Positions 1-64,000 of a stretch of 64,000 nucleotides of DNA are shown here, in pieces. Origin of the DNA: Parcubacteria group bacterium Gr01-1014_3 (GTDB lineage Bacteria; Patescibacteriota; Minisyncoccia; UBA6257; WO2-44-18). The position numbers were made by a program, and so were the translations under genes. Position 1 is the first letter of the stretch, and the number at the start of each line of letters is the position of its first letter. The notes under the pieces were generated by a model. The model ran no database searches and was not told where the DNA came from. It saw only the letters and a list, made by a program, of their open reading frames with translations. The DNA lies in contig VMGF01000002.1 of the NCBI GenBank assembly GCA_007376445.1, positions 13,673 to 77,672 of the forward strand, in the 5' to 3' direction.

Positions 1-123
1 CCGCGAGCGCAGTTTTCCGCTGAAGACCTGGAAAAAGAAAAACGGCTGGTTAAGGATTTTGACTGGGTGAACACATTTATTGAGAAAGAAGTCAGGGACA
101 TAGAGAAATATGTAGGCAACTAA
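1..123 (+). CDS. C-terminal fragment of unidentified protein (gene starts upstream of window)
   Basis: Frame 1 is open from the window edge to TAA at 121-123 (…DFDWVNTFIEKEVRDIEKYVGN*). No family motif recognised. Confidence 0.3.
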   Translation, partial: PRAQFSAEDLEKEKRLVKDFDWVNTFIEKEVRDIEKYVGN

Positions 124-240
124 AATATAATTTTAAATGCTAAATTTTTAATTTTAATTTAATGACCAAATGTTAAATTTCAAAAATTAAGTCATTGAAA
201 ATTAATTTAAAATTTATAATTAAAAATTTAAAATTACTTT
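124..240. repeat. AT-rich ~110-bp intergenic repeat, copy A
   Basis: Near-identical to 13414-13524 and 52944-53052, and to the reverse complement of 46072-46185. Shared core: aatgaccaaatgttaaatttcaaaa…tcattgaaaattaatttaaaatttataatt. Confidence 0.6.
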
Positions 241-241
241 T

Positions 242-1027
242 ATGACTTTCTGGGATCTAATTTTGGTCTGGTTCGCGCCGATAGCGATTGGTATCGGCAT
301 CGCTTTTTACTACGCGAAAAGAAAAAAAGATCCTTCGGCTGGCGGAGAAGAATCTCACCCAGAACTTTTATCTATGATCGCGCACCAGCTCCGGTCTCCG
401 CTTACTTCCGTTAAATGGATCAGTGAGCGGCTGGCTACTACAAAATTGGAAGCCGATCAGCGGGATAAAGTTTTAGAAATCCAAAAAGTTAATCAGCATC
501 TGATCGATCTCCTGGAAAATCTGAAAAAAATCGGCAAGGAGAAGCTGAACGGCGAAGCTGAAGGCCGCGAGTATTTTTTAGCGAATCTGGTTAATGAAAT
601 TACAGGTTTATTTAAATCTCCAGCCGAACGTAAAAATATCCGCATTGTTCTCGGCGTTCATCCCGGCATCGGCAAGATCAGGACGGATAAATTTCTGCTC
701 ACTGAGGCTATGAAAAATATCCTTGAGAACGCTATCGATTACTCTCCGGCTGGTTCGACTATCGATATTTCGGTTCGCCAGGACGGAGGGCGCTATGCAA
801 TCGCTATCAGTAACGACAAGGCTTGTCCTGAGCAATTCGACCTTGCTCACTGTAAACTTGCCGAAGGAGGAGGTATTTCGGAGAAAGACGGGGGAGGCTT
901 GGGTTTATTGATCGCGCAAACTGCTATTCGGGCGAATCGAGGAGAGTTAGCGATGAAATCTCCAAATGGACAGGGAGCGTCGTTCGTTATATCCTTGCCA
1001 GGCAGTGAAAATTCGACTGCTCGCTAA
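242..1027 (+). CDS. small sensor histidine kinase (HisKA + HATPase_c, one N-terminal TM)
   Basis: H-box MIAHQLRSPLTSV. G-rich ATP-lid motifs (DGGGLGLLIAQ, GQGASF) are at the C-terminus. Hydrophobic N-terminus. Confidence 0.75.
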   Translation: MTFWDLILVWFAPIAIGIGIAFYYAKRKKDPSAGGEESHPELLSMIAHQLRSPLTSVKWISERLATTKLEADQRDKVLEIQKVNQHLIDLLENLKKIGKEKLNGEAEGREYFLANLVNEITGLFKSPAERKNIRIVLGVHPGIGKIRTDKFLLTEAMKNILENAIDYSPAGSTIDISVRQDGGRYAIAISNDKACPEQFDLAHCKLAEGGGISEKDGGGLGLLIAQTAIRANRGELAMKSPNGQGASFVISLPGSENSTAR

Positions 1028-1065
1028 TGCGAGCCCAGCAACACGGTCGAATTTCTACTTCCTGG
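998..1065. repeat. conserved 20-bp-stem hairpin element, copy R1 (ccaggNagtgaaaaYtcgaS…StcgaRtttctactNcctgg)
   Basis: Inverted repeat around a 28-nt loop. Homologous copies lie at 29760-29817 and 46961-47023 and carry compensatory changes. Confidence 0.6.
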
Positions 1066-1093
1066 CTTGCCAGTGAACTAAGTGCGGGGATAC

Positions 1094-1159
1094 TAAATTC
1101 AATTTTAAATTTTGTAATTAATTCATTAAATTAAAATTGAAAATTTAGATTTTAAAATT
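1094..1159. repeat. diverged partial copy of AT-rich intergenic repeat (F)
   Basis: aattttaaattttgtaattaattcattaaattaaaattgaaaattt resembles the core of copies A-D and abuts the start codon at 1160. Confidence 0.35.
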
Positions 1160-1873
1160 ATGAATATTCATTACCCGGTCCGAATTAACCGCTACCTCGC
1201 GCTTCAAAATATTTGCAGCCGAAGAGAGGCGGATAAGTTAATTTCGGCCGGGCAGGTAAAAATCAATAATAGGATCGCCAAGCTGGGGGATCTGGTAAAA
1301 GAAGGCGACGAGGTCAGCCTGAGTGAAGCCGCAAAGAAGCGGGAGGAGTCGTTGGTTTACATCGCGTATAACAAGCCTTTTGGCGTTGTAACTCACAGCG
1401 CGCAAGACGATGAGTCCGAGATACTTGATGATCCGGCGCTTCAAAAATTTGGCCGACTTTTTCCCGTGGGCAGGCTGGACAAGGAGTCTCATGGCCTGAT
1501 CATACTGACCAACGACGGCAGGATCACTGGAAAATTACTGGAGCCGGAGCGGGAGCATGAAAAAGAGTATCTGGTAAAAACTGATCGGGATGTTGCTGAA
1601 GGTTTTTTAAGGAAAATGGGGAAAGGAGTGCAGCTAGAGGACTTTCGAACAAAAAATTGCGAAGTAGAGCCGGCCGGCCCTAAGTCTTTCCGGATCATTC
1701 TTACCGAAGGCAAGAAGCATCAGATCCGGAGAATGTGCGCGGCGCTCGGTTATCAGACGGTGGACTTAAAAAGGATCCGGATAATGAATATCAAATTAGA
1801 CGGACTCAAAGAAGGAAAATTCAGGATAATTATCGGACAGGAGCTGAAGACTTTACTAAATAGCTTAAAATAG
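1160..1873 (+). CDS. 16S/23S rRNA pseudouridine synthase, RsuA/RluB family (S4 domain + catalytic domain)
   Basis: S4-like N-terminus (RINRYLALQNICSRREADKLISAGQVKIN). Catalytic motif GRLDKESHGLIILTNDG. Confidence 0.8.
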   Translation: MNIHYPVRINRYLALQNICSRREADKLISAGQVKINNRIAKLGDLVKEGDEVSLSEAAKKREESLVYIAYNKPFGVVTHSAQDDESEILDDPALQKFGRLFPVGRLDKESHGLIILTNDGRITGKLLEPEREHEKEYLVKTDRDVAEGFLRKMGKGVQLEDFRTKNCEVEPAGPKSFRIILTEGKKHQIRRMCAALGYQTVDLKRIRIMNIKLDGLKEGKFRIIIGQELKTLLNSLK

Positions 1874-1887
1874 GCATAATTGGGTCT

Positions 1888-3363
1888 ATGACCGCGAATT
1901 GGGGAGACGTCGTTTTGAAATTTAATAAAGTCAGCTTTGCCTATGGACCGAAGAAAACCATTTTGGATTCGGTTGATTTTGTTATCCGCGAAAGAGCCAA
2001 GCTTACCCTGATGGGGCAGAACGGCGCCGGCAAGTCCACTATTTTTAAATTGATCTCTAAAGAGATTCAGCCGGAGGAGGGTTCGATCAATATTAAAACC
2101 GGCGCCACGATTGCTACTTCGATGCAGGTGATACCAAAAGATTGGATGAATGACACCGTGATCCAGTACTTTGAGCGCGCTTTTTCTAAAAAAGTTTATG
2201 ACATTGAGCCTCGCATCAATAAGATATTGAATGTAGTTAACCTGAAAGCGGACCTGAAGAAAAAAATGAATCAGTTCTCCGGCGGCCAACAGGCTCGTTT
2301 GCTTTTGGCTTTCGCCCTCATTCAGAACCCAGACATTCTTTTATTGGATGAGCCTACTAATAATCTCGATAAAGTCGGCATTGAGCATCTGACCAAATTT
2401 TTGATTGAGTATTCTAAGACCTGCGTGGTTATTTCTCACGACGCGCACTTTCTGAACTCATTCACCCACGGAGTTTTATATTTAGATAATTTTAGCGGTA
2501 AGGTTGAGCAGTATGTCGGTGACTATATGAAAGTAGTAGCGGAAATCGCTATACGAATCGAGCGTGAGCGGAAAAAGAACGCGATGTTAAAAAAGGATAT
2601 AGAGAACCGCAAAGAGCAGATGAATTATTTCGCGCAAAAAGGTGGAAAAATGCGTGATGTCGCGAGGAAAATGCGGGAAGCTATCCAAGAACTCGAATCC
2701 CAGCTGGTGGATCTCCGTCAAGAAGATAAAACCATCAAAGATTTCATTATTCCAGTGCAGTCTTTTGAGGGATCGGAGCGTCCGGACTGGAAGATTGTGG
2801 AGATAAAGGCGGTGAATATCATGACGACCGGCAAGCCGTCGGCGAAGAAGGTAAATATCGTTTTAAAGCGGAAAGAGAAGCTTTTGATATCTGGCCCTAA
2901 TGGTATCGGCAAAAGCACTCTACTGGAGGCTTTAGCGAGTGGTAAGGCTAAGGGTATGGGTATCTCCGATGACATTAAGATCGGATATTATAAGCAGGAC
3001 TTTTCCGGTCTGGATTTTGACGAGACGGTTTACAAAACCCTCTCGGACGCGATGACCGGCGGTTCGGATCAGGAACTACGTTCGGCGGCCGCCCAATTTT
3101 TACTGGACGCTGATCTATTGAATAATAAAGTGGGCTCGCTTTCCGAAGGTCAAAAAGGACTGCTTTCTTTCGCACGATTTGTTCTGCAGCGACCTGGCTT
3201 ATTGATCATGGATGAGCCGACTAATCACATCAACTTCCGCCACTTGCCAGCGGTCGCCAAGGCTTTAGATAAGTTTGAAGGCGCGTTGATTCTCGTTAGT
3301 CACTCGCCAGAGTTTATCAAGCAGATCAATATTGATCATAAATTGGACCTTGGGGATTTATAA
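1888..3363 (+). CDS. ABC-F family ATPase (two tandem ABC domains, no TMD)
   Basis: Two Walker A motifs (GQNGAGKST, GPNGIGKST). Two signature motifs (FSGGQQARL, LSEGQKGLL). Two Walker B motifs (LLLDEPTN, LIMDEPTN). Confidence 0.8.
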   Translation: MTANWGDVVLKFNKVSFAYGPKKTILDSVDFVIRERAKLTLMGQNGAGKSTIFKLISKEIQPEEGSINIKTGATIATSMQVIPKDWMNDTVIQYFERAFSKKVYDIEPRINKILNVVNLKADLKKKMNQFSGGQQARLLLAFALIQNPDILLLDEPTNNLDKVGIEHLTKFLIEYSKTCVVISHDAHFLNSFTHGVLYLDNFSGKVEQYVGDYMKVVAEIAIRIERERKKNAMLKKDIENRKEQMNYFAQKGGKMRDVARKMREAIQELESQLVDLRQEDKTIKDFIIPVQSFEGSERPDWKIVEIKAVNIMTTGKPSAKKVNIVLKRKEKLLISGPNGIGKSTLLEALASGKAKGMGISDDIKIGYYKQDFSGLDFDETVYKTLSDAMTGGSDQELRSAAAQFLLDADLLNNKVGSLSEGQKGLLSFARFVLQRPGLLIMDEPTNHINFRHLPAVAKALDKFEGALILVSHSPEFIKQINIDHKLDLGDL

Positions 3364-3365
3364 AA

Positions 3366-3497
3366 CCGAAACTAACTCTTTTTCAGAACCAGAATAACCG
3401 GCCTCCAGCGGGCCGGTTTTCTTCTCTCTCGGTGGTTTTTAAACCAAGCAAAACCGCCTCCGAGATGTTCCGAAAAAGAGTTAGTTTCGGTTTTTTT
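3366..3497. repeat. structured ~130-nt repeat / candidate ncRNA, copy 1 (long closing helix, internal hairpins, 3' T-run)
   Basis: ccgaaactaactcttttt at 3366-3383 pairs with aaaaagagttagtttcgg at 3473-3490. Internal hairpin ccggcctccagcgggccgg. Homologous copy at 39574-39724. Confidence 0.5.
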
Positions 3498-4437
3498 ATT
3501 TAAGCAGTCCTTTAAGATTTTCCAGCGCGGATTTTAGTGCGTCGAGAAGCGAGGCGGTGGCGTTTTGAGTATTTGCAGAAGAGCAAAGACTGGCGAAGTT
3601 GGTGCCGCCGGATTCATCGTACCAGTACCGATAATGCAGAGTTCCATCCGGGTCCATAAGCTCCGGATCGAAACCGCCATACATCCCTCCTTGCTTAAAT
3701 AGCAAAATATCTTTATAGCAGACGGCGCCTGGCGCGTTGGAGTTAGACGCTGTTTTATCATAGAACCTAATTGGCTTGGTATGATCCGTGAAGGTGTATT
3801 TAGCAGGGTCTGTGAATTCGCAGATGTTTTTAATGCCAATATAATTCAATTCATTAATATCCTCACAAGGTGAGTAGCCAGTGATCGGGTTAACATTAGC
3901 TACTGTATTAGCTGGATCTCCGGCATAAAGAAAGGCGCGTTTGTCCCTGGGCGATACTCCAGCATACAAGAAACTGCCGGTGCCAAAGTTAATGTATCGG
4001 TTAGGAAGAACGGTGCCGGTACCAGTTTTAATGACCGGCTTTGGGGCTGGAGCGGGCGCCGGAGCTGTAGCTGGTGATGGAATCGGCGTTGGCGTTGGCT
4101 GAGGCGCTGGAGCTGGCGTACCCGCCTGGGCTCGAATTGTGGTGAATTTTGCCCTTGTTATTGGCCCAACTATACCAACGGCTTCAATTCCATTTTTAGC
4201 CTGCCATCTTTTAACGGCCGCTTCAGTCAGTAAGCCAAAGTATCCGGTTACCAAACCTTCTGGATAAACATCTTTATACTGCGCCAAGAAAGTTTGGAGC
4301 AGGCGAACGTTCTCGCCGCGGATGCCTACGTATAATGGAGTGGTTAATACTGGTGGCAATATTGATGAAGCAGTCTGCGCGGAGGCTATCGTGGCCAAAC
4401 CCAAAAACAACGAGCTCAAAAGTGTTTTTTTTACCAT
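3496..4437 (-). CDS. secreted protein with peptidoglycan-binding (PG_binding_1-like) domain and Pro/Ala-rich linker
   Basis: Signal peptide MVKKTLLSSLFLGLATIASAQ. Start trimmed to ATG at 4437 (complement of 4435-4437). PG-binding-like LLQTFLAQYKD…GYFGLLTEAAVKRWQAKNG. Linker PAPAPQPTPTPIPSP. Confidence 0.6.
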   Translation of the reverse strand: MVKKTLLSSLFLGLATIASAQTASSILPPVLTTPLYVGIRGENVRLLQTFLAQYKDVYPEGLVTGYFGLLTEAAVKRWQAKNGIEAVGIVGPITRAKFTTIRAQAGTPAPAPQPTPTPIPSPATAPAPAPAPKPVIKTGTGTVLPNRYINFGTGSFLYAGVSPRDKRAFLYAGDPANTVANVNPITGYSPCEDINELNYIGIKNICEFTDPAKYTFTDHTKPIRFYDKTASNSNAPGAVCYKDILLFKQGGMYGGFDPELMDPDGTLHYRYWYDESGGTNFASLCSSANTQNATASLLDALKSALENLKGLLK

Positions 4438-4528
4438 AGTTAAATTATAGCATCCCATACATAATTTGTTATGTGTGGGATAGCAAATTGAATAAAAATA
4501 AGCCGCTGATTGCGGCATTCGGTCTTGT

Positions 4529-4602
4529 TGGCTGGGGGGCTAGGAATCGAACCTAGATCTGCTGCTCCAAAGGCAGCCGTGTTACCATTGCACTACCCCC
4601 CA
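4529..4602 (-). tRNA. tRNA-Gln (anticodon UUG)
   Basis: The reverse complement folds as a cloverleaf. Acceptor stem UGGGGGG/CCCCCCA with U1-A72, G73 and encoded CCA. Anticodon stem GCUGC/GCAGC with loop CUUUGGA. T-arm CUAGG-UUCGAUU-CCUAG. Confidence 0.85.
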
Positions 4603-5268
4603 ATAATTACAGATGTGGTCTACCCAGGCGGAAATTTTTCTATTTAGATTCGTGCTTTTCCGCACTATGATTCTCAGTAATCCATTATAGGCGATTCCCG
4701 TATTTTTTCGACCAGTCTTTAGTTTATGCTCCTTGAAATATACTTTAATTTTTCTCTTATCGCAAGACACTGTTTTTGCCCAAAAACTCAACGCCTTTTC
4801 GATATCCGCGGTGTTATGTATATATAAAGCGAAGGCGATTTCATTTTTCGGTATTTTTATAATTGTTAACAACCAGCCTAAAAATACCTTTATCATTTTT
4901 GGATCAGAATTATTAAAATTTACTTGCTGGCTGACCAGGTGTTCCTTTGCTTTTGAGCCCTCAGCCCAATAGAGCATAATACCGGCAAGCCATAAATGAT
5001 CATTGTTGAGTTCTCGCATTTCTTGAAAAGCCTCATTTTTAATTTGATCCATAAGAGTAAGGCGTTGCTGATGTCTGGCAATCGCGCCCCTTTGTTGAGC
5101 AAGAATTTTCTTTTTAGTTAGGCGCCGATGTGTTTGTTTTGCTAATGCAACCGAATGTAGCCATGACGATAATGTTGATTTTGCAACCGGAATTTGCGCC
5201 AAAATTTCGGAGTAGGTTAGCCCCCGCCTTCTTAGGATTATTGCCTGCGTTTTTGGATCACTTTTCAT
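4582..5268 (-). CDS. hypothetical protein with N-terminal HTH; weak LAG…EG-like motif (possible homing-endonuclease-like)
   Basis: HTH-like GLTYSEILAQIPVAKSTLSSWL. Motif WLAGIMLYWAEGSK. The last ~20 nt overlap the 5' end of tRNA-Gln. Confidence 0.4.
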   Translation of the reverse strand: MKSDPKTQAIILRRRGLTYSEILAQIPVAKSTLSSWLHSVALAKQTHRRLTKKKILAQQRGAIARHQQRLTLMDQIKNEAFQEMRELNNDHLWLAGIMLYWAEGSKAKEHLVSQQVNFNNSDPKMIKVFLGWLLTIIKIPKNEIAFALYIHNTADIEKALSFWAKTVSCDKRKIKVYFKEHKLKTGRKNTGIAYNGLLRIIVRKSTNLNRKISAWVDHICNYWGVVQW

Positions 5269-5336
5269 ACTGACATGAACACCAAACGTCTTTTTTAGTA
5301 TAACATACCGCTATTCAATTTAAAACACTTCATTTT

Positions 5337-6233
5337 TTACTTCATAATCAAATAAAGTCCGATACCCATGATCGCGAAGAGAATTGTCTTTTTTATAATA
5401 CTAAAAGCATCCGTTTTCTCTCGAAACATCCCGTCAGGAGATTTTTTCGAGAAAATAACCGCGTTTAAAAGAACAAAAAATGGCTGGATTGAAACAATAC
5501 CGGCAATCACAGTTACCGGCGCCATGGAGAGCGCGTAAGTGCCAATGAGCGATCCAATAATACTTAACAAATCTTCCAGGAATATCCATTTAAAAGATTT
5601 TTTAAAGTTGGGGTAATCTTCGGCAACATCCCTTCTAAATGCCGGAATTACGAGAAGCGTGAAACAAAATACGATAGCTATTAACGAGGTGCCGATATAT
5701 CCGGTCGTCCAGCTAACGTCATTTAAAATAAATTTGTACATTACCCAATCAATGGTGCCGATTAACGAGGCTAAAATCATGTAAAAAAATGACTTATTCA
5801 ACCGCAGCTTTCCTTTGGCGCCGTTAAGCGAAAGGAGCACGCTGCTTAATATTATGGTGAAAAATCCCACGTATTGGGTAGTTTTCAGAGTTTCTCCAAT
5901 GATAAAGTAGGCGAGAATTGGTATAAAAATTTTTCCGATCGAGAAAAGAGAACTAACCACGGCGGTATCTTCATTTTGGAGGGCCTTATAATAAGGGAAT
6001 ACATAAAGCACTTCGGCCAAACCGACGATTAAAAATGCCAGCAAAAGCCCCACCGGCGGAATAGACGGTTTTTCCAGTAGCGCGACAAAAGGAATAAATA
6101 TCGGCGCGATTAAAAATCCATAAAAAATACCCGCGTTAATCTTTTTAAACAACTTTCCGGCTATGTAGTTATCTACAACATACGCCCAGGAATGAAAAAC
6201 CGGATTGAGAAGGGTTAAGAGAAGAAGCCCCAT
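5337..6233 (-). CDS. polytopic membrane protein, DMT/EamA-like transporter
   Basis: About 10 hydrophobic segments in ~300 aa with a two-halves pattern. Call is by composition and topology only. Confidence 0.45.
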   Translation of the reverse strand: MGLLLLTLLNPVFHSWAYVVDNYIAGKLFKKINAGIFYGFLIAPIFIPFVALLEKPSIPPVGLLLAFLIVGLAEVLYVFPYYKALQNEDTAVVSSLFSIGKIFIPILAYFIIGETLKTTQYVGFFTIILSSVLLSLNGAKGKLRLNKSFFYMILASLIGTIDWVMYKFILNDVSWTTGYIGTSLIAIVFCFTLLVIPAFRRDVAEDYPNFKKSFKWIFLEDLLSIIGSLIGTYALSMAPVTVIAGIVSIQPFFVLLNAVIFSKKSPDGMFREKTDAFSIIKKTILFAIMGIGLYLIMK

Positions 6234-6235
6234 AA

Positions 6236-7345
6236 TTATTTCTTCAGATTTTCAATAATGGCGATCTCGAGAGGTACGATCGCGAAGGGGGAGTAGCGCA
6301 TCTCTCCGTAAGCGCGAATCAGGGATTTTATAAAGGGAAGATGTTTTTCCGGAATGATCTGACCGCTTTGACTTTTAATCTGCTCTAATTCTTTTTTTGT
6401 TAATTCATGTTGAAAAAGTTCTTCGAGCTTCGGATCAAATTTTAAACTCAATATCCGCCGCCAATAATGAATAAGTTCTTTGGCGAAGTCCACCAGGTTA
6501 TATCCGCCCTCATCCAACTTGGAGATATAAGCCAGAGCCTCACTTAAATTAGAATCCAAAATCAATCGGGAAAATTCCGAGGTCCGGGTAAAGCCGACTT
6601 TACCGATGATCTTTTCCACATTCTCCACTTCTACCTTTTCTTCCAGGCTAGCCAGCTGATCCAGCAGAGATTCCGCGTCACGCGCGCTACCATCGGCGGA
6701 AGCGGCGATAAGTTCGATAGCTTCCTCCGAGACATTCATTTTTTCTTCTTTGACCACTCGCGTGAGTTTCTGCGCGATCGATTCTACGGACAATTTTTTA
6801 AAATGGAATCTTTGCGCGCGAGAACTGATGGTCGACGGAATTTTTTCGTATTCGGTTGTGGCGAGAATAATGATCGTGTACGCCGGCGGTTCTTCCAGGG
6901 TTTTGAGAAGCGCGTTGAAAGCTTCCCGGGTCAACATGTGCGCTTCATCAATAATAAAAATTTTATACGGATAGGAGCTAGGGGAGAGGCGGATGCTTTC
7001 TTTGAGATCGCGCATTTCATCGATGCCCCGGTTGGAAGCGGCATCAATTTCCACCACGTCCAGCGCTCTGCCGGCGTCAATATCTTCGCATCGGCCGCAT
7101 TTATTGCAGGGTTCGCCTTTGTCTTTAAATTTTTTATCCTTGATCCGGGTTTCGCAGTTAGCGATCTTGGCGAGCAGTCGAGCAGTCGTGGTTTTGCCGG
7201 TGCCCCGAGGACCATAGAAAAGATAAGCATGCGCCAACTTGTCCTGGCGGCCGGCGTTTTTTAATATTTCGGCCACGGACTGTTGGCCTAAAACCTCCTC
7301 GAAATTCTTCGGACGGTACTTTCGGTAGATAGCTAATGACATCAA
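6236..7345 (-). CDS. dnaX: DNA polymerase III subunit gamma/tau (short form)
   Basis: YRPKNFEEVLGQ, HAYLFYGPRGTGKTT, Zn module CNKCGRCEDI, VVEIDAASNRGIDEMR. Confidence 0.9.
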   Translation of the reverse strand: MMSLAIYRKYRPKNFEEVLGQQSVAEILKNAGRQDKLAHAYLFYGPRGTGKTTTARLLAKIANCETRIKDKKFKDKGEPCNKCGRCEDIDAGRALDVVEIDAASNRGIDEMRDLKESIRLSPSSYPYKIFIIDEAHMLTREAFNALLKTLEEPPAYTIIILATTEYEKIPSTISSRAQRFHFKKLSVESIAQKLTRVVKEEKMNVSEEAIELIAASADGSARDAESLLDQLASLEEKVEVENVEKIIGKVGFTRTSEFSRLILDSNLSEALAYISKLDEGGYNLVDFAKELIHYWRRILSLKFDPKLEELFQHELTKKELEQIKSQSGQIIPEKHLPFIKSLIRAYGEMRYSPFAIVPLEIAIIENLKK

Positions 7346-7386
7346 CTTTATTTTAGCCCAGTTTTGGCATAAAATGTATATATACG

Positions 7387-8607
7387 ATGCGCCGATATAT
7401 ATTCCTTACTCTTTTAGCCTGCGGTTTAGTAGCGGCGTTTTTATTTATTAGCACGAGCAATATCATTGAACTTCCAATACTAAGAAGCATCGCCAGCTTC
7501 GCGGATCAGGCGCCGGTCAATTTTGACATAGAACCCCAGCGACCACTTGTCATACCCCCGGAACCGATCAAGGCTATTTATCTTACGAGTTATTCTGGCG
7601 GGAATGCCACGAAGATCGCTTCGGTTATTAAGCTGATCAAAGAAACAGAGCTTAATGCGGTGGTAGTAGATATGAAGGATTACTCCGGTTTCGTGGCTTA
7701 CAATACTGACCTGGAACTTCCGAAAGAATATAAAGCGGTGGATCCAAGGATCCCGGCCTTGAATAAACTGGTTAAAAAATTCCACGACGAAAATATTTAT
7801 ATCATCGCGCGCGTGTCGGTTTTTCAGGATCAGCAGCTCGCGAAGGCCAGGCCGGACCTCGCGCTGATCAGTTCTAGCACGCAACAATCCTGGAAAGACT
7901 ATAAGGGTTTGATGTGGATGGATACCTCCTCTCAAGAAGTCTGGGATTACAACATCGCCATCGCGGAAGAGTTGGCGGCTCGCGGCGTGGACGAGATCAA
8001 CTTTGATTACATCCGCTTTGCCTCCGACGGAAACTTAGCGGATATCAAATACCCATTCTGGGATGGCAAGACTTATAAAACCGCGGTATTAAAAAGCTTC
8101 TTTCAATATCTGCGCGAGAAATTAGCTGACGCGGTTCTGTCCGCCGATCTTTTTGGTCTGGTCACAGTGAATACGGACGGACTGGGAATAGGTCAGCACT
8201 TGGAATACGCTTTGCCGTATTTTGACGCGATCGCGCCGATGACTTATCCGTCGCATTATTACAAAGGCTTCATTGGTATTGAGAAACCAGCCGAAGAGCC
8301 ATACAAGGTGATTAAATATTCCATGGATTCCGCCTTGCTTCGCGTTAAGGCGCATGAAAACGCCTTACGAGCGGCGATTGGCAATAGCACGACGACTCCT
8401 ATGCCAAGAATTGCCAAGCTTCGGCCATGGTTCCAGGACTTTGATCTCGGGGCGGATTATGACGAGAAGAAGGTGCGCGCGCAGATCCAAGCTTGGTACG
8501 ACTCCTCGGCCAATCAAGGATATACGAGCGGCGGCTGGATGCTCTGGAATGCTTCCAACAACTACACCAGGGCGGCGCTAGAGCCAGCATCATTCGTAAA
8601 CAACTAA
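7387..8607 (+). CDS. membrane-anchored TIM-barrel glycoside-hydrolase-like protein (GHL10/DUF4015-like)
   Basis: N-terminal TM. IKAIYLTSYSGGN…NAVVVDMKDYSG…WMDTSS…DEINFDYIRF pattern is typical of this family. Confidence 0.5.
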   Translation: MRRYIFLTLLACGLVAAFLFISTSNIIELPILRSIASFADQAPVNFDIEPQRPLVIPPEPIKAIYLTSYSGGNATKIASVIKLIKETELNAVVVDMKDYSGFVAYNTDLELPKEYKAVDPRIPALNKLVKKFHDENIYIIARVSVFQDQQLAKARPDLALISSSTQQSWKDYKGLMWMDTSSQEVWDYNIAIAEELAARGVDEINFDYIRFASDGNLADIKYPFWDGKTYKTAVLKSFFQYLREKLADAVLSADLFGLVTVNTDGLGIGQHLEYALPYFDAIAPMTYPSHYYKGFIGIEKPAEEPYKVIKYSMDSALLRVKAHENALRAAIGNSTTTPMPRIAKLRPWFQDFDLGADYDEKKVRAQIQAWYDSSANQGYTSGGWMLWNASNNYTRAALEPASFVNN

Positions 8608-8608
8608 A

Positions 8609-9367
8609 TTGATGTTTGAAGTTAAACTAGAAAAATTCGCGGGTCCGATGGAGAAGCTTCTCGAACTGATCGAGGAGCGTCAGCTAGAGATCACCCAGCT
8701 TAGTCTTTCACAGGTTACGGACGCCTTTTTGAGTTATATAAAATCTTTGGATAAGCAGATCGAGTCCGGCGTGCTGGCGGATTTTTTGGTGGTCGCGTCC
8801 AAGTTAGTTTTGATAAAGTCCAAGACTTTATTGCCTAGCCTAGAGCTCACCAAAGATGAAGAGACGGAAATTCATGACCTTGAGACTCGGCTTAAAATAT
8901 ATCGCGAGTTTTCTTGGAAAGGTCAGTCCGCGGATGGAGGAAAAACTGCCAGTCAGCACATTCTCTCGCTTTGGAATAAAAAATCGCCGGCCTTCTCCAG
9001 GCAGTTTTTGGCTAATTTTGAGGCCAAGATATTTTATCCGCCGGTGGGATTGGCGATCAGCGATTTGACCAGGTCGGTTATGAATTTAATTTCCGTTTTA
9101 CAATCGATTACGCCGGATACAAAAGAGATCAAAAAAGCGATAATTTCTATCGAAGAAAAGATGCAGGAGTTGGTTAAACGATTTAGCGAATCGGCATCAC
9201 ACAGTCTTCGGTCTTTGGCGAAAACCGGTAATAAATCGGAGGTTATCGTGGTTTTTCTCGCCATCCTTCATCTTCTCAAAGATAAAATGATCCAGGTTAA
9301 ACAGGGGGAGCGGTTTAGTGATATATTAGTAGAAAAGGCAGATGCCAAAAATAATTATGCCAACTAA
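8609..9367 (+). CDS. scpA: segregation and condensation protein A
   Basis: N-terminus FEVKLEKFAGPMEKLLELIEERQLEITQLSLSQVTDAFLSYI. Immediately followed by scpB. Confidence 0.8.
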   Translation: MMFEVKLEKFAGPMEKLLELIEERQLEITQLSLSQVTDAFLSYIKSLDKQIESGVLADFLVVASKLVLIKSKTLLPSLELTKDEETEIHDLETRLKIYREFSWKGQSADGGKTASQHILSLWNKKSPAFSRQFLANFEAKIFYPPVGLAISDLTRSVMNLISVLQSITPDTKEIKKAIISIEEKMQELVKRFSESASHSLRSLAKTGNKSEVIVVFLAILHLLKDKMIQVKQGERFSDILVEKADAKNNYAN

Positions 9368-9893
9368 TAAGCAACTTAGCGCCAAAATTGAAGCCCTTCT
9401 ATTCATCTACGGAGAGGCGATGACCTATAAAAAAATGGCCGAGACCTTGGATTGTTCCGAAGTGGAGTTAAAATCCGCTATTCAAGAACTGGAGGAAAGT
9501 ATTAAGTCGGACCAACGCGGTTTAATTTTAGTTTCGGACAAGGACAAGGTACAGTTGACGACCAAGCCGGATTTTGCCGGCCTTTTTGAACAGCTAATTA
9601 AGGAAGAGATGAGCGAGAATCTTACGCCGTCGGCGCTGGAGACTCTTTCGATCGTTACTTACGCCGGGCCAATCTCTCGGGCGGAGGTTGATTATATCCG
9701 GGGCGTAAATTCGAGTTTTACCCTGCGCAATCTATCTATCCGCGGACTCGTAGAACGTCTTATCGATCCGCATCGGGCCAATGCCTATATTTATTCTCCG
9801 AGTATGGAATTCTTAAAACTTCTCGGTATTTCCAAGAAAGAAGATCTGCCGGAGCACGAAAAATTTAGCCAGTTGGTTAAAAAACTCCACTAA
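9342..9893 (+). CDS. scpB: segregation and condensation protein B
   Basis: LEALLFIYGEAMTYKKMAE… and SPSALETLSIVTYAGPISRAEVDYIRGVNSSFTLRNL (tandem winged-helix). Confidence 0.85.
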   Translation: MPKIIMPTNKQLSAKIEALLFIYGEAMTYKKMAETLDCSEVELKSAIQELEESIKSDQRGLILVSDKDKVQLTTKPDFAGLFEQLIKEEMSENLTPSALETLSIVTYAGPISRAEVDYIRGVNSSFTLRNLSIRGLVERLIDPHRANAYIYSPSMEFLKLLGISKKEDLPEHEKFSQLVKKLH

Positions 9894-9964
9894 TATGGCT
9901 AATCTAGCACTAATATACCAATATACAGATACACGAATTAGTATATTCGCGCTCGATTCGTATA

Positions 9965-10867
9965 TTGGTGGAGTATAAAACTATGACAAAGTTTAATTTG
10001 CAAAGCTTCGCTTTTGCCGCGGTCGTTTTATTTGCGGTTTTAGTTAATTTTTCCGGACGGGAAAATACCAAAGAGACAATATCCGCGGCCGAAATTTCCG
10101 ACACCAATCTCACCGCCAATATCGCGGTGATTTCTGATATCGATCCCACGCCGCCAATTTTCAAGGTTTTACCGAATGTTAAGGCGGTTACGGCTTACGC
10201 CAAGGAACTCTTTGGATCGCAGGTATTTTTTGAAAAGAATATTCATCAGCAATGGCCGGTTGCTTCACTGACTAAATTGATGACCGCCGCGGTTGCGCTG
10301 GAAAAGATCGGAATCAATCAAGAAGTTGTGGCGAGTGAAAATGCCGTCGCCACCGAAGGTATCGCTGGCGGCTTGCTGGTAGGAAGATCGTACCCGGTCC
10401 GCGAGCTTATAAATGTATTGATGGGTGTTTCCAGTAATGACGCCGCGGTCGCGCTGGCCGAATCTTATGGCGTTAAGCGTTTCGTGGCCACGATGAATTC
10501 TAGGGCGGGGAATATCGGAATGCTGGACACGGTTTTCGCCGATCCAACCGGACTCACTTCTTTGAACCAGTCCAATGTTTTGGATCTGGAAAAATTAGTG
10601 AAGCACGTCTTTAATAATTATCCGGAAATTCTAACTGCCAGCCGCCAGCCCGATGTAAAAATCGCTGGGCAAGTGTTTAAAAACATCAACGCCTTCGCGG
10701 GCCGACCGGATTTTCTCGGCGGTAAAACTGGATTTATAGATGAGGCGAGTGGTAATCTTATTTCATTGTTCAATGTTGGTGGTCAGCCTGTTTTAATAAT
10801 CGTTCTTGGGAGCGACGACCGCTTCGGCGACACGCGAAAAATCTATGATCACATTACAGGCAGTTAG
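9965..10867 (+). CDS. D-alanyl-D-alanine carboxypeptidase (S11, PBP5/6-like)
   Basis: SxxK (ASLTKLM), SxN (SSND), KTG (GGKTGF). N-terminal signal/TM. Confidence 0.8.
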   Translation: MVEYKTMTKFNLQSFAFAAVVLFAVLVNFSGRENTKETISAAEISDTNLTANIAVISDIDPTPPIFKVLPNVKAVTAYAKELFGSQVFFEKNIHQQWPVASLTKLMTAAVALEKIGINQEVVASENAVATEGIAGGLLVGRSYPVRELINVLMGVSSNDAAVALAESYGVKRFVATMNSRAGNIGMLDTVFADPTGLTSLNQSNVLDLEKLVKHVFNNYPEILTASRQPDVKIAGQVFKNINAFAGRPDFLGGKTGFIDEASGNLISLFNVGGQPVLIIVLGSDDRFGDTRKIYDHITGS

Positions 10868-11891
10868 AATTATCGGACTTTCCATGGCCGCTTTTCTGGT
10901 GGCTTTCGCGGCTACGCCGTTAGTCAGTAAATTACTGACGCGATTTAACGCGAACAAACAGCTCCGTTCCAGCGAACAGGCGCCGATCTTTGCTAAGTTG
11001 CATCAAAAGAAATCTGGCACACCGACGATGGGCGGCGTGATCATCTGGGGCACCGTGCTGGGCCTGGCTTTATTGTTCATGCTGTTGGATTTCTTTTTTG
11101 ATGGATTTTGGAGTTATTTGAATTTCGTGGATCGCGCGCAGACCTATCTGCCGATCACGGCAATGTTAGTCGCGGCTCTGATCGGACTCGCGGATGATAT
11201 TCTGGGCGTGTTAAAGATCGGTCCAAATGGCGGCGGTCTGAGGATCAGCCAGAAGCTGGTGGTTTATATGGTTATCGCTCTTGTCGGCGCGCTTTGGTTT
11301 TATTATCGGCTAGGCTGGGATACGCTTTCCGTGCCATTTATCGGCAATATCACGATCGGTTGGTGGTACATTCCGTTATTTATTTTCATAATCGTGGCTA
11401 GCGCTTTTTCCTCCAATGAAACTGATGGCCTGGATGGTTTGGCGGGTGGAGTTTTGCTTTTTGCTTTCGCGGCGCTGGTGGTAGTGGCTTTCGCGATTGG
11501 CCGGTATCACTTAGCCGCTTTCGGCGGCATGACCATCGGCGCGCTACTGGCCTTTCTCTGGTTCAATATCTATCCGGCCAGATTTTTCATGGGGGACACT
11601 GGCTCAATGTCCCTGGGCATTACCATGGGCGTGATCGCTATGCTGACCAATACGACCTTACTCTTGCCGTTATTCGCGCCGATCTTAGTTTTAGAATCCC
11701 TCTCGGTAATTATTCAGATCGCCAGTAAAAAATTGCGTAAAGGCAAAAAAGTATTTTTATCCGCCCCTATCCACCATCATTTTGAGGCGATTGGCTGGCC
11801 GGAGACGCAGATCACGATGCGCTTTTGGATTATCTCCGTGGTCTTCAGCGCTCTTGGCTTGACCATTTTCTTCTTGACGAAATATCTATAG
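10844..11891 (+). CDS. mraY: phospho-N-acetylmuramoyl-pentapeptide transferase
   Basis: MGGVIIWG, NETDGLDGLAGG, GDTGSMSLG, APIHHHFE. Start trimmed to ATG at 10844 (MITLQAV…). Confidence 0.9.
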
Positions 11892-11936
11892 AGACGATAA
11901 TTAAATACAGTTGTTTGAAAGGAAAGGAGCACAACA

Positions 11937-13070
11937 ATGCGTACTAGGTTTTTGATTTTCGCGACGCTGATGACTTTTAGTTTGATTGGAAGTAATTCCT
12001 TTGTTATCGCCCAGGAGAAGAAACAGGAAGAGCCGTCGAAGAGCGGTAAAGAAATTGCCGAGATGTTTGAAGACGCGGTGGTTCAGATCGAGACGACTGC
12101 CAAGTGGGATAATGGCATGGAGACTGGCGGATCCGGCAGTGGATTCTTTATTGATGACAAGGGGCATATTTTGACCTGCGCTCACGTGGTCAAGGAAATG
12201 GATGAGGTTATGAAAAATCCGTTTAACGGCCAGAGCGCTAAGGTATTGAGCTACTCTTACTGGGTCATCCTGCCGGAAAAACAAAAAAAGATTCGCGCTG
12301 AAGTCGTTGGTTGGAATAAGCATGTCGATATCGCGCTGATGAAGGCTAAGATCGACGCGCGTGATTATAAATACGCGAAGCTCGGTGATCCGAACAAACT
12401 CAAGAGGGGTGATAAGGTTTACGCGATCGGCAGTCCTTATGATCTCCAGAATACTCTTACCGCGGGATCCGTGAGCGGATTGCACCGTTATCTCGATATG
12501 AATTATGTTGAAGATTTCATTCAGACTGACGCGGCTATCAATCCCGGAAACTCCGGCGGCGTCCTGATCAATGATCGGGGCGAGGTGGTCGGGCTTACGG
12601 CGGCCAAGTACATGATGGCTGATAATCTTGGATTCGCGATTTCTATCGAGCTTGCGAATATCGATCGGCTGATGAAAGGCGAAGTAAAACTTGGAGAACT
12701 TGGAGCTGGCGTAATGTTGGATAATTTCCCGCGGACCAGCGGATTTGAAGATTTGCGGCGACTGAATGAAATTACCGATATTGATGATCTGGAATCTTTG
12801 ATGACCCTGGCTCGTTTGACGAAAGACAACTGCTCGCTGGTTACCAAGGTTGATAGAGAATCTCCGGCCGCTAAGGCGGATCTCCAGCGAGGTGACCTGA
12901 TAAATTCCGTTAACGGCAAAGTTGTGAAGAATGGACGTGAAATCCGGATTCATTTACTGGCCACGGAAATCGGAAAAGAAGTCGCGGTTAAGATCACCCG
13001 CCTAGAGAAGGGCGTGGCAAAGGAGCTGACCGTTACGGTCACGCTGGCTGAACCTAAGAAGGACAAGTAA
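11937..13070 (+). CDS. HtrA/DegP-family serine protease with C-terminal PDZ
   Basis: Catalytic triad context TCAHVV, DIALMK, GNSGGVL. PDZ-like C-terminus. Signal peptide. Confidence 0.8.
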   Translation: MRTRFLIFATLMTFSLIGSNSFVIAQEKKQEEPSKSGKEIAEMFEDAVVQIETTAKWDNGMETGGSGSGFFIDDKGHILTCAHVVKEMDEVMKNPFNGQSAKVLSYSYWVILPEKQKKIRAEVVGWNKHVDIALMKAKIDARDYKYAKLGDPNKLKRGDKVYAIGSPYDLQNTLTAGSVSGLHRYLDMNYVEDFIQTDAAINPGNSGGVLINDRGEVVGLTAAKYMMADNLGFAISIELANIDRLMKGEVKLGELGAGVMLDNFPRTSGFEDLRRLNEITDIDDLESLMTLARLTKDNCSLVTKVDRESPAAKADLQRGDLINSVNGKVVKNGREIRIHLLATEIGKEVAVKITRLEKGVAKELTVTVTLAEPKKDK

Positions 13071-13072
13071 AT

Positions 13073-13378
13073 GTGGAGATGGCTACCATGCTCAAGCGTA
13101 GATGGAATTCTGCCAAGAATGCCTTTACTAGATTGGTCGTGGTCAGTTCGCGCTTTTCTTTCTCACTTTGCGTTGGGTTTTGGTGTGGGGTTATCGCTCT
13201 GTGCGTTGATCTGGATCATATTACGATGCTGTGGGGCCACCCCCATGGAAGAGTGGCGCATACGCCGCTCTTTGTTCTGGCTTGCCTTGTCTGTATCTAT
13301 TATGGTGCACGTCTTGGAAGACTACTTGTTGGGTTGGTTTTGAGAAAAATACGCAAAAATAATCAAGGACCGTCTTAA
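13073..13378 (+). CDS. small hydrophobic hypothetical protein
   Basis: 101-aa ORF with two predicted TM segments. An overlapping alternative frame (13071-13343) also exists. No homology recognised. Confidence 0.3.
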   Translation: MEMATMLKRRWNSAKNAFTRLVVVSSRFSFSLCVGFWCGVIALCVDLDHITMLWGHPHGRVAHTPLFVLACLVCIYYGARLGRLLVGLVLRKIRKNNQGPS

Positions 13379-13413
13379 TTGATGGTCCTTTTACTTTATA
13401 CGCTCGTATACTC

Positions 13414-13524
13414 TAATTTTAAATTCTAAATTTTTAATTTTAATTCAATGACCAAATGTTAAATTTCAAAATTAAATCATTGAAAATTAATTTAAAATTT
13501 ATAATTCAAAATTTAAAATTATTC
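13414..13524. repeat. AT-rich ~110-bp intergenic repeat, copy B
   Basis: taattcaatgaccaaatgttaaatttcaaaattaaatcattgaaaattaatttaaaatttataattcaaaatttaaaatta matches copy A almost base for base. Confidence 0.6.
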
Positions 13525-13616
13525 TGAATTAGGTTAATTTATTCGACCGACAGGATCCTTCGCTGCGTTCAGGATGACAGGATGGTAGTTGTCAAAATGG
13601 TATAATAAATGTATAA

Positions 13617-15125
13617 ATGGTTCTCATTAAAAGCGCACAAATTATAGATGGCACCGGCAAGCCGGCGTATAAGGCTGATGTTCTTTTAAGAGGCGATAAG
13701 ATTTCCGCCATCGGAACTTTTCCCAATAAAAAAGCTGATATCGTGATCGATGGGCTTGGGTTGTTTTTGACCCCGGGGTTTATAGATGTGAACACCGACT
13801 CTGACCATTATCTGAGCTTGTTCACGGAACCATATCAAAAAGATTTCGTCCGTCAGGGCGTCACCACGATTTTCGGCGGACATTGTGGTTCTTCATTAGC
13901 GCCGTTACTTTATGGCGGTCTGGAGTCAATTAGAAAATGGAGTGATATCAATCAGATCAATGTTGACTGGCACAGTGTTGGAGAATTTTTAAAAGTTTTG
14001 GACCGTCGCGGGCTTGGCGTCAACTTCGGCACCTTGATCGGCCACTCCACCTTGCGCCGCGCTTTGATCGGAGAAGGACTTCGCGATCTTACGATCAGCG
14101 ATCTGGAGATTTTTAAAAAATACATCAATGACTCTATGAAGGAGGGAGCCTTCGGTATTTCCACCGGATTAAGTTATGCTCACTCCCGCCAGGTTCCGTA
14201 TTCAGAGATCAAAGAACTGGTTCAGGTCGTGGCTGAGCATAAGGGAGTTTACGCTACGCACCTTCGCAATGAGAAAGAGGGTCTGCTTCCATCTATTTAT
14301 GAAACGTTGAAGGTCGCGGAGGAAACGGGCGCGGAAACTTTGATCAGCCACTTTAAGCCGATCTATGGCTATGAGCGCGACTACCAAGCGAGCTTGGAAA
14401 TACTAACCCCGGCCAATGTCCACTATGACACCTATCCATTCGATACCAGCGTCATTCCGATCTACACACTTCTGCCGGATTGGGCGCAGGTTGGGGGTTT
14501 CGAGGTGATCCGCACATATCTGACCACTCCCGGAACCAGGGAAAATGTGGTCAAAGCTATTAGCGCCACTAAAGGTGATGAGATCGGAGACATTCGTATC
14601 GCTCAAGCTCCGGGGTTTTCTCACCTGATCGGAAAAACTATCCGGGAACTCGCCGAAAATGAAGGGTTATCGTTGCCGGAAACCTTGATCAAAATGATTC
14701 TTCTGACCAATTTCCGAGCAGTTGTATTTTATAAAAATATCGCGCTTTCACTGGCGATCGCCGCTTTGATGAGAGAGCAGGCGATGGTGTCGTCAAACGG
14801 AGCCAGTTTGCCGGACGATCCGGATATTTTGAAGCAGGAAAGATTTTACAATACCTTTCCGAAATTCCTTGAAGTAGTGAATTCACAGAAGCCGATATCG
14901 CTGGAAAAGGCCATCAAAAAGATCACTTCCGATGCCGCCAAAAAATTCGGTTTGAAACAGCGCGGAATTATCCAGGCGGATAATTTTGCGGATCTGACTA
15001 TGTTTTCTTTCACGCCAGCCGGAAAGATGAAAGTTGATTTTGTTTTTGTGAACGGAGAGATGGCGGTCCAGGAAGGGGAGGCGCGATCTAGCTTAAGTGG
15101 CACGATATTGCGTCACAATCACTAA
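13617..15125 (+). CDS. amidohydrolase-superfamily protein (D-aminoacylase-like)
   Basis: SAQIIDGTGKPAYKADVLLRGDKISAIG…GFIDVNTD resembles the N-acyl-D-amino-acid deacylase N-terminus. The usual HxH metal motif is replaced by NTDSDH. Confidence 0.6.
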   Translation: MVLIKSAQIIDGTGKPAYKADVLLRGDKISAIGTFPNKKADIVIDGLGLFLTPGFIDVNTDSDHYLSLFTEPYQKDFVRQGVTTIFGGHCGSSLAPLLYGGLESIRKWSDINQINVDWHSVGEFLKVLDRRGLGVNFGTLIGHSTLRRALIGEGLRDLTISDLEIFKKYINDSMKEGAFGISTGLSYAHSRQVPYSEIKELVQVVAEHKGVYATHLRNEKEGLLPSIYETLKVAEETGAETLISHFKPIYGYERDYQASLEILTPANVHYDTYPFDTSVIPIYTLLPDWAQVGGFEVIRTYLTTPGTRENVVKAISATKGDEIGDIRIAQAPGFSHLIGKTIRELAENEGLSLPETLIKMILLTNFRAVVFYKNIALSLAIAALMREQAMVSSNGASLPDDPDILKQERFYNTFPKFLEVVNSQKPISLEKAIKKITSDAAKKFGLKQRGIIQADNFADLTMFSFTPAGKMKVDFVFVNGEMAVQEGEARSSLSGTILRHNH

Positions 15126-15127
15126 CA

Positions 15128-16225
15128 ATGTTGCGTACCCGCTCCGGCACCCCGGATTATCTGATCATGTTTTGTTTGATTTTCCTGGTGGTTTTCGGCT
15201 TGGTAATGCTGGCAAGCAGTTCTTCATATCTTGGCCAGGCTAAGTTTGGCGACAGTCTTTTTTATCTGAAGCATCAGATCTGGTATGGATTACTGCCTGG
15301 TTTGATCGGGTTTTTCTTGGCGTACTTCTTTTATTACCGGCATTGGGAAAAGCTGGCGATCATTCTTCTACTAGTCAATATAGTTTTTCTGATCTTGATT
15401 TTTACGCCACTTGGCTTGCAAGCTGGAGGCGCGGATCGCTGGCTCTACCTTGGCCCTCTGCGATTTCAACCGGCTGAATTATTAAAATTAACTTTCGTGG
15501 TCTATCTGGCCGCCTGGCTTTCTGGCCGGCTTGAGCGTCGGAAAACTTTTTGGCAGGGATATGTGCCATTCCTGATATTATCCGGCATTGTTTCTGCCCT
15601 AGTCGTATTGCAACCGGCTACTACTATCGTGGTTATTTTGATGCTAACCGCGCTGACGGTTTATTTTGTGAGTGGAGCCAAGCTTAAATATATCTTTGGG
15701 ACGATTTTACTTGGAGCGCTTATCCTAGCGACGATTGTTTATATAACGCCATATCGCTGGCAAAGAATTCAAAGCTTTTTGAATCAGACAGCCAACCCGC
15801 AAGCCGGCGGTTATCATTTAAATCAGGCGAAGATCGCGATCGGATCTGGCGGATTAACTGGCGTAGGGTATGGTGAGTCGACGACCAAGATCGGCTATCT
15901 GCCGGAACCAATTGGCGACTCGATCTTCGCGGTAATCGGCGAAGAGTTGGGGTTCATCGGATCAATGGGTTTGATAACGGTATTTTTTGTTTTAATTTTG
16001 AAAATATTTTTACTCGCGAAAAAATCTCGGGATCATTTCGCTAGGTTCTTGCTGGTTGGCTTTGGTACGCTGATCGCCTTGCAGGTTTTCATCAATATCG
16101 GAGCTATTTCCGGACTTTTACCTCTGACCGGTGTTCCGCTGCCGTTTATTAGCTATGGCGGCACCGCCTTGGCCACCTTTCTCACGATAAGTGGGGTTAT
16201 CGCGAATATCTCGAAATATAATTAA
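15128..16225 (+). CDS. ftsW: SEDS-family peptidoglycan glycosyltransferase FtsW/RodA
   Basis: GGADRWL, QPAELLK, IGDSIFAVIGEELGFIGS. Ten TM segments. Adjacent to murG. Confidence 0.85.
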   Translation: MLRTRSGTPDYLIMFCLIFLVVFGLVMLASSSSYLGQAKFGDSLFYLKHQIWYGLLPGLIGFFLAYFFYYRHWEKLAIILLLVNIVFLILIFTPLGLQAGGADRWLYLGPLRFQPAELLKLTFVVYLAAWLSGRLERRKTFWQGYVPFLILSGIVSALVVLQPATTIVVILMLTALTVYFVSGAKLKYIFGTILLGALILATIVYITPYRWQRIQSFLNQTANPQAGGYHLNQAKIAIGSGGLTGVGYGESTTKIGYLPEPIGDSIFAVIGEELGFIGSMGLITVFFVLILKIFLLAKKSRDHFARFLLVGFGTLIALQVFINIGAISGLLPLTGVPLPFISYGGTALATFLTISGVIANISKYN

Positions 16226-16274
16226 ACATGGTATCTAATTTTCAATTTTGCAATTTTCAATTTACAATTAAGGC

Positions 16275-17414
16275 ATGGCAAAGATTAGAATCGCGATGGT
16301 TGGCGGGGGAACCGGCGGGCATATTTATCCGATCGTTTCTGTCGCGGAAAAACTGAAAACTTGGTCTCAAAAGAGCGGAGTGGATATGGATATCCGCTAT
16401 TTTGGTCAGCCCGAGTCGTACGGCCAGCTTCTGGATATTTATGGTGTTCGCGTGGTGAAGATCGCCTCCAGCAAGCTTCGCCGGTATTTTTCTGTATTGA
16501 ATATCCTGGATTTCTTTAAATTTTTCATCGGCTTCGCGCAGAGTTTGGTTAAATTATATTTTTATATGCCGGACGTGCTTTTCTCCAAGGGCGGCCCGGG
16601 ATCTTTTTCGGTGATTTTGGCAGCCCGATGTTATTTTATTCCGATCGTCGTGCATGAATCTGACGCTATTCCTGGCTTGGCGAATAAATTGGCGAGCCGG
16701 TTCGCTAAAGTCATTGATCTGGCTTTCGCGAACGCCCGGCCACATTTTCAAGGCCGTAAGGCCCAGGTCAATCTGGTTGGAAATCCGGTCAGAGAGGATG
16801 TCTTAACAGAAATGCCCCGAGAACAAGCAAAGGTAGCCTTTGGGTTTGATCCGCAAAAACCGCTGATCTTCGTGATCGGTGGTTCGCAGGGCTCTACGAG
16901 ATTAAATGAGTTCATTTTAGATAATCTGGAGCCGCTTTTATTTAAATTCCAGGTATTGCATCAAGTAGGAAAAGATAATTTGAATGATTATCAAAAACAG
17001 TATAATTTTGTTACCAAAAACTTTTCTCCAGCTTTGACGCAAAACTATAAATTTGTTGGGTATTTGGAAAAAGATCAGTCTAAGGCCTTAGACGCGGCCG
17101 ATATGGTGATCTCGCGAGGTGGAGCTGGGGCAATTTTCGAGATCGCCGCTAAGGGTAAGCCATCTATTTTAGTTCCGCTTCCGGAATCCGCGGCGGATCA
17201 TCAACGACAGAATGCTTATGAGTATTCAGAAAAAGGCGCCGCCATTGTCATCGAAGAGAGTAATCTTTTACCGACCGTTCTCATCGGCCAGATCGAAAAG
17301 ATATTGCAAAATCCGGAACAAATCGCCAGAATGTCGGCAGCGGCGAAAAGCTTCTATCAACCGGAGTCCGCTAACCAGATCGCCATGCATATTTTGGAAC
17401 AATGGGTGGAGTAA
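16275..17414 (+). CDS. murG: UDP-GlcNAc:lipid I N-acetylglucosaminyltransferase
   Basis: GGGTGGHIYP N-terminal motif. GT28 C-terminal domain (ISRGGAGAIFE). Confidence 0.9.
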   Translation: MAKIRIAMVGGGTGGHIYPIVSVAEKLKTWSQKSGVDMDIRYFGQPESYGQLLDIYGVRVVKIASSKLRRYFSVLNILDFFKFFIGFAQSLVKLYFYMPDVLFSKGGPGSFSVILAARCYFIPIVVHESDAIPGLANKLASRFAKVIDLAFANARPHFQGRKAQVNLVGNPVREDVLTEMPREQAKVAFGFDPQKPLIFVIGGSQGSTRLNEFILDNLEPLLFKFQVLHQVGKDNLNDYQKQYNFVTKNFSPALTQNYKFVGYLEKDQSKALDAADMVISRGGAGAIFEIAAKGKPSILVPLPESAADHQRQNAYEYSEKGAAIVIEESNLLPTVLIGQIEKILQNPEQIARMSAAAKSFYQPESANQIAMHILEQWVE

Positions 17415-17453
17415 TCGCGAATATACAAATAAAAGATTAATATTGCGAATAAT
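17408..17453. repeat. conserved 46-nt intergenic element, copy a (GGAGTAATCGCGAATATACAAATAAAAGATTAATATTGCGAATAA)
   Basis: Near-identical to 30198-30245 and to the reverse complement of 63542-63588. Contains GCGAATA twice, ~30 nt apart. Confidence 0.6.
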
Positions 17454-17461
17454 ATATAGAA

Positions 17462-18907
17462 ATGGTGGCTAAAAAGATAAAACCTGTACGTGTAAGAATT
17501 GCCCCGAGTCCCACGGGGTATTTGCATATCGGCACGGCCCGGACGGCGCTTTTTAATTATCTTTTCGCGAAACAAAATAATGGCAGTTTTATTTTGAGGA
17601 TCGAAGACACCGATCTTGAGCGCTCGGAGAAAAGATTTGAGGAAGATATTATCAATAGTTTGCAGTGGCTTGGTTTGGATTGGGATGAAGGCCCGGTTGC
17701 CGGTAAAAAAACTTATAAGGGAAAGTTTAAGCCTTATCGGCAAACTGAGCGGCTGGACACGTATGAAAAATATATTAATAAACTCTTAGAAGATCACGCG
17801 GCGTATTATTGTTTTTGCACCAAAGAAGAGCTGGAAAATCAGCGTCAGGCGGCCTTAGCCGAAGGCAGGGCGCCGAAATATAGCGGAAAATGCCGATCTT
17901 TAAGCGCTGAAGAGGTGAAGCAGAACATGGCCATCAATCAAGGCCATGTGATCCGTTTTAAAGTTCCGGAAGTCACCGTGTCCTTTAAAGACCTGATCCG
18001 CGGCGAAATATCATTTGATGCCACCCTGATAGGGGATATCGTGATCGCGAAAGATCCAAGAGTCCCGCTTTATAATTTCGCGGTGGTAGTGGACGACTCG
18101 GAGATGGAGATTTCGCACGTAATTCGCGGCGAAGACCATATCGCTAATACCCCCAAGCAGATCTTAATTCAGCGGGCCCTGGGTCTTGATCAGCCTGAGT
18201 ACGCTCACTTGCCGCTGATCTTAGATCCTGACCGAAGCAAGATGTCCAAGCGATATTCCGCGACCTCGATCAATGAGTATAAAGAGCAAGGATTTCTACC
18301 CGAAGCCATGGTTAATTTTATGGCGCTTCTAGGCTGGCATCCGCAAGGGGATAAAGAGACCTTCACGATCGAAGAATTGGCGAAAGAATTTGATCTTACT
18401 AGGATTCAAAAAGCCGGCGCGGTTTTTAATATCGCTAAATTAAAATGGGTCAACGGGCAATATATCAAAAAACTCCAGCCCGAACAGTTAATGCTTCGTT
18501 TGGGTCTTCCAGAAACGAAAGAAAACCTACGCGTTGGCGCTATTGTAAAAGACCGGCTCGAGACTTTGCAGGATTTTGCCGCTCTGACCGATTTTTTATT
18601 CAAATTGCCGGAATACGAAGCTGGGTTGCTTGTCTGGCAAACCAACACGAAAGAAAAAACTAAAGAAAACCTGGAGTCCGCGCGAAAGATCCTCTCAAAT
18701 ATCGAGGAGGCTGACTATAATAAAAAATATCTTGATGAAGTATTAATGCCGACAGCGATCGCGCAAGGAAAAGGGGATTATCTTTGGCCGCTTCGGGTCG
18801 CGGTTTCCGGACAAAAAGCTTCGCCTGGTCCATTTGAGATCATTGAGGCCTTAGGCAAGGAAAAAACCCTGGAGAGGATTCAGATCGCGATAGACAAGCT
18901 TATCTAA
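17462..18907 (+). CDS. gltX: glutamyl-tRNA synthetase
   Basis: HIGH motif SPTGYLHIGTART. KMSKS motif KMSKR. The -ARTALFNYLFA- context is typical of GluRS. Confidence 0.95.
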   Translation: MVAKKIKPVRVRIAPSPTGYLHIGTARTALFNYLFAKQNNGSFILRIEDTDLERSEKRFEEDIINSLQWLGLDWDEGPVAGKKTYKGKFKPYRQTERLDTYEKYINKLLEDHAAYYCFCTKEELENQRQAALAEGRAPKYSGKCRSLSAEEVKQNMAINQGHVIRFKVPEVTVSFKDLIRGEISFDATLIGDIVIAKDPRVPLYNFAVVVDDSEMEISHVIRGEDHIANTPKQILIQRALGLDQPEYAHLPLILDPDRSKMSKRYSATSINEYKEQGFLPEAMVNFMALLGWHPQGDKETFTIEELAKEFDLTRIQKAGAVFNIAKLKWVNGQYIKKLQPEQLMLRLGLPETKENLRVGAIVKDRLETLQDFAALTDFLFKLPEYEAGLLVWQTNTKEKTKENLESARKILSNIEEADYNKKYLDEVLMPTAIAQGKGDYLWPLRVAVSGQKASPGPFEIIEALGKEKTLERIQIAIDKLI

Positions 18908-18911
18908 AAAA

Positions 18912-20147
18912 ATGACGAAGCCGATCAAATTCTTATCAGTAGCCATTCTGCTGATGTTGGCTTTAGTCATCGCGCCGGATTCGCGCGCGGCATCCGTGGA
19001 TCTCCTCAAGGAAGCCATCCAGGCTAAAACCAAGTCGCTTCAGGAGATAAACAATCAGATATTGGCGGTTCAAAGGCAACTAGAGCTTAAGCAGGGCGAA
19101 AAAAGCACGCTCGAAAAAGAACTGAAGAAGCTTCAATATACCGCTAGCCAGCTTGATCTCAGCATCAAGGCCAGTCAAATTTCTATTGAAAAGCTCGGGT
19201 TGGAGTTAGGCTCACTCAGGTCAGACATCGATAAGACTCAAAGCTCCATAGGAATTAAAAGAAGCTCGGTGCTTCAGCTGGTCCGGGAAATGGCCGAGCG
19301 GGCCCGGAGCGGACTTCTTTTGGCGCTTCTCCAAAATAAAAATCTTTCGCAGGCGGTCGCCAAAAGCCAAACTATTAAAAGTCTGAATGGTCAGCTGGCA
19401 CTAGAGGTGGTGTCTCTGAAGGAGTTGAATAGCAAGCTGGATGGACAGTTCAAACAAACCAATTCGAAAAAACAGGAGATCGAATATGAAAACAAGAATC
19501 TTAAGAATCGCCGATCGATCCTGGAGAATGTTAAAACCGAACAGCAAACTTTATTGGCTCAGACTAAAAATCAGGAAAAGCTTTATCAGCAGCAGCTGAC
19601 CGACCTTGAGAAAAAACAAGCTGGAATCAGCGATGAGATCGATGTGATCGAAGACGAATTAAGAAAAAACTTTGATCCGACCCTGCTTCCGGTAAAGCGT
19701 CCCGGCGTGCTTGCCTGGCCGGTAAGAAGTCCGATCATTACTCAAAAATACGGTGAGGTTTCTTATCTATATCGTGGTAAAGCGCACAATGGCATGGATC
19801 TTGGTATGCCGATCGGCACGGAAATTGTGGCGGCCGATGATGGTGAAATCATGGCGGTTGGCAATAACGGCCGCTATCAGTACGGAAAATATGTCCTGAT
19901 AAAACACCCCAACAGCCTCGTGACGCTTTACGCCCATCTTTCTAATAATCTGATTGTGAAGGCTGGCCAACAAGTAGAGAGGGGGCAGTTGATCGGTTAT
20001 AGCGGAAATACCGGCTACACGGTTGGCCGCGGGCATCTTCACCTAGGATTATATTGGGAGCCGAGCGTTCGCTTGGAGAATTTCCCGGCTTGTAACTGTG
20101 GCTTAGTGCCTATTGGCATCACCTTAAACCCACAGGATTATCTGTAA
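18912..20147 (+). CDS. M23 (LytM-type) peptidase with long N-terminal coiled coil (EnvC-like)
   Basis: Signal peptide. ~250-aa coiled coil. HNGMDLGMPIGTEIVAADDG and GNTGYTVGRGHLHLGLY motifs. Confidence 0.8.
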   Translation: MTKPIKFLSVAILLMLALVIAPDSRAASVDLLKEAIQAKTKSLQEINNQILAVQRQLELKQGEKSTLEKELKKLQYTASQLDLSIKASQISIEKLGLELGSLRSDIDKTQSSIGIKRSSVLQLVREMAERARSGLLLALLQNKNLSQAVAKSQTIKSLNGQLALEVVSLKELNSKLDGQFKQTNSKKQEIEYENKNLKNRRSILENVKTEQQTLLAQTKNQEKLYQQQLTDLEKKQAGISDEIDVIEDELRKNFDPTLLPVKRPGVLAWPVRSPIITQKYGEVSYLYRGKAHNGMDLGMPIGTEIVAADDGEIMAVGNNGRYQYGKYVLIKHPNSLVTLYAHLSNNLIVKAGQQVERGQLIGYSGNTGYTVGRGHLHLGLYWEPSVRLENFPACNCGLVPIGITLNPQDYL

Positions 20148-20180
20148 TACTTAGCCTCGTTAGAGTGTTATAATAGGTGT

Positions 20181-20348
20181 ATGGAGCTATTAGGCCAGGT
20201 TTGGAGCGTATTTTTAGCCGTGGCGGCTAAATTAACCCACTGGGTGTTGGTTTTAGTGGGGCCTATTTATGAAGGAATCGCCGGCCTAATAATCGCGTTT
20301 TTGAAACTTTTATTGTCGATTGGTAAGACTTTATTAACACTTTTGTAA
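20181..20348 (+). CDS. small hydrophobic protein (55 aa), below the ORF-track cutoff
   Basis: ATG at 20181 is preceded by AGGTG. Product MELLGQVWSVFLAVAAKLTHWVLVLVGPIYEGIAGLIIAFLKLLLSIGKTLLTLL. Stop is in TAATATG context with the next gene. Confidence 0.35.
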   Translation: MELLGQVWSVFLAVAAKLTHWVLVLVGPIYEGIAGLIIAFLKLLLSIGKTLLTLL

Positions 20349-20349
20349 T

Positions 20350-21078
20350 ATGGCTAAACCTTTTTTGTCGGTTATCATTCCGGCTTACAACGAAGCGGAT
20401 CGTTTGCCCATCACCCTGATCGACATAGATAAACATCTTTCCCAGCAGGAATATGACTACGAAATTATCATAGTTAACGACGGATCAAAAGATCAGACCG
20501 CGGAAGTGGTGGCCAAGTTCGTGAATCTTATAAACAATCTACGGATCATCAATAATCCGGACAATCGTGGCAAGGGCGCGGTGGTGCGGCAGGGGATGCT
20601 CGCGGCCAAAGGAAACTGGCGGGTGTTTATGGACGCGGACAATTCAACTTCGGTCATCGAATTCAATAAAATGCTGCCGTATCTGAAAGAAGGTTACGAG
20701 ATCGTGATTGGTTCTCGCGGCGTGCGGGGCGCTAAGCTGCAACCGGCTCAGCCGATCTATCGGCAGATCTTCGGAAAACTGGGTAATATCTTTATTCAGC
20801 TGGTTCTTTTACGGGGTATCTGGGATAGCCAGTGCGGATTTAAATGTTTTTCGGAAGAATCGGCCAACCGGATCTTTCCGAGAATGAAGATTAATCGGTG
20901 GGGGTTTGATGTCGAAGCTTTGGCGCTGGCACGAGCGATGGGATATAAAATCAAAGAGTTGCCAATAACTTGGGCTAATGATCTGCGTTCGCACGTTACC
21001 ACCAAGGCGTATTTCCAGGTTCTGTGGGACACTGTGAAGGTTAGATGGTGGCTCAAGAAGAAGAGGTATCAAAGTTGA
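20350..21078 (+). CDS. family-2 glycosyltransferase (polyprenyl-phosphate sugar synthase-like)
   Basis: LSVIIPAYNEADRL, IIVNDGSKD, DAD motif. ~240-aa GT-A domain. Confidence 0.8.
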   Translation: MAKPFLSVIIPAYNEADRLPITLIDIDKHLSQQEYDYEIIIVNDGSKDQTAEVVAKFVNLINNLRIINNPDNRGKGAVVRQGMLAAKGNWRVFMDADNSTSVIEFNKMLPYLKEGYEIVIGSRGVRGAKLQPAQPIYRQIFGKLGNIFIQLVLLRGIWDSQCGFKCFSEESANRIFPRMKINRWGFDVEALALARAMGYKIKELPITWANDLRSHVTTKAYFQVLWDTVKVRWWLKKKRYQS

Positions 21079-21134
21079 CGATTTTGTACATTATCGAGTA
21101 TCATTTATACTTAATACTAAATAAACACAGAACA

Positions 21135-21235
21135 ATTTTAAGTTTACAATTTTAAATTTTAATTTAATGTTCAAATTACAAAATTTAGAAATTAATCATT
21201 AATTAAAAATTGATAATTAAAAATTGAAAATTTCT
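21135..21235. repeat. diverged copy of AT-rich intergenic repeat (E)
   Basis: ttttaatttaatgttcaaattacaaaatttagaaattaatcattaattaaaaattgataattaaaaattgaaaattt aligns with the core of copies A and D. Ends at the greA start. Confidence 0.4.
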
Positions 21236-21244
21236 TAAAAACAT

Positions 21245-21700
21245 ATGCCTTACTATCTGACACCAGAACGTTTTGAAGAATTGAAAAGTGAATTGAATAA
21301 TTTAAAGACTGTCCGCCGCATCGAAGTAGCGGATCGTTTGAAGCGCGCCAAAGAACTTGGTGATCTTTCTGAAAACGCGGAATACACCGAAGCTCGCGAG
21401 GAGCAAACGGCTATTGAGACCCGTATTGTGGAGCTGGAGGAGATGGTGAAAAATGCCAGCGTGATACAGGGTGGCGTCGGCAAGGACAAGGTCCGCATTG
21501 GTTCAACCGTGGAAGTAGAGAAAAATAAGCAGCCGGCAAAATATAAAATTGTCGGTCCCGAAGAAGCAAACCCCGCGAGCGGTTTAATTTCCAATGAATC
21601 TCCGCTTGGTAAATCCTTTTTGGATAAAAAAGTTGGCGACACAGTTAAGGTCAAAACTCCTTCAGGCGAGGTTGCCTATAAAATACTCAATATTGAGTAA
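21245..21700 (+). CDS. greA: transcription elongation factor GreA
   Basis: YLTPERFEELKSELNNLK…ELGDLSENAEY. The C-terminal FKBP-like domain is present. Confidence 0.9.
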   Translation: MPYYLTPERFEELKSELNNLKTVRRIEVADRLKRAKELGDLSENAEYTEAREEQTAIETRIVELEEMVKNASVIQGGVGKDKVRIGSTVEVEKNKQPAKYKIVGPEEANPASGLISNESPLGKSFLDKKVGDTVKVKTPSGEVAYKILNIE

Positions 21701-23037
21701 TGTTAGACGATATTCTCAAAGAACGTTTTAAGAGAAGGGAACAGCTCATCGCGGCTGGCAGTGATCCATATCCGGCTACTATAAAACGCACAGCTTTAGC
21801 CGAGGCTGTGTTAAAGGATTTCGCGGCGCTTCTTAAAAAGAAAACGAAACTTACTTTAGCCGGTCGTGTCATCGGTTCGCGGGATCAGGGCAATCTGATC
21901 TTTGCTGACCTTTCCGATGCTTCCGGAAAGATTCAGATCATTCTCAAAAAAGATAATCTGAAAAATTATAAAGAGATAAAAGCCGGGATGGATATCGGAG
22001 ATTTTCTGGAAGTTTCCGGCATTGCCTTTAAGACAGCTCGGGGTGAGAAGAGTCTGGAGGTTAAATCCGCTCGGATTATCACCAAATCCATCCGCCCTCT
22101 TCCTTCGGGATGGCATGGATTTAAAGATGTCGAGGAACGCTTCCGTAAGCGTTATTTGGATCTTTTATTTAATCCAGACGTAAAAGACAAGGCGATCCGC
22201 CGTTCAGAAATTATCCGGGAACTGCGCGATTTGTTGGCTAAGGAAGGATTTTTAGAAGTAGAGACGCCGATACTTCAACCGGTTCCTGGCGGGGCGAAGG
22301 CTAGACCATTTGTCACGCATCACAACGCGCTCGATACCGATCTTTACCTTCGGATCGCTCCGGAGCTTTATTTAAAACGTCTATTGGTTGGCGGTCTGGA
22401 AAAGATCTTCGAGATAGGCCGGAATTTTAGAAATGAAGGCATGGATCGGGATCACAATCCGGAGTTCACGATGCTGGAGATGTACTGGGCCTACCAGGAC
22501 TATAAAGGCCTGATGAAGTTCGTCCAAAAGATGCTTAAAAAATATATTCCGGGCAAATGGAGCGTGGTAACTTTCGCGGAAATTTTCAAAAAACATTCCG
22601 GTAAAGATTATAAATCGGTTGACGCTAAAATCCTGGATGAAGTTTTTAAACACGAAGTCCGGCCAAAGATCATAAGTCCAACTTTTGTTATCGATTATCC
22701 GGAGTCGATTATGGCTTTAGCCAAGCTTAAACCAGAAAATTCCAGCCTCACGGAAAGCTTCCAGCTGATCGTGGATGGCGCGGAGATCGTAAAAGGCTTT
22801 TCGGAGATGAATGATCCGGTGATTCAACGCGCGCAGATGGAGAGGCAGGAAAAGGCTTTCCGGGCAGGAGATCAGGAATCAACGCGCGTAGACGAAGATT
22901 TTTTAGAGGCTCTGGAATATGGGATGCCGCCGGCCGCTGGTTTGGGTATTGGCATTGATCGTCTAATCGCGGTAGCCACGAAGACCAACGCGGTAAAAGA
23001 GATCATTCTTTTTCCGATGCTTAAGCCGAAGGAATAG
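21700..23037 (+). CDS. lysS: lysyl-tRNA synthetase, class II (short)
   Basis: OB-fold N-terminus. Class II motifs FRNEGMDRDHNPEFTMLE and GLGIGIDRL. Confidence 0.9.
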   Translation: MLDDILKERFKRREQLIAAGSDPYPATIKRTALAEAVLKDFAALLKKKTKLTLAGRVIGSRDQGNLIFADLSDASGKIQIILKKDNLKNYKEIKAGMDIGDFLEVSGIAFKTARGEKSLEVKSARIITKSIRPLPSGWHGFKDVEERFRKRYLDLLFNPDVKDKAIRRSEIIRELRDLLAKEGFLEVETPILQPVPGGAKARPFVTHHNALDTDLYLRIAPELYLKRLLVGGLEKIFEIGRNFRNEGMDRDHNPEFTMLEMYWAYQDYKGLMKFVQKMLKKYIPGKWSVVTFAEIFKKHSGKDYKSVDAKILDEVFKHEVRPKIISPTFVIDYPESIMALAKLKPENSSLTESFQLIVDGAEIVKGFSEMNDPVIQRAQMERQEKAFRAGDQESTRVDEDFLEALEYGMPPAAGLGIGIDRLIAVATKTNAVKEIILFPMLKPKE

Positions 23038-23097
23038 CTCTTGCTTTTTATTAGGAAGTTGCTATAATATAGCTCAGTTCTTTTATGGAGGTGGCGA

Positions 23098-23442
23098 ATG
23101 CCCAGTGAGCGGCAGAAGCATCTTTTGACTCTTTTTATGACGCAGAATATTTTATCCGCGGAAATTGCCGAAAAATCTAACGGCACCATCCTTATCAAAT
23201 TCGAGGACGGATCGTTTGTGGTTTTGCCTGAAGGAACGGAATACAGTTTATCTGAAAGATTCCTTAAGGCAATGCTCCCTCAACCGGTTGATAGGGTCGC
23301 CCATGCCGGACACTTGATCAATCCGTTCGAAATGCCAGAAATGAAGCTGGGAAAAGAGGCGTCATCGACACCAGCCTGCCTTGGCGGAGGCAATACCTGC
23401 CATCCCGAAGCCACGGAATCATATCCTGGCCCCGGCGTCTAA
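23098..23442 (+). CDS. hypothetical protein
   Basis: RBS GGAGGTG upstream and an intrinsic terminator downstream. No recognisable domain. Confidence 0.4.
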   Translation: MPSERQKHLLTLFMTQNILSAEIAEKSNGTILIKFEDGSFVVLPEGTEYSLSERFLKAMLPQPVDRVAHAGHLINPFEMPEMKLGKEASSTPACLGGGNTCHPEATESYPGPGV

Positions 23443-23452
23443 AACACCAAAA

Positions 23453-23477
23453 CCCCGAGCAATCGGGGTTTTTTTAT
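23453..23477 (+). terminator. rho-independent terminator
   Basis: ccccgagcaatcgggg hairpin followed by a T-run. Confidence 0.7.
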
Positions 23478-23502
23478 TTCCAGCCTCTGATATAATAGAC
23501 CT

Positions 23503-24804
23503 ATGCTCGACGTTAATTTGTTAAGAACTAATTCCGAAGAACTTAAGAAAAAACTTGCCACAAAAAACGTTGACCCGAAGATGGTTGATGATTTTTTAGG
23601 ACTAGATACAAAATGGCGCGAAGCGGTTAAGGCTACCGAAGCCTTGCGCGCTCAATTAAATAAATTAAGCAAAGAAAGGAAAATTGATGAAGCTAAAGTC
23701 GTTAAGGAAAAATTAAAAGCCTCAGAGCAGTCCTATCCGGAGTTAGAAAAGCAAAGATTGGCCGCGCTAAAAGCTTTACCGAATCCACCGCTTCCGGATG
23801 TTCCGGTGGGTGACGAATCTAAAAGCGTGGTTTTACGAGAAGTTGGCGATAAGCCCAAATTCGATTTTCCAGTTAAAAATTACATCGAGATCGGTCAGTC
23901 CTTGGATATTATCGATACTGAAAGAGCCGGAAAAGTCTCCGGAAGCCGCTTTGGCTACCTAAAAGGCGCTGGCGCCCTGCTCGAATTCGGTCTAATCCAG
24001 CTGGTGGTTGATTTCGTGACTAACGAGAAAAATATCGCGAAAATTATTAAAGAACAGAAGCTTTCCATCAAGCCGTCGGCTTTTGTGCCGGTCATTCCGC
24101 CGGTGCTTATTAAGCCGGAATCTATGCAGGCGATGGGTTACGTGGAAAGAGGGGGCGATGAGATCTATTTCCTAGAGAAAGATCAACTCTACCTAGTTGG
24201 TACTTCGGAGCAGTCTATTGGCCCAATGCACATGAATGAGACGCTAGATAAAGAAGCCTTACCGGTTCGCTACCTAGGCTTTTCTACCTGTTTCCGCCGC
24301 GAAGCCGGGTCTTATGGTAAAGACACAAAGGGCATTCTCCGTGTTCATCAGTTCGATAAACTGGAGATGTTCACTATCTGCCTTCCGGAAAATTCCGGAG
24401 AGGAGCATAAGCTTTTGTTAGCCATCGAGGAAAAACTGATGCAGATGTTGGAACTGCCTTATCATGTGCTTCACATCGCCACTGGTGACCTCGGCGATCC
24501 CGCGGCGGCAAAGTACGACATCGAAGCCTGGTTACCAGGTCAGCGGGAAGGCGCTGGTGAGTATCGCGAGACCCACTCCACTTCCAATACCACCGACTAT
24601 CAAGCCCGAAGACTAAATATAAGAATTAAGAATCAGGAATCAGGAATTAAGAATGAGTACGCCCATATGCTTAATGGCACCGCCTTCGCGATTGGCCGTA
24701 TTATTATCGCTATTTTGGAAAATTATCAGACCAAAACTGGTTCGGTTAAGGTTCCTAAGGCTCTGCGGGATTATTTGCATCTTAAAGAAATCGGCGTAAA
24801 GTAG
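23503..24804 (+). CDS. serS: seryl-tRNA synthetase
   Basis: N-terminal coiled-coil arm. Class II motifs (FRREAGS, GSGLAVGR-like NGTAFAIGRIIIAILENYQ). Confidence 0.9.
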   Translation: MLDVNLLRTNSEELKKKLATKNVDPKMVDDFLGLDTKWREAVKATEALRAQLNKLSKERKIDEAKVVKEKLKASEQSYPELEKQRLAALKALPNPPLPDVPVGDESKSVVLREVGDKPKFDFPVKNYIEIGQSLDIIDTERAGKVSGSRFGYLKGAGALLEFGLIQLVVDFVTNEKNIAKIIKEQKLSIKPSAFVPVIPPVLIKPESMQAMGYVERGGDEIYFLEKDQLYLVGTSEQSIGPMHMNETLDKEALPVRYLGFSTCFRREAGSYGKDTKGILRVHQFDKLEMFTICLPENSGEEHKLLLAIEEKLMQMLELPYHVLHIATGDLGDPAAAKYDIEAWLPGQREGAGEYRETHSTSNTTDYQARRLNIRIKNQESGIKNEYAHMLNGTAFAIGRIIIAILENYQTKTGSVKVPKALRDYLHLKEIGVK

Positions 24805-24828
24805 AAAAGTACCTTCAAATAAAAAGAG

Positions 24829-25182
24829 GTGGCCGTGAGAAAGATGCTTCACTGGCTTTTTTCCCGAAAAGTAGTCATCTTCTGGGTGTGTTTTTCGACG
24901 ATCTATGACCTGATCTTCACTTACGTGGTTTTTCGCCTGCATCCGGAGCTTCTCCAGAATAATGGAGAATATAACACTTTCGTCCGCGACCTAATTCAGA
25001 CCTACGGACTGGACTACGCCTTGCTGGTGATCATGCCGCTGATCATGGCGTTCGTGATCTTGATGGGATACCGGTTCTGGAATTTTAAACTCGTAAGATT
25101 TTATATGTACTTTCTCTTCGTGGCTAGAATCGGACTCTTTATTTATAACTTCTTCGTGATCTATACTCTCGCGAAATATTAA
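24829..25182 (+). CDS. hypothetical membrane protein
   Basis: 117-aa ORF with 3-4 hydrophobic segments. Confidence 0.4.
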   Translation: MAVRKMLHWLFSRKVVIFWVCFSTIYDLIFTYVVFRLHPELLQNNGEYNTFVRDLIQTYGLDYALLVIMPLIMAFVILMGYRFWNFKLVRFYMYFLFVARIGLFIYNFFVIYTLAKY

Positions 25183-25210
25183 AGCCCTGCTAGTTAAAGC
25201 AGGGCTTTTT
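25182..25210. terminator. bidirectional hairpin terminator
   Basis: aaagccctgctagttaaagcagggcttttt. The hairpin overlaps the stop codons of the two convergent genes. Confidence 0.6.
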
Positions 25211-25819
25211 ATTCATCCTATACCAATCAATCAAACCTTCCACGGCGATCCAGGCGTCTGTCGCGTACTTCTTGCCAAACCGGACAGGAATCATCAGGTT
25301 CACCAGATTCTGAAAGACGACCAGCGAAAACGCGAGGACCAGTGAAAGCGGCGCCTCGATTCCGGAAATGGCTTTCAGGGTCTGATAGCCCAGCCAGATC
25401 ACTAGGCAAGGGATCAGCACCGCTAACGGACCGGCGATGGCAATAATAAACCGCTCACGAGGATGTCGCCGTGGGTAATAAAACGCGTCCGCCCGGTTTT
25501 TCTCATCTTCGGAATCGCCCAGCTCGCCGACACTTCTCGATTCCGCCATAAGGGTCGGAATACCGAGGATAAGCCGAGTGCCATTCGAAAGAACGCGGGA
25601 ATAGAGGTTCAGGAAACCAAACTTTAGGAAGCGAACCCCAACCCCGAATTTCCGCTGAAAGTAGAAGTGGCCCATCTCATGAATCAGCATCTCCAGCATC
25701 ATAAAAAACACAATATAAATAAAAACCGCTTCCCAGTAATAAGGGGACACACCGTCCCACCACTTGCAAAACGCGTCGAGCAAGCGAAATAGCGGCGTGT
25801 TGAGAGTGAGCATAGGCAC
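25190..25819 (-). CDS. membrane zinc metalloprotease-like protein (HExxH, M50-like)
   Basis: LIHEMGHFYF lies within a hydrophobic segment. Multiple TM segments. No clear LDG motif. Confidence 0.45.
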   Translation of the reverse strand: MPMLTLNTPLFRLLDAFCKWWDGVSPYYWEAVFIYIVFFMMLEMLIHEMGHFYFQRKFGVGVRFLKFGFLNLYSRVLSNGTRLILGIPTLMAESRSVGELGDSEDEKNRADAFYYPRRHPRERFIIAIAGPLAVLIPCLVIWLGYQTLKAISGIEAPLSLVLAFSLVVFQNLVNLMIPVRFGKKYATDAWIAVEGLIDWYRMNKKPCFN

Positions 25820-25888
25820 CTTTCCAAGTTAGGGGTTTTGTGAGATTATTAAGGAACTTAGCGATAAATATACCATAAAATAAGTAAA

Positions 25889-27007
25889 ATGTCCACACCA
25901 AATCTTAAAGTCTGGGTTGAGATCGATAAAGCGGCCGCGAAACATAACTATCAGAAAGTCCGCTCGCTGATCGATAAAAAAACCAAATTATGGTCAGTAG
26001 TTAAGTCCAATGCTTATGGTCATGGCCTGGCGGCTTTCGCGTCTTTAATAAATGAGCTTGGCGCGGATGGTTTCTGTGTTGATAGCGTGATCGAAGGCGT
26101 GAAGCTCCGTGAGCAGGGGATTCGAAAGCCAATTTTAGTACTTGGACCGACCTTCCCGGGTCTTTTGGCTGATGCTGTGGCAAACGATATCATGATCACA
26201 ATTTCTAACTTTGATGCGCTCGACGAGCTAAACAAGAGCAAGTTCAAACCGAAGTTTCATTTAAAGCTTGATACCGGCATGCACCGCCAAGGATTCTATT
26301 TAGACGAATTACCGGAGGTAATTTCCACAATTAAAAATTTAAAATTTAAAATTGAAAATTGCCTGACGGGTGCCTACACGCATTTCGCTTCTGCCAAGGA
26401 CATTAACTACCCAACCTTTACCGATCTTCAATTCGCGGCTTTTCGCGCGGGAATTGAACAGCTAGAAAAAGCTGGTTTCAAAAATCTGATCAGGCATTGC
26501 GCGGCCAGTGGCGCCACTGTGATAGATAAAAAGTATCACCTGGACGCCGTACGTACCGGTATCGCTCTTTATGGTCTCTGGCCGTCAAAGGAGTTGGATG
26601 TCCAGCTTAGCGATGAGATTGAATTGAAGCCAGTATTGTCCTGGCATGCCTTAGTCAGCGAAGTTAAAGATGTAGAGGTTGGAGATTATGTTGGTTATGA
26701 CCTGACAGAAAGAATGGTTAAGGATGGTAAAATCGCGGTTATCCCGATCGGTTATTGGCATGGTTTTCCGCGCGCGCTTTCGGGTGTCGGTGAAGTTTTG
26801 ATCAATGGCGATAAAGCTAAAGTGCTTGGTCGCGTCTCGATGGATATGATCGTGGTGGATGTGAGCGATATTAAGTGCGAAAGAGGGGATGTGGCAACCT
26901 TGATCGGAAAAAACCTCCCTGTTTATAAGATGGCTGAGAAGATTGGCGCCTCCCATTATGAGCTTATTACCCGGATAAACCCGCTTATCGAAAGAGTGGT
27001 ACAATAA
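25889..27007 (+). CDS. alr: alanine racemase
   Basis: PLP-lysine motif VVKSNAYGHG. C-terminal beta domain with the conserved Tyr region. Confidence 0.9.
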   Translation: MSTPNLKVWVEIDKAAAKHNYQKVRSLIDKKTKLWSVVKSNAYGHGLAAFASLINELGADGFCVDSVIEGVKLREQGIRKPILVLGPTFPGLLADAVANDIMITISNFDALDELNKSKFKPKFHLKLDTGMHRQGFYLDELPEVISTIKNLKFKIENCLTGAYTHFASAKDINYPTFTDLQFAAFRAGIEQLEKAGFKNLIRHCAASGATVIDKKYHLDAVRTGIALYGLWPSKELDVQLSDEIELKPVLSWHALVSEVKDVEVGDYVGYDLTERMVKDGKIAVIPIGYWHGFPRALSGVGEVLINGDKAKVLGRVSMDMIVVDVSDIKCERGDVATLIGKNLPVYKMAEKIGASHYELITRINPLIERVVQ

Positions 27008-27013
27008 TGGTGA

Positions 27014-27805
27014 GTGGACTATTCATTCCTCAAAAACAGGCAAAAAGCACGCCGTAGGCTTAGGATAAAGCTATATTTATGGATTGGGGCAGCTGTTTTA
27101 GTCCTGGTTTTAGGCGTTTGGGCTTTTTTAAAAGCGCCTTTTTTTATTATTAAAGAAATTGAGGTTACGGGCCTTACTAAGCTTACCAGCGAGGATGTTT
27201 TGGACGAACTCCAGGCGTCTATTTTACAAACCGGATGGGCCAGGGCACTAGGCGTACGGCACTTCGCGGCTTGGCCGACTCAAATGCAAATACCTAATCC
27301 ATTGATCGCGAAAGTTGATATAGCGAAGCACTATTTGAATAATCGCCTTGAAATTAAAGTTCAGGAGCAGGAATATTTTTCGGTTTGGTGCCGTATTAGC
27401 CAGAATAATGGAACTAACTGCTTCTGGTTAAATGAAAATGGTGTCACGGTGGCTCCCGCGCCTGATACTGAAGGCGCATTGATCTACCGGGTCGTTGAAA
27501 AAAACGAAAATGAAGCCGCGCTTGGTGAAGAAATCATTAATCAGCGCGAATGGCCAAATATTAAAAATATTTTAGAAAGTTTGTCAGATCTTTCGTTAAA
27601 AATTAAAGAGTTTGTTTATAATGGGCGTCTGCAAGAACTGATTGCTTACGGCACGGCCGGAGAAAAGCTGATTTTTAGCACTCGCTTAAACTACGGCGAA
27701 AAAGTCTTAGGCTACATCAAAACCTCCGCCGAGAAAGGGGATTTGAAGCGTTCCGAATATCTCGATCTGACGGTGGAGAATAGGATTTATTTAAAACCTA
27801 GATAA
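27014..27805 (+). CDS. ftsQ: cell-division protein FtsQ/DivIB-like (TM + POTRA)
   Basis: N-terminal TM followed by IKEIEVTGLTKLTSEDVLDEL POTRA-like start. Size ~260 aa. Confidence 0.55.
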   Translation: MDYSFLKNRQKARRRLRIKLYLWIGAAVLVLVLGVWAFLKAPFFIIKEIEVTGLTKLTSEDVLDELQASILQTGWARALGVRHFAAWPTQMQIPNPLIAKVDIAKHYLNNRLEIKVQEQEYFSVWCRISQNNGTNCFWLNENGVTVAPAPDTEGALIYRVVEKNENEAALGEEIINQREWPNIKNILESLSDLSLKIKEFVYNGRLQELIAYGTAGEKLIFSTRLNYGEKVLGYIKTSAEKGDLKRSEYLDLTVENRIYLKPR

Positions 27806-27860
27806 CCCACTACCCTACTTGTCATTGCGAGGGTAAACCCGAAGCAATCTTACTTTGAAG

Positions 27861-29714
27861 TTATAGTTTATAAATAAAGATCGAAGTTCCGGCTCGAGCA
27901 AAAGGTTCGTCCGGATTTAGCAGCCAACGATATTCATCTTCGGGTTTACGGGTTGATCCGTCGGTAAGTTCACCCTTGGATACCTGGAGAGTATTCGCGG
28001 AAAGAGCCAGCCATTGAATGCCCTGAACTCGTGGATTGCCGCGAGCTGACCACCAGTTTTCTGCAAGATCTCCAAGATAATATTTCGGGTCTCCGCCGCC
28101 GAAATAATCTACTGCGATCCGATCAATATCGTTTTCTGGATCATCATCGCGATTAACATTATCTATATAGGTAGCGAGACGGCGGAGATCCTGCCCCCAG
28201 TCATAGTTAGAATCCACCACATTTTTATAGCCATTAGTTAAACCGCCACCGGCAAAATTAAAATAGGATAGGTAGCTTGGAGTAGCCAAAATTACCGAGG
28301 TGGCATACCAAAGCAGGAGGACGACTAGAATGGTGGTTTTTAGAGAGAGGCTGAATAATTCTTTTGATACGATAATAATTTTTAAAACTAAATTGCTTCC
28401 ACGCGCCATATTCTCAGAGCTGAGCCAGCGCTTAATCACACCAGCGGTAAGAATGTAAATAAACGGCAGGGTAGGGAGAATGTGGCGGAAGCCGATATTT
28501 AAATTTCCAAGCATCGCGTAAGTCCAATAAATAACCACGAACGACCCCATCGCGAACTCGGTGAAGTGAGTAGTTAAATACTCTTTGATCTTTACTGACA
28601 AGCTACTGCCCGACTTGAAGGTGGAGCGCAGAAGATCCCAAAACGCCAAAGCTCCGGCTAAAATAATCAAAACGAGGGAAGCGATTGGTTCCTTCAAGAG
28701 AAAAACAACTGGGAAATAATACCAGTAAGCGCTACCTGTGGTGAGCGTAGCCGAACCAGTGGAGGTTTCGCCGAGGAAATAGAGCGTGTTTCCATTCATA
28801 GACCGCTCATAGGTCATAAAAAGGCCAAGCAAATAATGACCAATCGGCCGTAAAACCGGATTTTGAATGATCCAGGCGGGGAATGAACTTAAGATGTGTT
28901 GGGTGTCGGCTAACTGGCGATCTACCGGATAGTGGAGTGTGGTGATGAAATAAGCCACATAAACGACTAATAAGGCCACTAAAGCCAACAGAATCCCGAG
29001 TTTGAAGTACCGGCCACGATCTCCGCGCCAGGCTTCCACGCTGGTATAAACCAAGGCTAAAAATAAAAAATAAGGAATTAAAATAACTGCCGAGAATTTC
29101 ATCAATAACGCCAAACCCAAAACCAAACCGGCCAACGCGGCCATTTTTTTAGTTGGGTGAAATAAAAATCGCAGAAACATCGCGGTGGCCCCGACAATAC
29201 CAAGTGTCGCCCCGATGTCGGTGGTCACATAGTGACCATGCGAAAGTACCAGCGGTGATAACCCAAATAGAAAAGTTGGCAGTAAAGCCCACCAGCGGCC
29301 GATAATCTCCTTGGCCCAAAAATAAATTATTAAAATTAACAGAAGCGTAAGGAGGATCGGCCCAAGCCTAGCCCATAGCAATATCTGATCGGCGTTATTT
29401 CCGGACTTATATAAAAACTCATCACCCAGATTCCATTCATCGTTAGCGCCCTGATTCCAGGCTAAAGATTGGAGAGGAAAATTGATTGGCTGAAAGAGTA
29501 GGGGCGCCGCGGCCAACATTTTAACCAGCGGCGGGTGTTCTGGGTTTAGCCGGTAGTCTAAAAACTTAAGATAACTATAGCCAGCGGAAATATGGGCCAC
29601 CTCATCCACAATCGCGGAGTCACTGATAGCGGCGTTAAGCATTAATACGGCCGATACAATGACTATAACCATGACAATTGACCAGCGAGCAAGGGAAATG
29701 AGCCTATCAATCAT
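27861..29714 (-). CDS. GT39/ArnT-like polyprenyl-phosphate-dependent glycosyltransferase (PMT_2 family)
   Basis: DEVAHISAGYSYLKFLDYRLNPEHPPLVK motif. About 12 TM segments. C-terminal soluble domain. Confidence 0.75.
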   Translation of the reverse strand: MIDRLISLARWSIVMVIVIVSAVLMLNAAISDSAIVDEVAHISAGYSYLKFLDYRLNPEHPPLVKMLAAAPLLFQPINFPLQSLAWNQGANDEWNLGDEFLYKSGNNADQILLWARLGPILLTLLLILIIYFWAKEIIGRWWALLPTFLFGLSPLVLSHGHYVTTDIGATLGIVGATAMFLRFLFHPTKKMAALAGLVLGLALLMKFSAVILIPYFLFLALVYTSVEAWRGDRGRYFKLGILLALVALLVVYVAYFITTLHYPVDRQLADTQHILSSFPAWIIQNPVLRPIGHYLLGLFMTYERSMNGNTLYFLGETSTGSATLTTGSAYWYYFPVVFLLKEPIASLVLIILAGALAFWDLLRSTFKSGSSLSVKIKEYLTTHFTEFAMGSFVVIYWTYAMLGNLNIGFRHILPTLPFIYILTAGVIKRWLSSENMARGSNLVLKIIIVSKELFSLSLKTTILVVLLLWYATSVILATPSYLSYFNFAGGGLTNGYKNVVDSNYDWGQDLRRLATYIDNVNRDDDPENDIDRIAVDYFGGGDPKYYLGDLAENWWSARGNPRVQGIQWLALSANTLQVSKGELTDGSTRKPEDEYRWLLNPDEPFARAGTSIFIYKL

Positions 29715-29733
29715 ATAATCAAATTATACATCC

Positions 29734-30204
29734 TTGTCATCGTTATCGTCATTTGCATACCAGGTAGTGAAAACTCGAGTGATGCATGGTGGTCTTGCTC
29801 GAGTTTCTACTACCTGGCATAGTTTCCGTATAATGATGCGCTTTCCAAAGAATAGTCGGGAATACCACTGGACCAGCCACATCAAGGGCAAGATGGTTTT
29901 TTACCAGATCTCCGAGCAGAAAATTAAGACTATTTTAAAGTCTCCTAGCCGGAAAGAGATCGGCATCGCGCCGGAGACTTCGGCCTTTATGAAAAGAAAT
30001 GATACTCCAAAGCGAAAGCAAGAGATATGGGTGATGTTCGCGAACAATAAAAATTCCAAGCTGGAAAAAGTTAGCGCCAAAACTATTATGATCAGCGCTT
30101 GGCGGTATCCGGGCATTAGCAAGGCAGGCGATGCGATTCCTGTGCCGGAAGATATTTTGGCGGAATTAAGAGATCAGAATACTTGGCTTGGGCATCTGGA
30201 GTAA
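29734..30204 (+). CDS. hypothetical protein (start codon uncertain)
   Basis: The ORF spans hairpin R3. A downstream Met (MMRFPK… or MVFYQ…) is the more likely start. No domain recognised. Confidence 0.35.
   Translation: MSSLSSFAYQVVKTRVMHGGLARVSTTWHSFRIMMRFPKNSREYHWTSHIKGKMVFYQISEQKIKTILKSPSRKEIGIAPETSAFMKRNDTPKRKQEIWVMFANNKNSKLEKVSAKTIMISAWRYPGISKAGDAIPVPEDILAELRDQNTWLGHLE
29760..29817. repeat. conserved 20-bp-stem hairpin element, copy R3
   Basis: ccaggtagtgaaaactcgag…ctcgagtttctactacctgg. Both arm positions are substituted together relative to R1 and R2. Confidence 0.6.
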
Positions 30205-30245
30205 TCGCGAATATACAAATAAAAGATTTAATATTGCGAATAATA
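30198..30245. repeat. conserved 46-nt intergenic element, copy b
   Basis: ggagtaatcgcgaatatacaaataaaagatttaatattgcgaataata. Includes the stop codon of the upstream ORF. Confidence 0.6.
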
Positions 30246-30247
30246 AT

Positions 30248-30273
30248 AAAACCGCTCATTTCTGAGCGGTTTG
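30248..30273. terminator. bidirectional hairpin terminator
   Basis: aaaccgctcatttctgagcggttt lies between convergent genes, with T-runs on both strands. Confidence 0.6.
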
Positions 30274-30282
30274 TGTTAATTG

Positions 30283-32298
30283 TCACAGATCCTTTTGATT
30301 ATCCTTTGTTTGTTCGTATCCCTTTTTTATAGAGTCTTCCACATCTTTCTCGAACTTTTCTGATGCTAGATAGGCCTCTCGGTCGGATTTCGACTTCTCC
30401 AGTCCGAGCTGATCAACGAGCGAGATAATATCTTTCTTCAGCCAGTCGTCGTAGGTGTTTTTCAGCAGGTCTTCCGCGACCTTCCGAGCCTGGTCGTCAT
30501 TGTTGCGACCAATCTCCTTGAACCAGCCTGCGATCCGTAGACGAGCTTCGGCGCAGTAATAATCGGCGAGATGGATGAAGCGATGCTTGTTGGGATTCTG
30601 CTTCAGCGCGTCAACCATATTCAAATCGTTCGCGTAGAAGCAGGCAGCGGTCATGGCGTAAAGTTCGGTAGCGATATTCGCCAGCCGCATAAAGAGCAGC
30701 TGCTTGTGCGGAAGCTTCGCGCGGTATTTGGCCGAAGACCAGATGACGGTTTTGGCTAGCTTACGAGCCATGCCGTCCACATAATCGAGGTGTCGCTTTA
30801 GTGTTCTCGTGTGAATCTGTGTATCGGTCTTGCGGCGGAAGGTGAGTCGGAATAGATCCCAGCCGAAGCCAAGAGCCGCGCCAAACTTCTTAAGCCACTG
30901 TCCCTTTTCCAGGAACACTTCGCCGCGCTTCTTATATTCATCGATACCTTCACGGATGATCCACTGACTCAAAATTTCAGACGAGCCTTCGAATATCCGA
31001 TTCGGGCGGAAATTCCGGTGAATCGCTTCGGTCGGAATCGGCGGTTCCCCGCGATTCTCCAGCGACTTCGCCGTTTCATACCCGCGTCCGCCGCGCATCT
31101 GCATCAGGTCGTCCACGATCTTCCAACCGCGTTCAGAGGCGTACACCTTGCAGGCAGCCGCTTCCATCCGGGCGTCGAGCTTATGGTCCACGCGATAAGT
31201 CGCGTACCAGCACATCGCTTCCATCGCGAAGGAATTAGCGAGACCGGGAGCGAGCATACCACTTCCAACTGCTTCGTGCTTTCCGATCTGCTTGCCCCAC
31301 TGACGACGTTCATTGCCCCACCACTTGCCGATCAGCAAGCACTGGCGGGAGATCGCCGCGCAGGATCCGGCCACCGCGAGACGTCCTGTATTCAGGGCCT
31401 CCATCGCAATCTTAAATCCGAGACCTTCCTTTTCACCAACGAGCTGTTCCTTGGGAACGTGCACGTTATTGTAGGTGATCTCGCTATTGTACATACCGCG
31501 AAGTCCTTCGAACTGACAACGCTCCCACGAAAGGCCTTCGCTGTTAGTCGGGATAATGAAGGCGCTGAAACAGGGCTTGTAGCCTTTTTCGTGAATTTCT
31601 TCAGGTTTATCGACGGTTTTCACGATCAGGCAGATGAGAGGGGAGACGCACTCCGAATCATTCTTCGCGCCGTTGGTCATCCACCACTTCTTTCCGGTGA
31701 TATGATAGCCGGTCACAACGCCGGATTCATCCTTTATCCGTACCGCGACTGTCTCCATATTTGCCGGATCGGATCCGGCACCGGATTCTGTGAATGAAAA
31801 TCCGGAGGGTGAGCTCGCGACCTTCGGCAAATACTTTTTCTTCTGTTCGTCCGTGCCGTAACCCTTGAGCGGCCATCCAAGACCGATAGAGTTCGAGGCC
31901 GAAAGCAGGGCCACTAAGGCGCCACAATAACTGGCAGTCAGCGACATTAGGCGCATGTAATCGCTCTGCGAAAGATTCTTGCCGCCGTATTCGACGGGGA
32001 TCTTCAGGCCAAAAAAGCCCTCTTCACAAAGCCACTCCATCGCGCGATTGGAAATACGATCGGTATCTTCGACGTTCTGCGGGTCAACTTCGGTCATCAA
32101 GAAATGACGAAGCTTCGCCAGCATCTTCTCGCCTTCTCGCTTTTCATCCGCGGTTTCGAAATTCTGACAAGAAGCAAAAAGTTCAAAGTTCGCTCTGCCG
32201 CGGAAAAGATCCGCCATAAAACCATCGTGCCGCTTCTTATCGCGCTGCTCTTCAGCGATCATTACGCCCTGTCCGAGCTTGGACATGTCCATGGCCAT
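30283..32298 (-). CDS. acyl-CoA dehydrogenase, long form with C-terminal extension
   Basis: ACAD N-, middle and C-terminal domains. Active-site region GGRGYETAK…IFEGSSEIL. ~670 aa. Confidence 0.85.
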   Translation of the reverse strand: MAMDMSKLGQGVMIAEEQRDKKRHDGFMADLFRGRANFELFASCQNFETADEKREGEKMLAKLRHFLMTEVDPQNVEDTDRISNRAMEWLCEEGFFGLKIPVEYGGKNLSQSDYMRLMSLTASYCGALVALLSASNSIGLGWPLKGYGTDEQKKKYLPKVASSPSGFSFTESGAGSDPANMETVAVRIKDESGVVTGYHITGKKWWMTNGAKNDSECVSPLICLIVKTVDKPEEIHEKGYKPCFSAFIIPTNSEGLSWERCQFEGLRGMYNSEITYNNVHVPKEQLVGEKEGLGFKIAMEALNTGRLAVAGSCAAISRQCLLIGKWWGNERRQWGKQIGKHEAVGSGMLAPGLANSFAMEAMCWYATYRVDHKLDARMEAAACKVYASERGWKIVDDLMQMRGGRGYETAKSLENRGEPPIPTEAIHRNFRPNRIFEGSSEILSQWIIREGIDEYKKRGEVFLEKGQWLKKFGAALGFGWDLFRLTFRRKTDTQIHTRTLKRHLDYVDGMARKLAKTVIWSSAKYRAKLPHKQLLFMRLANIATELYAMTAACFYANDLNMVDALKQNPNKHRFIHLADYYCAEARLRIAGWFKEIGRNNDDQARKVAEDLLKNTYDDWLKKDIISLVDQLGLEKSKSDREAYLASEKFEKDVEDSIKKGYEQTKDNQKDL

Positions 32299-32436
32299 AG
32301 GCCATCTCCTTAAAAGAATTTGTTAAATAACCGAGTAAATTGTACAACAAAAATTTAACTTTGACAATATTCCGAAAGGGTTGCTTTTATGGCCATACGG
32401 TCATAAAAGCAACCGGGGGAAATAAACATAGAGAAT

Positions 32437-32468
32437 AAAAAAATCCTGTTAGGTTTTCTAACAGGATT
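32437..32468 (-). terminator. rho-independent terminator after the hydratase/dehydrogenase gene
   Basis: On the minus strand, aatcctgttagaaaacctaacaggatt is followed by TTTTTTT. Confidence 0.65.
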
Positions 32469-32503
32469 TATTGGCCACTAGTGGCTAGTCGCTAACTACT
32501 ATT

Positions 32504-34543
32504 TTAATGTTCAGCTCGGCCGATGACTCCTCGGCGATTGGGCATCATGCCACCACCGAGGATCAGGCTCAAGTCGATCATGTCAATTGATGCAATGCCA
32601 TTTTCATATATATCCATCGCCTCAAGCCACATCTTTGACAAAATAGTTTCTCTAATCGCGACTATTTCGCCGTGTAGTGAATGTTTCTTTTTTGGCATAA
32701 TATCGAGTCGCTTTGCGAATTCATAGTTAGGCTTCACGGGCTTGCCGTTCTTCCAAATATAGAATCCCTTGCCGGTCTTCGTTCCAAGCGTGGACTTATC
32801 ATCCGCGATCTTGAAGTCTTTCAGATCAGGCAAGCTCTTCGGATAAGCTGCCTGCATCATCTTCATTACATGAGCTCCCGTATCAAAGCCAATCAGGTCG
32901 AGGGTCTTAAACGGCCCCATCATCATGCCACACATCTCGAACGCCTGATCTAACATCCAAAGATTCGGTCTACTCGGCCAATAACTGACATTAAAGATGC
33001 TTTGCATCAGATACTGCGTCATCACGCGATTCACCAGAAGGCCGACGCATTCTTTATTCAGAACCACCGGCGTTTTGCCCATCGCTCGCGTCAGATTTAA
33101 AACCTTCGCGATAATTTCAGGATTCGTCTGCTTGATGCCGGCGATCTCTACCAGGTCCATTTTGTGGGCCGGATTGAAGAAGTGCATCGCGCAGAAATTT
33201 TCCGGATGCAATAACACCGACGCGATCTCGCTGGGAAGAAGCGAAGAGGTGTTGCTAACAAGTATCGCGCCAGGGCGAGTCAATTCTTCAAGCTTCGTGA
33301 ACAGTTTATGCTTTTCCGCCATATCTTCCACAATCGCTTCGATCACTATATCGCAACGACTCAGAAGGCTATGGAAAGTCTCGCCGTAACCGACCGTCAG
33401 CCGGTTGCGTGTTTCTTCTGCCACTCCCTTAATCATTTTTCCCTTCTTAACTTCACGCGCCAGCTCGTCTTCAATGAAGCGGACTGCTTTGTGAATCGAG
33501 GGGACATAGGTGTCGTGGAGATAAACTTGCTTGTTATGAGCGGTCAGCGCGGCATAAGCGATGGTGCTACCCATCACGCCCGCGCCGATAACTCCAACGA
33601 CATCCAGAGGATAAACCTTAGCCTCAAGTGGCGTCGCTTTCCTCGCGTCCTTACGGACAAAGAAAAGATCGATCAGATTTTTCGCTTCGGGGGTATTGGC
33701 CGCCTTGACGAAAAGATCGCTTTCCTCGTTCAGTCCCCGAGACAATGACTTAGAGCTAGCGCAAACCGCTTCAAGAGCAAGTAGCGGAGCAGGGTAAACG
33801 CCCTTCGTCGCTTTCAATGTCGCTTTGCGAGCCATTGAACAAACCAGCTTCTTTCCAAAAGGTAACCGTTCTAAGAATGAGACCTTACGCTTCACCGGAA
33901 GGAAAAAGTCCAGTATAACTGTTCCGAAATCGAGCTCTTCGATTGCTAATGCTTCCCATTTATCAACCAGAGAGTCGGCTAAGCCATACTGCTTCGCTTC
34001 CTTCGCCGAAAGCTTTTTGCCTCCGACGATCACCTTGATAGCATTTTGCATGCCAACGAGGCGCGGGAGAATTTGAGTTCCGCCAAAGCCAGGAATAATT
34101 CCCAGCTGGGTTTCAGGAAGTCCCAAACGAGTCTTCGGATGATCAATCACGAACCGGTAATGGCAAGCCATAGCCAGTTCCAAACCACCGCCCAGACACT
34201 CGCCAGCAATCAATGCGATGATCGGATAAGGAGCTTGCCGGATCTTCATCAGAATCTCATGCGCGCGATTTAGGAGTTGTTTGAGGTTAGAGGGATCATT
34301 AACGATCTCGCGTATCTCATCCACGTCCATACCGGCGCAAAAACTTTCAAACTTACTGGACCGGATAACCATTACTCTGGGATGATCCGTTAAGTTCACA
34401 TCCAGAACCTGATTTAGTTCCTCAAGAGCTTGCTTAGAAAGCGTATTTTGTTTTGCCTCCGGACCGCAATCAAGAGAAAGAATCCGTAGTCCTTCGCGTA
34501 TCGAAGTTCGGTATTGCCATTTCGTCAGCTTTAAGTCTTCCAT
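32504..34543 (-). CDS. fatty-acid oxidation alpha subunit: enoyl-CoA hydratase + 3-hydroxyacyl-CoA dehydrogenase (FadB/FadJ-like)
   Basis: Crotonase fold at the N-terminus. NAD-binding VIGAGVMGSTIAYA. 3HCDH C-terminal repeats. Confidence 0.9.
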   Translation of the reverse strand: MEDLKLTKWQYRTSIREGLRILSLDCGPEAKQNTLSKQALEELNQVLDVNLTDHPRVMVIRSSKFESFCAGMDVDEIREIVNDPSNLKQLLNRAHEILMKIRQAPYPIIALIAGECLGGGLELAMACHYRFVIDHPKTRLGLPETQLGIIPGFGGTQILPRLVGMQNAIKVIVGGKKLSAKEAKQYGLADSLVDKWEALAIEELDFGTVILDFFLPVKRKVSFLERLPFGKKLVCSMARKATLKATKGVYPAPLLALEAVCASSKSLSRGLNEESDLFVKAANTPEAKNLIDLFFVRKDARKATPLEAKVYPLDVVGVIGAGVMGSTIAYAALTAHNKQVYLHDTYVPSIHKAVRFIEDELAREVKKGKMIKGVAEETRNRLTVGYGETFHSLLSRCDIVIEAIVEDMAEKHKLFTKLEELTRPGAILVSNTSSLLPSEIASVLLHPENFCAMHFFNPAHKMDLVEIAGIKQTNPEIIAKVLNLTRAMGKTPVVLNKECVGLLVNRVMTQYLMQSIFNVSYWPSRPNLWMLDQAFEMCGMMMGPFKTLDLIGFDTGAHVMKMMQAAYPKSLPDLKDFKIADDKSTLGTKTGKGFYIWKNGKPVKPNYEFAKRLDIMPKKKHSLHGEIVAIRETILSKMWLEAMDIYENGIASIDMIDLSLILGGGMMPNRRGVIGRAEH

Positions 34544-35813
34544 TACTCACCCCTTTCCAGGCAAGCGGCGACACCCTGGCCGCCGCCAACACAAAGAGTA
34601 ACCAATCCGCTCGTCGCGCCGGTAAGCTCAAGTTCCTTGGCGCAGGTAAGCACCAGGCGAGCGCCACTCGCGGAAATCGGATGGCCAAGCGCGATCGCGC
34701 CGCCGTTCCGGTTAACTTTTTCCGGCGAAAGCCGGCCGAAGTTATCCTTAACCAATTCAAATTCTTTCTGCTGGGCCAAAACGACCGCGGCAAAAGCTTC
34801 GTTGGTCTCGATCACATCAATATCGTCGAGAGTGCTCCAGTCATGGCTAAAGATTTGCTTGATAGCCTGAACCGGGCCAAGGCCCATTCTTTCGGGCACA
34901 CATCCACCAATCGAAGAAAATCTTGAGTACATAGTCGCCAGGAGCGGCCAGCCATTTTTCTTGGCCAGCTCTTCGTTAACCACCATCAGCGCGACCGCGC
35001 CGTCCGTGATCTGAGAAGAATTTCCTGGCGTAACTGTGCCGCCCTTGTGGAGAGGTCGCAGTTTACTAAGAGCCGACAGATTCTGGTCGAAACGAATTCC
35101 GTTGTCCTGATCGATACCGCGGAACGGTACGATCTCGTGCTTCAGACGGCCGGAAAGCGTTGCCGCCTTCGCGCGCCGCTGAGATTCGAGAGCGAACAAG
35201 TCCTGCTCTTCGCGAGAAATCTTGTACTCCTCGGCAATCTGATCCGCGATCTCGTCCATACCCAGTTTACAAACCGGATCGGTCAGACCGATCTTGATCG
35301 ACCACTCCGGCTTATGCGGCATCATTTTCATTTTTGTCCACTCCTTCATTAAAGAAGGAAGGCGGCGCCACATCGGCGCCTTCTTGCGCGAAACCTCGTA
35401 AAGTTTCGCGAATTGGGCTCGCTGTTGGCGATTGTAGACCGCGACGTAGTCCGACATCACTTCTGATGCCACCACTAGGATGCATTTGTACAAACCAAGC
35501 TCAACATTCTTTACCGCGTCGAGCACGGCGTGAAGCCCGCTCCCGCAGTTAATGTTAACCGTCCAGGCCGGAATTCTTGGGTCGAGTCCTGCCTTGAGCA
35601 AGATCACTCGCGCCAGATTCGAGCCGTCCGGGTGAAGCACCTGATTGCCAATATTGGCGCCAACCACGCAATCACAAGATTCCTTCAGCTTCGGATAACG
35701 CTTAAAAAGCTCGCCAACCGGCGTCAAAGCCATCTCGCTCGCGGAAAGATCAGGAATTGTTCCCGCCTTCAAAAACGGCGTCCGCACTCCATCAACGATC
35801 ACTGCCTTGTTCA
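34543..35813 (-). CDS. acetyl-CoA C-acyltransferase (thiolase, FadA-like)
   Basis: GTG start at complement 35811-35813 after AAGGAG (MNKAVIVDGVRTPF). Active-site Cys context NINCGSGL. C-terminal GGGQGVA. TAATG overlap with the next gene. Confidence 0.85.
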
Positions 35814-35935
35814 CAAGGCGTCTCCTTAAATAGGTTTTTAAAATGTTAAAAAACCAGATAAATAGTACTAAAAATAACCCCTTTTGGCAAACCGGGAAAA
35901 TAGTGATATATTGTACTCGGTTCTTTAAGAGGTGA

Positions 35936-36427
35936 ATGATGACCGACCCAAAGCTTCGTGAGCTTGAGAAGAAGGTTAATGAACGCAAGAAGCTCGTTGA
36001 ACGGATCATGGTTTTTGTGGAAAAAGTCCTTGTAAAGCATGGCAAGGAGACATACCGCTATGAGGGGTCTTGCCATACCAACACGAAATACGAATTAAAA
36101 GCAGGGAAGTTTTTACTAAAGGGTAGTTTTGGCCAAACCCAAATGGGAGGTAATAATGTTTACATTCTTTATAAAGATAAAGAGGTTTTCCAGGTTTACT
36201 ATCAAGCCAACCTGGATGAATGTCGGGTTGATGTTTTTGAAAATGGAGCTTGGTTACCAGCCTTCCAGAAGTTGATGCATAATTTCAAAGAGGTGATTGC
36301 GAGAGTTAATAAGAAACAGAAAGACAGCGCCAGTAAATTAGAAAATAAATCGTTGATTGAAGAAAAGCGCAAGCAACTTCTAATCAAAGCTAAGCGACTT
36401 GGCTTGCCTACCGACGGGCAAGCCTGA
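35936..36427 (+). CDS. hypothetical protein
   Basis: RBS GAGGTG. Own terminator at 36427-36452. No domain recognised. Confidence 0.4.
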   Translation: MMTDPKLRELEKKVNERKKLVERIMVFVEKVLVKHGKETYRYEGSCHTNTKYELKAGKFLLKGSFGQTQMGGNNVYILYKDKEVFQVYYQANLDECRVDVFENGAWLPAFQKLMHNFKEVIARVNKKQKDSASKLENKSLIEEKRKQLLIKAKRLGLPTDGQA

Positions 36428-36499
36428 CCGCGGAATAATCCGCGGTTTTTTTATTTCAAAAATAAAACCGCCTACAAAAAGTAGGCGGTTAATTTTTTT
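36427..36499. terminator. pair of hairpin terminators (gaccgcggaataatccgcggtttttt and aaccgcctacaaaaagtaggcggtt) between convergent genes
   Basis: Two GC stems, each followed by T-runs; the second has T-runs on both strands. Confidence 0.65.
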
Positions 36500-36833
36500 A
36501 TTCCTTAATTCCGAAAAGTGTTTTAAATTCTTCTTCCGTTAAACCAAGCTTCTGCAGAATTTCTTTCTTCTTCCTTTTTATTTCAGCCGCTTTCTGCTCG
36601 GCGACAAGCTTCGCCTTGGCATCATCAGCCTCCGCTTTTTCCTTGGTCTTCTTATTTTCCTTATATTCGTCCCACCACTTCTTCAACCCCGGAGAAAACA
36701 GCTTTTCAAGTTTAAGTAATTCCAATTGTTCACAGAGAGGCGCTAGCAGATCATGATATTCCTTAGACAACTCCCGACACGCTTGGCCGACCGCGCGCCG
36801 CTCATTGCTTTCCCGACTAACACCGAAAGCCAT
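36498..36833 (-). CDS. hypothetical protein, Lys/Glu-rich C-terminal half
   Basis: Preceded by a gccgaaaggc hairpin plus AAGGAG leader. No domain recognised. Confidence 0.4.
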   Translation of the reverse strand: MAFGVSRESNERRAVGQACRELSKEYHDLLAPLCEQLELLKLEKLFSPGLKKWWDEYKENKKTKEKAEADDAKAKLVAEQKAAEIKRKKKEILQKLGLTEEEFKTLFGIKE

Positions 36834-36861
36834 ACCTGCTCCTTTCTGCCTTTCGGCTCAG

Positions 36862-37613
36862 TTAAGAACTAAACTCCGATTTGATGTAGTTTTCGAGAGT
36901 GGTCAAATCAAAGCTCGCGATTAATCTACATTCCTTACCATCCCAGCCGATAACTAAGGGGTCTATATTTAGACGACCCTCTTCCCAGGCGGCTTCTGTG
37001 ACGACAAAAACTTTATGCACATGCCATTTAGTATGTCCATTCGTTGTACACTCAGTAAAATCAAGTTGTTTAAATTCTTCTCTCGCAGTAAGAATTTTTT
37101 CACGAATTTCATATGGAATAAGCCCCTTGAATTCCATTGCCAAGTTCAATCCTCTACTTTTAGAGGGTACTATTTGAACTAAACCATCCAACATAGCCTC
37201 GCGGATAGCGTATGGCAGTCCCATGGGATATCTGATATAACTACTATTCTCTATTTGGCATACTGCTTCATAGTCATGTTCGGCGAATGGATCAAAAATC
37301 GCCAAACTTGGGAATCCCTTTTTATTTCTCCACTTAAAAACATGCGTGGAAAGCTTAGTGGGATACTTGAGTGAAATCTTTTGTTTAATTAGCTTCGGCA
37401 GGCGATTATCTATGGATTCAATACTCTTTCTGATTTTTGTTTTAGCGTGGAATTCAATTGCTAATAGCTGGTCGAGCTTCCTCTCTAAAAATTGCTTTTC
37501 TTTTATCAACTTATCGATTTCATCAATAACTTCTTCTAACTTCTCTTTCTGACTAACTTCTTTTGAGCAATACTTCAATGCCTCTTTAATAGGATTAGTA
37601 GTAATTTCGGTCA
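36862..37613 (-). CDS. hypothetical protein (~250 aa), N-terminal coiled coil
   Basis: Start trimmed to ATG at complement 37611-37613 after a gccgaaaggcagaagggagc leader (MTEITTNPIKE…). Confidence 0.4.
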
Positions 37614-37917
37614 TCGCTAGCTCCCTTCTGCCTTTCGGCATGTAAATGAACTTGCAATAAAATACCATTTTATATGGATTACGTCAATTCAAAGAAAACG
37701 CCCATCTCCACAAGGGGACAGGCGTTTTCTAAGAATAAAATATTCACAACGAGAAATTATCTGTCCCTAATGGGTTGGATTTAGCACCTTACGGTAAAGC
37801 AGGTTGCTGGAGCTTCATAGGGCCAAGACCCTCGGCTCACTCTTGATAATATTTCGTTGTCAAAGTTCAAGTGCTTATTACAACCGCTATCCTATCAGAT
37901 TGGTTTCCTTAGGTCAA

Positions 37918-37945
37918 TTGACAAACTTAGTTTATATGATATAAT
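37918..37945 (+). promoter_or_regulatory. near-consensus sigma70-type promoter (TTGACA-N16-TATAAT)
   Basis: ttgacaaacttagtttatatgatataat lies 45 nt upstream of the ATG at 37990. Confidence 0.5.
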
Positions 37946-37989
37946 ACACGGAGTTCAAAAAAAGAATCCAAAACACAGGAGGTGACGCG

Positions 37990-38358
37990 ATGGAATTATT
38001 CGAGAGACTTTGGGAAGAAATGCAGGAAGCATTTCGCCGTCGTAATCTCTTTGCGGCGATCAAGGTTTTGAGGTTTTCCACGCCAATAACGATGGGGTTA
38101 AAGGAAACCAAGAATTATGTCGAGCGCTATTGGAATATGGATGGTGGACTAGAGGCCATGAAAGCCGACCTCATGATCCAGCTCGGCATTGAGTCTCCTG
38201 CCACGGAAGAGAAGAAAAGTGTTGAGGAAATCGCTGCCATACTTCAGGGCATAAAGGTCGTACAAGATGAGAACTTCGCTCTGACAGTAAAGAAGGAAGT
38301 TTCCTGGGATCAGATGAACGAGTTTTTTGCCAAAGCAGCTCGAGAATTGGGATTCTAG
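37990..38358 (+). CDS. hypothetical protein with ribosomal L7/L12 C-terminal-domain-like motif
   Basis: AAIKVLRFSTPITMGLKETKNYVE matches the L7/L12 CTD signature (vIKvvReiTGLGLKEAKDLVd). RBS AGGAGGTG. Confidence 0.4.
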   Translation: MELFERLWEEMQEAFRRRNLFAAIKVLRFSTPITMGLKETKNYVERYWNMDGGLEAMKADLMIQLGIESPATEEKKSVEEIAAILQGIKVVQDENFALTVKKEVSWDQMNEFFAKAARELGF

Positions 38359-38423
38359 CATCCAGCGGCGAAGATTAATCTTCGCCGCTTTTATTTTTCT
38401 AATTTTTTGGTATAATCAAGCGA

Positions 38424-39494
38424 ATGAAATTAAGTATCGGCATCGTGGGGTTGCCAAACGTCGGTAAGTCCACCTTGTTTAAAATCCTCACGAAAAACGA
38501 GGTAAATATCGCCAATTATCCATTCTGCACCATTGATCCGAATGTGGGTGTGGTTAGCGTACCCGATGAACGGCTGGATCAGCTCGCCAAGATGAGTAAG
38601 TCGGCTAAGATCATCCCAGCGATCGTGGAATTTTATGATATTGCCGGTCTGGTCAAAGGCGCTAACAAAGGCGAAGGTTTAGGTAATCAGTTTTTAACTC
38701 ACATCCGCGAAACCGACGCGATCGTAATGGTACTCCGGGTATTTAAAAATGAAGAAATCATCCACGTGGAAAATTCCGTGGATCCGATCCGCGATATGGA
38801 AATCATCAACACCGAGCTAGCCCTGAAGGACTTGGAATCGGTGGAAAAACTTTATAAAAAAGCGGAAGGCGAGTCTAAGATCGGCGGTACGCCGGCGCAA
38901 AAACAAGCAATTAAAGATTTTGAAGCCGTCAAAAAAATTAAATCAGTCCTGGAAGCCGGTCAAAATTTAAATACTCCGGAATTTGCCGAAGCCTTGGAGA
39001 ACGAAAAAGTTGCCGCGTTAAATTTGCTCTCCGGAAAAAAGCAGATCTATTTACTCAACGGAAAACTCGAAGATGTCTCCGAAGAATTAAAAAAGAAGAT
39101 CGCGGAGAGGCTTGCCCGCAGTAGCTTCAGCGAAGGCGGGGGAGGATATGTGATTATGGATTTATCTATAGCCACCGATATACCGGAGCTAGTTAAAAAG
39201 GCCTACGAAGTGCTCGGCCTAATCAGCTTCTTTACCACGGGCGAAGATGAGACCCGCGCCTGGACTATTAAGAAAAACAGCAAAGCTTCGCAAGCCGCTG
39301 GCGCGATCCATACTGATTTTGAAAAGAAATTCATCCGCGCGGAAGTAGTTAACTGGCAAAAATTACTCGAAGCCCATTCGGCGAGCTCAGGGCAAGCCGG
39401 TTGGTCCGCCGCCAAACAAAAAGGCTGGATGCGTTTAGAGGGTAAGGACTATATCGTACAGGATGGCGATGTTATGGAGATTAGGCATGGCTAG
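38424..39494 (+). CDS. ychF: ribosome-binding ATPase YchF (Obg family)
   Basis: GIVGLPNVGKSTLF. TGS-like C-terminus. ~356 aa. Confidence 0.9.
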   Translation: MKLSIGIVGLPNVGKSTLFKILTKNEVNIANYPFCTIDPNVGVVSVPDERLDQLAKMSKSAKIIPAIVEFYDIAGLVKGANKGEGLGNQFLTHIRETDAIVMVLRVFKNEEIIHVENSVDPIRDMEIINTELALKDLESVEKLYKKAEGESKIGGTPAQKQAIKDFEAVKKIKSVLEAGQNLNTPEFAEALENEKVAALNLLSGKKQIYLLNGKLEDVSEELKKKIAERLARSSFSEGGGGYVIMDLSIATDIPELVKKAYEVLGLISFFTTGEDETRAWTIKKNSKASQAAGAIHTDFEKKFIRAEVVNWQKLLEAHSASSGQAGWSAAKQKGWMRLEGKDYIVQDGDVMEIRHG

Positions 39495-39503
39495 ACTTAT
39501 TGG

Positions 39504-39539
39504 GTCTATAGGCTAATTCGCACGAATTAGCCTATAGAC
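39504..39539. repeat. perfect 36-bp palindrome (gtctataggctaattcg·cac·gaattagcctatagac)
   Basis: Read directly from the sequence. No flanking T-run on the + strand. Confidence 0.6.
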
Positions 39540-39573
39540 GGGGTAATGGAAATCCGTCATGGATAAGGGCTCC

Positions 39574-39724
39574 AGCCAACTATTTTTTCGGAAACAGAAT
39601 AATCCGGCTCCAGCAGCCGGATTTTCTTCGCCCTCGGCACGCCGCTCCGACCTAATAGGTCGGAGACCGATTATAGGATAGTCCAGCCGGCGCGCCTCCG
39701 GGATGTTCCGAAAAATTAGTTGTC
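39574..39724. repeat. structured ~150-nt repeat / candidate ncRNA, copy 2
   Basis: The 5' 60 nt and 3' 25 nt align with 3366-3497. Stem-preserving changes in the ccggcYccagcRgccgg hairpin. Variable middle. Confidence 0.5.
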
Positions 39725-39764
39725 CTCCGCCTTGTTAAATAAAGGAAAATTTTTAAATTAAAAA

Positions 39765-39801
39765 GACCCGCAAGGCTGTGATACAGCTAACCTTGCGGGT
39801 C
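39765..39801 (-). terminator. rho-independent terminator
   Basis: gacccgcaagg…ccttgcgggtc followed by a T-run on the minus strand. Confidence 0.65.
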
Positions 39802-39820
39802 TCACCGGGTTGGAGGCGGT

Positions 39821-40093
39821 TTAGGCGACTTGCCGGGTCGATTCGTCTTCGTCGAGAAGGCTCTTCACGTCCTCGACGCTCTTGAAATCGGTCACCAGAG
39901 TCGTCCAGCCTTCGAGTTCGGAAAGGGTGATCAACACCCTCTTGCCGAGCTTCTCTTCGATGTACGGCGGATACTCTCGATCCTTGGGCTTGCGGAACGT
40001 CATCGTCACCGGCCTCGACCTGTTGTCCTTGTCACCGGCGTCGCGGCCACCACAAAGTAGCACTTCCAGCGCGCCAAACATGAGCTTCTTCAT
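39821..40093 (-). CDS. small secreted/lipoprotein-like hypothetical protein
   Basis: MKKLMFGALEVLLCGG signal/lipobox-like N-terminus. RBS GGAGGT. Terminator downstream. Confidence 0.4.
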   Translation of the reverse strand: MKKLMFGALEVLLCGGRDAGDKDNRSRPVTMTFRKPKDREYPPYIEEKLGKRVLITLSELEGWTTLVTDFKSVEDVKSLLDEDESTRQVA

Positions 40094-40296
40094 CTGAAAC
40101 CTCCAAAAAAAGTTCTGCCTGTATTATAGACTAGAACTGTTATTCTGTCAAGCGCCATTCTTACGGCCTAATTCGTGCAAATATGTCCTACGTCTTATGG
40201 TCTAATTCCCGCCAGAGGCGGGCAAGCGTACGAATGGGCGAATAAGGAGGGGATAGTGGAATTTCGACTTTACGAAGTTTCGATTATAATGAATAC

Positions 40297-40701
40297 ATGC
40301 CCAAAGAAGTTTCACCAGAACATTTAGCGATCGAACAGGATATCGCGGCTATATCGGCCGATCTTAAAGCCCGCCGCGGCGGGCAAGCTCGCAAAAACGC
40401 GGAGCAAGGAATATCAAAAGAAGATATGAAGTCCGCCGTGAGCACGAGGATTGAAAGTTCACCCGCCCCTGGCGCTAGTTCGTCCTCACAAAGCTCGGCC
40501 TCCACGCTTCCTTCATACACTCAAAACGCTCCGGAAGAGGTGCGTCTCAAAATAGAGAAGCTTATTGATCTCGCCTGGCATAAAGGAATCTGGCGGGCGG
40601 TTCAGGAAGCTAAGAACAGCGACCCGCTGACCTTGGACGCGTTGCACGACGCGTTAACGGATAAGATCTACGAAGAATTCAAAAAGCGGGGATTACTATG
40701 A
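40297..40701 (+). CDS. hypothetical protein with Ser/Ala-rich low-complexity centre
   Basis: 134-aa ORF. No domain recognised. Confidence 0.35.
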   Translation: MPKEVSPEHLAIEQDIAAISADLKARRGGQARKNAEQGISKEDMKSAVSTRIESSPAPGASSSSQSSASTLPSYTQNAPEEVRLKIEKLIDLAWHKGIWRAVQEAKNSDPLTLDALHDALTDKIYEEFKKRGLL

Positions 40702-40744
40702 ATAGTCGAAAGTTCGTAAAGTCAAAAGTCCTTAAAGCACATTA

Positions 40745-43075
40745 ATGTATAACGCACTTTTAATTTCTTTCGGAATTCCGCTGGTAGTTTTTCTGATCGG
40801 AATCGGCGTAGCCGTGGCGGTTAAAAATCACCGGAAAAGATTTCTTGGAGTTTTAAATTTAAAACCCCTGATTGTCACGCTACGTCAGAAAACCGATGGT
40901 GATAAAAAAGATCCACTCGCTGAAATCAGCCTTTCCAGTCAGCTTTTTAGTTTACTGACCAACCTCAAAAATCCCTTCTCACTCGAACTTGCCGTGCATA
41001 ATGTTGGCGAAGACATTCATTTTTATATTTCCGTGCCGGAAGATTCGATCGATTCGGTGAGCCGTCAAATTCAAGGACTATGGTCCGAGGCGGATGTGCG
41101 GAAAGCGGGGGATTACACTATTTTTAATTCCGGCGGAGTGGCCCGCGTGGCATTTTTAAAACAAAAGAATCATTACGCTCTTCCGGTCCGGACTTATACT
41201 GAAGCTGGTCTGGACACCTTTTTAACTATCCTGAATAATTTTTCCAAGGTAGAGATGGTAGGGGAGGGTTTGGCTCTCCAGGTAGTGGCGAAACCGGCTC
41301 AATCCAGCACGGTAAAAAATATAGACAGGATGATCATGGGGCTTAAAAAAGGCGTGAAGTTATCCGATGCCTTGAATGGCAAAGTTTCACTGCCAACGCC
41401 GAAAAAAGATGAAGTAGCGCCACAAATCATTGTTGATGAAGAAGCAGTCAAAAATCTGATCTCCAAGATCTCTAAACCGCTTTTTGAGGTGAATGTGCGC
41501 CTAGTCGCGTCCGCTATGTCGGCTTATCGCTCAGAGGAACTTTTAAATAACTTAAGCGCCGCCTTTTCTCAGTTTACCGCCCCAAACCGGAATGAATTCA
41601 AGGTTAATGAACCGGCCAATCCTTCCAAGCTGATTTTTAAATATATATTCCGCCAGTTCGATTCCTCAGAATCGATGACTCTAGGCGCCGATGAATTAGC
41701 GAGCATATTTCATTTCCCAACTTCCACCACCGAAGTTCCGAAGGTTAAATGGCTTAAATCTAAAGAGGCCCCACCGCCAGCCGTCTTGCCGGAAAATGGC
41801 GTGGTGATCGGCGAAAGCCGCTTCCGAGGCGAAGTTAAAACCGTCAGAATAACCGACGAAGACCGCCGGCGCCATGTTTATATCATCGGTCAGACGGGTA
41901 CCGGTAAATCCACCCTGCTTATCGAAATGGCCGCTTCCGATATCGCGGCTGGAAAAGGTTTGGCCGTCATCGATCCACACGGCGATCTGATTGATTCTAT
42001 CCTTGCCCACATCCCAAAGAATCGGGTGGATGATGTGGTGGTATTTGATCCGGGTGATACCGACCGGCCACTTGGTTTGAATATGCTTGAGTACAACCCA
42101 GCGCGACCGGAGGAGAAAACTTTTATCGTCAACGAGATGCAGAGTATTTTCAATAGACTTTTCACCGCTGAAACCATGGGCCCGATGTTTGAACAGTACA
42201 TGCGGAACGCGCTTTTGCTTTTAATGGATGACCCAAATGAAAAAGCGACCTTAATGGAAATTCCCCGCGTGTTTACCGATGCCGAATACCGGAAACGGCT
42301 GATCGCCAAGGCGAAAAATCCGGCGGTGATTGATTTCTGGGAAAAGGAAGCCGTGAAAGCCGGTGGTGATGCTTCGCTCGCGAATATGACGCCTTACATC
42401 ACTTCGAAATTCAACAATTTCACATCCAACGACTACATCCGGCCAATCATTGGCCAGCCGGTGTCAGCCTTTAATTTCCGGAAGATCATGGATGAAGGCA
42501 AAATCCTTTTAGTTAATCTTTCGAAGGGCAAGATAGGGGATATCAACTCCAATCTTCTGGGCATGGTAATCGTTGGTAAAATTCTGATGGCCGCGCTGTC
42601 CCGCGTGGATCTGCCACAAGAGCAGAGAAAGGACTTTAACCTGTACATAGATGAGTTCCAGAATTTCACCACGGATTCTATTTCCACGATTCTTTCCGAG
42701 GCCCGGAAATATCGTCTGAACTTGATAATCGCGCACCAATTTATCGGCCAATTAAATGAAAAAATCCGGAACGCGGTGTTTGGCAACGTAGGGGCGCAGA
42801 TAGTCTTCCGGGTAGGGGCCGAAGATGCTGATTTTCTCATAAAACAGTTCGAGCCGGTCTTTTCCAAGCAGGATCTGCTTAATATTGACAATTTTAATAG
42901 TTATGTTAAAATGCTCGTGAACGGTCAGACAACCAAGCCGTTCAACATAGCGCTATTGGCGCCTAATAAGGGAATCCCCGGTTTAAGCTCAAAATTAAAG
43001 GAATTATCGAGATTAAGATATGGTAAGCAAAGAGCGGAAGTAGAGGGGGATATCCTGGGGCGTTTAAGGGGCTAA
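40745..43075 (+). CDS. membrane-anchored P-loop ATPase of the FtsK/HerA superfamily (VirD4/TraG/DUF87-like)
   Basis: N-terminal TM. Walker A YIIGQTGTGKSTLL. DPHGDL. Walker B-like LYIDEFQNF followed by ARKYRLNLIIAHQFIGQL. ~370-aa N-terminal region of unknown function. Confidence 0.55.
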   Translation: MYNALLISFGIPLVVFLIGIGVAVAVKNHRKRFLGVLNLKPLIVTLRQKTDGDKKDPLAEISLSSQLFSLLTNLKNPFSLELAVHNVGEDIHFYISVPEDSIDSVSRQIQGLWSEADVRKAGDYTIFNSGGVARVAFLKQKNHYALPVRTYTEAGLDTFLTILNNFSKVEMVGEGLALQVVAKPAQSSTVKNIDRMIMGLKKGVKLSDALNGKVSLPTPKKDEVAPQIIVDEEAVKNLISKISKPLFEVNVRLVASAMSAYRSEELLNNLSAAFSQFTAPNRNEFKVNEPANPSKLIFKYIFRQFDSSESMTLGADELASIFHFPTSTTEVPKVKWLKSKEAPPPAVLPENGVVIGESRFRGEVKTVRITDEDRRRHVYIIGQTGTGKSTLLIEMAASDIAAGKGLAVIDPHGDLIDSILAHIPKNRVDDVVVFDPGDTDRPLGLNMLEYNPARPEEKTFIVNEMQSIFNRLFTAETMGPMFEQYMRNALLLLMDDPNEKATLMEIPRVFTDAEYRKRLIAKAKNPAVIDFWEKEAVKAGGDASLANMTPYITSKFNNFTSNDYIRPIIGQPVSAFNFRKIMDEGKILLVNLSKGKIGDINSNLLGMVIVGKILMAALSRVDLPQEQRKDFNLYIDEFQNFTTDSISTILSEARKYRLNLIIAHQFIGQLNEKIRNAVFGNVGAQIVFRVGAEDADFLIKQFEPVFSKQDLLNIDNFNSYVKMLVNGQTTKPFNIALLAPNKGIPGLSSKLKELSRLRYGKQRAEVEGDILGRLRG

Positions 43076-43199
43076 GGCCCGCCGAAGGCGGACAGGTAGA
43101 GATAAAAATCGCGACCTTGTGTGAGGAAGCGGTTAAAAATATAGGAAGTTCTTTTCAAAACAAAAAACCCACGCCGATGGCTGGGTAAAGGAGGAAGGT

Positions 43200-44297
43200 A
43201 TGATCACGTGCAGAGAGGCGCTGAGTACGCCTGGCTTCACTCACTGGTTGGTGAGAAACTTCGCGGACCACGCATCTCTGGATTACAGTAATCCAGCGGA
43301 TGAGGAGAGGATCGTGAAGTGGTTCCTGGCGCGCGTTGCCTGCAGAGAAGCAGCTCCGCTGATGCGCCAGATGTACCGCGAAATGTTCCTCGGCGACATT
43401 GGGCTTTGCCTGTCGAATTCCATCCTGGGATCGGTCGAGAAGTATCTCGATCGTCTGGCGATCGAGAATCCGGAAGGCGCGGCCTACTACTGTGAGCGGG
43501 CCAAGCGCTGGCATGAGATCCCGCGCGAGATCCAGAGGCTGACGGAAGAGTACGCGCAGGCAGGCGGTGAAGGCCGCCGCGACCAGGCGAGTCTCGACCT
43601 CGCTTCCACTCAGCGCGACTGCGAACTTCGCAAGCGCGTGGGTCGCTTCCTTCCCCTCTGGCGTTCTGCCGAAGAGAAAGAGGTGATGCAGTACCCGTTC
43701 GGCGCACTGGAGAGTTCGATCCAGACGTTCAAGGTTGAGTTGAACAGGTTCGCCCAAATCGAACAGCAGATCCCGGCTCTTCAAAAGGAGCGTTGGGATC
43801 TCAAGCGTGAGTTCCTCACGGTCATGGATATCGTAAAGGAACTGCTTGTTGAGATTCGCATGGAGGTGAGCTCCAAGCTCATTGAAATGGTGAGCAGGGT
43901 TCGGGTCAAGAAGGACTGGCGGGATCGCTCGGTTGAGGAACTCGAAGTGGCGCAGAGCTATCTCGAGAAGATGCAGGCGGCGGGAGCGGAGTTCGGATTG
44001 GATTACCTGGCCGATATCGACAATGTGGTGGGTTTCCAGAAAAATCTGGATGACGCCATCTCCCGGAGCCTGTATGAAGATCTGAAGAAGCGGATGGTCG
44101 CGCAAAACAAGCAGCCGGCCTCCGTTGCTCTTCCGGCCGTCGAGAACCTGATCAATCAGGCGCTCGCCCGCACTCAGTTGGGATCCCTCCGGGATTACCA
44201 AGCTCGCGAGGCCGTGGTCAAAACGCTGCAGGATCTCCACAGAGATGGAGCCATCAGCGGAGCTCACAAGCTCTTGTTTCGACCCATGGCCCGATAG
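43200..44297 (+). CDS. hypothetical all-alpha protein, GC-anomalous (~58 percent GC)
   Basis: Strong RBS AAGGAGG 6 nt upstream. Intrinsic terminator at 44341-44378. The antisense 413-aa ORF is rejected. Confidence 0.5.
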   Translation: MITCREALSTPGFTHWLVRNFADHASLDYSNPADEERIVKWFLARVACREAAPLMRQMYREMFLGDIGLCLSNSILGSVEKYLDRLAIENPEGAAYYCERAKRWHEIPREIQRLTEEYAQAGGEGRRDQASLDLASTQRDCELRKRVGRFLPLWRSAEEKEVMQYPFGALESSIQTFKVELNRFAQIEQQIPALQKERWDLKREFLTVMDIVKELLVEIRMEVSSKLIEMVSRVRVKKDWRDRSVEELEVAQSYLEKMQAAGAEFGLDYLADIDNVVGFQKNLDDAISRSLYEDLKKRMVAQNKQPASVALPAVENLINQALARTQLGSLRDYQAREAVVKTLQDLHRDGAISGAHKLLFRPMAR

Positions 44298-44340
44298 CAG
44301 CCCCTCCTCCAGCCCTAGCCGCCAACAGGCGGCAGGGCAG

Positions 44341-44378
44341 CCCCTAGACGACACACATCGTTTAGGGGTTTTTTTAAT
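44341..44378 (+). terminator. rho-independent terminator
   Basis: cccctagacgacacacatcgtttagggg followed by a T-run. Confidence 0.65.
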
Positions 44379-44615
44379 TCCGGTCTGAATTTTCAAGCTG
44401 ATAAGCGTAGAAAATTAAGCCACCGGAATTAAACCCCACACTAATTTTGCAGATATATAAGAAGCGCTACGCGGGCGGCGAATAGCCGTGATCCCTAGCG
44501 TATCGCTGTTTTAATTTAGAAAAGACTTAAAGATATAAAAATTTAAATATTGAAAATGCAAAATTAGTGCGGGGTAATCTAGCTATACTTTTAATGATTT
44601 TATATAATTAATAAT

Positions 44616-45131
44616 ATGAAAGAAGTAATGCCTAAAATACACCCAGAAAAGCAGGAAGTCATTGTCCGCCATCCGGAGCCGATTAAAATACCCAAAAGAT
44701 TCACGAAGCCGCCAGAAAAAAAGATGGCGCCAACGGTAGAGAAAAAAATGGAAAAAGACGCCCTGGATAAAGTCTTAGATATCCTAGAAGACGCGGAAAA
44801 TAAGCTAATAAAAGAAGGTCCGGTGAAATTAGCGGGCAAAGGCTTGCGTAAAAGTTCGGAAGTTCTTGTTGAAAGGCCCATTAAAAATATTTTCAGTGGC
44901 GTATGGGAAGGAATAAAAAAGATGTTTTCTTCCACTGAGTCGGAAACGATGGCAATGCCTAAAGGATCGACGATCGAGACCGAAGCCGAGAATGTTTTAG
45001 ATCTTTCACGCTCGGGAGCGACCAGAAAAGAATTGAAGGAGGAGGTAGGCAAGATAGAAAAGCAAGGGTTAACCACCAAAGAAAAGGAGGTGGTCGCGTT
45101 CAACCGGTTAAAGCAAAAGAAAGGTAAGTAG
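44616..45131 (+). CDS. Lys/Glu-rich, probably disordered hypothetical protein
   Basis: 171 aa, about 35 percent K+E. No domain recognised. Confidence 0.35.
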   Translation: MKEVMPKIHPEKQEVIVRHPEPIKIPKRFTKPPEKKMAPTVEKKMEKDALDKVLDILEDAENKLIKEGPVKLAGKGLRKSSEVLVERPIKNIFSGVWEGIKKMFSSTESETMAMPKGSTIETEAENVLDLSRSGATRKELKEEVGKIEKQGLTTKEKEVVAFNRLKQKKGK

Positions 45132-45240
45132 TTATTTATAAATAACCGATCTTCCGGAGCCAAAATTCGTTCTCCCACTCCCACCGAGTCAAACTCGGTT
45201 AGAGTTTGTGAGGTGAGCCGAGTCTGACTCGGCTACTATA

Positions 45241-46014
45241 TTATAAATAGCCAATTTTTTGTAACCAAAAAACATTTTCCCATTCCCACAATTTCTTAGC
45301 CGCTAAAAATGCCTGAAAATCCTCCCGCCAATAAGGGAATTCTTTTAATTCCACGATACCTTTGAGTTCTGACCAATCATGGCCATCTTCCGGGCAAGCG
45401 GGAACTGTGCCGCGCCAAGCGGTCTTAATCTTGTCCTGGCCGCCCTTTGGCCGAAGAGTAGCCTTACAGCGCTGACAATCTTTTTGCTGATCAATGCGCA
45501 GGATCCAGCGAGTTTCCAGACCGGCAAACTCCGGTTCGCGCTTTAAGGCGTCCATATAGGCAGAGGTTTGGAGATTGTAATCGCGATAGATTGATTGCGA
45601 TGTCTTAATATCCAACACGCCGAACTTACCACCAATCGTCGCCATCGCGTCGATCGTGCCGGAATACCGATGGGCAAAGTTAATGATCCGGCGCTCAACA
45701 TGCGGCGCCTCAACTTTAATATCGTTATTCTTTAAAAAATTAATCGTGGCTTCAACGGCTGGAGCAATCTCCGGGGGTATGACAGGGGATTCACCAACCA
45801 TGAATTTTTCCACGATTTCATGGACGAGCGTGCCTTCTTCGGCTGATTTTTTGGTTTTCGCTTCGGCTTCTTCAAAATTCTTCGCGGCGGCGTAATAGCG
45901 GTAAAGCGCTGGTTTGGATTTAATTTCTAAAATTTTAGTAACACGCGGGAGCCACTGACCATCAATTTCATATCCGGCCGCGGCTTTAAATTCTTCCGCT
46001 GTTTTGTAATACAT
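45241..46014 (-). CDS. PD-(D/E)xK nuclease, RecB/Cas4-like, with C-terminal Cys3-His cluster
   Basis: Motif I GTLVHEIVE. Motif II YSGTIDAM. Motif III VLDIKTS. QxxxY as LQTSAYMDAL. C-terminal CQRC…CPEDGH. Confidence 0.55.
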   Translation of the reverse strand: MYYKTAEEFKAAAGYEIDGQWLPRVTKILEIKSKPALYRYYAAAKNFEEAEAKTKKSAEEGTLVHEIVEKFMVGESPVIPPEIAPAVEATINFLKNNDIKVEAPHVERRIINFAHRYSGTIDAMATIGGKFGVLDIKTSQSIYRDYNLQTSAYMDALKREPEFAGLETRWILRIDQQKDCQRCKATLRPKGGQDKIKTAWRGTVPACPEDGHDWSELKGIVELKEFPYWREDFQAFLAAKKLWEWENVFWLQKIGYL

Positions 46015-46071
46015 GAGAATACTATAAAGTATGCCATGCCCGCCGACGAGCGGGAAGCTAGAATGATAACT

Positions 46072-46185
46072 TAATTTTAAATTTTTGAATTATAAATTTT
46101 AAATTAATTTTTAATGATTTAATTTTGAAATTGAATATTTAGTCATTAAATTAAAATTAAAAATTTAGCATTTAAAATTATTAAA
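46072..46185. repeat. AT-rich ~110-bp intergenic repeat, copy C (inverted orientation)
   Basis: Reverse complement matches copy A nearly base for base. Confidence 0.6.
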
Positions 46186-46261
46186 GATAGAGATGAATTA
46201 GTAATTCTTGATTCTGCGCTTACAGGAGAGTACAATCGAGACAGTTATTTGAAGGTGGCAA

Positions 46262-46930
46262 ATGGCTCTAAAGGGCGATGAAGTCGCGTATCTGATAGCT
46301 GATTTGAGAAAACAAAGAGAAGAGCTGGCGCTACAAGATTTTCACTATAAGATTGGCTGGAATGAAGCTGATCTTTATGATCTCTTCAAGCAGTTCGAGG
46401 ATACAATTATGCAAGTGGCTTACAGCGAATTATTTACGCTGACACCGGGCCGGTTGCCATTTTTGGTGGTCTTTCCGCCATCTAGCGCGGCAAACGAAGA
46501 CAAGCTCAAGGAGCGTCTGGCTATGCTTGGTTTTTCGGCAACAATGAATCAGATTCAGGTTAAGTTGTCTCAGATTGAAGACATAGAAAAAGAGGGGAGT
46601 TATCCTTATATAATTTTTGATGTTGACCCGGGATATCTCATGAAAGACACGCGCTATTCCGCGGTTGTTCTTCAACAAATGAAACCGGTTCGTAGGCGGC
46701 TAACATTCTTTGAAGCAGTTTCGATGGCGCCTAAAATCAAGGTGAACTTTCAAATCGTGATAACTGGAGCTCGTTACATAGACGAAGACACCTCTCCGGC
46801 AATTGATTTTGCCATGTCAAAAGCGGCGCCAATCATTAACCACTTCGATCTGAACAATACTAGCGCCCGCATCGGAATACCTTCTTGCGTGGAACCAGAG
46901 GTTTATAAATCCAAAACTGCCGTCTATTAA
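46262..46930 (+). CDS. hypothetical protein
   Basis: 222-aa ORF with a terminator at 46929-46952. No domain recognised. Confidence 0.4.
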   Translation: MALKGDEVAYLIADLRKQREELALQDFHYKIGWNEADLYDLFKQFEDTIMQVAYSELFTLTPGRLPFLVVFPPSSAANEDKLKERLAMLGFSATMNQIQVKLSQIEDIEKEGSYPYIIFDVDPGYLMKDTRYSAVVLQQMKPVRRRLTFFEAVSMAPKIKVNFQIVITGARYIDEDTSPAIDFAMSKAAPIINHFDLNNTSARIGIPSCVEPEVYKSKTAVY

Positions 46931-46952
46931 CTGCCCCAATGGGCAGTTTTTA
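46929..46952 (+). terminator. rho-independent terminator
   Basis: ctgccccaatgggcag followed by TTTTTATTT. Confidence 0.7.
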
Positions 46953-46960
46953 TTTGCTTG

Positions 46961-47023
46961 CCAGGAAGTGAAAATTCGACTGTTTTGGACTCATTTCCGG
47001 ATGGTCGAATTTCTACTTCCTGG
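46961..47023. repeat. conserved 20-bp-stem hairpin element, copy R2
   Basis: ccaggaagtgaaaattcgac…gtcgaatttctacttcctgg. Both arms and the cttgccagg/cctggcttg flanks are near-identical to R1. Confidence 0.6.
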
Positions 47024-47090
47024 CTTGAATCCCGATGTAAACCAGAGTAAGATTATCTTTATCCGTTCCTTGAAAATAAAGGAGAAACAT

Positions 47091-48884
47091 ATGAAGGAAG
47101 AGAAAATCATCTCTTTCGGCGAGTATTTGGATCGCGTTAAAAAGGATCCGCAAATCGTTACGACGGCGCATCAGCTAATCTATAACGCCATTATGAAGAA
47201 GGGTGTCGAGAAGGTGTTCGGAGAGCTTTACGGCATAGATTCGGTGATTGAAGAGGTCGTGGACTACTTCGGCAAGGCTAGTTTGGGTGGCGGACGATCG
47301 AAACGATTCTTGTTCTTGCTTGGCCCTCCGAGTTCTGGAAAGAGCACGATCGCGCGAGCGATTGCCTGGGCTATTGATGATGAGCCAATCTATTGCATTG
47401 AAGGCTGTCCAATCCGTGATCAGCCTATTTATCTTTTGAAGCGGCGTGATCGTTTGGCGCTGGCCAAAGAACTTGGCATCTATCTCCCAGAAGGGGATAT
47501 CTGCCCGGTTTGCCGGAAGCGGCTAAAAACCGAGTTCGACTATGATTACACGAAGTTCAAGGTTAAGATCGATAAAATTTCTGTCCGATCGTTCAATGGT
47601 TTTGCCTCGGTAGATCCCACGGATCCGATGTCATTTGATAAAGCGCGGCTGATCGGTTCGGTAACTCTTGGCGAAAAAGAAGGTAATCCGGACAACTTTG
47701 AGTTGGACGGCGCGATTCTTCGCGGTAATCGTGGCGCGCTTGAATTAGTGGAAATCTTAAAGAATCTGACTGAAGCTCTGTACGTTCTTATCGAAGCAAC
47801 CCAGAGTAAGACTATCGAATCTCCCGCGGGCCGCACTGAAAAGATCTATGTCGATCTCGCGATCATCAGCCATTCCAATGAAGCGGAGTGGGTAAAGTTT
47901 TATTCCGATAAAAAGAACGAAGCCCTGCTGGATCGCATGCACGTGATCAATGTGCCGCATAATATCCGGCTCGACGATCAGATTAGAGTTCTGAAGGGTA
48001 TGAGTATCGCGACACCACGCCAGAGCCTTAATTATCATGTTAATCCGCTTAGTCTTAAGTTGGTCGCGGCCTTTACGGTCATGACGCGCTTACAGATTGG
48101 CGGTGAAACTGATGCTGATGAAGCGTTAGCGCGGATGCTGGCCTACAACGGCTTGATTGCCGAAGGGTCGGATGCAACACCCGCGACGCTGATGAAGCAA
48201 TATCCTCGCGATGGCTGGCAAGGCATTTCTAACCGGGATGGCGCGGAAATCTTGGAAATGTCCCTGTCTATGAAACAGTCGGATAAAGAGATGTGCATTG
48301 ATCCGATCTCTGTCCTGGATGCAATTGATAAGTTCATCTCACAAGACACGAATAAGAAATTTTCAGTTAAAGAAAAGGCTAATTGGCCGCCTCTTGCTAC
48401 CATCCTCAAAAAGGACTTTGCGCGGGAAGCCGCCAAGCAATTCTGCACGATCGCTGAAGAATCTACCCAGCTTTGCACCGATACTTTTGAAAAGTATCTG
48501 GAAGCTATCCGTAATTTGCTGAATCGCGTTGAGCTGAATGATCAGCAAAAAGACCTGGTAACTTATGTCGAGAACGGCTGGCGCGATAAAAGTGACGACG
48601 AAAAAAACGATAAACGCTCTGATATCAGTCGCCATATCCACTCATTCACGGAAGCCTCCGAGGATATGAAAACCGGTGTTTATAACTATATCAACAGCAC
48701 CGTCATTATTGATGTCATCAGCCGGCTCCTCTTGAGCGAGCAGGAGCTGACCAGTTTAGATAAACAGAACGACTGGCTCAATCTGGATCAGTTCGTAAAA
48801 GAAAAGTTCGAAAAGCTGAACTATTGTCCGAAGTGCCTGCGCCGAGTAGCGCATTGGCTCAAGGATAATCAGAAGTTTCCTTAA
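47091..48884 (+). CDS. prkA: PrkA-family serine protein kinase (AAA ATPase + kinase-like)
   Basis: Start trimmed to ATG at 47091 after AAGGAG. P-loop LLGPPSSGKST. C-terminal PrkA_C region. Followed by yeaH- and spoVR-like genes. Confidence 0.8.
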   Translation: MKEEKIISFGEYLDRVKKDPQIVTTAHQLIYNAIMKKGVEKVFGELYGIDSVIEEVVDYFGKASLGGGRSKRFLFLLGPPSSGKSTIARAIAWAIDDEPIYCIEGCPIRDQPIYLLKRRDRLALAKELGIYLPEGDICPVCRKRLKTEFDYDYTKFKVKIDKISVRSFNGFASVDPTDPMSFDKARLIGSVTLGEKEGNPDNFELDGAILRGNRGALELVEILKNLTEALYVLIEATQSKTIESPAGRTEKIYVDLAIISHSNEAEWVKFYSDKKNEALLDRMHVINVPHNIRLDDQIRVLKGMSIATPRQSLNYHVNPLSLKLVAAFTVMTRLQIGGETDADEALARMLAYNGLIAEGSDATPATLMKQYPRDGWQGISNRDGAEILEMSLSMKQSDKEMCIDPISVLDAIDKFISQDTNKKFSVKEKANWPPLATILKKDFAREAAKQFCTIAEESTQLCTDTFEKYLEAIRNLLNRVELNDQQKDLVTYVENGWRDKSDDEKNDKRSDISRHIHSFTEASEDMKTGVYNYINSTVIIDVISRLLLSEQELTSLDKQNDWLNLDQFVKEKFEKLNYCPKCLRRVAHWLKDNQKFP

Positions 48885-48963
48885 TTATATAACCCCGATT
48901 TACATCGGGGTTATTTTTGTTAAGATTATGGCAGTCTTTTCATAACTAAATAAGAGGTGCTAA

Positions 48964-50067
48964 ATGACTCTCAAAGACAGCCGTAACGACAAAGTTACGC
49001 CGCAAACAAGCTGGGATATTCATCGCCATCAGTCCAAATTAAGACGCGCGCTACGTGAACAGATCGAGGAGATCATTCTAAGCCAACCGGTGATAACTGG
49101 TAATCCCGATAAAGTCATTCAGATACCAGTCCGATCGTTACAAGAATTTACTTTTCAATTCAAAGACGGCGGGGGAGCGGGTAAGTTCGTGGAAGGCATT
49201 CCCAAAAAAGCCGGCACTAAGGCTGGTCAGGAAATGATCGAAGCGGACATTCGTCTACAACTCGCGATCGAACTGATGATGGAAGATCTGGAGATCCTCG
49301 ACTTATTCCGCGCTATTGAAGAGGGAGAGCGGGTCCCTAGAAGCCGCACACGGCCATGGGGAAAGAAACATTATGGTAACCGGGCTCGTCTGATGAAGCG
49401 GGAAACCGTAAAAAATAAATTGGCCAGAGTACGAGCGACCAAGTCTCAATCCAAGGCATTCAAAGCGGAAGATAGCCGTTATCGGCACTTCAAAGAAACA
49501 CCAGACGGCGATTACCGCGCGGTGATATTCTATATTATGGATATTTCGGGCTCCATGGATGGCCGAAAACTCTATCTTTGCCGGGCGCTTAATTACTGCA
49601 TTAACCAGTATCTCAGGCAGATATATAGCGAAGTGCAGGCGCGATTTATCGTCCATGAAGCGAAGGCCGAAGAAAAGACTGAGGAAGAATTTTTCCGGAC
49701 AAAATCGAATGGCGGCACGCAACTATCCACCGGGACCGAAGAAGCCCTAAAAATCATCGATCGGGATTATTCTAATGGGGATTGGGACATTTATGCCTGG
49801 CATGCCACGGATGGCGATAATTCTTCGCAAGATAACCCCATGTTCGCGAAAGAACTTGGTAAACTATCAGAAAAAGCCCGCGCTATCATGCTTTGTGAAA
49901 CTGATACATCGATCGGATCGGCTAGTCAGTCGGATGCCCTGAAAGAACTGCGCGAAAAGGTTAACAACTTTTTTGTGTTCTTATTGGACCGGAAAGAAGG
50001 CATCCGCGACACCTTAAAAGGTATGCTGGAAGTCCTTAAAGAAAGGAGCGGGGTCAATGAAAGATAA
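48964..50067 (+). CDS. YeaH/YhbH (DUF444, vWA-like) protein
   Basis: FYIMDISGSMDG metal-ion-site-like motif. Conserved position between prkA and spoVR. Confidence 0.75.
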   Translation: MTLKDSRNDKVTPQTSWDIHRHQSKLRRALREQIEEIILSQPVITGNPDKVIQIPVRSLQEFTFQFKDGGGAGKFVEGIPKKAGTKAGQEMIEADIRLQLAIELMMEDLEILDLFRAIEEGERVPRSRTRPWGKKHYGNRARLMKRETVKNKLARVRATKSQSKAFKAEDSRYRHFKETPDGDYRAVIFYIMDISGSMDGRKLYLCRALNYCINQYLRQIYSEVQARFIVHEAKAEEKTEEEFFRTKSNGGTQLSTGTEEALKIIDRDYSNGDWDIYAWHATDGDNSSQDNPMFAKELGKLSEKARAIMLCETDTSIGSASQSDALKELREKVNNFFVFLLDRKEGIRDTLKGMLEVLKERSGVNER

Positions 50068-51358
50068 TGAATTCAAGAAGCTCGATAAATGGATCATTAA
50101 GATCGAAGATCGGGCCAGGGAATTCGGGCTTAAATTCCGCGCCCAAAACTTCACGGTATGCAGCGCGGAAAAAATGTTGGAGAAAGAAGCCCAGCTCGGC
50201 GGCTACGATCTTTATTCGCATTGGAGCTTTGGTAAACGATTTGCGAAGAGCAAGACGCTTTACACGTATAAGTATCACTTCTTACCATATGAAATGGTCA
50301 TTAATACTGATCCTTGCGATGCCTGCTTGTTAGACAGCAATCCGCTGACATACAACCTGCTGGTTGCCGCGCATGTCTATGGGCACAACGATTTTTTCTG
50401 CAATAATCTGATGTTTAAGGATACGGAGCCAAAATACATTCAGATGTATCTCCGTGAAGGCGGCCGAAGGATCGAGGAATATATCCGGAACCCCAGGATC
50501 GGGCTCGAGAACGTGGAGAGCTTGCTGGACGCGGCTCACGCAGTTTGGATGATTAATGACTCGGCCGGAAGGAGTTTCTTGGACTTCGTGCTTCGTGATT
50601 TTGAGCATCTTAGCGATTATGAACGGGATATTTTAAAAACCGTTGATACCTGGTCCAGGCATGTCCGCGGGAATATGAAAACCAAAGTCATGAACGAAGG
50701 GTGGGCGACTTACTGGCACTGGAAGATCGTCGAAAGCTTTTCCAGCGAGATCAAGAGCGAATTCGGTCCGTCAGCCTATGTTGATGAGATGCTGGAGATG
50801 CATAGAGGGGTCGTCAGGCTTCCCAATAATCTCAAAAGCCTTAATCCATACCGGGTTGGGCTTCTCACTTGGGAAAAGATCTGGAATGATCTTATGTGGA
50901 ATCAAAAATTTTCGCCCGTGGATTTTTTCAACATCCGGGCCGGAAAAACGGATGTTGAGTTCATCTCGGAACATTTCCGCGGTGAACCACTGATCTACGA
51001 GAAATTCTTAAAACCGATCCTCAAGGCTAACGGAGTTAGTCAAAAGATTGATGTTGCCGGCGAAACAGAAAAATACCGTAAAATGATTATTGGATCCTGC
51101 GGAGAAATTCTGATCCCGAGATTCAATTTCTACATTGATAAAACACCTTCCGGAAGATCACTCATGCTGATTCATGTTTTTGATGGCAGAGAGTTGGAAA
51201 GGGGAGTAATACTCCATAATACCGTTAAATTGATCCATCGTATTTGGCCAGGGGAAATTATTCTCAAAACCGTTGGATCCGAAAAAGGCGGTAAAAAGAA
51301 CATCGCGCTGGTCTGGCGCAATGGAGAATTCCAGAAAATTGAAATGCCGGCGAGTTAG
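50057..51358 (+). CDS. SpoVR/YcgB-family protein
   Basis: Size and position as the third gene of the prkA-yeaH-ycgB trio. Confidence 0.7.
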   Translation: MKDNEFKKLDKWIIKIEDRAREFGLKFRAQNFTVCSAEKMLEKEAQLGGYDLYSHWSFGKRFAKSKTLYTYKYHFLPYEMVINTDPCDACLLDSNPLTYNLLVAAHVYGHNDFFCNNLMFKDTEPKYIQMYLREGGRRIEEYIRNPRIGLENVESLLDAAHAVWMINDSAGRSFLDFVLRDFEHLSDYERDILKTVDTWSRHVRGNMKTKVMNEGWATYWHWKIVESFSSEIKSEFGPSAYVDEMLEMHRGVVRLPNNLKSLNPYRVGLLTWEKIWNDLMWNQKFSPVDFFNIRAGKTDVEFISEHFRGEPLIYEKFLKPILKANGVSQKIDVAGETEKYRKMIIGSCGEILIPRFNFYIDKTPSGRSLMLIHVFDGRELERGVILHNTVKLIHRIWPGEIILKTVGSEKGGKKNIALVWRNGEFQKIEMPAS

Positions 51359-51363
51359 ATAAC

Positions 51364-51395
51364 GGCCGCGTAGCCCTAGGGGAGCGCGGCCTTTT
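51364..51395 (+). terminator. rho-independent terminator
   Basis: ggccgcgtagccctaggggagcgcggcc followed by TTTT. Confidence 0.65.
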
Positions 51396-51537
51396 AATTT
51401 TCCTACGGAAAATTACCCCGCCATAGGCGGTGGTTTCTCCTTATGTACCTGTCGCACAAGATATATTTTGCGACATATGTCATAGGGATGTTCGGGAGTA
51501 CTAAAAAGACCCCTTCTCAGGGGCCTCTTTAGTTAAC

Positions 51538-51984
51538 TTACGGAGTCTGCTGACCTTCCTTGTATCGCTTGATGGCTTGTACTACCTGGGAGTCGTCTAC
51601 TAGATTCTCCACGAAAATTATGTGATCTTTGTTAATTTTCATTAAGTCATCCGGACGATGTAATTCCACGGTGCCAAGCTTCACCAGGCTCAACTGCTGG
51701 GTCGGCTGAGGGGTCTTTTGGCCCTGAACCGGCTGCAATACCTGATTAACCTGCAGATAGTAGATATCGGTCAATCTTGGGAAATTCGAGTTCAGATCGG
51801 ATAATTTACCGAAATAAACCTGTCCATTAGACAAGAATACCGCCTGGAAACTGGATCCTGAACCGAGTATCGGTAAGGAAAAACCATTCTGCCAGAGATA
51901 ACCGCCTAAGGCGACCAAGAACACTACCGCAAGCAATAAAACGACCCAGAAAACCTTTTTTGAAGACTTTGCTGATGATTCCAT
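51538..51984 (-). CDS. hypothetical protein with one N-terminal TM
   Basis: VFWVVLLLAVVFLVALGGYLW hydrophobic anchor. Terminator hairpin at 51508-51531 on the minus strand. Confidence 0.4.
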   Translation of the reverse strand: MESSAKSSKKVFWVVLLLAVVFLVALGGYLWQNGFSLPILGSGSSFQAVFLSNGQVYFGKLSDLNSNFPRLTDIYYLQVNQVLQPVQGQKTPQPTQQLSLVKLGTVELHRPDDLMKINKDHIIFVENLVDDSQVVQAIKRYKEGQQTP

Positions 51985-52165
51985 TGTAAAATATTAATTC
52001 AAAAAGCCGACCTTTTATTAAGTTTGTACCACTTAATTATATTACTCTGGCGCAAGCCGTCAAATCGGCCGTGTGAATAAGTTTATTGTTTTCTCTGAGC
52101 GAAGCTCAGTCAGAAACAATAAACCCCGCCTTTTTGCGCGCAGCGAAAAGGGAGGGGTAAATTCA

Positions 52166-52930
52166 TTATATTAGCGTTAAAATCTCAGCTCCATCATCTG
52201 TTATAACCACCGTATGTTCAAAGTGGGCCGACAAGCTGCCGTCTTCCGTGGAATAACTGTCATCGTCATTCATAACTATCTCGGATGTTCCGGCGCTGAC
52301 CATCGGCTCGATCGCAAGAACCATTCCAGCTTTCAATTCTAATCCCTTGCCTCTTTCTCCTTCATTAAAGACGCTCGGATCTTCGTGAAGTTCACGGCCA
52401 ACGCCATGGCCGGTCAAGCCCTCAACCACCTTAAATCCAGCTTTTTTTACAGTAGAGCTGATAGCCCAACCGATATCGCCAAGGTGATTGCCCGGCTTAA
52501 CCTGTTTAATACCCTCAAAAAGGGCTTTTTCGGTCGTTTTAAGCAGCTTTTGGGCTGTATTAGTAGTTTCACCAATACCTATCGTCCAGGCCGCGTCAGC
52601 GTAAAATCCTTCATAAATCACCCCAAAATCTAGCTTGAGTAAATCCCCGCTTTTTAATTTATAATTTATCGGCACACCATGGACAACGACATCATTTAAA
52701 GATGTACAAATAGTGCATGGATATGGTTTTTCCGCGCCGTATGGTTTGTATCCCAGGAAAGCTGGCCGGCCACCTTCTTTGGTAATCAATTTCTTGGCGA
52801 GAGCATCCAGGGTCTTTAAGCTGACGCCTTCTTTCGCTTCGGCTAACACAACCTTGGCGACTTTCGCCAAAATCTGCCCAGCCGCTCTGATTTTAGCTAT
52901 TTCGTCTTTGGTTTTTATGAGGACAGACAT
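52166..52930 (-). CDS. map: methionine aminopeptidase type I
   Basis: Metal-binding Asp and His residues in conserved contexts (DAAWT, HGVGRELHE, AIEPM). Confidence 0.9.
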   Translation of the reverse strand: MSVLIKTKDEIAKIRAAGQILAKVAKVVLAEAKEGVSLKTLDALAKKLITKEGGRPAFLGYKPYGAEKPYPCTICTSLNDVVVHGVPINYKLKSGDLLKLDFGVIYEGFYADAAWTIGIGETTNTAQKLLKTTEKALFEGIKQVKPGNHLGDIGWAISSTVKKAGFKVVEGLTGHGVGRELHEDPSVFNEGERGKGLELKAGMVLAIEPMVSAGTSEIVMNDDDSYSTEDGSLSAHFEHTVVITDDGAEILTLI

Positions 52931-52943
52931 ATAAAGTTATGGG

Positions 52944-53052
52944 GAATTTTAAATTTCCAATTTTAAATTTTAATTGAATGAATAAATTACAAAATTTGAG
53001 ATTTAATCATTGAAAATTAATTTAAAATTTATAATTAAAAATTGAAAATTAT
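52944..53052. repeat. AT-rich ~110-bp intergenic repeat, copy D (between adk and map)
   Basis: tcattgaaaattaatttaaaatttataattaaaaattgaaaatta is identical to the 3' half of copy A. Confidence 0.55.
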
Positions 53053-53774
53053 CTGTTTAGTAGTTTAATTACTTTCTTATGTACTTCGTACGGAGCCGGT
53101 TCGCCGTCGATTTCGTTAACTTTGTATCCCCGCTTTTTTATTTCGGAAATGATCGGCGCCGTGCGCTTTTCGTACTCTATAAGCCGAGCCTTGATAACCT
53201 CCGGATCATCTAATGTCCGCTTCCGTAAATGCCCGCCGCAAACTGGGCAGGTCGTGTGGTGATGAGTTGTGTCATTGTACATTATCACCGTCCCGCATGC
53301 CGAGCAGATCTTTCGGTTGCTATTGCGCTGAATCGAGCTGGCTGACTTAACCTTAAGTAAGATCACGGAAATATTTTTCTTCCCATAAACATTTTCAAGA
53401 AACGCGATCAGGCCACCAGTCGAAGACTTTGGAGAAGTTTTTTCTCCGGAATCCGGGTCATACATGCTCCCGAAAGCCTCATAGAGCGTCCTTGGCGAAC
53501 CGCTATAAACCACGCTAAAACCCGCCTTAGCTATCTCCCCTGTCTTTTCTTTAACGATTTTCAAAACCCAGGTTGGTGAAAGTAATTTACCGGTATCAAA
53601 TAATTTCGCTTCTTTTTTAATTTCCGGATTTTTTTGCTTGTCTTCGTCATGAACTATTAACTCCAGAAATTTCCCGGTATCAAAATGGATCAAGCCTTTG
53701 GCGGCTGATAGCAAATTCGCCTGTGTCCCCTTCCCTGCCCCAGGAGCTCCGTAGATTATGACCGCTTTCTTCAT
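53049..53774 (-). CDS. adk: adenylate kinase with zinc-ribbon lid
   Basis: GAPGAGKGTQ P-loop. Lid CSACG…CPVCG. Confidence 0.9.
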   Translation of the reverse strand: MKKAVIIYGAPGAGKGTQANLLSAAKGLIHFDTGKFLELIVHDEDKQKNPEIKKEAKLFDTGKLLSPTWVLKIVKEKTGEIAKAGFSVVYSGSPRTLYEAFGSMYDPDSGEKTSPKSSTGGLIAFLENVYGKKNISVILLKVKSASSIQRNSNRKICSACGTVIMYNDTTHHHTTCPVCGGHLRKRTLDDPEVIKARLIEYEKRTAPIISEIKKRGYKVNEIDGEPAPYEVHKKVIKLLNR

Positions 53775-53795
53775 AAAAAAATTCTAACGTTTTAA

Positions 53796-53824
53796 AATTA
53801 AAAATACCAGCTATAAGCTGGTAT
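53796..53824 (-). terminator. intra-operon hairpin (terminator/attenuator-like) between the small ORF and adk
   Basis: On the minus strand, ataccagcttatagctggtat is followed by TTTTTAATTTT. Confidence 0.45.
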
Positions 53825-53836
53825 TACGAAATTAGA

Positions 53837-54139
53837 CTAATCGATGGTTCTCACGGTGGCTGACTTGAAAAGCCAACCAGAAAACACATAGATCTTGACG
53901 CGCTTTCCCGCGGGGTTGATAGCATCAGCGGTAAACCGAACGACATCCTCTTTGCTCCCGCCTTTTAAAGGTACAAACCAGACATCTCGATCTAATATCT
54001 TGATATTAGTGAAACCGAAATTATCAAGCGCCTTAACAGCCACGCTCTCATCTACAAAAATTCCGGTCGGGAAAATGAACAGTACGAAGAAAATCAGCGT
54101 GATAAGCAAGTAAAACCACCCGACTCTTTTTTCGGACAT
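53837..54139 (-). CDS. small membrane hypothetical protein between secY and adk
   Basis: 100-aa ORF with an N-terminal TM (WFYLLITLIFFVLFIF). Confidence 0.4.
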   Translation of the reverse strand: MSEKRVGWFYLLITLIFFVLFIFPTGIFVDESVAVKALDNFGFTNIKILDRDVWFVPLKGGSKEDVVRFTADAINPAGKRVKIYVFSGWLFKSATVRTID

Positions 54140-54206
54140 AACACCCCCCTATCAAGGAACACACTAAATACTAACAAAATATCTTAAGGTTGTCAATAAC
54201 GCTATC

Positions 54207-55475
54207 TTAGACTCCGTCGTATTCGCGGAGAGCTAGCTGGGCGTCAATCTGCTTCATCGTTTCTAAGACTACTGAAACCACGATCAACAAAGCCGTGCCA
54301 CCGATGGCGAGAGTTTGAACACCGGTTAAGTATTGCGTAATCGTCGGCAAGACCGCGATAAGACCCAAGAAAAGCGCGCCGAACAGAGTGATCCTGTGAG
54401 TCAGTTTCGATAAGAAATCCGCCGTCGGCTCACCGGGACGAATACCCGGCACGAACCCACCGCCTTGCTGAAGATTCTTAGAAATTGCTTTTGGATCAAA
54501 GGAGATTGAAGTGTAGAAGTAGGTAAAAACCACAACCAATCCAAAATAAACCAGTCCGTAAACCAGCTGATTACCCAGGAAGTTGGTCACGATGGTTTGC
54601 AAGCGGACGGAAAGATCCACGTTAAAAAGCGCTACGATCTGGCTGGCGAACTGCGGGAATAGTAATAGCGAAATCGCGAAGATGATCGGAATCACACCGG
54701 CCTGATTGATCTTCAACGGAAGATAGCTGGCCACACCACCGAAGACACGATTACCACGAATACGCTTAGCATAAGAAACCGGCACCTTGCGCTCGCCTTC
54801 GTTAATAAAGACTACGCCAGCGATGATCGCTAACGCTAACGCCAAGAAAGCTATGTAAATCGGTATTTGAGACGGGGTGTAGCTCAAAAACAAATTACGA
54901 ACCGCCGATGGAACTCCTTGGACGATGCCCGCGAAAATAATAAGTGAAATACCGCTACCGAGTTTTTGCTCGTTGATCAGCTCACCGATCCAGGTCAGGA
55001 TCATACTGCCAGTCGCGATGATTAAAACATTGTGAAGTAATTCAAAATTACTCAAGGTAGTCACGATCTGCTGGCTCTTCAAAAGATTTAAAAAGGCGTA
55101 AGACTGCAAGGCCGCGAGCGGAACAGTCAGGTAGCGGGAATACCGATTAAACTTTGCCCGGCCGGCCGAGCCTTCTTCTTGGTACATCTGCTTCAAAGAA
55201 GGAAAGATCATCGTCAAAAGCTGCATGATGATCGAAGCCGTGATGTATGGGCCGACACCCAACATCATGATCGAAAGGTTGCTCAAACCGCCGCCGGAGA
55301 ACAAATTAAAAAAACCGAAGATTTGGCTGGAGTTCAAAAAAGCCGCTAAACGGACAGAGTCGATACCCGGGATCGGAATCGCGGCCAGTAAACGAAAAGC
55401 CACTAGACCGAGAGCGATCAGGAGGACCTTATTCCGGATTTCTTTTACTTTAAAAAGCTGTGCGAGCTTATTCAT
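54207..55475 (-). CDS. secY: preprotein translocase subunit SecY
   Basis: Ten TM segments. Conserved SecY motifs (GxGxSLIIFAGIV-like). Position after rplO. Confidence 0.95.
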   Translation of the reverse strand: MNKLAQLFKVKEIRNKVLLIALGLVAFRLLAAIPIPGIDSVRLAAFLNSSQIFGFFNLFSGGGLSNLSIMMLGVGPYITASIIMQLLTMIFPSLKQMYQEEGSAGRAKFNRYSRYLTVPLAALQSYAFLNLLKSQQIVTTLSNFELLHNVLIIATGSMILTWIGELINEQKLGSGISLIIFAGIVQGVPSAVRNLFLSYTPSQIPIYIAFLALALAIIAGVVFINEGERKVPVSYAKRIRGNRVFGGVASYLPLKINQAGVIPIIFAISLLLFPQFASQIVALFNVDLSVRLQTIVTNFLGNQLVYGLVYFGLVVVFTYFYTSISFDPKAISKNLQQGGGFVPGIRPGEPTADFLSKLTHRITLFGALFLGLIAVLPTITQYLTGVQTLAIGGTALLIVVSVVLETMKQIDAQLALREYDGV

Positions 55476-55490
55476 GAGTAATGTCTAAGT

Positions 55491-55886
55491 TTACTCTACT
55501 TTACCACCAGCGGCGATAATTTTCTTTTTGGCCGACTCGGAAACCGGCAAACCCTTCACGGTAACGGCTTTTTTGATCTCTCCGCCACCCAATATTTTAA
55601 ACTTCGCGCCCAAAATTTCCTGGCTAATAATGCCGTCCACGGCCCTTTTTTCCAGATCATTCACATTCAAAACATCCAGTTTATCCGACTTCGGTTTATT
55701 TTTGTGACCGCGTAACTTCGGCAAACGCCTAATTAATTCACGTATGGCCGGACGGATCCTGTGACCGGAACGAGAACGCTGACCCTTCTGACCGCGGCCG
55801 GAAGTATGGCCTCGTTTACCGCCGCGGGCTACTCTCGGGGCTGCCTCCTTTAACGGATTATTTCGTTTTAATGTATGAAGCTGCAT
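55491..55886 (-). CDS. rplO: 50S ribosomal protein L15
   Basis: MQLHTLKRN…GGKRGHTSGRGQKGQ. Confidence 0.9.
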   Translation of the reverse strand: MQLHTLKRNNPLKEAAPRVARGGKRGHTSGRGQKGQRSRSGHRIRPAIRELIRRLPKLRGHKNKPKSDKLDVLNVNDLEKRAVDGIISQEILGAKFKILGGGEIKKAVTVKGLPVSESAKKKIIAAGGKVE

Positions 55887-55890
55887 ATAT

Positions 55891-56400
55891 TTATTTGATC
55901 GTGATCTTATTTCTCTTCTCTTTTAATTGTTTCAAGGCTTCCATCGTCGCCATCGCGTTGGTCAGCTTATTCGGCGTACGGCCAAGACACTTCGCCGTCG
56001 CGTCTTTAATACCGGCCAACAACAAGACAGCTCGGACAGCGCCACCAGCCTTCAAACCATGACCGACGATCGCTGGCTTAATGACAACCTCCGCGGCGCT
56101 GAATTTCGCGTATACCTGATGAGGAATAGTGCGTCCTTTCAACTGCAGTGAAATGATGTTTTTCATGGCGTTATTTTTCGCTTTAGCCACGGACATAGCC
56201 ACATCGGCCCCTTTGCCGATACCCACGCCAACCCTCCCCTTCTCGTCACCAAGAATGATTGTTACCCGAAAACGCATACGCTTACCGCCGGCGACAACGC
56301 GAGTAACACGGCGAAGATCCAGTACCTTCTCCTTGAATCCGGTATCCTCTTTTTTAAACCGGCTAAACTTATTAAATTTTCTATCTCTCTGTTGTTCCAT
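55891..56400 (-). CDS. rpsE: 30S ribosomal protein S5
   Basis: VVAGGKRMRFRVTIILGDEKGRVGVGIGKG. rplO follows directly, with no rpmD. Confidence 0.9.
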   Translation of the reverse strand: MEQQRDRKFNKFSRFKKEDTGFKEKVLDLRRVTRVVAGGKRMRFRVTIILGDEKGRVGVGIGKGADVAMSVAKAKNNAMKNIISLQLKGRTIPHQVYAKFSAAEVVIKPAIVGHGLKAGGAVRAVLLLAGIKDATAKCLGRTPNKLTNAMATMEALKQLKEKRNKITIK

Positions 56401-56404
56401 GTTT

Positions 56405-56752
56405 TTATATCTTTAAACCGGCTTCACGCGCGGCTTCAGCGATAGCTTTCACCCGACCATGATAGCGGTAAAATGACCGATTGAAAACTGCCGCCTTAAC
56501 TCCAAGCTTTTTAGCCTTTTCAGCGATCGCCGCGCCAAGCTTCTTGGCAGAGTCGCTCTTTTTGCCCTTTTCTCCTTTGGTAGAAGCCGCGGCGAGAGTG
56601 TGGCCCTTGCTGTCATCGATCAGTTGAACATAGGTGAACTTATTGCTGCGGAATACGGATAAACGAGGACGTTCGGTGGTGCCAAAAATCTTCGCCCGGC
56701 TGCGCGCCTGCCTCAAAGTTCTATTTAAGCTTTTTTTATTTTTCTTTTGCAT
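56405..56752 (-). CDS. rplR: 50S ribosomal protein L18
   Basis: Conserved L18 fold sequence and operon position. Confidence 0.85.
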
Positions 56753-56754
56753 AT

Positions 56755-57330
56755 TTATTTAGCAGCTCCGGCGGCAGTTCCCGCGCCAGCGACTTTCTTA
56801 CCGGCCTTGCGGCGCACAACTTCGCCGCGATAACGGATGCCCTTGCCTTGGTATGGTTCCGGTTCTTTAACCTTACGGATCTGCGCGGCAACTTGACCAA
56901 CTAAGGCGCGATCAATACCGGAGACCTTAATAGAGCTCTTCTCAACGACGATCTTGATACCGGCCGGAGTAGTGTACTTTACCGGGTGAGAGAAGCCAAC
57001 ATTCAACACTAGATTGTTACCATCCAGCGAAGCCTTAAATCCGATACCTTCGATATCCAAGGTTTTTGTAAAACCTTTACTGACACCTTCAATAGCATTT
57101 TTAATCAAAGCGGCCATCGTGCCCCAGTTGGAGCGGCCGTATTTATTGGTGGACTCAGTGGTAACCGCTAACTCTTTTTCCTTTATCTCTATTTTAGTGT
57201 GCTCCAAAACCGGAATTGATAAAGAACCTTCCTTGCCTTTGAAATCCAAAACCGCGACGTCGTCTTTCTGGCCTAACTTGACCTCGACGCCTTCCGGAAT
57301 AACTATTGGTTTTTTACCGATTTTAGACAT
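56755..57330 (-). CDS. rplF: 50S ribosomal protein L6
   Basis: [19 protein letters not shown]. Two-domain L6. Confidence 0.9.
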
Positions 57331-57347
57331 AGTTTTGTTTTATTGAA

Positions 57348-57731
57348 CTACCAAATTTCGAATAATAGTTGACCACCGACTTTATCTTTGCGGGCCTGCA
57401 AATTAGACATCACTCCTTTTGGCGTGGAAAGCGCGGAAATACCATACCCCTGACGGACGGCTTTCAGGTCTTTATAGCCCAAGTAAATGCGGCGGGAAGG
57501 CTTACTGATAAATCGGACACCGCCGATGGCGCCTTGGCCCTTATCGTCGTATTTCAGCTTGATCTCAATAACCCTCTTTGGCATGCGGCCCTTCTTGGAC
57601 ACATTTTCCACAAAGTTATATTTACCCAATAATTCAGCCACGGCAAAATCCATGTTGGAAAATGGCAATTTCAACATTTCCTTCCGAGCCTTCTGGGCAT
57701 TCCTTAATTTTGTGAGTAAATCAGTATACAT
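57348..57731 (-). CDS. rpsH: 30S ribosomal protein S8
   Basis: MYTDLLTKLRNAQKARKE… and operon position. Confidence 0.9.
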   Translation of the reverse strand: MYTDLLTKLRNAQKARKEMLKLPFSNMDFAVAELLGKYNFVENVSKKGRMPKRVIEIKLKYDDKGQGAIGGVRFISKPSRRIYLGYKDLKAVRQGYGISALSTPKGVMSNLQARKDKVGGQLLFEIW

Positions 57732-57740
57732 GTGTTTGTT

Positions 57741-57926
57741 TTACCAGGAAGATTTCTTAACACCCGGAATTTCACCACGACCGGCTAACTCGCGGAAGCA
57801 AATACGGCAGATTCCGAACACTCGCATAAAACCGCGTTTCCGGCCGCAACGAAAACATCTCCGGACAATCCGGCTAGAAAACTTCGGTTTCTTTTGTGAG
57901 CGCGCTATGACGGAATCTTTTGCCAT
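57741..57926 (-). CDS. rpsZ: 30S ribosomal protein S14, type Z (zinc-binding)
   Basis: 61 aa. [22 protein letters not shown]. Confidence 0.9.
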
Positions 57927-57953
57927 ATGTTTATTTATAGTGAGTTTATCGAA

Positions 57954-58463
57954 CTATTTCTTAGACTCTTCCTTTTGGAAAGGAATTCCTAATTCTTTAT
58001 ATAATTCGACGGCTTCTTTGTGATCCCGGCCACGCTTCGGAACTATAGTGATCTCCATGCCGAAAGTAACCTTGGAATGCTCTGGGTTAATTTCCGGAAA
58101 GACCACGTGATCCTTTATCCCGAAATTCAAATTGCCACCTTTGTCGATATTGCGCGGGTTGATGCCACGGAAATCACGAACGCGAGGCAAAGCGACGCGA
58201 ACCACTTTTTCCAGGAATTTCTGCATGCGAGTACGACGTAATGTGGCTTTCAAACCAACAACCGTGCCGGCGCGAAGTTTGAATCCGGAAATAGACTCGG
58301 TAGCCGGACGGCCCGCCGGTCTCTGGCCAACGATCGCCGAAAACTCTTTGATGACTTCCGGCAAAACCTTGTCGGAAAAATTTGGCTGTGTGGAAAGTTT
58401 GCCAATGCCGGTATTGACCACGATCTTTTCCAACTCTTTAAATTTACTTACAGCTTTAGTCAT
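57954..58463 (-). CDS. rplE: 50S ribosomal protein L5
   Basis: Conserved L5 sequence (NTGIGK…) and operon position. Confidence 0.9.
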   Translation of the reverse strand: MTKAVSKFKELEKIVVNTGIGKLSTQPNFSDKVLPEVIKEFSAIVGQRPAGRPATESISGFKLRAGTVVGLKATLRRTRMQKFLEKVVRVALPRVRDFRGINPRNIDKGGNLNFGIKDHVVFPEINPEHSKVTFGMEITIVPKRGRDHKEAVELYKELGIPFQKEESKK

Positions 58464-58467
58464 TGTT

Positions 58468-58773
58468 TTAAATTATTGCTTTGCAGCTACGGCAAATCCG
58501 ACGTTTAGCGGTGGCATCGATCTGGAAACCAACCCGAACTGGCTCTTTACAGCTAGGACATACTAACATAACTTTTGAAGCATTTAAAGGCCGCGGGAGG
58601 CTGACGATCTCGCCTTTTTCACCCTGTTTTTTCGGGCGCATGTGCTTTTTTACCATATTCAAACCATCCACCAATACCCTGCTTTCGGCGGTGTCCACGT
58701 TTAATACCTTGCCGTTCTTTCCACGGTCTTTTCCTACCATAACTTGAACTGTGTCGCCCTTGTGAATTTTCAT
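58468..58773 (-). CDS. rplX: 50S ribosomal protein L24 (KOW) with C-terminal Cys4 extension
   Basis: MKIHKGDTVQVMVGKDRGKNGKV. C-terminal CPSC…CRSC. Confidence 0.85.
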   Translation of the reverse strand: MKIHKGDTVQVMVGKDRGKNGKVLNVDTAESRVLVDGLNMVKKHMRPKKQGEKGEIVSLPRPLNASKVMLVCPSCKEPVRVGFQIDATAKRRICRSCKAII

Positions 58774-58777
58774 ATAT

Positions 58778-59146
58778 TTATACGAGTTCCTCTGCTAATG
58801 AGGCAATGCTCTCAAAGCCTTTTTCTTTAACTTCTCTTGGAATCGGCCCGAAAACACGGGTACCCTTCGGCTCGTTTTTTTCGTCAATCAATACGACCGC
58901 GTTTTCATCGAAGCGAACATAAGAACCATCCGACCGGCGCATAGCTTGGCGCTGGCGAACCACCAAGACCCTTACAATATCTTTTTTCTTGACCGGCTTT
59001 CTCGGCTCGGCAGTCTGCACGGAAGCAACGACAATTTCCCCTACTCTAGCATAACGCTTCTTGGAACCTCCAAGAACCCTAAAACAGCGAACGGTTTTCG
59101 CTCCGCTGTTGTCCGCTACTTTTAAAATGGATCGTTCTTGAATCAT
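58778..59146 (-). CDS. rplN: 50S ribosomal protein L14
   Basis: MIQERSILKVADNSGAK. Confidence 0.9.
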   Translation of the reverse strand: MIQERSILKVADNSGAKTVRCFRVLGGSKKRYARVGEIVVASVQTAEPRKPVKKKDIVRVLVVRQRQAMRRSDGSYVRFDENAVVLIDEKNEPKGTRVFGPIPREVKEKGFESIASLAEELV

Positions 59147-59196
59147 ATATTTGTTTTATTTATAGTGAGCTTGTTTGGTTTATTAAATAAGTCGAA

Positions 59197-59514
59197 CTAT
59201 TCGGCGTCCTGCAAAGTTACCGGAACTTCCGCGACCGGATTCGTCGACACGATCTTGCCGATCACAACCCACCGCTTGTCGCGGGAGATCGGACGAGTTT
59301 CCTGAATAGTGACTTGGTCGCCAGTTTTATATTCCCCTTTCTCATCGTGAGCCTTTAAGCGGGTTGAAAGCTTGTAATATTTTAAATATTTTGGGTGTTT
59401 GCGGGTGTGATCAACTTGAACTACCACGGTTTTTCTCATTTTGTCGGAAACGACAACGCCGCTCAACTTCCGGCCCATTTTCGGTTTTTCCTGAACTGGT
59501 TTATTCATAGACAT
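59197..59514 (-). CDS. rpsQ: 30S ribosomal protein S17
   Basis: OB-fold S17 sequence and operon position. Confidence 0.85.
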
Positions 59515-59714
59515 TATTTAGTTCCCATATTATTCAATAAAGTAAGCATTTGCGCAATGTCCTTCTTGACCGAGCGGATCTCGCGGACATTCTTAACCTT
59601 TCCCGAAGCAAGGTCGGTTTTTAAGGTCCAAAGCTTATCCTTCAGCTCTAAAACGCTCTTTCTGAGAGCTTCCGGCTGCTGAGTCTTCAATTGAGCGAAT
59701 TCTTTCTTTTTCAT
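59514..59714 (-). CDS. rpmC: 50S ribosomal protein L29
   Basis: 66-aa helical protein. [13 protein letters not shown]. Confidence 0.85.
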
Positions 59715-59715
59715 A

Positions 59716-60126
59716 TTATTTAGTAACCATCCTGGTTCTTACTGGTAACTTGAAGCCAGCCAATCGCAAAGCTTCTTTAGCGACTTCCGGTTTTACACCG
59801 TCCATTTCAAATAAAATGCGGCCTGGTTTAACCGGAAAAACATAGTGATCCACTGGGCCTTTTCCGCCACCCATGGTGAGTTCCGGAGGACGCTTAGTGA
59901 TCGGTTTATCGGGGAAAATGCGGATCCAAAGCTTGCCTTCGCGCTTAATGAAGTTGCTGATGGTCTTTCGAGCGGACTCGATCTGCCGGGAGTTAACCCA
60001 AGCGGCGCTTTCGGCTTTCAAGCCATAAGAACCGTACTCCAGCTTGGTGCCGCGGGTTTCCACGGTACGGCTCAAAGAACGTCCCTTGTGCCACTTTCTA
60101 TGTTTTACTTTCTTTGGTACTAACAT
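59716..60126 (-). CDS. rplP: 50S ribosomal protein L16
   Basis: Start trimmed to MLVPKKVKHRKWHKG (complement 60124-60126) to avoid overlap with rpsC. Confidence 0.9.
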   Translation of the reverse strand: MLVPKKVKHRKWHKGRSLSRTVETRGTKLEYGSYGLKAESAAWVNSRQIESARKTISNFIKREGKLWIRIFPDKPITKRPPELTMGGGKGPVDHYVFPVKPGRILFEMDGVKPEVAKEALRLAGFKLPVRTRMVTK

Positions 60127-60134
60127 ATATTTGT

Positions 60135-60863
60135 TTATTTGCTCCTGGGGCCCCCTTCCGAAACTTTTCCTCCGAAGGAGGATCCGCCTCCGGCGGAAAA
60201 GACCATACCTTTGAATATCCAAACTTTGACGCCAACCGTGCCGTAGGTGTTAAAAGCGGTGGCTTCACCATAGTCGATATTCGCGCGAAGAGTCGACAAG
60301 GGAAGCTTGCCCTTCGCCAGCCATTCCCGGCGGGAAATTTCCGCGCCATCTAAGCGGCCGGAAAGCCTTATTTTCGCGCCCTTAACTTCACGGTTCTGCA
60401 TTGCCATCTCCAGATACTTTTTCATCGTCCGGCGCATCGGTAAACGCTTCTCCAAGTCCCAAGCGGCCAATTGAGCCACATACTGGGCGGAAACATCGGT
60501 GCGCTTCAACTCTTCGATATTCAAACTCAAAGAAACTTTCGGCACGGCTACACCGCGCTTTTTAAGCATCTTTTTGAGAGATTCATTGATTGCTTTGGAA
60601 AGCTCCTCGATACCCTTACCGCCACGGCCGATGATCAAACCCGGCTTCGCGGCCTTAATGAACACTTTAAAAGAATTATCCGTGCCGCGCTCGATCTCGA
60701 TCTTCACGATACCGGACAAAGCGATCTTGGCCTTGACGATCTTGCGGATCAAAACATCCTCCTGGAGCTGATCCTTGAAGTTTTTCTTTTTCGGGAACCA
60801 TCGTGAACTCCAATTACCGATGATGCCTAAGCGGAATGAATCTGGTCTAATTTTATTTCCCAT
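60135..60863 (-). CDS. rpsC: 30S ribosomal protein S3
   Basis: KH domain followed by the S3 C-terminal domain. Gly-rich tail. Confidence 0.9.
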   Translation of the reverse strand: MGNKIRPDSFRLGIIGNWSSRWFPKKKNFKDQLQEDVLIRKIVKAKIALSGIVKIEIERGTDNSFKVFIKAAKPGLIIGRGGKGIEELSKAINESLKKMLKKRGVAVPKVSLSLNIEELKRTDVSAQYVAQLAAWDLEKRLPMRRTMKKYLEMAMQNREVKGAKIRLSGRLDGAEISRREWLAKGKLPLSTLRANIDYGEATAFNTYGTVGVKVWIFKGMVFSAGGGSSFGGKVSEGGPRSK

Positions 60864-60889
60864 GGTCGTAGTTTAATATATTAAATGTT

Positions 60890-61405
60890 TTAAGCGCTCT
60901 TGCGTTGGAACATTTTCTTAAAGAAACCGCCCTTTTCCCGCGCCTTATTTGCCTGGGATTCCTCTCCGGGCATTTTTGGCTTCTTGATTTCGGTAGATTT
61001 CTTAGTAGTGGATTTTTTAGCTTTCGGCACGAACACAAACCGTTCCTTTCTTGAGGTGGACTCAGCTAAAGTAATGGTGACATGGCTCATCTTTTTCAGG
61101 AGCGGAGTAGCTCGGCCTTGGGCGCGAGGCAAAAATCTCTTCAAAACTGGGCCCTGATCAACCCGGATTTCCGAAATAACCAAGGTCTTTGGATCCATTT
61201 TCTGATTGTTTTTCGCGTTGGCGATAGCGGAACGCAATAACTTTAAAAGAGGCTTGGCGGAACGCTGAACACGCATCATCAGCTGAGCCTCGGCTTCCTG
61301 GACGGACAACCCGCGTAAAGTACCCGCGACTAGGCGGACTTTTCTAGGCGCTATGTGGAGATAGCGCAGAATAGCTGTTTGAGTTTTTACGTTGGTCGTA
61401 TCCAT
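60890..61405 (-). CDS. rplV: 50S ribosomal protein L22 with Lys-rich C-terminal extension
   Basis: AILRYLHIAPRKVRLVAGTLRG. The ~60-aa basic tail is unusual. Confidence 0.85.
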   Translation of the reverse strand: MDTTNVKTQTAILRYLHIAPRKVRLVAGTLRGLSVQEAEAQLMMRVQRSAKPLLKLLRSAIANAKNNQKMDPKTLVISEIRVDQGPVLKRFLPRAQGRATPLLKKMSHVTITLAESTSRKERFVFVPKAKKSTTKKSTEIKKPKMPGEESQANKAREKGGFFKKMFQRKSA

Positions 61406-61414
61406 ATAATTGCT

Positions 61415-61759
61415 TTATTTTTTGCCGGCTACCGGAGCGGTTTTCGCGGCCTGAGCCTTGGTGACCTCTGCCTGAGCCTGCGCGGTCTCCAATTCACGCT
61501 GCATCTTACCGCCGTGTTTGGTGAACTTACGGGTCAGTGAAAATTCTCCAAGACGATGTCCGACCATCTCTTCCTTGATCAAAACTTCATTGAAAACTTT
61601 GCCGTTGTGGACGCCAAATTTATAACCCACCATCTCAGGTGAGATTTCGGAAGCGCGAGACCAAGTTTTAATAACCGTGTTAGAACCAGACGGTAATTTA
61701 GATATCTTTTTGAGTAATTTTGGGTCAACGAATGGCCCTTTTTTTGCTGAGCGTGACAT
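61415..61759 (-). CDS. rpsS: 30S ribosomal protein S19
   Basis: [11 protein letters not shown]…VHNGK…[10 protein letters not shown]. Confidence 0.9.
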
Positions 61760-61792
61760 ATTTTTATTTTTATTTATAGTGAGCCCGTCGAA

Positions 61793-62629
61793 CTATCTGA
61801 CTTTCGGACGGCGCTGTAAAATAAACTTGGTCGACCACTTCTTGTGATGACGAGTCTTATGACCGCCGGTAACTTTACCCCAGATGGTCTTCGGACGCTT
61901 CGTGCCACGAGGCTGCGCGCCTTCACCGCCACCGTACGGATGGTCTACCGGGTTCATGGCGCTGCCACGAACGGTCGGGCGGATACCCAAATGCCGGGAT
62001 CTGCCGGCGCTTCCGACGTTCACCAAATTATAGTCAGGATTGGAAACTTGTCCAATTGAAGCCATACCAGACGAAGAAACGCGGCGGACTTCTTTTGAGC
62101 CGAGTTTAATGTCGGTCATACCGCCATCGTGCGCCAAAACCTCAGCGGAAGAACCGGCCGAGCGGGCTAATTTACCTCCACCACCGCCACGAATTTCTAC
62201 GTTATGAACCAGCTGACCAACCGGAATATTCTTTAACTTCATGCGATTACCCGGCTTGAGCGGAGCATTTTCAGCGGTAACAATCTCATCACCAACCTTG
62301 GTATCTTTAGTAGCCAAAACATAACGGCGATCGCCATCTTTGTATGAAATAAGCGCGATGAAACCGCTGCGATACGGATCGTATTCAATGGTCTCCACGC
62401 GTCCCGGAACATTCATTTTATTTTGTAAAAAGTCCACTTCGCGATAACGCTTTTTATTACCGCTACCCTGATGACGCATAGTAATAACACCGCGGTTATT
62501 GCGGCCAGACTGGGTCTTCAACCGGCTGGTTAATGGCTTATGAGGACGAGCGCCGCGCGTCAAAAGCGACCGGTATTCTACCACGGTCATTGCTCGCCTC
62601 GATGGACTTGTTGGTTTATAGGATTTCAT
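61793..62629 (-). CDS. rplB: 50S ribosomal protein L2
   Basis: Conserved L2 C-terminal GGGEG…HPYGGGEG-type region. 278 aa. Confidence 0.9.
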   Translation of the reverse strand: MKSYKPTSPSRRAMTVVEYRSLLTRGARPHKPLTSRLKTQSGRNNRGVITMRHQGSGNKKRYREVDFLQNKMNVPGRVETIEYDPYRSGFIALISYKDGDRRYVLATKDTKVGDEIVTAENAPLKPGNRMKLKNIPVGQLVHNVEIRGGGGGKLARSAGSSAEVLAHDGGMTDIKLGSKEVRRVSSSGMASIGQVSNPDYNLVNVGSAGRSRHLGIRPTVRGSAMNPVDHPYGGGEGAQPRGTKRPKTIWGKVTGGHKTRHHKKWSTKFILQRRPKVR

Positions 62630-62633
62630 ATGA

Positions 62634-62921
62634 TTAAGATGAATGCGGCATTATATCCAATTTTTGGCCTTCTTTCAACTGAACATAAGCTTTTTTGTAG
62701 TTCGAAGTCAGCGCTTCATGGCCCTTAACCCGGCGCGGCTTTCCTGGATTGTTGGATACATTTACGTCGGTCGCGTCCACTTTATAAATCTCTTTTAAAG
62801 CTTTTTTGATCTCCGGCTTAGTAGCGCTTTTTTCAACCAAAAACACATACTTACCCATCGCGCTAAGATCGTGGGCTTTTTCGCTGATTATTGGTCGTTT
62901 GATTAAAAATTTATTTGCCAT
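62634..62921 (-). CDS. rplW: 50S ribosomal protein L23
   Basis: Position between rplD and rplB. 95-aa basic protein. Confidence 0.85.
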   Translation of the reverse strand: MANKFLIKRPIISEKAHDLSAMGKYVFLVEKSATKPEIKKALKEIYKVDATDVNVSNNPGKPRRVKGHEALTSNYKKAYVQLKEGQKLDIMPHSS

Positions 62922-62925
62922 GGTT

Positions 62926-63537
62926 TTATTTTATTTCCACGAGAGCGTTCTTATCGATCACGACGGTTTTGTGTTTCAAAACATCCGAGACGTTCAAAGA
63001 AGTGGCTGGCAAGCTGGCAACCTTCGGAATATTCCGGGCGGCGCGGGCGGCATTCAGATTCTTCGCGGCCGGCACGATCAAAGAGCTGACGTTTTTACCG
63101 AGCAACATCTTCAAGCTGGCAAAAAACTGCTTGGTCTTTCCGGACATTTCCAACGAATCCACTATACGAACCTCGCCATCGGCAAGTTTCTTAGAAAGCG
63201 CGCTATGCACCGCGACGCGGGCCATTTTCTTGTTAACTTTTTGAGTAAAAATACGCTCTTTGGTTGGACCATGAGAAACACCGCCGCCTTTCCAGATCGG
63301 AGAGCGGATAGAGCCATGACGAGCGCGGCCAGTATGCTTCTGCTTCCACGGCTTTTTACCGCCGCCACGCACTTCACCGCGGCCCTTAGCATGCGCCCAT
63401 GGGTGATGTTGATTAGCGTCCTGAGCCAAAATAACCTGGTGAACCAAGTCCGGATTCCAAGGAGTAGCAAAAATCGCGTCCGGCAGATCAACTTCTCCGA
63501 CGCTCTCCCCTTTTAGATTGTATAGTTGAGTTTTCAT
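62926..63537 (-). CDS. rplD: 50S ribosomal protein L4
   Basis: Conserved L4 sequence and operon position. Confidence 0.9.
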   Translation of the reverse strand: MKTQLYNLKGESVGEVDLPDAIFATPWNPDLVHQVILAQDANQHHPWAHAKGRGEVRGGGKKPWKQKHTGRARHGSIRSPIWKGGGVSHGPTKERIFTQKVNKKMARVAVHSALSKKLADGEVRIVDSLEMSGKTKQFFASLKMLLGKNVSSLIVPAAKNLNAARAARNIPKVASLPATSLNVSDVLKHKTVVIDKNALVEIK

Positions 63538-63541
63538 TTTG

Positions 63542-63588
63542 TTATTCGCAATATTAAATCTTTTATTTGTATATTCGCGATTACTCCT
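63542..63588. repeat. conserved 46-nt intergenic element, copy c (reverse orientation, between rplC and rplD)
   Basis: Reverse complement reads aggagtaatcgcgaatatacaaataaaagatttaatattgcgaataac, then the rplD ATG. Confidence 0.6.
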
Positions 63589-64000
63589 TTATTTTTTATA
63601 AATTTCAACTCTGCCGCCAGGATTACCCGGTACGGCGCCCCTTAGCCAGATCATTTTTTCTTCCGGCTTGAGTTCAACCAAAGTTAAGTTCTTGATGGTC
63701 GCGCGAACCACACCCATGTGACCGGCCATTCTGCGGCCAGGCAAAACACGCTGAGGGGTAGTGTTGCCGATAGAACCAGGAGCGCGCTGACGGTTTTTCT
63801 GACCGTGAGTCGCCGGACCGCCGTGGAAACCATGGCGTTTGACCACACCGGCAAAGCCTTTTCCTTTGGTAATACCGCTGACGCGCACTAAATCACCGGC
63901 CTTAAAATCTCCGGTCTCTCCAGATACTAATTGCACGGGTGTAATTGGGACGACTTTGTCACCCTTATACATCTGCGTCATCCTCATTTTTTTACCAATC
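63589..64000 (-). CDS. rplC: 50S ribosomal protein L3 (C-terminal part; the N-terminus lies beyond the window)
   Basis: Conserved L3 sequence. The ORF runs off the window edge. Confidence 0.85.
   Translation of the reverse strand, partial: IGKKMRMTQMYKGDKVVPITPVQLVSGETGDFKAGDLVRVSGITKGKGFAGVVKRHGFHGGPATHGQKNRQRAPGSIGNTTPQRVLPGRRMAGHMGVVRATIKNLTLVELKPEEKMIWLRGAVPGNPGGRVEIYKK

Follow-up and report, generated by a model that had tools for sequence, protein, structure and literature searches.

The 64,000-nt window, i.e., the whole stretch of DNA that was analyzed, harbors only two copies of a Y-shaped structured repeat, copy 2 at 39577-39722 and copy 1 at 3362-3494, both on the + strand, which represent a family not catalogued before. 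The window's YchF had no exact entry on record; a homology search traced the window to Parcubacteria group bacterium Gr01-1014_3x. Each copy folds into a three-way junction that consists of a long closing stem (P1), a hairpin (P2), and an arm (P3) that is tipped by P4. The element is probably, and we say so with moderate confidence, a non-autonomous, mobile or selfish structured palindromic repeat that resembles RPE, REP/REPIN, and ERIC sequences. The likeness to selfish palindromic DNA comes from the fact that copies even sit in frame inside essential genes.

The first-pass annotation had presented the segment 39574-39724 as the second copy of a structured element, and its limits were essentially right. 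The base of P1 delimits copy 2 at 39577-39722, with a possible distal extension to 39567-39731, and the covariance model of the family, R1, covers 39579-39721. R1 assigns 107.8 bits to copy 2 and 106.4 bits to copy 1, both over model positions 1-125, and both copies are among the 69 sequences of its seed alignment. The next match in the window scores 12.9 bits, and the reverse strand and all other sites remain at or below that value, which disposes of the objection that the similarity might be limited to low-complexity runs. The block that the annotation singled out as conserved, CGCCTCCG(A/G)GATGTTCCGAAAAA, is present on the + strand at 3455-3477 and 39693-39715, nowhere else in the window, and in 0 of 100 dinucleotide-preserving shuffles. 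Predicted folding energies are -68.6 kcal/mol (z = -6.7) for copy 2 and -66.8 kcal/mol (z = -11.4) for copy 1.

The two copies differ as had been described. A change of the internal hairpin from ccggcc/gggccgg to ccggct/cagccgg had been noted, and P2 indeed reads AACCGGCC-UCCAGCG-GGCCGGUU in copy 1 and AAUCCGGC-UCCAGCA-GCCGGAUU in copy 2: both sides of the stem are altered, with three pairs changed on both sides and one U.G pair replaced by U-A, and the loop is retained. The middle of copy 2, said to be unrelated to copy 1 and to form a hairpin of its own, has no counterpart in copy 1 from 39645 to 39687, and the hairpin is there (P4 in Table 1). Similar P4 tips, YCCGAC...GUCGGR, are found at loci L003, L039, L061, and L090. 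The extra segment that follows P4 in copy 2 ends in CCAGC, a local version of the conserved ACCAAGC loop motif, and a GAUUAUA motif occupies the same site at L029, L037, L081, and L090. Copy 1 has a P1 of 28 bp that runs from inside the stop codon of an ABC-F gene to the stop of the convergent gene; its P3 is capped by a 9-nt loop, AAACCAAGC, without P4.

Table 1. Parts of the two copies and features adjoining copy 2 (positions in the window).
Feature	Position	Strand	Remarks
Copy 2, P1 5' arm, CAACTAtTTTTTCGGAAaC	39577-39595	+	Pairs with 39705-39722; folds; P1 columns covary
Copy 2, P2	39596-39627	+	Folds; P2 covariation
Copy 2, P2 lower stem AGAA/UUCU, invariant	Bulged U 39600	+	Covaries in diverged members
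Copy 2, P2 upper stem AAUCCGGC/GCCGGAUU	Loop UCCAGCA 39609-39615	+	
Copy 2, P2-P3 junction strand UCG	39628-39630	+	Third base co-varies with P1 bulged base 39594
Copy 2, P3 5' side	39631-39644	+	Pairs with 39688-39702
Copy 2, P3a CCC, internal loop UC, then P3b GGCACGCCG	P3a 39631-39633; P3b 39636-39644	+	Folds; covariation
Copy 2, P4 apical hairpin CTCCGACC-TAATA-GGTCGGAG	39645-39665	+	Folds
Copy 2, extra segment with small hairpin GAUUAU-AGG-AUAGUC	39666-39687	+	Folds
Copy 2, P3 3' side (CGGCGCGCC, loop UCC, GGG) and junction AU	39688-39704	+	Within the block common to copy 1
Copy 2, P1 3' arm, GTTCCGAAAAAtTAGTTG	39705-39722	+	
Copy 1, minimal form of the family	3362-3494	+	106.4 bits; folds; tip length
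Spacer between ychF stop and copy 2, outside the element	39495-39573	+	~80 nt; missing at the orthologous locus L090
Terminator-like hairpin with U-run, outside the element	39757-39807	-	Assigned to the convergent gene; between it and copy 2

The ORFs of the window confirm that copy 2 follows the + strand gene ychF (38424-39494) and precedes a convergent ORF of 90 aa (39821-40093, - strand). The spacer that separates it from ychF contains a perfect palindrome (39506-39539) and a relic of the last ychF codons and stop (around 39541-39566); at L090, the element begins directly after the ychF stop codon. The terminator arrangement on the other side is the same at L091.

A total of 107 members of the family were found by exact-pattern scans and with R1, membership being defined by a full-length R1 match that includes P1, P2 with its UCCAGC loop, P3 with its ACCAAGC loop, and the CUSCGGGAUGUUC block. 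The 38 members outside the seed score between 72.8 and 128.7 bits. All 107 are in genomes of Parcubacteria, within the Candidate Phyla Radiation (CPR), and in groundwater metagenomes. In one clade of these ultra-small groundwater bacteria the density is roughly one copy per 20-30 kb, with tens of copies per ~1-Mb genome. None of the pattern matches in non-CPR genomes passed R1; two matches in IMG/VR failed it as well, and BLAST searches of phage and plasmid collections returned nothing. Scanned against Rfam 15 at gathering thresholds, the whole window yielded no more than a SAM riboswitch and a tRNA, neither of them at the two copies. When the copies and the best family member (L071) were scanned permissively, no hit exceeded 21.6 bits, a chance level far below the thresholds. 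Both strands were also inspected by eye for the cores of the hammerhead, twister, and hairpin ribozymes and for T-loops and K-turns, with no convincing match; the internal loop of P3 has 3 and 2 unpaired bases, versus the 5 and 2 needed for a K-turn. Full-text literature searches on structured RNAs, repeats, and MITEs in Patescibacteria/CPR turned up no description of the Y-shaped repeat.

Across the family, lengths run from 107 to 206 nt, with a median of 148 nt, and the two ends of the element are brought together by P1, a duplex of median 25 bp. In the family alignment 89.6% of the cells are paired, versus 71.0% after shuffling and 43-55% with the partners slid, and double changes account for 565 cells, versus 176; 0 of 500 shuffles reached any of the observed measures. 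In P1, 14 of 16 pairs are changed on both sides. P2 is 99.5% paired, with covariation at 8 of 12 pairs, and P3b is 92% paired, with covariation at 9 of 10. P3a occurs as CCC/GGG, CGC/GCG, or CUC/GAG, its middle pair being the one that changes, and the lower stem of P2 becomes GGCA/UGCC at L094 and AGGA/UCCU at L091, among the diverged members. The assertion that stems are kept while their sequence changes, first made from two copies, thus holds for P1, P2, and P3 across 69-107 members, in which compensatory changes are abundant, and the covariation support for the fold exceeds that of many curated RNA families.

The variable stems frame about 50 nt of junction and loop sequence that are nearly invariant. 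The P2 loop UCCAGC does not vary, the P3 loop ACCAAGC is conserved, and so is the 3' block CUSCGGGAUGUUC. The outer part of P1 differs among copies even inside one genome, whereas the interior of the element is conserved; the inner part of P1 reads ...UUUCRGAAaC / GUUCYN.... The third base of the P2-P3 strand and the bulged base of P1 share a mutual information of 0.56, and outside the P4 region no other non-helical pair ranks among the top scores. The tip at P4 ranges from 9 to 84 nt; copy 1 is at the minimum, and copy 2, with 41 nt, has one of the longer tips. At one locus the hairpin at P4 also caps a different, adjacent repeat, in keeping with the suggestion that the variable middle is an insertion-prone loop.

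The very strong covariation, the invariance of the junctions and loops, and the co-variation of two junction nucleotides are all arguments for a dedicated functional RNA, which would be either a cis-acting 3'-UTR module involved in decay, processing, or termination, or a protein-binding or catalytic ncRNA with a three-way-junction core. Retention of the post-ychF copy over long divergence points in the same direction, as do the clustering of upstream stop codons at the base of P1 on the + side and the transcription of the + strand at well-defined convergent loci, which is certain since the element lies there between a stop codon and a canonical terminator. We nonetheless consider this reading unlikely. 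The orientation in tandem contexts is random (18 versus 17), neither flank is enriched in promoters, no gene family is associated with the element, and copies lie in frame in NifS, MnmA, and ParB genes, in both orientations. No Rfam family matches, ribozyme classes included, in P2 and P3 A.C mismatches are at least as frequent as G.U pairs, and the wobble pairs of P1 favor the strand opposite to the one transcribed as 3' UTR. An interpretation as RNA only is not secure, because this is a multi-copy CPR family with copies in both orientations and within ORFs, and because the complement folds better.

The question of which strand folds was addressed from the mismatches. P1 contains 75 A.C mismatches versus 16 G.U pairs, and its conserved tandem U.C/C.U mismatch reads as tandem G.A/A.G on the complement. 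The complementary strand folds better in 62 of 69 copies, by 7.2 kcal/mol on average. This asymmetry is intrinsic to the element and independent of the orientation of the flanking genes. P2 and P3 have exclusively Watson-Crick stems. Two features, the U.G pair that closes the P2 loop and the A-rich loop ACCAAGC, have a more RNA-like appearance on the + strand. The asymmetry of P1 suggests that the folded strand, as ssDNA or RNA, is the complement of the one originally described.

A host-used ssDNA site, i.e., a strand-specific folded site for recombination, nicking, or priming similar to attC, REP, oriT, or single-strand origins, would account for a strand asymmetry that does not follow the direction of transcription and for Watson-Crick-only P2 and P3 stems. 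The variable tip and the conservation of specific mismatches, as in attC and REP hairpins, are also in line with such a site, and the inversion of the whole element at a single NifS site fits recombination at or between the arms. However, the attC R/L box consensus, RYYYAAC...GTTRRRY, is absent, and no integrase, cassette array, RAYT, relaxase, or Rep gene is found near the copies, in the 64-kb window or in loci of 8-20 kb. Tens of dispersed copies, some of them within essential genes, are hard to square with a role as an origin or oriT, and we judge this explanation improbable.

Most copies are intergenic. The genes that flank the element, given relative to its own orientation, are arranged as (+,-) in 19 cases, (+,+) in 18, (-,-) in 17, and (-,+) in 7, so that convergent regions are favored over divergent ones (19 versus 7). 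The position after a + strand gene, reported for the window, proved to be general, as stop codons of co-directional upstream genes accumulate at the base of P1: they lie within 45 nt of it in 26 of 43 cases on the + side versus 6 of 40 on the - side. This placement, linked to orientation, hints at an mRNA-level role or a targeting rule. The upstream genes are assorted housekeeping genes, and clustering of 382 neighboring ORFs revealed no recurrent protein family. On neither flank do the best sigma-70-like -35/-10 scores differ from what shuffled sequence gives. A riboswitch or 5' leader was rejected in view of the mixed orientation, the preference for convergent regions, and the unrelated neighbor genes. 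Among other candidates, a retron non-coding RNA was discarded as no reverse transcriptase is nearby and copies are far too many, a TnpB/IscB guide RNA as there is no flanking guide architecture and P1 encloses the core, and a DGR target hairpin as the upstream genes are of the wrong kind.

The preference for convergent regions might also be expected of an elaborate intrinsic transcription terminator, possibly bidirectional, and copy 1 does resemble one, its P1 being flanked by an A-run and seven T's exactly between two convergent stop codons. Copy 2, in contrast, has no T-run after P1, and of 69 copies just 14 have at least five T's within 8 nt after P1 on the + strand and just 6 on the - strand. 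This lack of U-runs largely refutes the terminator reading, to which we give hardly any credence; separate canonical terminators moreover adjoin the element in the window and at L091, and some copies are within ORFs. A census with a simple hairpin-plus-T-run finder detected few terminators, too few to assign the co-transcribed strand.

Intragenic copies were found by searching for ORFs that span the element. The cysteine desulfurase gene (NifS/IscS) is occupied at the same site at L062 and L088, in opposite orientations and with the reading frame preserved, the insert amounting to 58 aa where a solved IscS-type structure has 5 residues. At L075, the HUP domain of MnmA is split by an in-frame copy, and at L019 a copy lies upstream of the ParB domains within one ORF. 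Stop codons are depleted from the element: two of the + frames are open in 50-55% of the copies and the - frames in 24-34%, versus 15% for shuffled sequence. From their open frames, the in-frame copies are presumably translated. An example of the insert peptide predicted for intragenic copies is ...REKKIRPLEADYSGS.... A small ORF within the element itself was rejected, as the AUG in GGGAUGUUC is ACG in four members.

Copies within the conserved domains of NifS and MnmA could alternatively be intron-like intervening sequences, tolerated because they are cut from the transcripts by RNase III acting on P1 or by a splicing endonuclease and a ligase. The joining of the element's ends by a median 25-bp duplex would suit such a process, and CPR bacteria carry unusual insertions in their rRNA genes. 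Yet all intragenic copies preserve the frame and are free of stops, which splicing does not need, with the reservation that they were identified by searching for element-spanning ORFs. The NifS site is occupied in both orientations, five tandem-context copies examined by eye are flanked by different genes rather than by gene halves, and most copies are intergenic. Excision from transcripts is thus a very unlikely explanation.

That the element moves is suggested by its presence and absence among related genomes, which are substantially diverged, and by the mosaic make-up of the copies; no mobilizing enzyme was identified at the loci. The copy that follows a T4SS coupling-protein gene is present at L091 and L092 and absent at L093, L094, L090, and in the window. 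Conversely, the copy after ychF is found in the window, at L090, and at L094, and is absent at L091-L093; it has been kept, with compensatory changes, in relatives whose YchF is as little as 78% identical. Paralogs in the same genome may have P1, P3, and P4 in common and entirely different P2 stems (L037 versus L093), and one MAG contains about nine copies with a common P3 and differing P1 and P2. There are also nested composites, in which a second repeat, 'element B', carries the Y element at its apex; one small hairpin recurs at the tips of the two. No exact empty site with matching flanks was recovered. With 3.64 nt on average, the longest k-mer common to both flanks is hardly longer than when flanks are paired at random (3.48 nt), so that no target-site duplication is apparent, although very short ones could be masked by the fuzzy boundaries of P1. 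No terminal repeats are conserved across copies. A classical cut-and-paste MITE, mobilized by a DDE transposase, was rejected for want of conserved terminal inverted repeats and of a target-site duplication signal.

Taking the element as a mobile or selfish palindromic repeat, we infer that new copies arise at other sites by duplication, that modules are exchanged between copies, and that the copies that persist are those at sites of little harm, for the most part directly downstream of stop codons; occasionally a copy sits in frame in a gene. A trans-acting protein encoded elsewhere in the genome presumably recognizes the folded single strand, be it DNA or RNA, since the junction and loops are nearly invariant and the stems are kept by compensatory change. 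When transcribed by read-through from upstream, the element would be a highly stable but passive part of the 3' UTR, with possible side effects on mRNA decay or translation termination. Selfish repeats are not usually conserved as strongly as this one, in which about 50 unpaired or junction nucleotides stay nearly invariant among lineages with YchF proteins only 65-80% identical; such conservation would fit a host-beneficial RNA or RNP equally.

A more speculative proposal, which we hold to be rather doubtful, makes the element the recognition module of an undescribed nucleic-acid system of CPR bacteria, either a substrate for mobilization and recombination or a structured or catalytic RNA. 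As a substrate, it could be a Y-shaped ssDNA or RNA that a new enzyme copies, inverts, and nests into hairpin tips and genes. As an RNA, it could represent a new structured or catalytic class whose activity makes copies within essential genes tolerable. The invariant junctions and loops, the co-variation at the junction, the tandem mismatches, the nested composites, and the orientation-dependent placement of stop codons are compatible with this proposal.

CPR/Patescibacteria make up a large share of bacterial diversity, and to our knowledge almost nothing is known of their non-coding DNA and mobile elements. If the Y-shaped repeat is selfish DNA, the extremely streamlined genomes of these symbionts tolerate structured repeats even within NifS/IscS and MnmA genes, a situation that parallels Rickettsia. 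If it serves the host, it is a new, lineage-specific class of structured nucleic acid. In either case it might be used as a marker for strain-level rearrangements and as a bait for the enzyme that recognizes the fold, and it is a warning for gene callers, as ORFs can be inflated or interrupted by the element.

Riboswitches and small ribozymes, as catalogued in Rfam 15, typically show this level of covariation and a three-way junction whose junction strands are conserved. No family there gave a suggestive score, however, hammerhead, twister, twister-sister, pistol, hatchet, and HDV-like ribozymes included, and the hammerhead core is absent from both strands. Similarly, attC sites conserve structure over stem sequence, have strand-specific mismatches and variable terminal structures, and lie at gene 3' ends. 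In contrast to them, the Y element has no R''/R' core sites (RYYYAAC/GTTRRRY) on either strand and no integrase or cassette array at its loci; its interior is invariant and some copies are within ORFs. Classical MITEs conserve their terminal inverted repeats and create target-site duplications, whereas in the Y element P1 varies and the interior is conserved.

The closer parallels are with gene-less repeats. Like REP/REPIN sequences mobilized by RAYTs, the Y element is extragenic with a preference for gene 3' ends, occurs in either orientation, is passively co-transcribed, and persists vertically for a long time; in both, imperfections of the hairpin mark one active strand and target-site duplications are missing. 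REPs, however, are hairpins of 20-40 nt whose 5' tetranucleotide is conserved and which are joined as doublets in REPINs, whereas the Y element is larger, branched, conserved in its interior, and not organized as a hairpin doublet. ERIC/IRU, Correia (CREE), BOX, and RUP elements are likewise imperfect intergenic palindromes of 100-150 bp that are transcribed with their neighbors, and the ERIC variants with insertions at fixed internal sites parallel the P4 tip.

The RPEs of Rickettsia have no sequence relationship with the Y element and belong to another bacterial lineage. They have been described as simple hairpins, whereas the Y element branches at a three-way junction, has a variable tip, and contains about 50 unpaired or junction positions that hardly vary. 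In lifestyle, without being a homologous family, the two are nevertheless alike: RPEs, which Ogata and co-workers reportedly described in 2000, are also stably folding, gene-less palindromes of ~100-150 bp in the reduced genome of a host-dependent bacterium and are found both between genes and in frame within conserved protein genes, to which they add a peptide segment.

The second copy of the structured element proposed at 39574-39724 by the first-pass annotation is borne out by alignment, by its fold and by its score with R1, the covariance model of this family of three-armed palindromic repeats (the Y element). Copies 1 and 2 have a common architecture, a three-way junction, and are far more stable than shuffled sequence, folding at -66.8 kcal/mol (z = -11.4) and -68.6 kcal/mol (z = -6.7), respectively. 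R1 finds only these two copies in the window, copy 2 with 107.8 and copy 1 with 106.4 bits, the next match reaching 12.9 bits. The block described as conserved, CGCCTCCG(A/G)GATGTTCCGAAAAA, is 23 nt long and has just two occurrences in the window, 3455-3477 and 39693-39715, each on the + strand, and none in 100 shuffles of the window; similarity due to chance or limited to low-complexity runs is excluded. As had been noticed, the P2 stem is kept with a changed sequence, and the middle of copy 2 has its own hairpin (see the table). The P2 change affects three base pairs, on both sides, with pairing kept, and the pairwise alignment has conserved sequence on either side of the middle, which is found in copy 2 only. 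That this middle is an insertion-prone loop is supported by the sequence enclosed by P3, which varies from 9 to 84 nt across the family (median 24); its 41 nt in copy 2 are among the longer ones, and copy 1 has the minimal tip, AAACCAAGC. Copy 2 does lie downstream of ychF, ahead of a convergent ORF.

Structured features and repeats in the window
Feature	Position	Strand	Remarks
Copy 2, P1 (long closing stem)	39577-39595 paired with 39705-39722	+	
Copy 2, P2 hairpin	39596-39627	+	loop UCCAGCA
Copy 2, P3 arm	39631-39644 paired with 39688-39702	+	
Copy 2, P3 tip	39645-39665	+	hairpin CTCCGACC-TAATA-GGTCGGAG; another 22 nt beyond
Very AT-rich palindromic repeats, ~108 nt	129-236, 1097-1164, 13415-13522, 21134-21241, 46074-46181, 52945-53052	both orientations	intergenic; copies 70-92% alike
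Three-copy hairpin repeat	987-1069, 29749-29821, 46950-47027		arms CTTGCCAGGMAGTGAAAATTCGAC and GGTCGAATTTCTACTTCCTGGCTTG; GGTCGAATTTCTACTTCCTGGCTTG identical in two copies
31-49-nt repeat GGAGTAATCGCGAATATACAAATAAAAGATT..., three copies	17408-17438, 30198-30246, 63539-63587	one inverted	copies 98-100% identical
SAM-I riboswitch	37754-37852	-	69.7 bits; upstream of 268-aa ORF 36862-37668 (no Pfam match)
tRNA gene	4532-4602	-	

The ychF stop codon and copy 2 are separated by a segment of ~80 nt (39495-39573) that is absent from the orthologous locus L090. Within it, a perfect palindrome found nowhere else in the window, tctataggctaattcg-cac-gaattagcctataga, precedes gacggggtaatggaaatccgtcatggataa, a remnant of the final codons and the stop of ychF, whose current C-terminus (39462-39494) specifies an identical peptide through different codons. 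The segment has the appearance of a small insertion by which the ychF end was rebuilt.

Judged by covariation, the structure of the Y element is real. In an alignment of 69 sequences with a hand-drawn structure, standard pairs occupy 89.6% of cells, versus 71.0% after shuffling and 43-55% with partners slid by 1-3 columns; both-side changes were found in 32 of 41 pairs, with 565 double-change cells where 176 were expected, and none of these measures was reached in any of 500 shuffles. RNAalifold independently recovered P2, P3 and inner P1, and in the 107-member alignment the top mutual-information column pairs are exactly the predicted helix pairs. Even AGAA/UUCU, the lower P2 stem, which seems invariant, shows covariation, being GGCA/UGCC in L094 and AGGA/UCCU in L091, both of them diverged members. 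On the reader's strand, i.e., the + strand of the first-pass annotation, the consensus runs P1 5' arm ...UUUCrGAAaC, AGAA-U-AA-(P2 stem)-yUCCAGCGr-(P2 stem)-UU-UUCU, UCn, and then CCC-UC-(P3b), (P4, the variable tip), ACCAAGC, (P3b), U(G/C)C-GGG, AU and GUUC... of the P1 3' arm. P1 has a median length of 25 bp (up to 44), and the whole element of 148 nt (range 107-206).

An exact-pattern scan over one genome per prokaryotic species yielded 89 DNA stretches, about 70 of which are true members on inspection, all in Patescibacteria/CPR assemblies. Their hosts include Colwell-, Harrison-, Wolfe-, Azam- and Brennerbacteria, 'Paceibacterota' and several Saccharibacteria-labelled MAGs, with up to about 13 exact-pattern copies per MAG. 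R1, built from 69 sequences, finds 82 copies in genome loci, 26 in metagenome contigs, mostly from groundwater, and 0 among chance pattern matches from non-CPR genomes; by R1, neither of two IMG/VR pattern matches contains the element. BLAST against phage and plasmid collections returned nothing, and Rfam 15 has no matching family at gathering or permissive thresholds. Since YchF attributed to two 'Saccharibacteria'-labelled members is 75-78% identical to that of the window, we infer that the family may belong to one Parcubacteria clade rather than being spread over CPR classes. MAGs labelled 'uncultured Candidatus Saccharibacteria' that carry the element include CAZDBT01, CAZWVU01, CAZXNT01 and CAYOSD01, among others (loci L009, L014, L040, L077 and more); the taxonomic labels of such records are probably imprecise.

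Comparisons between copies indicate that the family unites long vertical persistence, gain or loss, and exchange of modules. The copy after ychF is found at the same position, with many compensatory differences, in the window, L090 (YchF 87% identical) and L094 (78%), and is absent from L091-L093 (79-81%), where a plain hairpin and another convergent gene are found. L091 and L092 have a copy directly after a T4SS coupling-protein gene, a spot that is empty in the window, L090, L093 and L094. Within a single genome, the paralogs L037 and L093:15937-16065 are alike in P1, P3, P4 and short flanks, and their P2 stems are wholly different; similarly, about nine copies in MAG C24_metabat.bin.189 have a common P3 and differing P1 and P2. 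At L034:5759-5887, one element's 5' half, comprising P1, P2 and the beginning of P3, runs into the inverted 3' half of another, an arrangement that suggests recombination between copies.

Another structured repeat, 'element B', is located at L009:2528-2645 and L067:3905-4010, and also in L022, L032 and L049, 30-90 nt downstream of the respective Y element; it does not occur in the window. Its parts are a long stem, an internal loop that is conserved (CUGAAACCUUAACGGAAGCGCA / GUGAGCGGGUUGAAGAAAU) and an apical hairpin that varies, and it has a tandem G.A/A.G mismatch on the same strand where the Y element has U.C/C.U. In a subfamily of eight loci (L001, L010, L033, L036, L053, L063, L072 and L087) a whole Y element stands where this apical hairpin would be, forming a nested composite, and in L009 the small hairpin at the P4 tip, cccagcacataa...ttatgtgctggg, also caps the neighbouring element B. 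Small hairpins thus appear to move between the tips of larger ones. The AT-rich palindromic family of the window is separate from the Y element.

No recurrent protein family was found next to the element, the upstream genes, named by eye, being EF-G, ClpP, DnaN-like, RecQ, SMC, Hsp20, RsmI and others. The nearest genes are oriented (+,-) in 19 cases, (+,+) in 18, (-,-) in 17 and (-,+) in 7; the element is thus intergenic, more often in convergent than in divergent regions, with no preferred direction in tandem ones. Sigma-70-like promoters are not enriched on either flank, and T-runs after P1 are limited to 14 of 69 copies for the + strand and 6 of 69 for the - strand, which makes the element neither a stand-alone gene with a standard promoter nor an intrinsic terminator in general; the terminator reading is extremely improbable. 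One regularity depends on orientation: an upstream gene that runs in the direction of the reader's strand has its stop codon at the P1 base. On this + side, 26 of 43 stops lie no more than 45 nt from the inner stem, against 6 of 40 on the other, and they cluster at -23 to -46 from the junction; the paralogs L003 and L039 of one genome have in common even a TAG preceding P1. In the window and in L091 the element is followed by a distinct canonical terminator, so that the + strand certainly forms part of those 3' UTRs.

Which strand folds was addressed through its mismatches. In P2 and P3, G.U pairs and A.C mismatches are equally rare (about 2-3% each), an unusual pattern for an RNA under selection on a single strand. 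P1 has 75 A.C mismatches against 16 G.U pairs, the intermediates between U-A and C-G being C.A and not U.G (17 to 1 at one column), and a tandem U.C/C.U mismatch is conserved (unpaired cells 54/69 and 41/69 at its two positions). On the complement these become G.U wobbles and tandem G.A/A.G pairs, which are stabilising in RNA and DNA alike. In 62 of 69 copies the complement is the better-folding strand, the mean difference being 7.2 kcal/mol (Wilcoxon p = 2e-11, for copies that are not independent). The asymmetry is equal for every orientation of the neighbouring genes, which makes it a property of the element itself and not a side effect of transcription. However, the U.G pair closing the P2 loop in 67 of 69 copies and the A-rich ACCAAGC loop seem better suited to the reader's strand, which counts against the complement. 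We lean towards the complement as the folding strand, whether as DNA or as RNA. Folded as DNA, copy 2 reaches -47.7 kcal/mol on the complement and -41.8 kcal/mol on the reader's strand. A single-stranded-DNA site used by the host is an improbable reading.

The decisive observation on the nature of the element comes from copies inside genes. At four loci it lies within a long ORF with the frame intact. L062 and L088 carry it at one shared site in a gene for a class-V aminotransferase (cysteine desulfurase), in opposite orientations, the inversion taking in the whole element, P1 included; at this insert the L088 protein has 58 residues versus 5 in a solved cysteine desulfurase. In L075 the element splits the HUP domain of the tRNA thiouridylase MnmA, and in L019 it is N-terminal to ParB domains. 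Stop codons are depleted. Two of the + strand frames are open in 50-55% of copies, and those of the - strand in 24-34%; for shuffled sequence the value is 15%. An intron-like element that is excised is very unlikely: in five tandem-context copies the flanking genes, checked by eye, differ and are not halves of one gene. Placement in frame and in both orientations in essential genes is not what a regulatory 3'-UTR RNA, a riboswitch or a terminator would show; a dedicated functional RNA is a doubtful though not negligible alternative.

The cysteine desulfurase genes of L088 and L062 have further insertions relative to solved structures. Residues 222-276 of L088 align to 5 residues, and their DNA (L088:6140-6330, - strand) forms a further long palindrome (-61.8 kcal/mol, z = -4.65) with an interior similar to the P3-P4 arm of the Y element, P2 being absent; the L062 NifS protein has repeated NPQSSILN segments.

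On balance, we slightly favour a non-autonomous mobile structured repeat, whose folded single strand would be recognised by a trans-acting enzyme and which in mRNAs would be a passive, possibly consequential 3'-UTR structure. In-frame insertion in both orientations within essential genes is a known signature of Rickettsia palindromic elements, and the Y element matches such RPE-like selfish repeats in lifestyle. With REP/REPIN sequences it has in common an extragenic position, strand-marked hairpins and the lack of target duplication, with ERIC fixed internal insertion sites, and with attC a conserved structure in which the stems and the tip vary. However, it lacks the conserved termini and target duplication that define classical MITEs and the R/L boxes that define attC, is of the wrong size and shape for REP, and fits no Rfam family. 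It is therefore classed as a new family among dispersed palindromic repeats, from which it differs by its three-way junction, nearly invariant interior and nesting behaviour.
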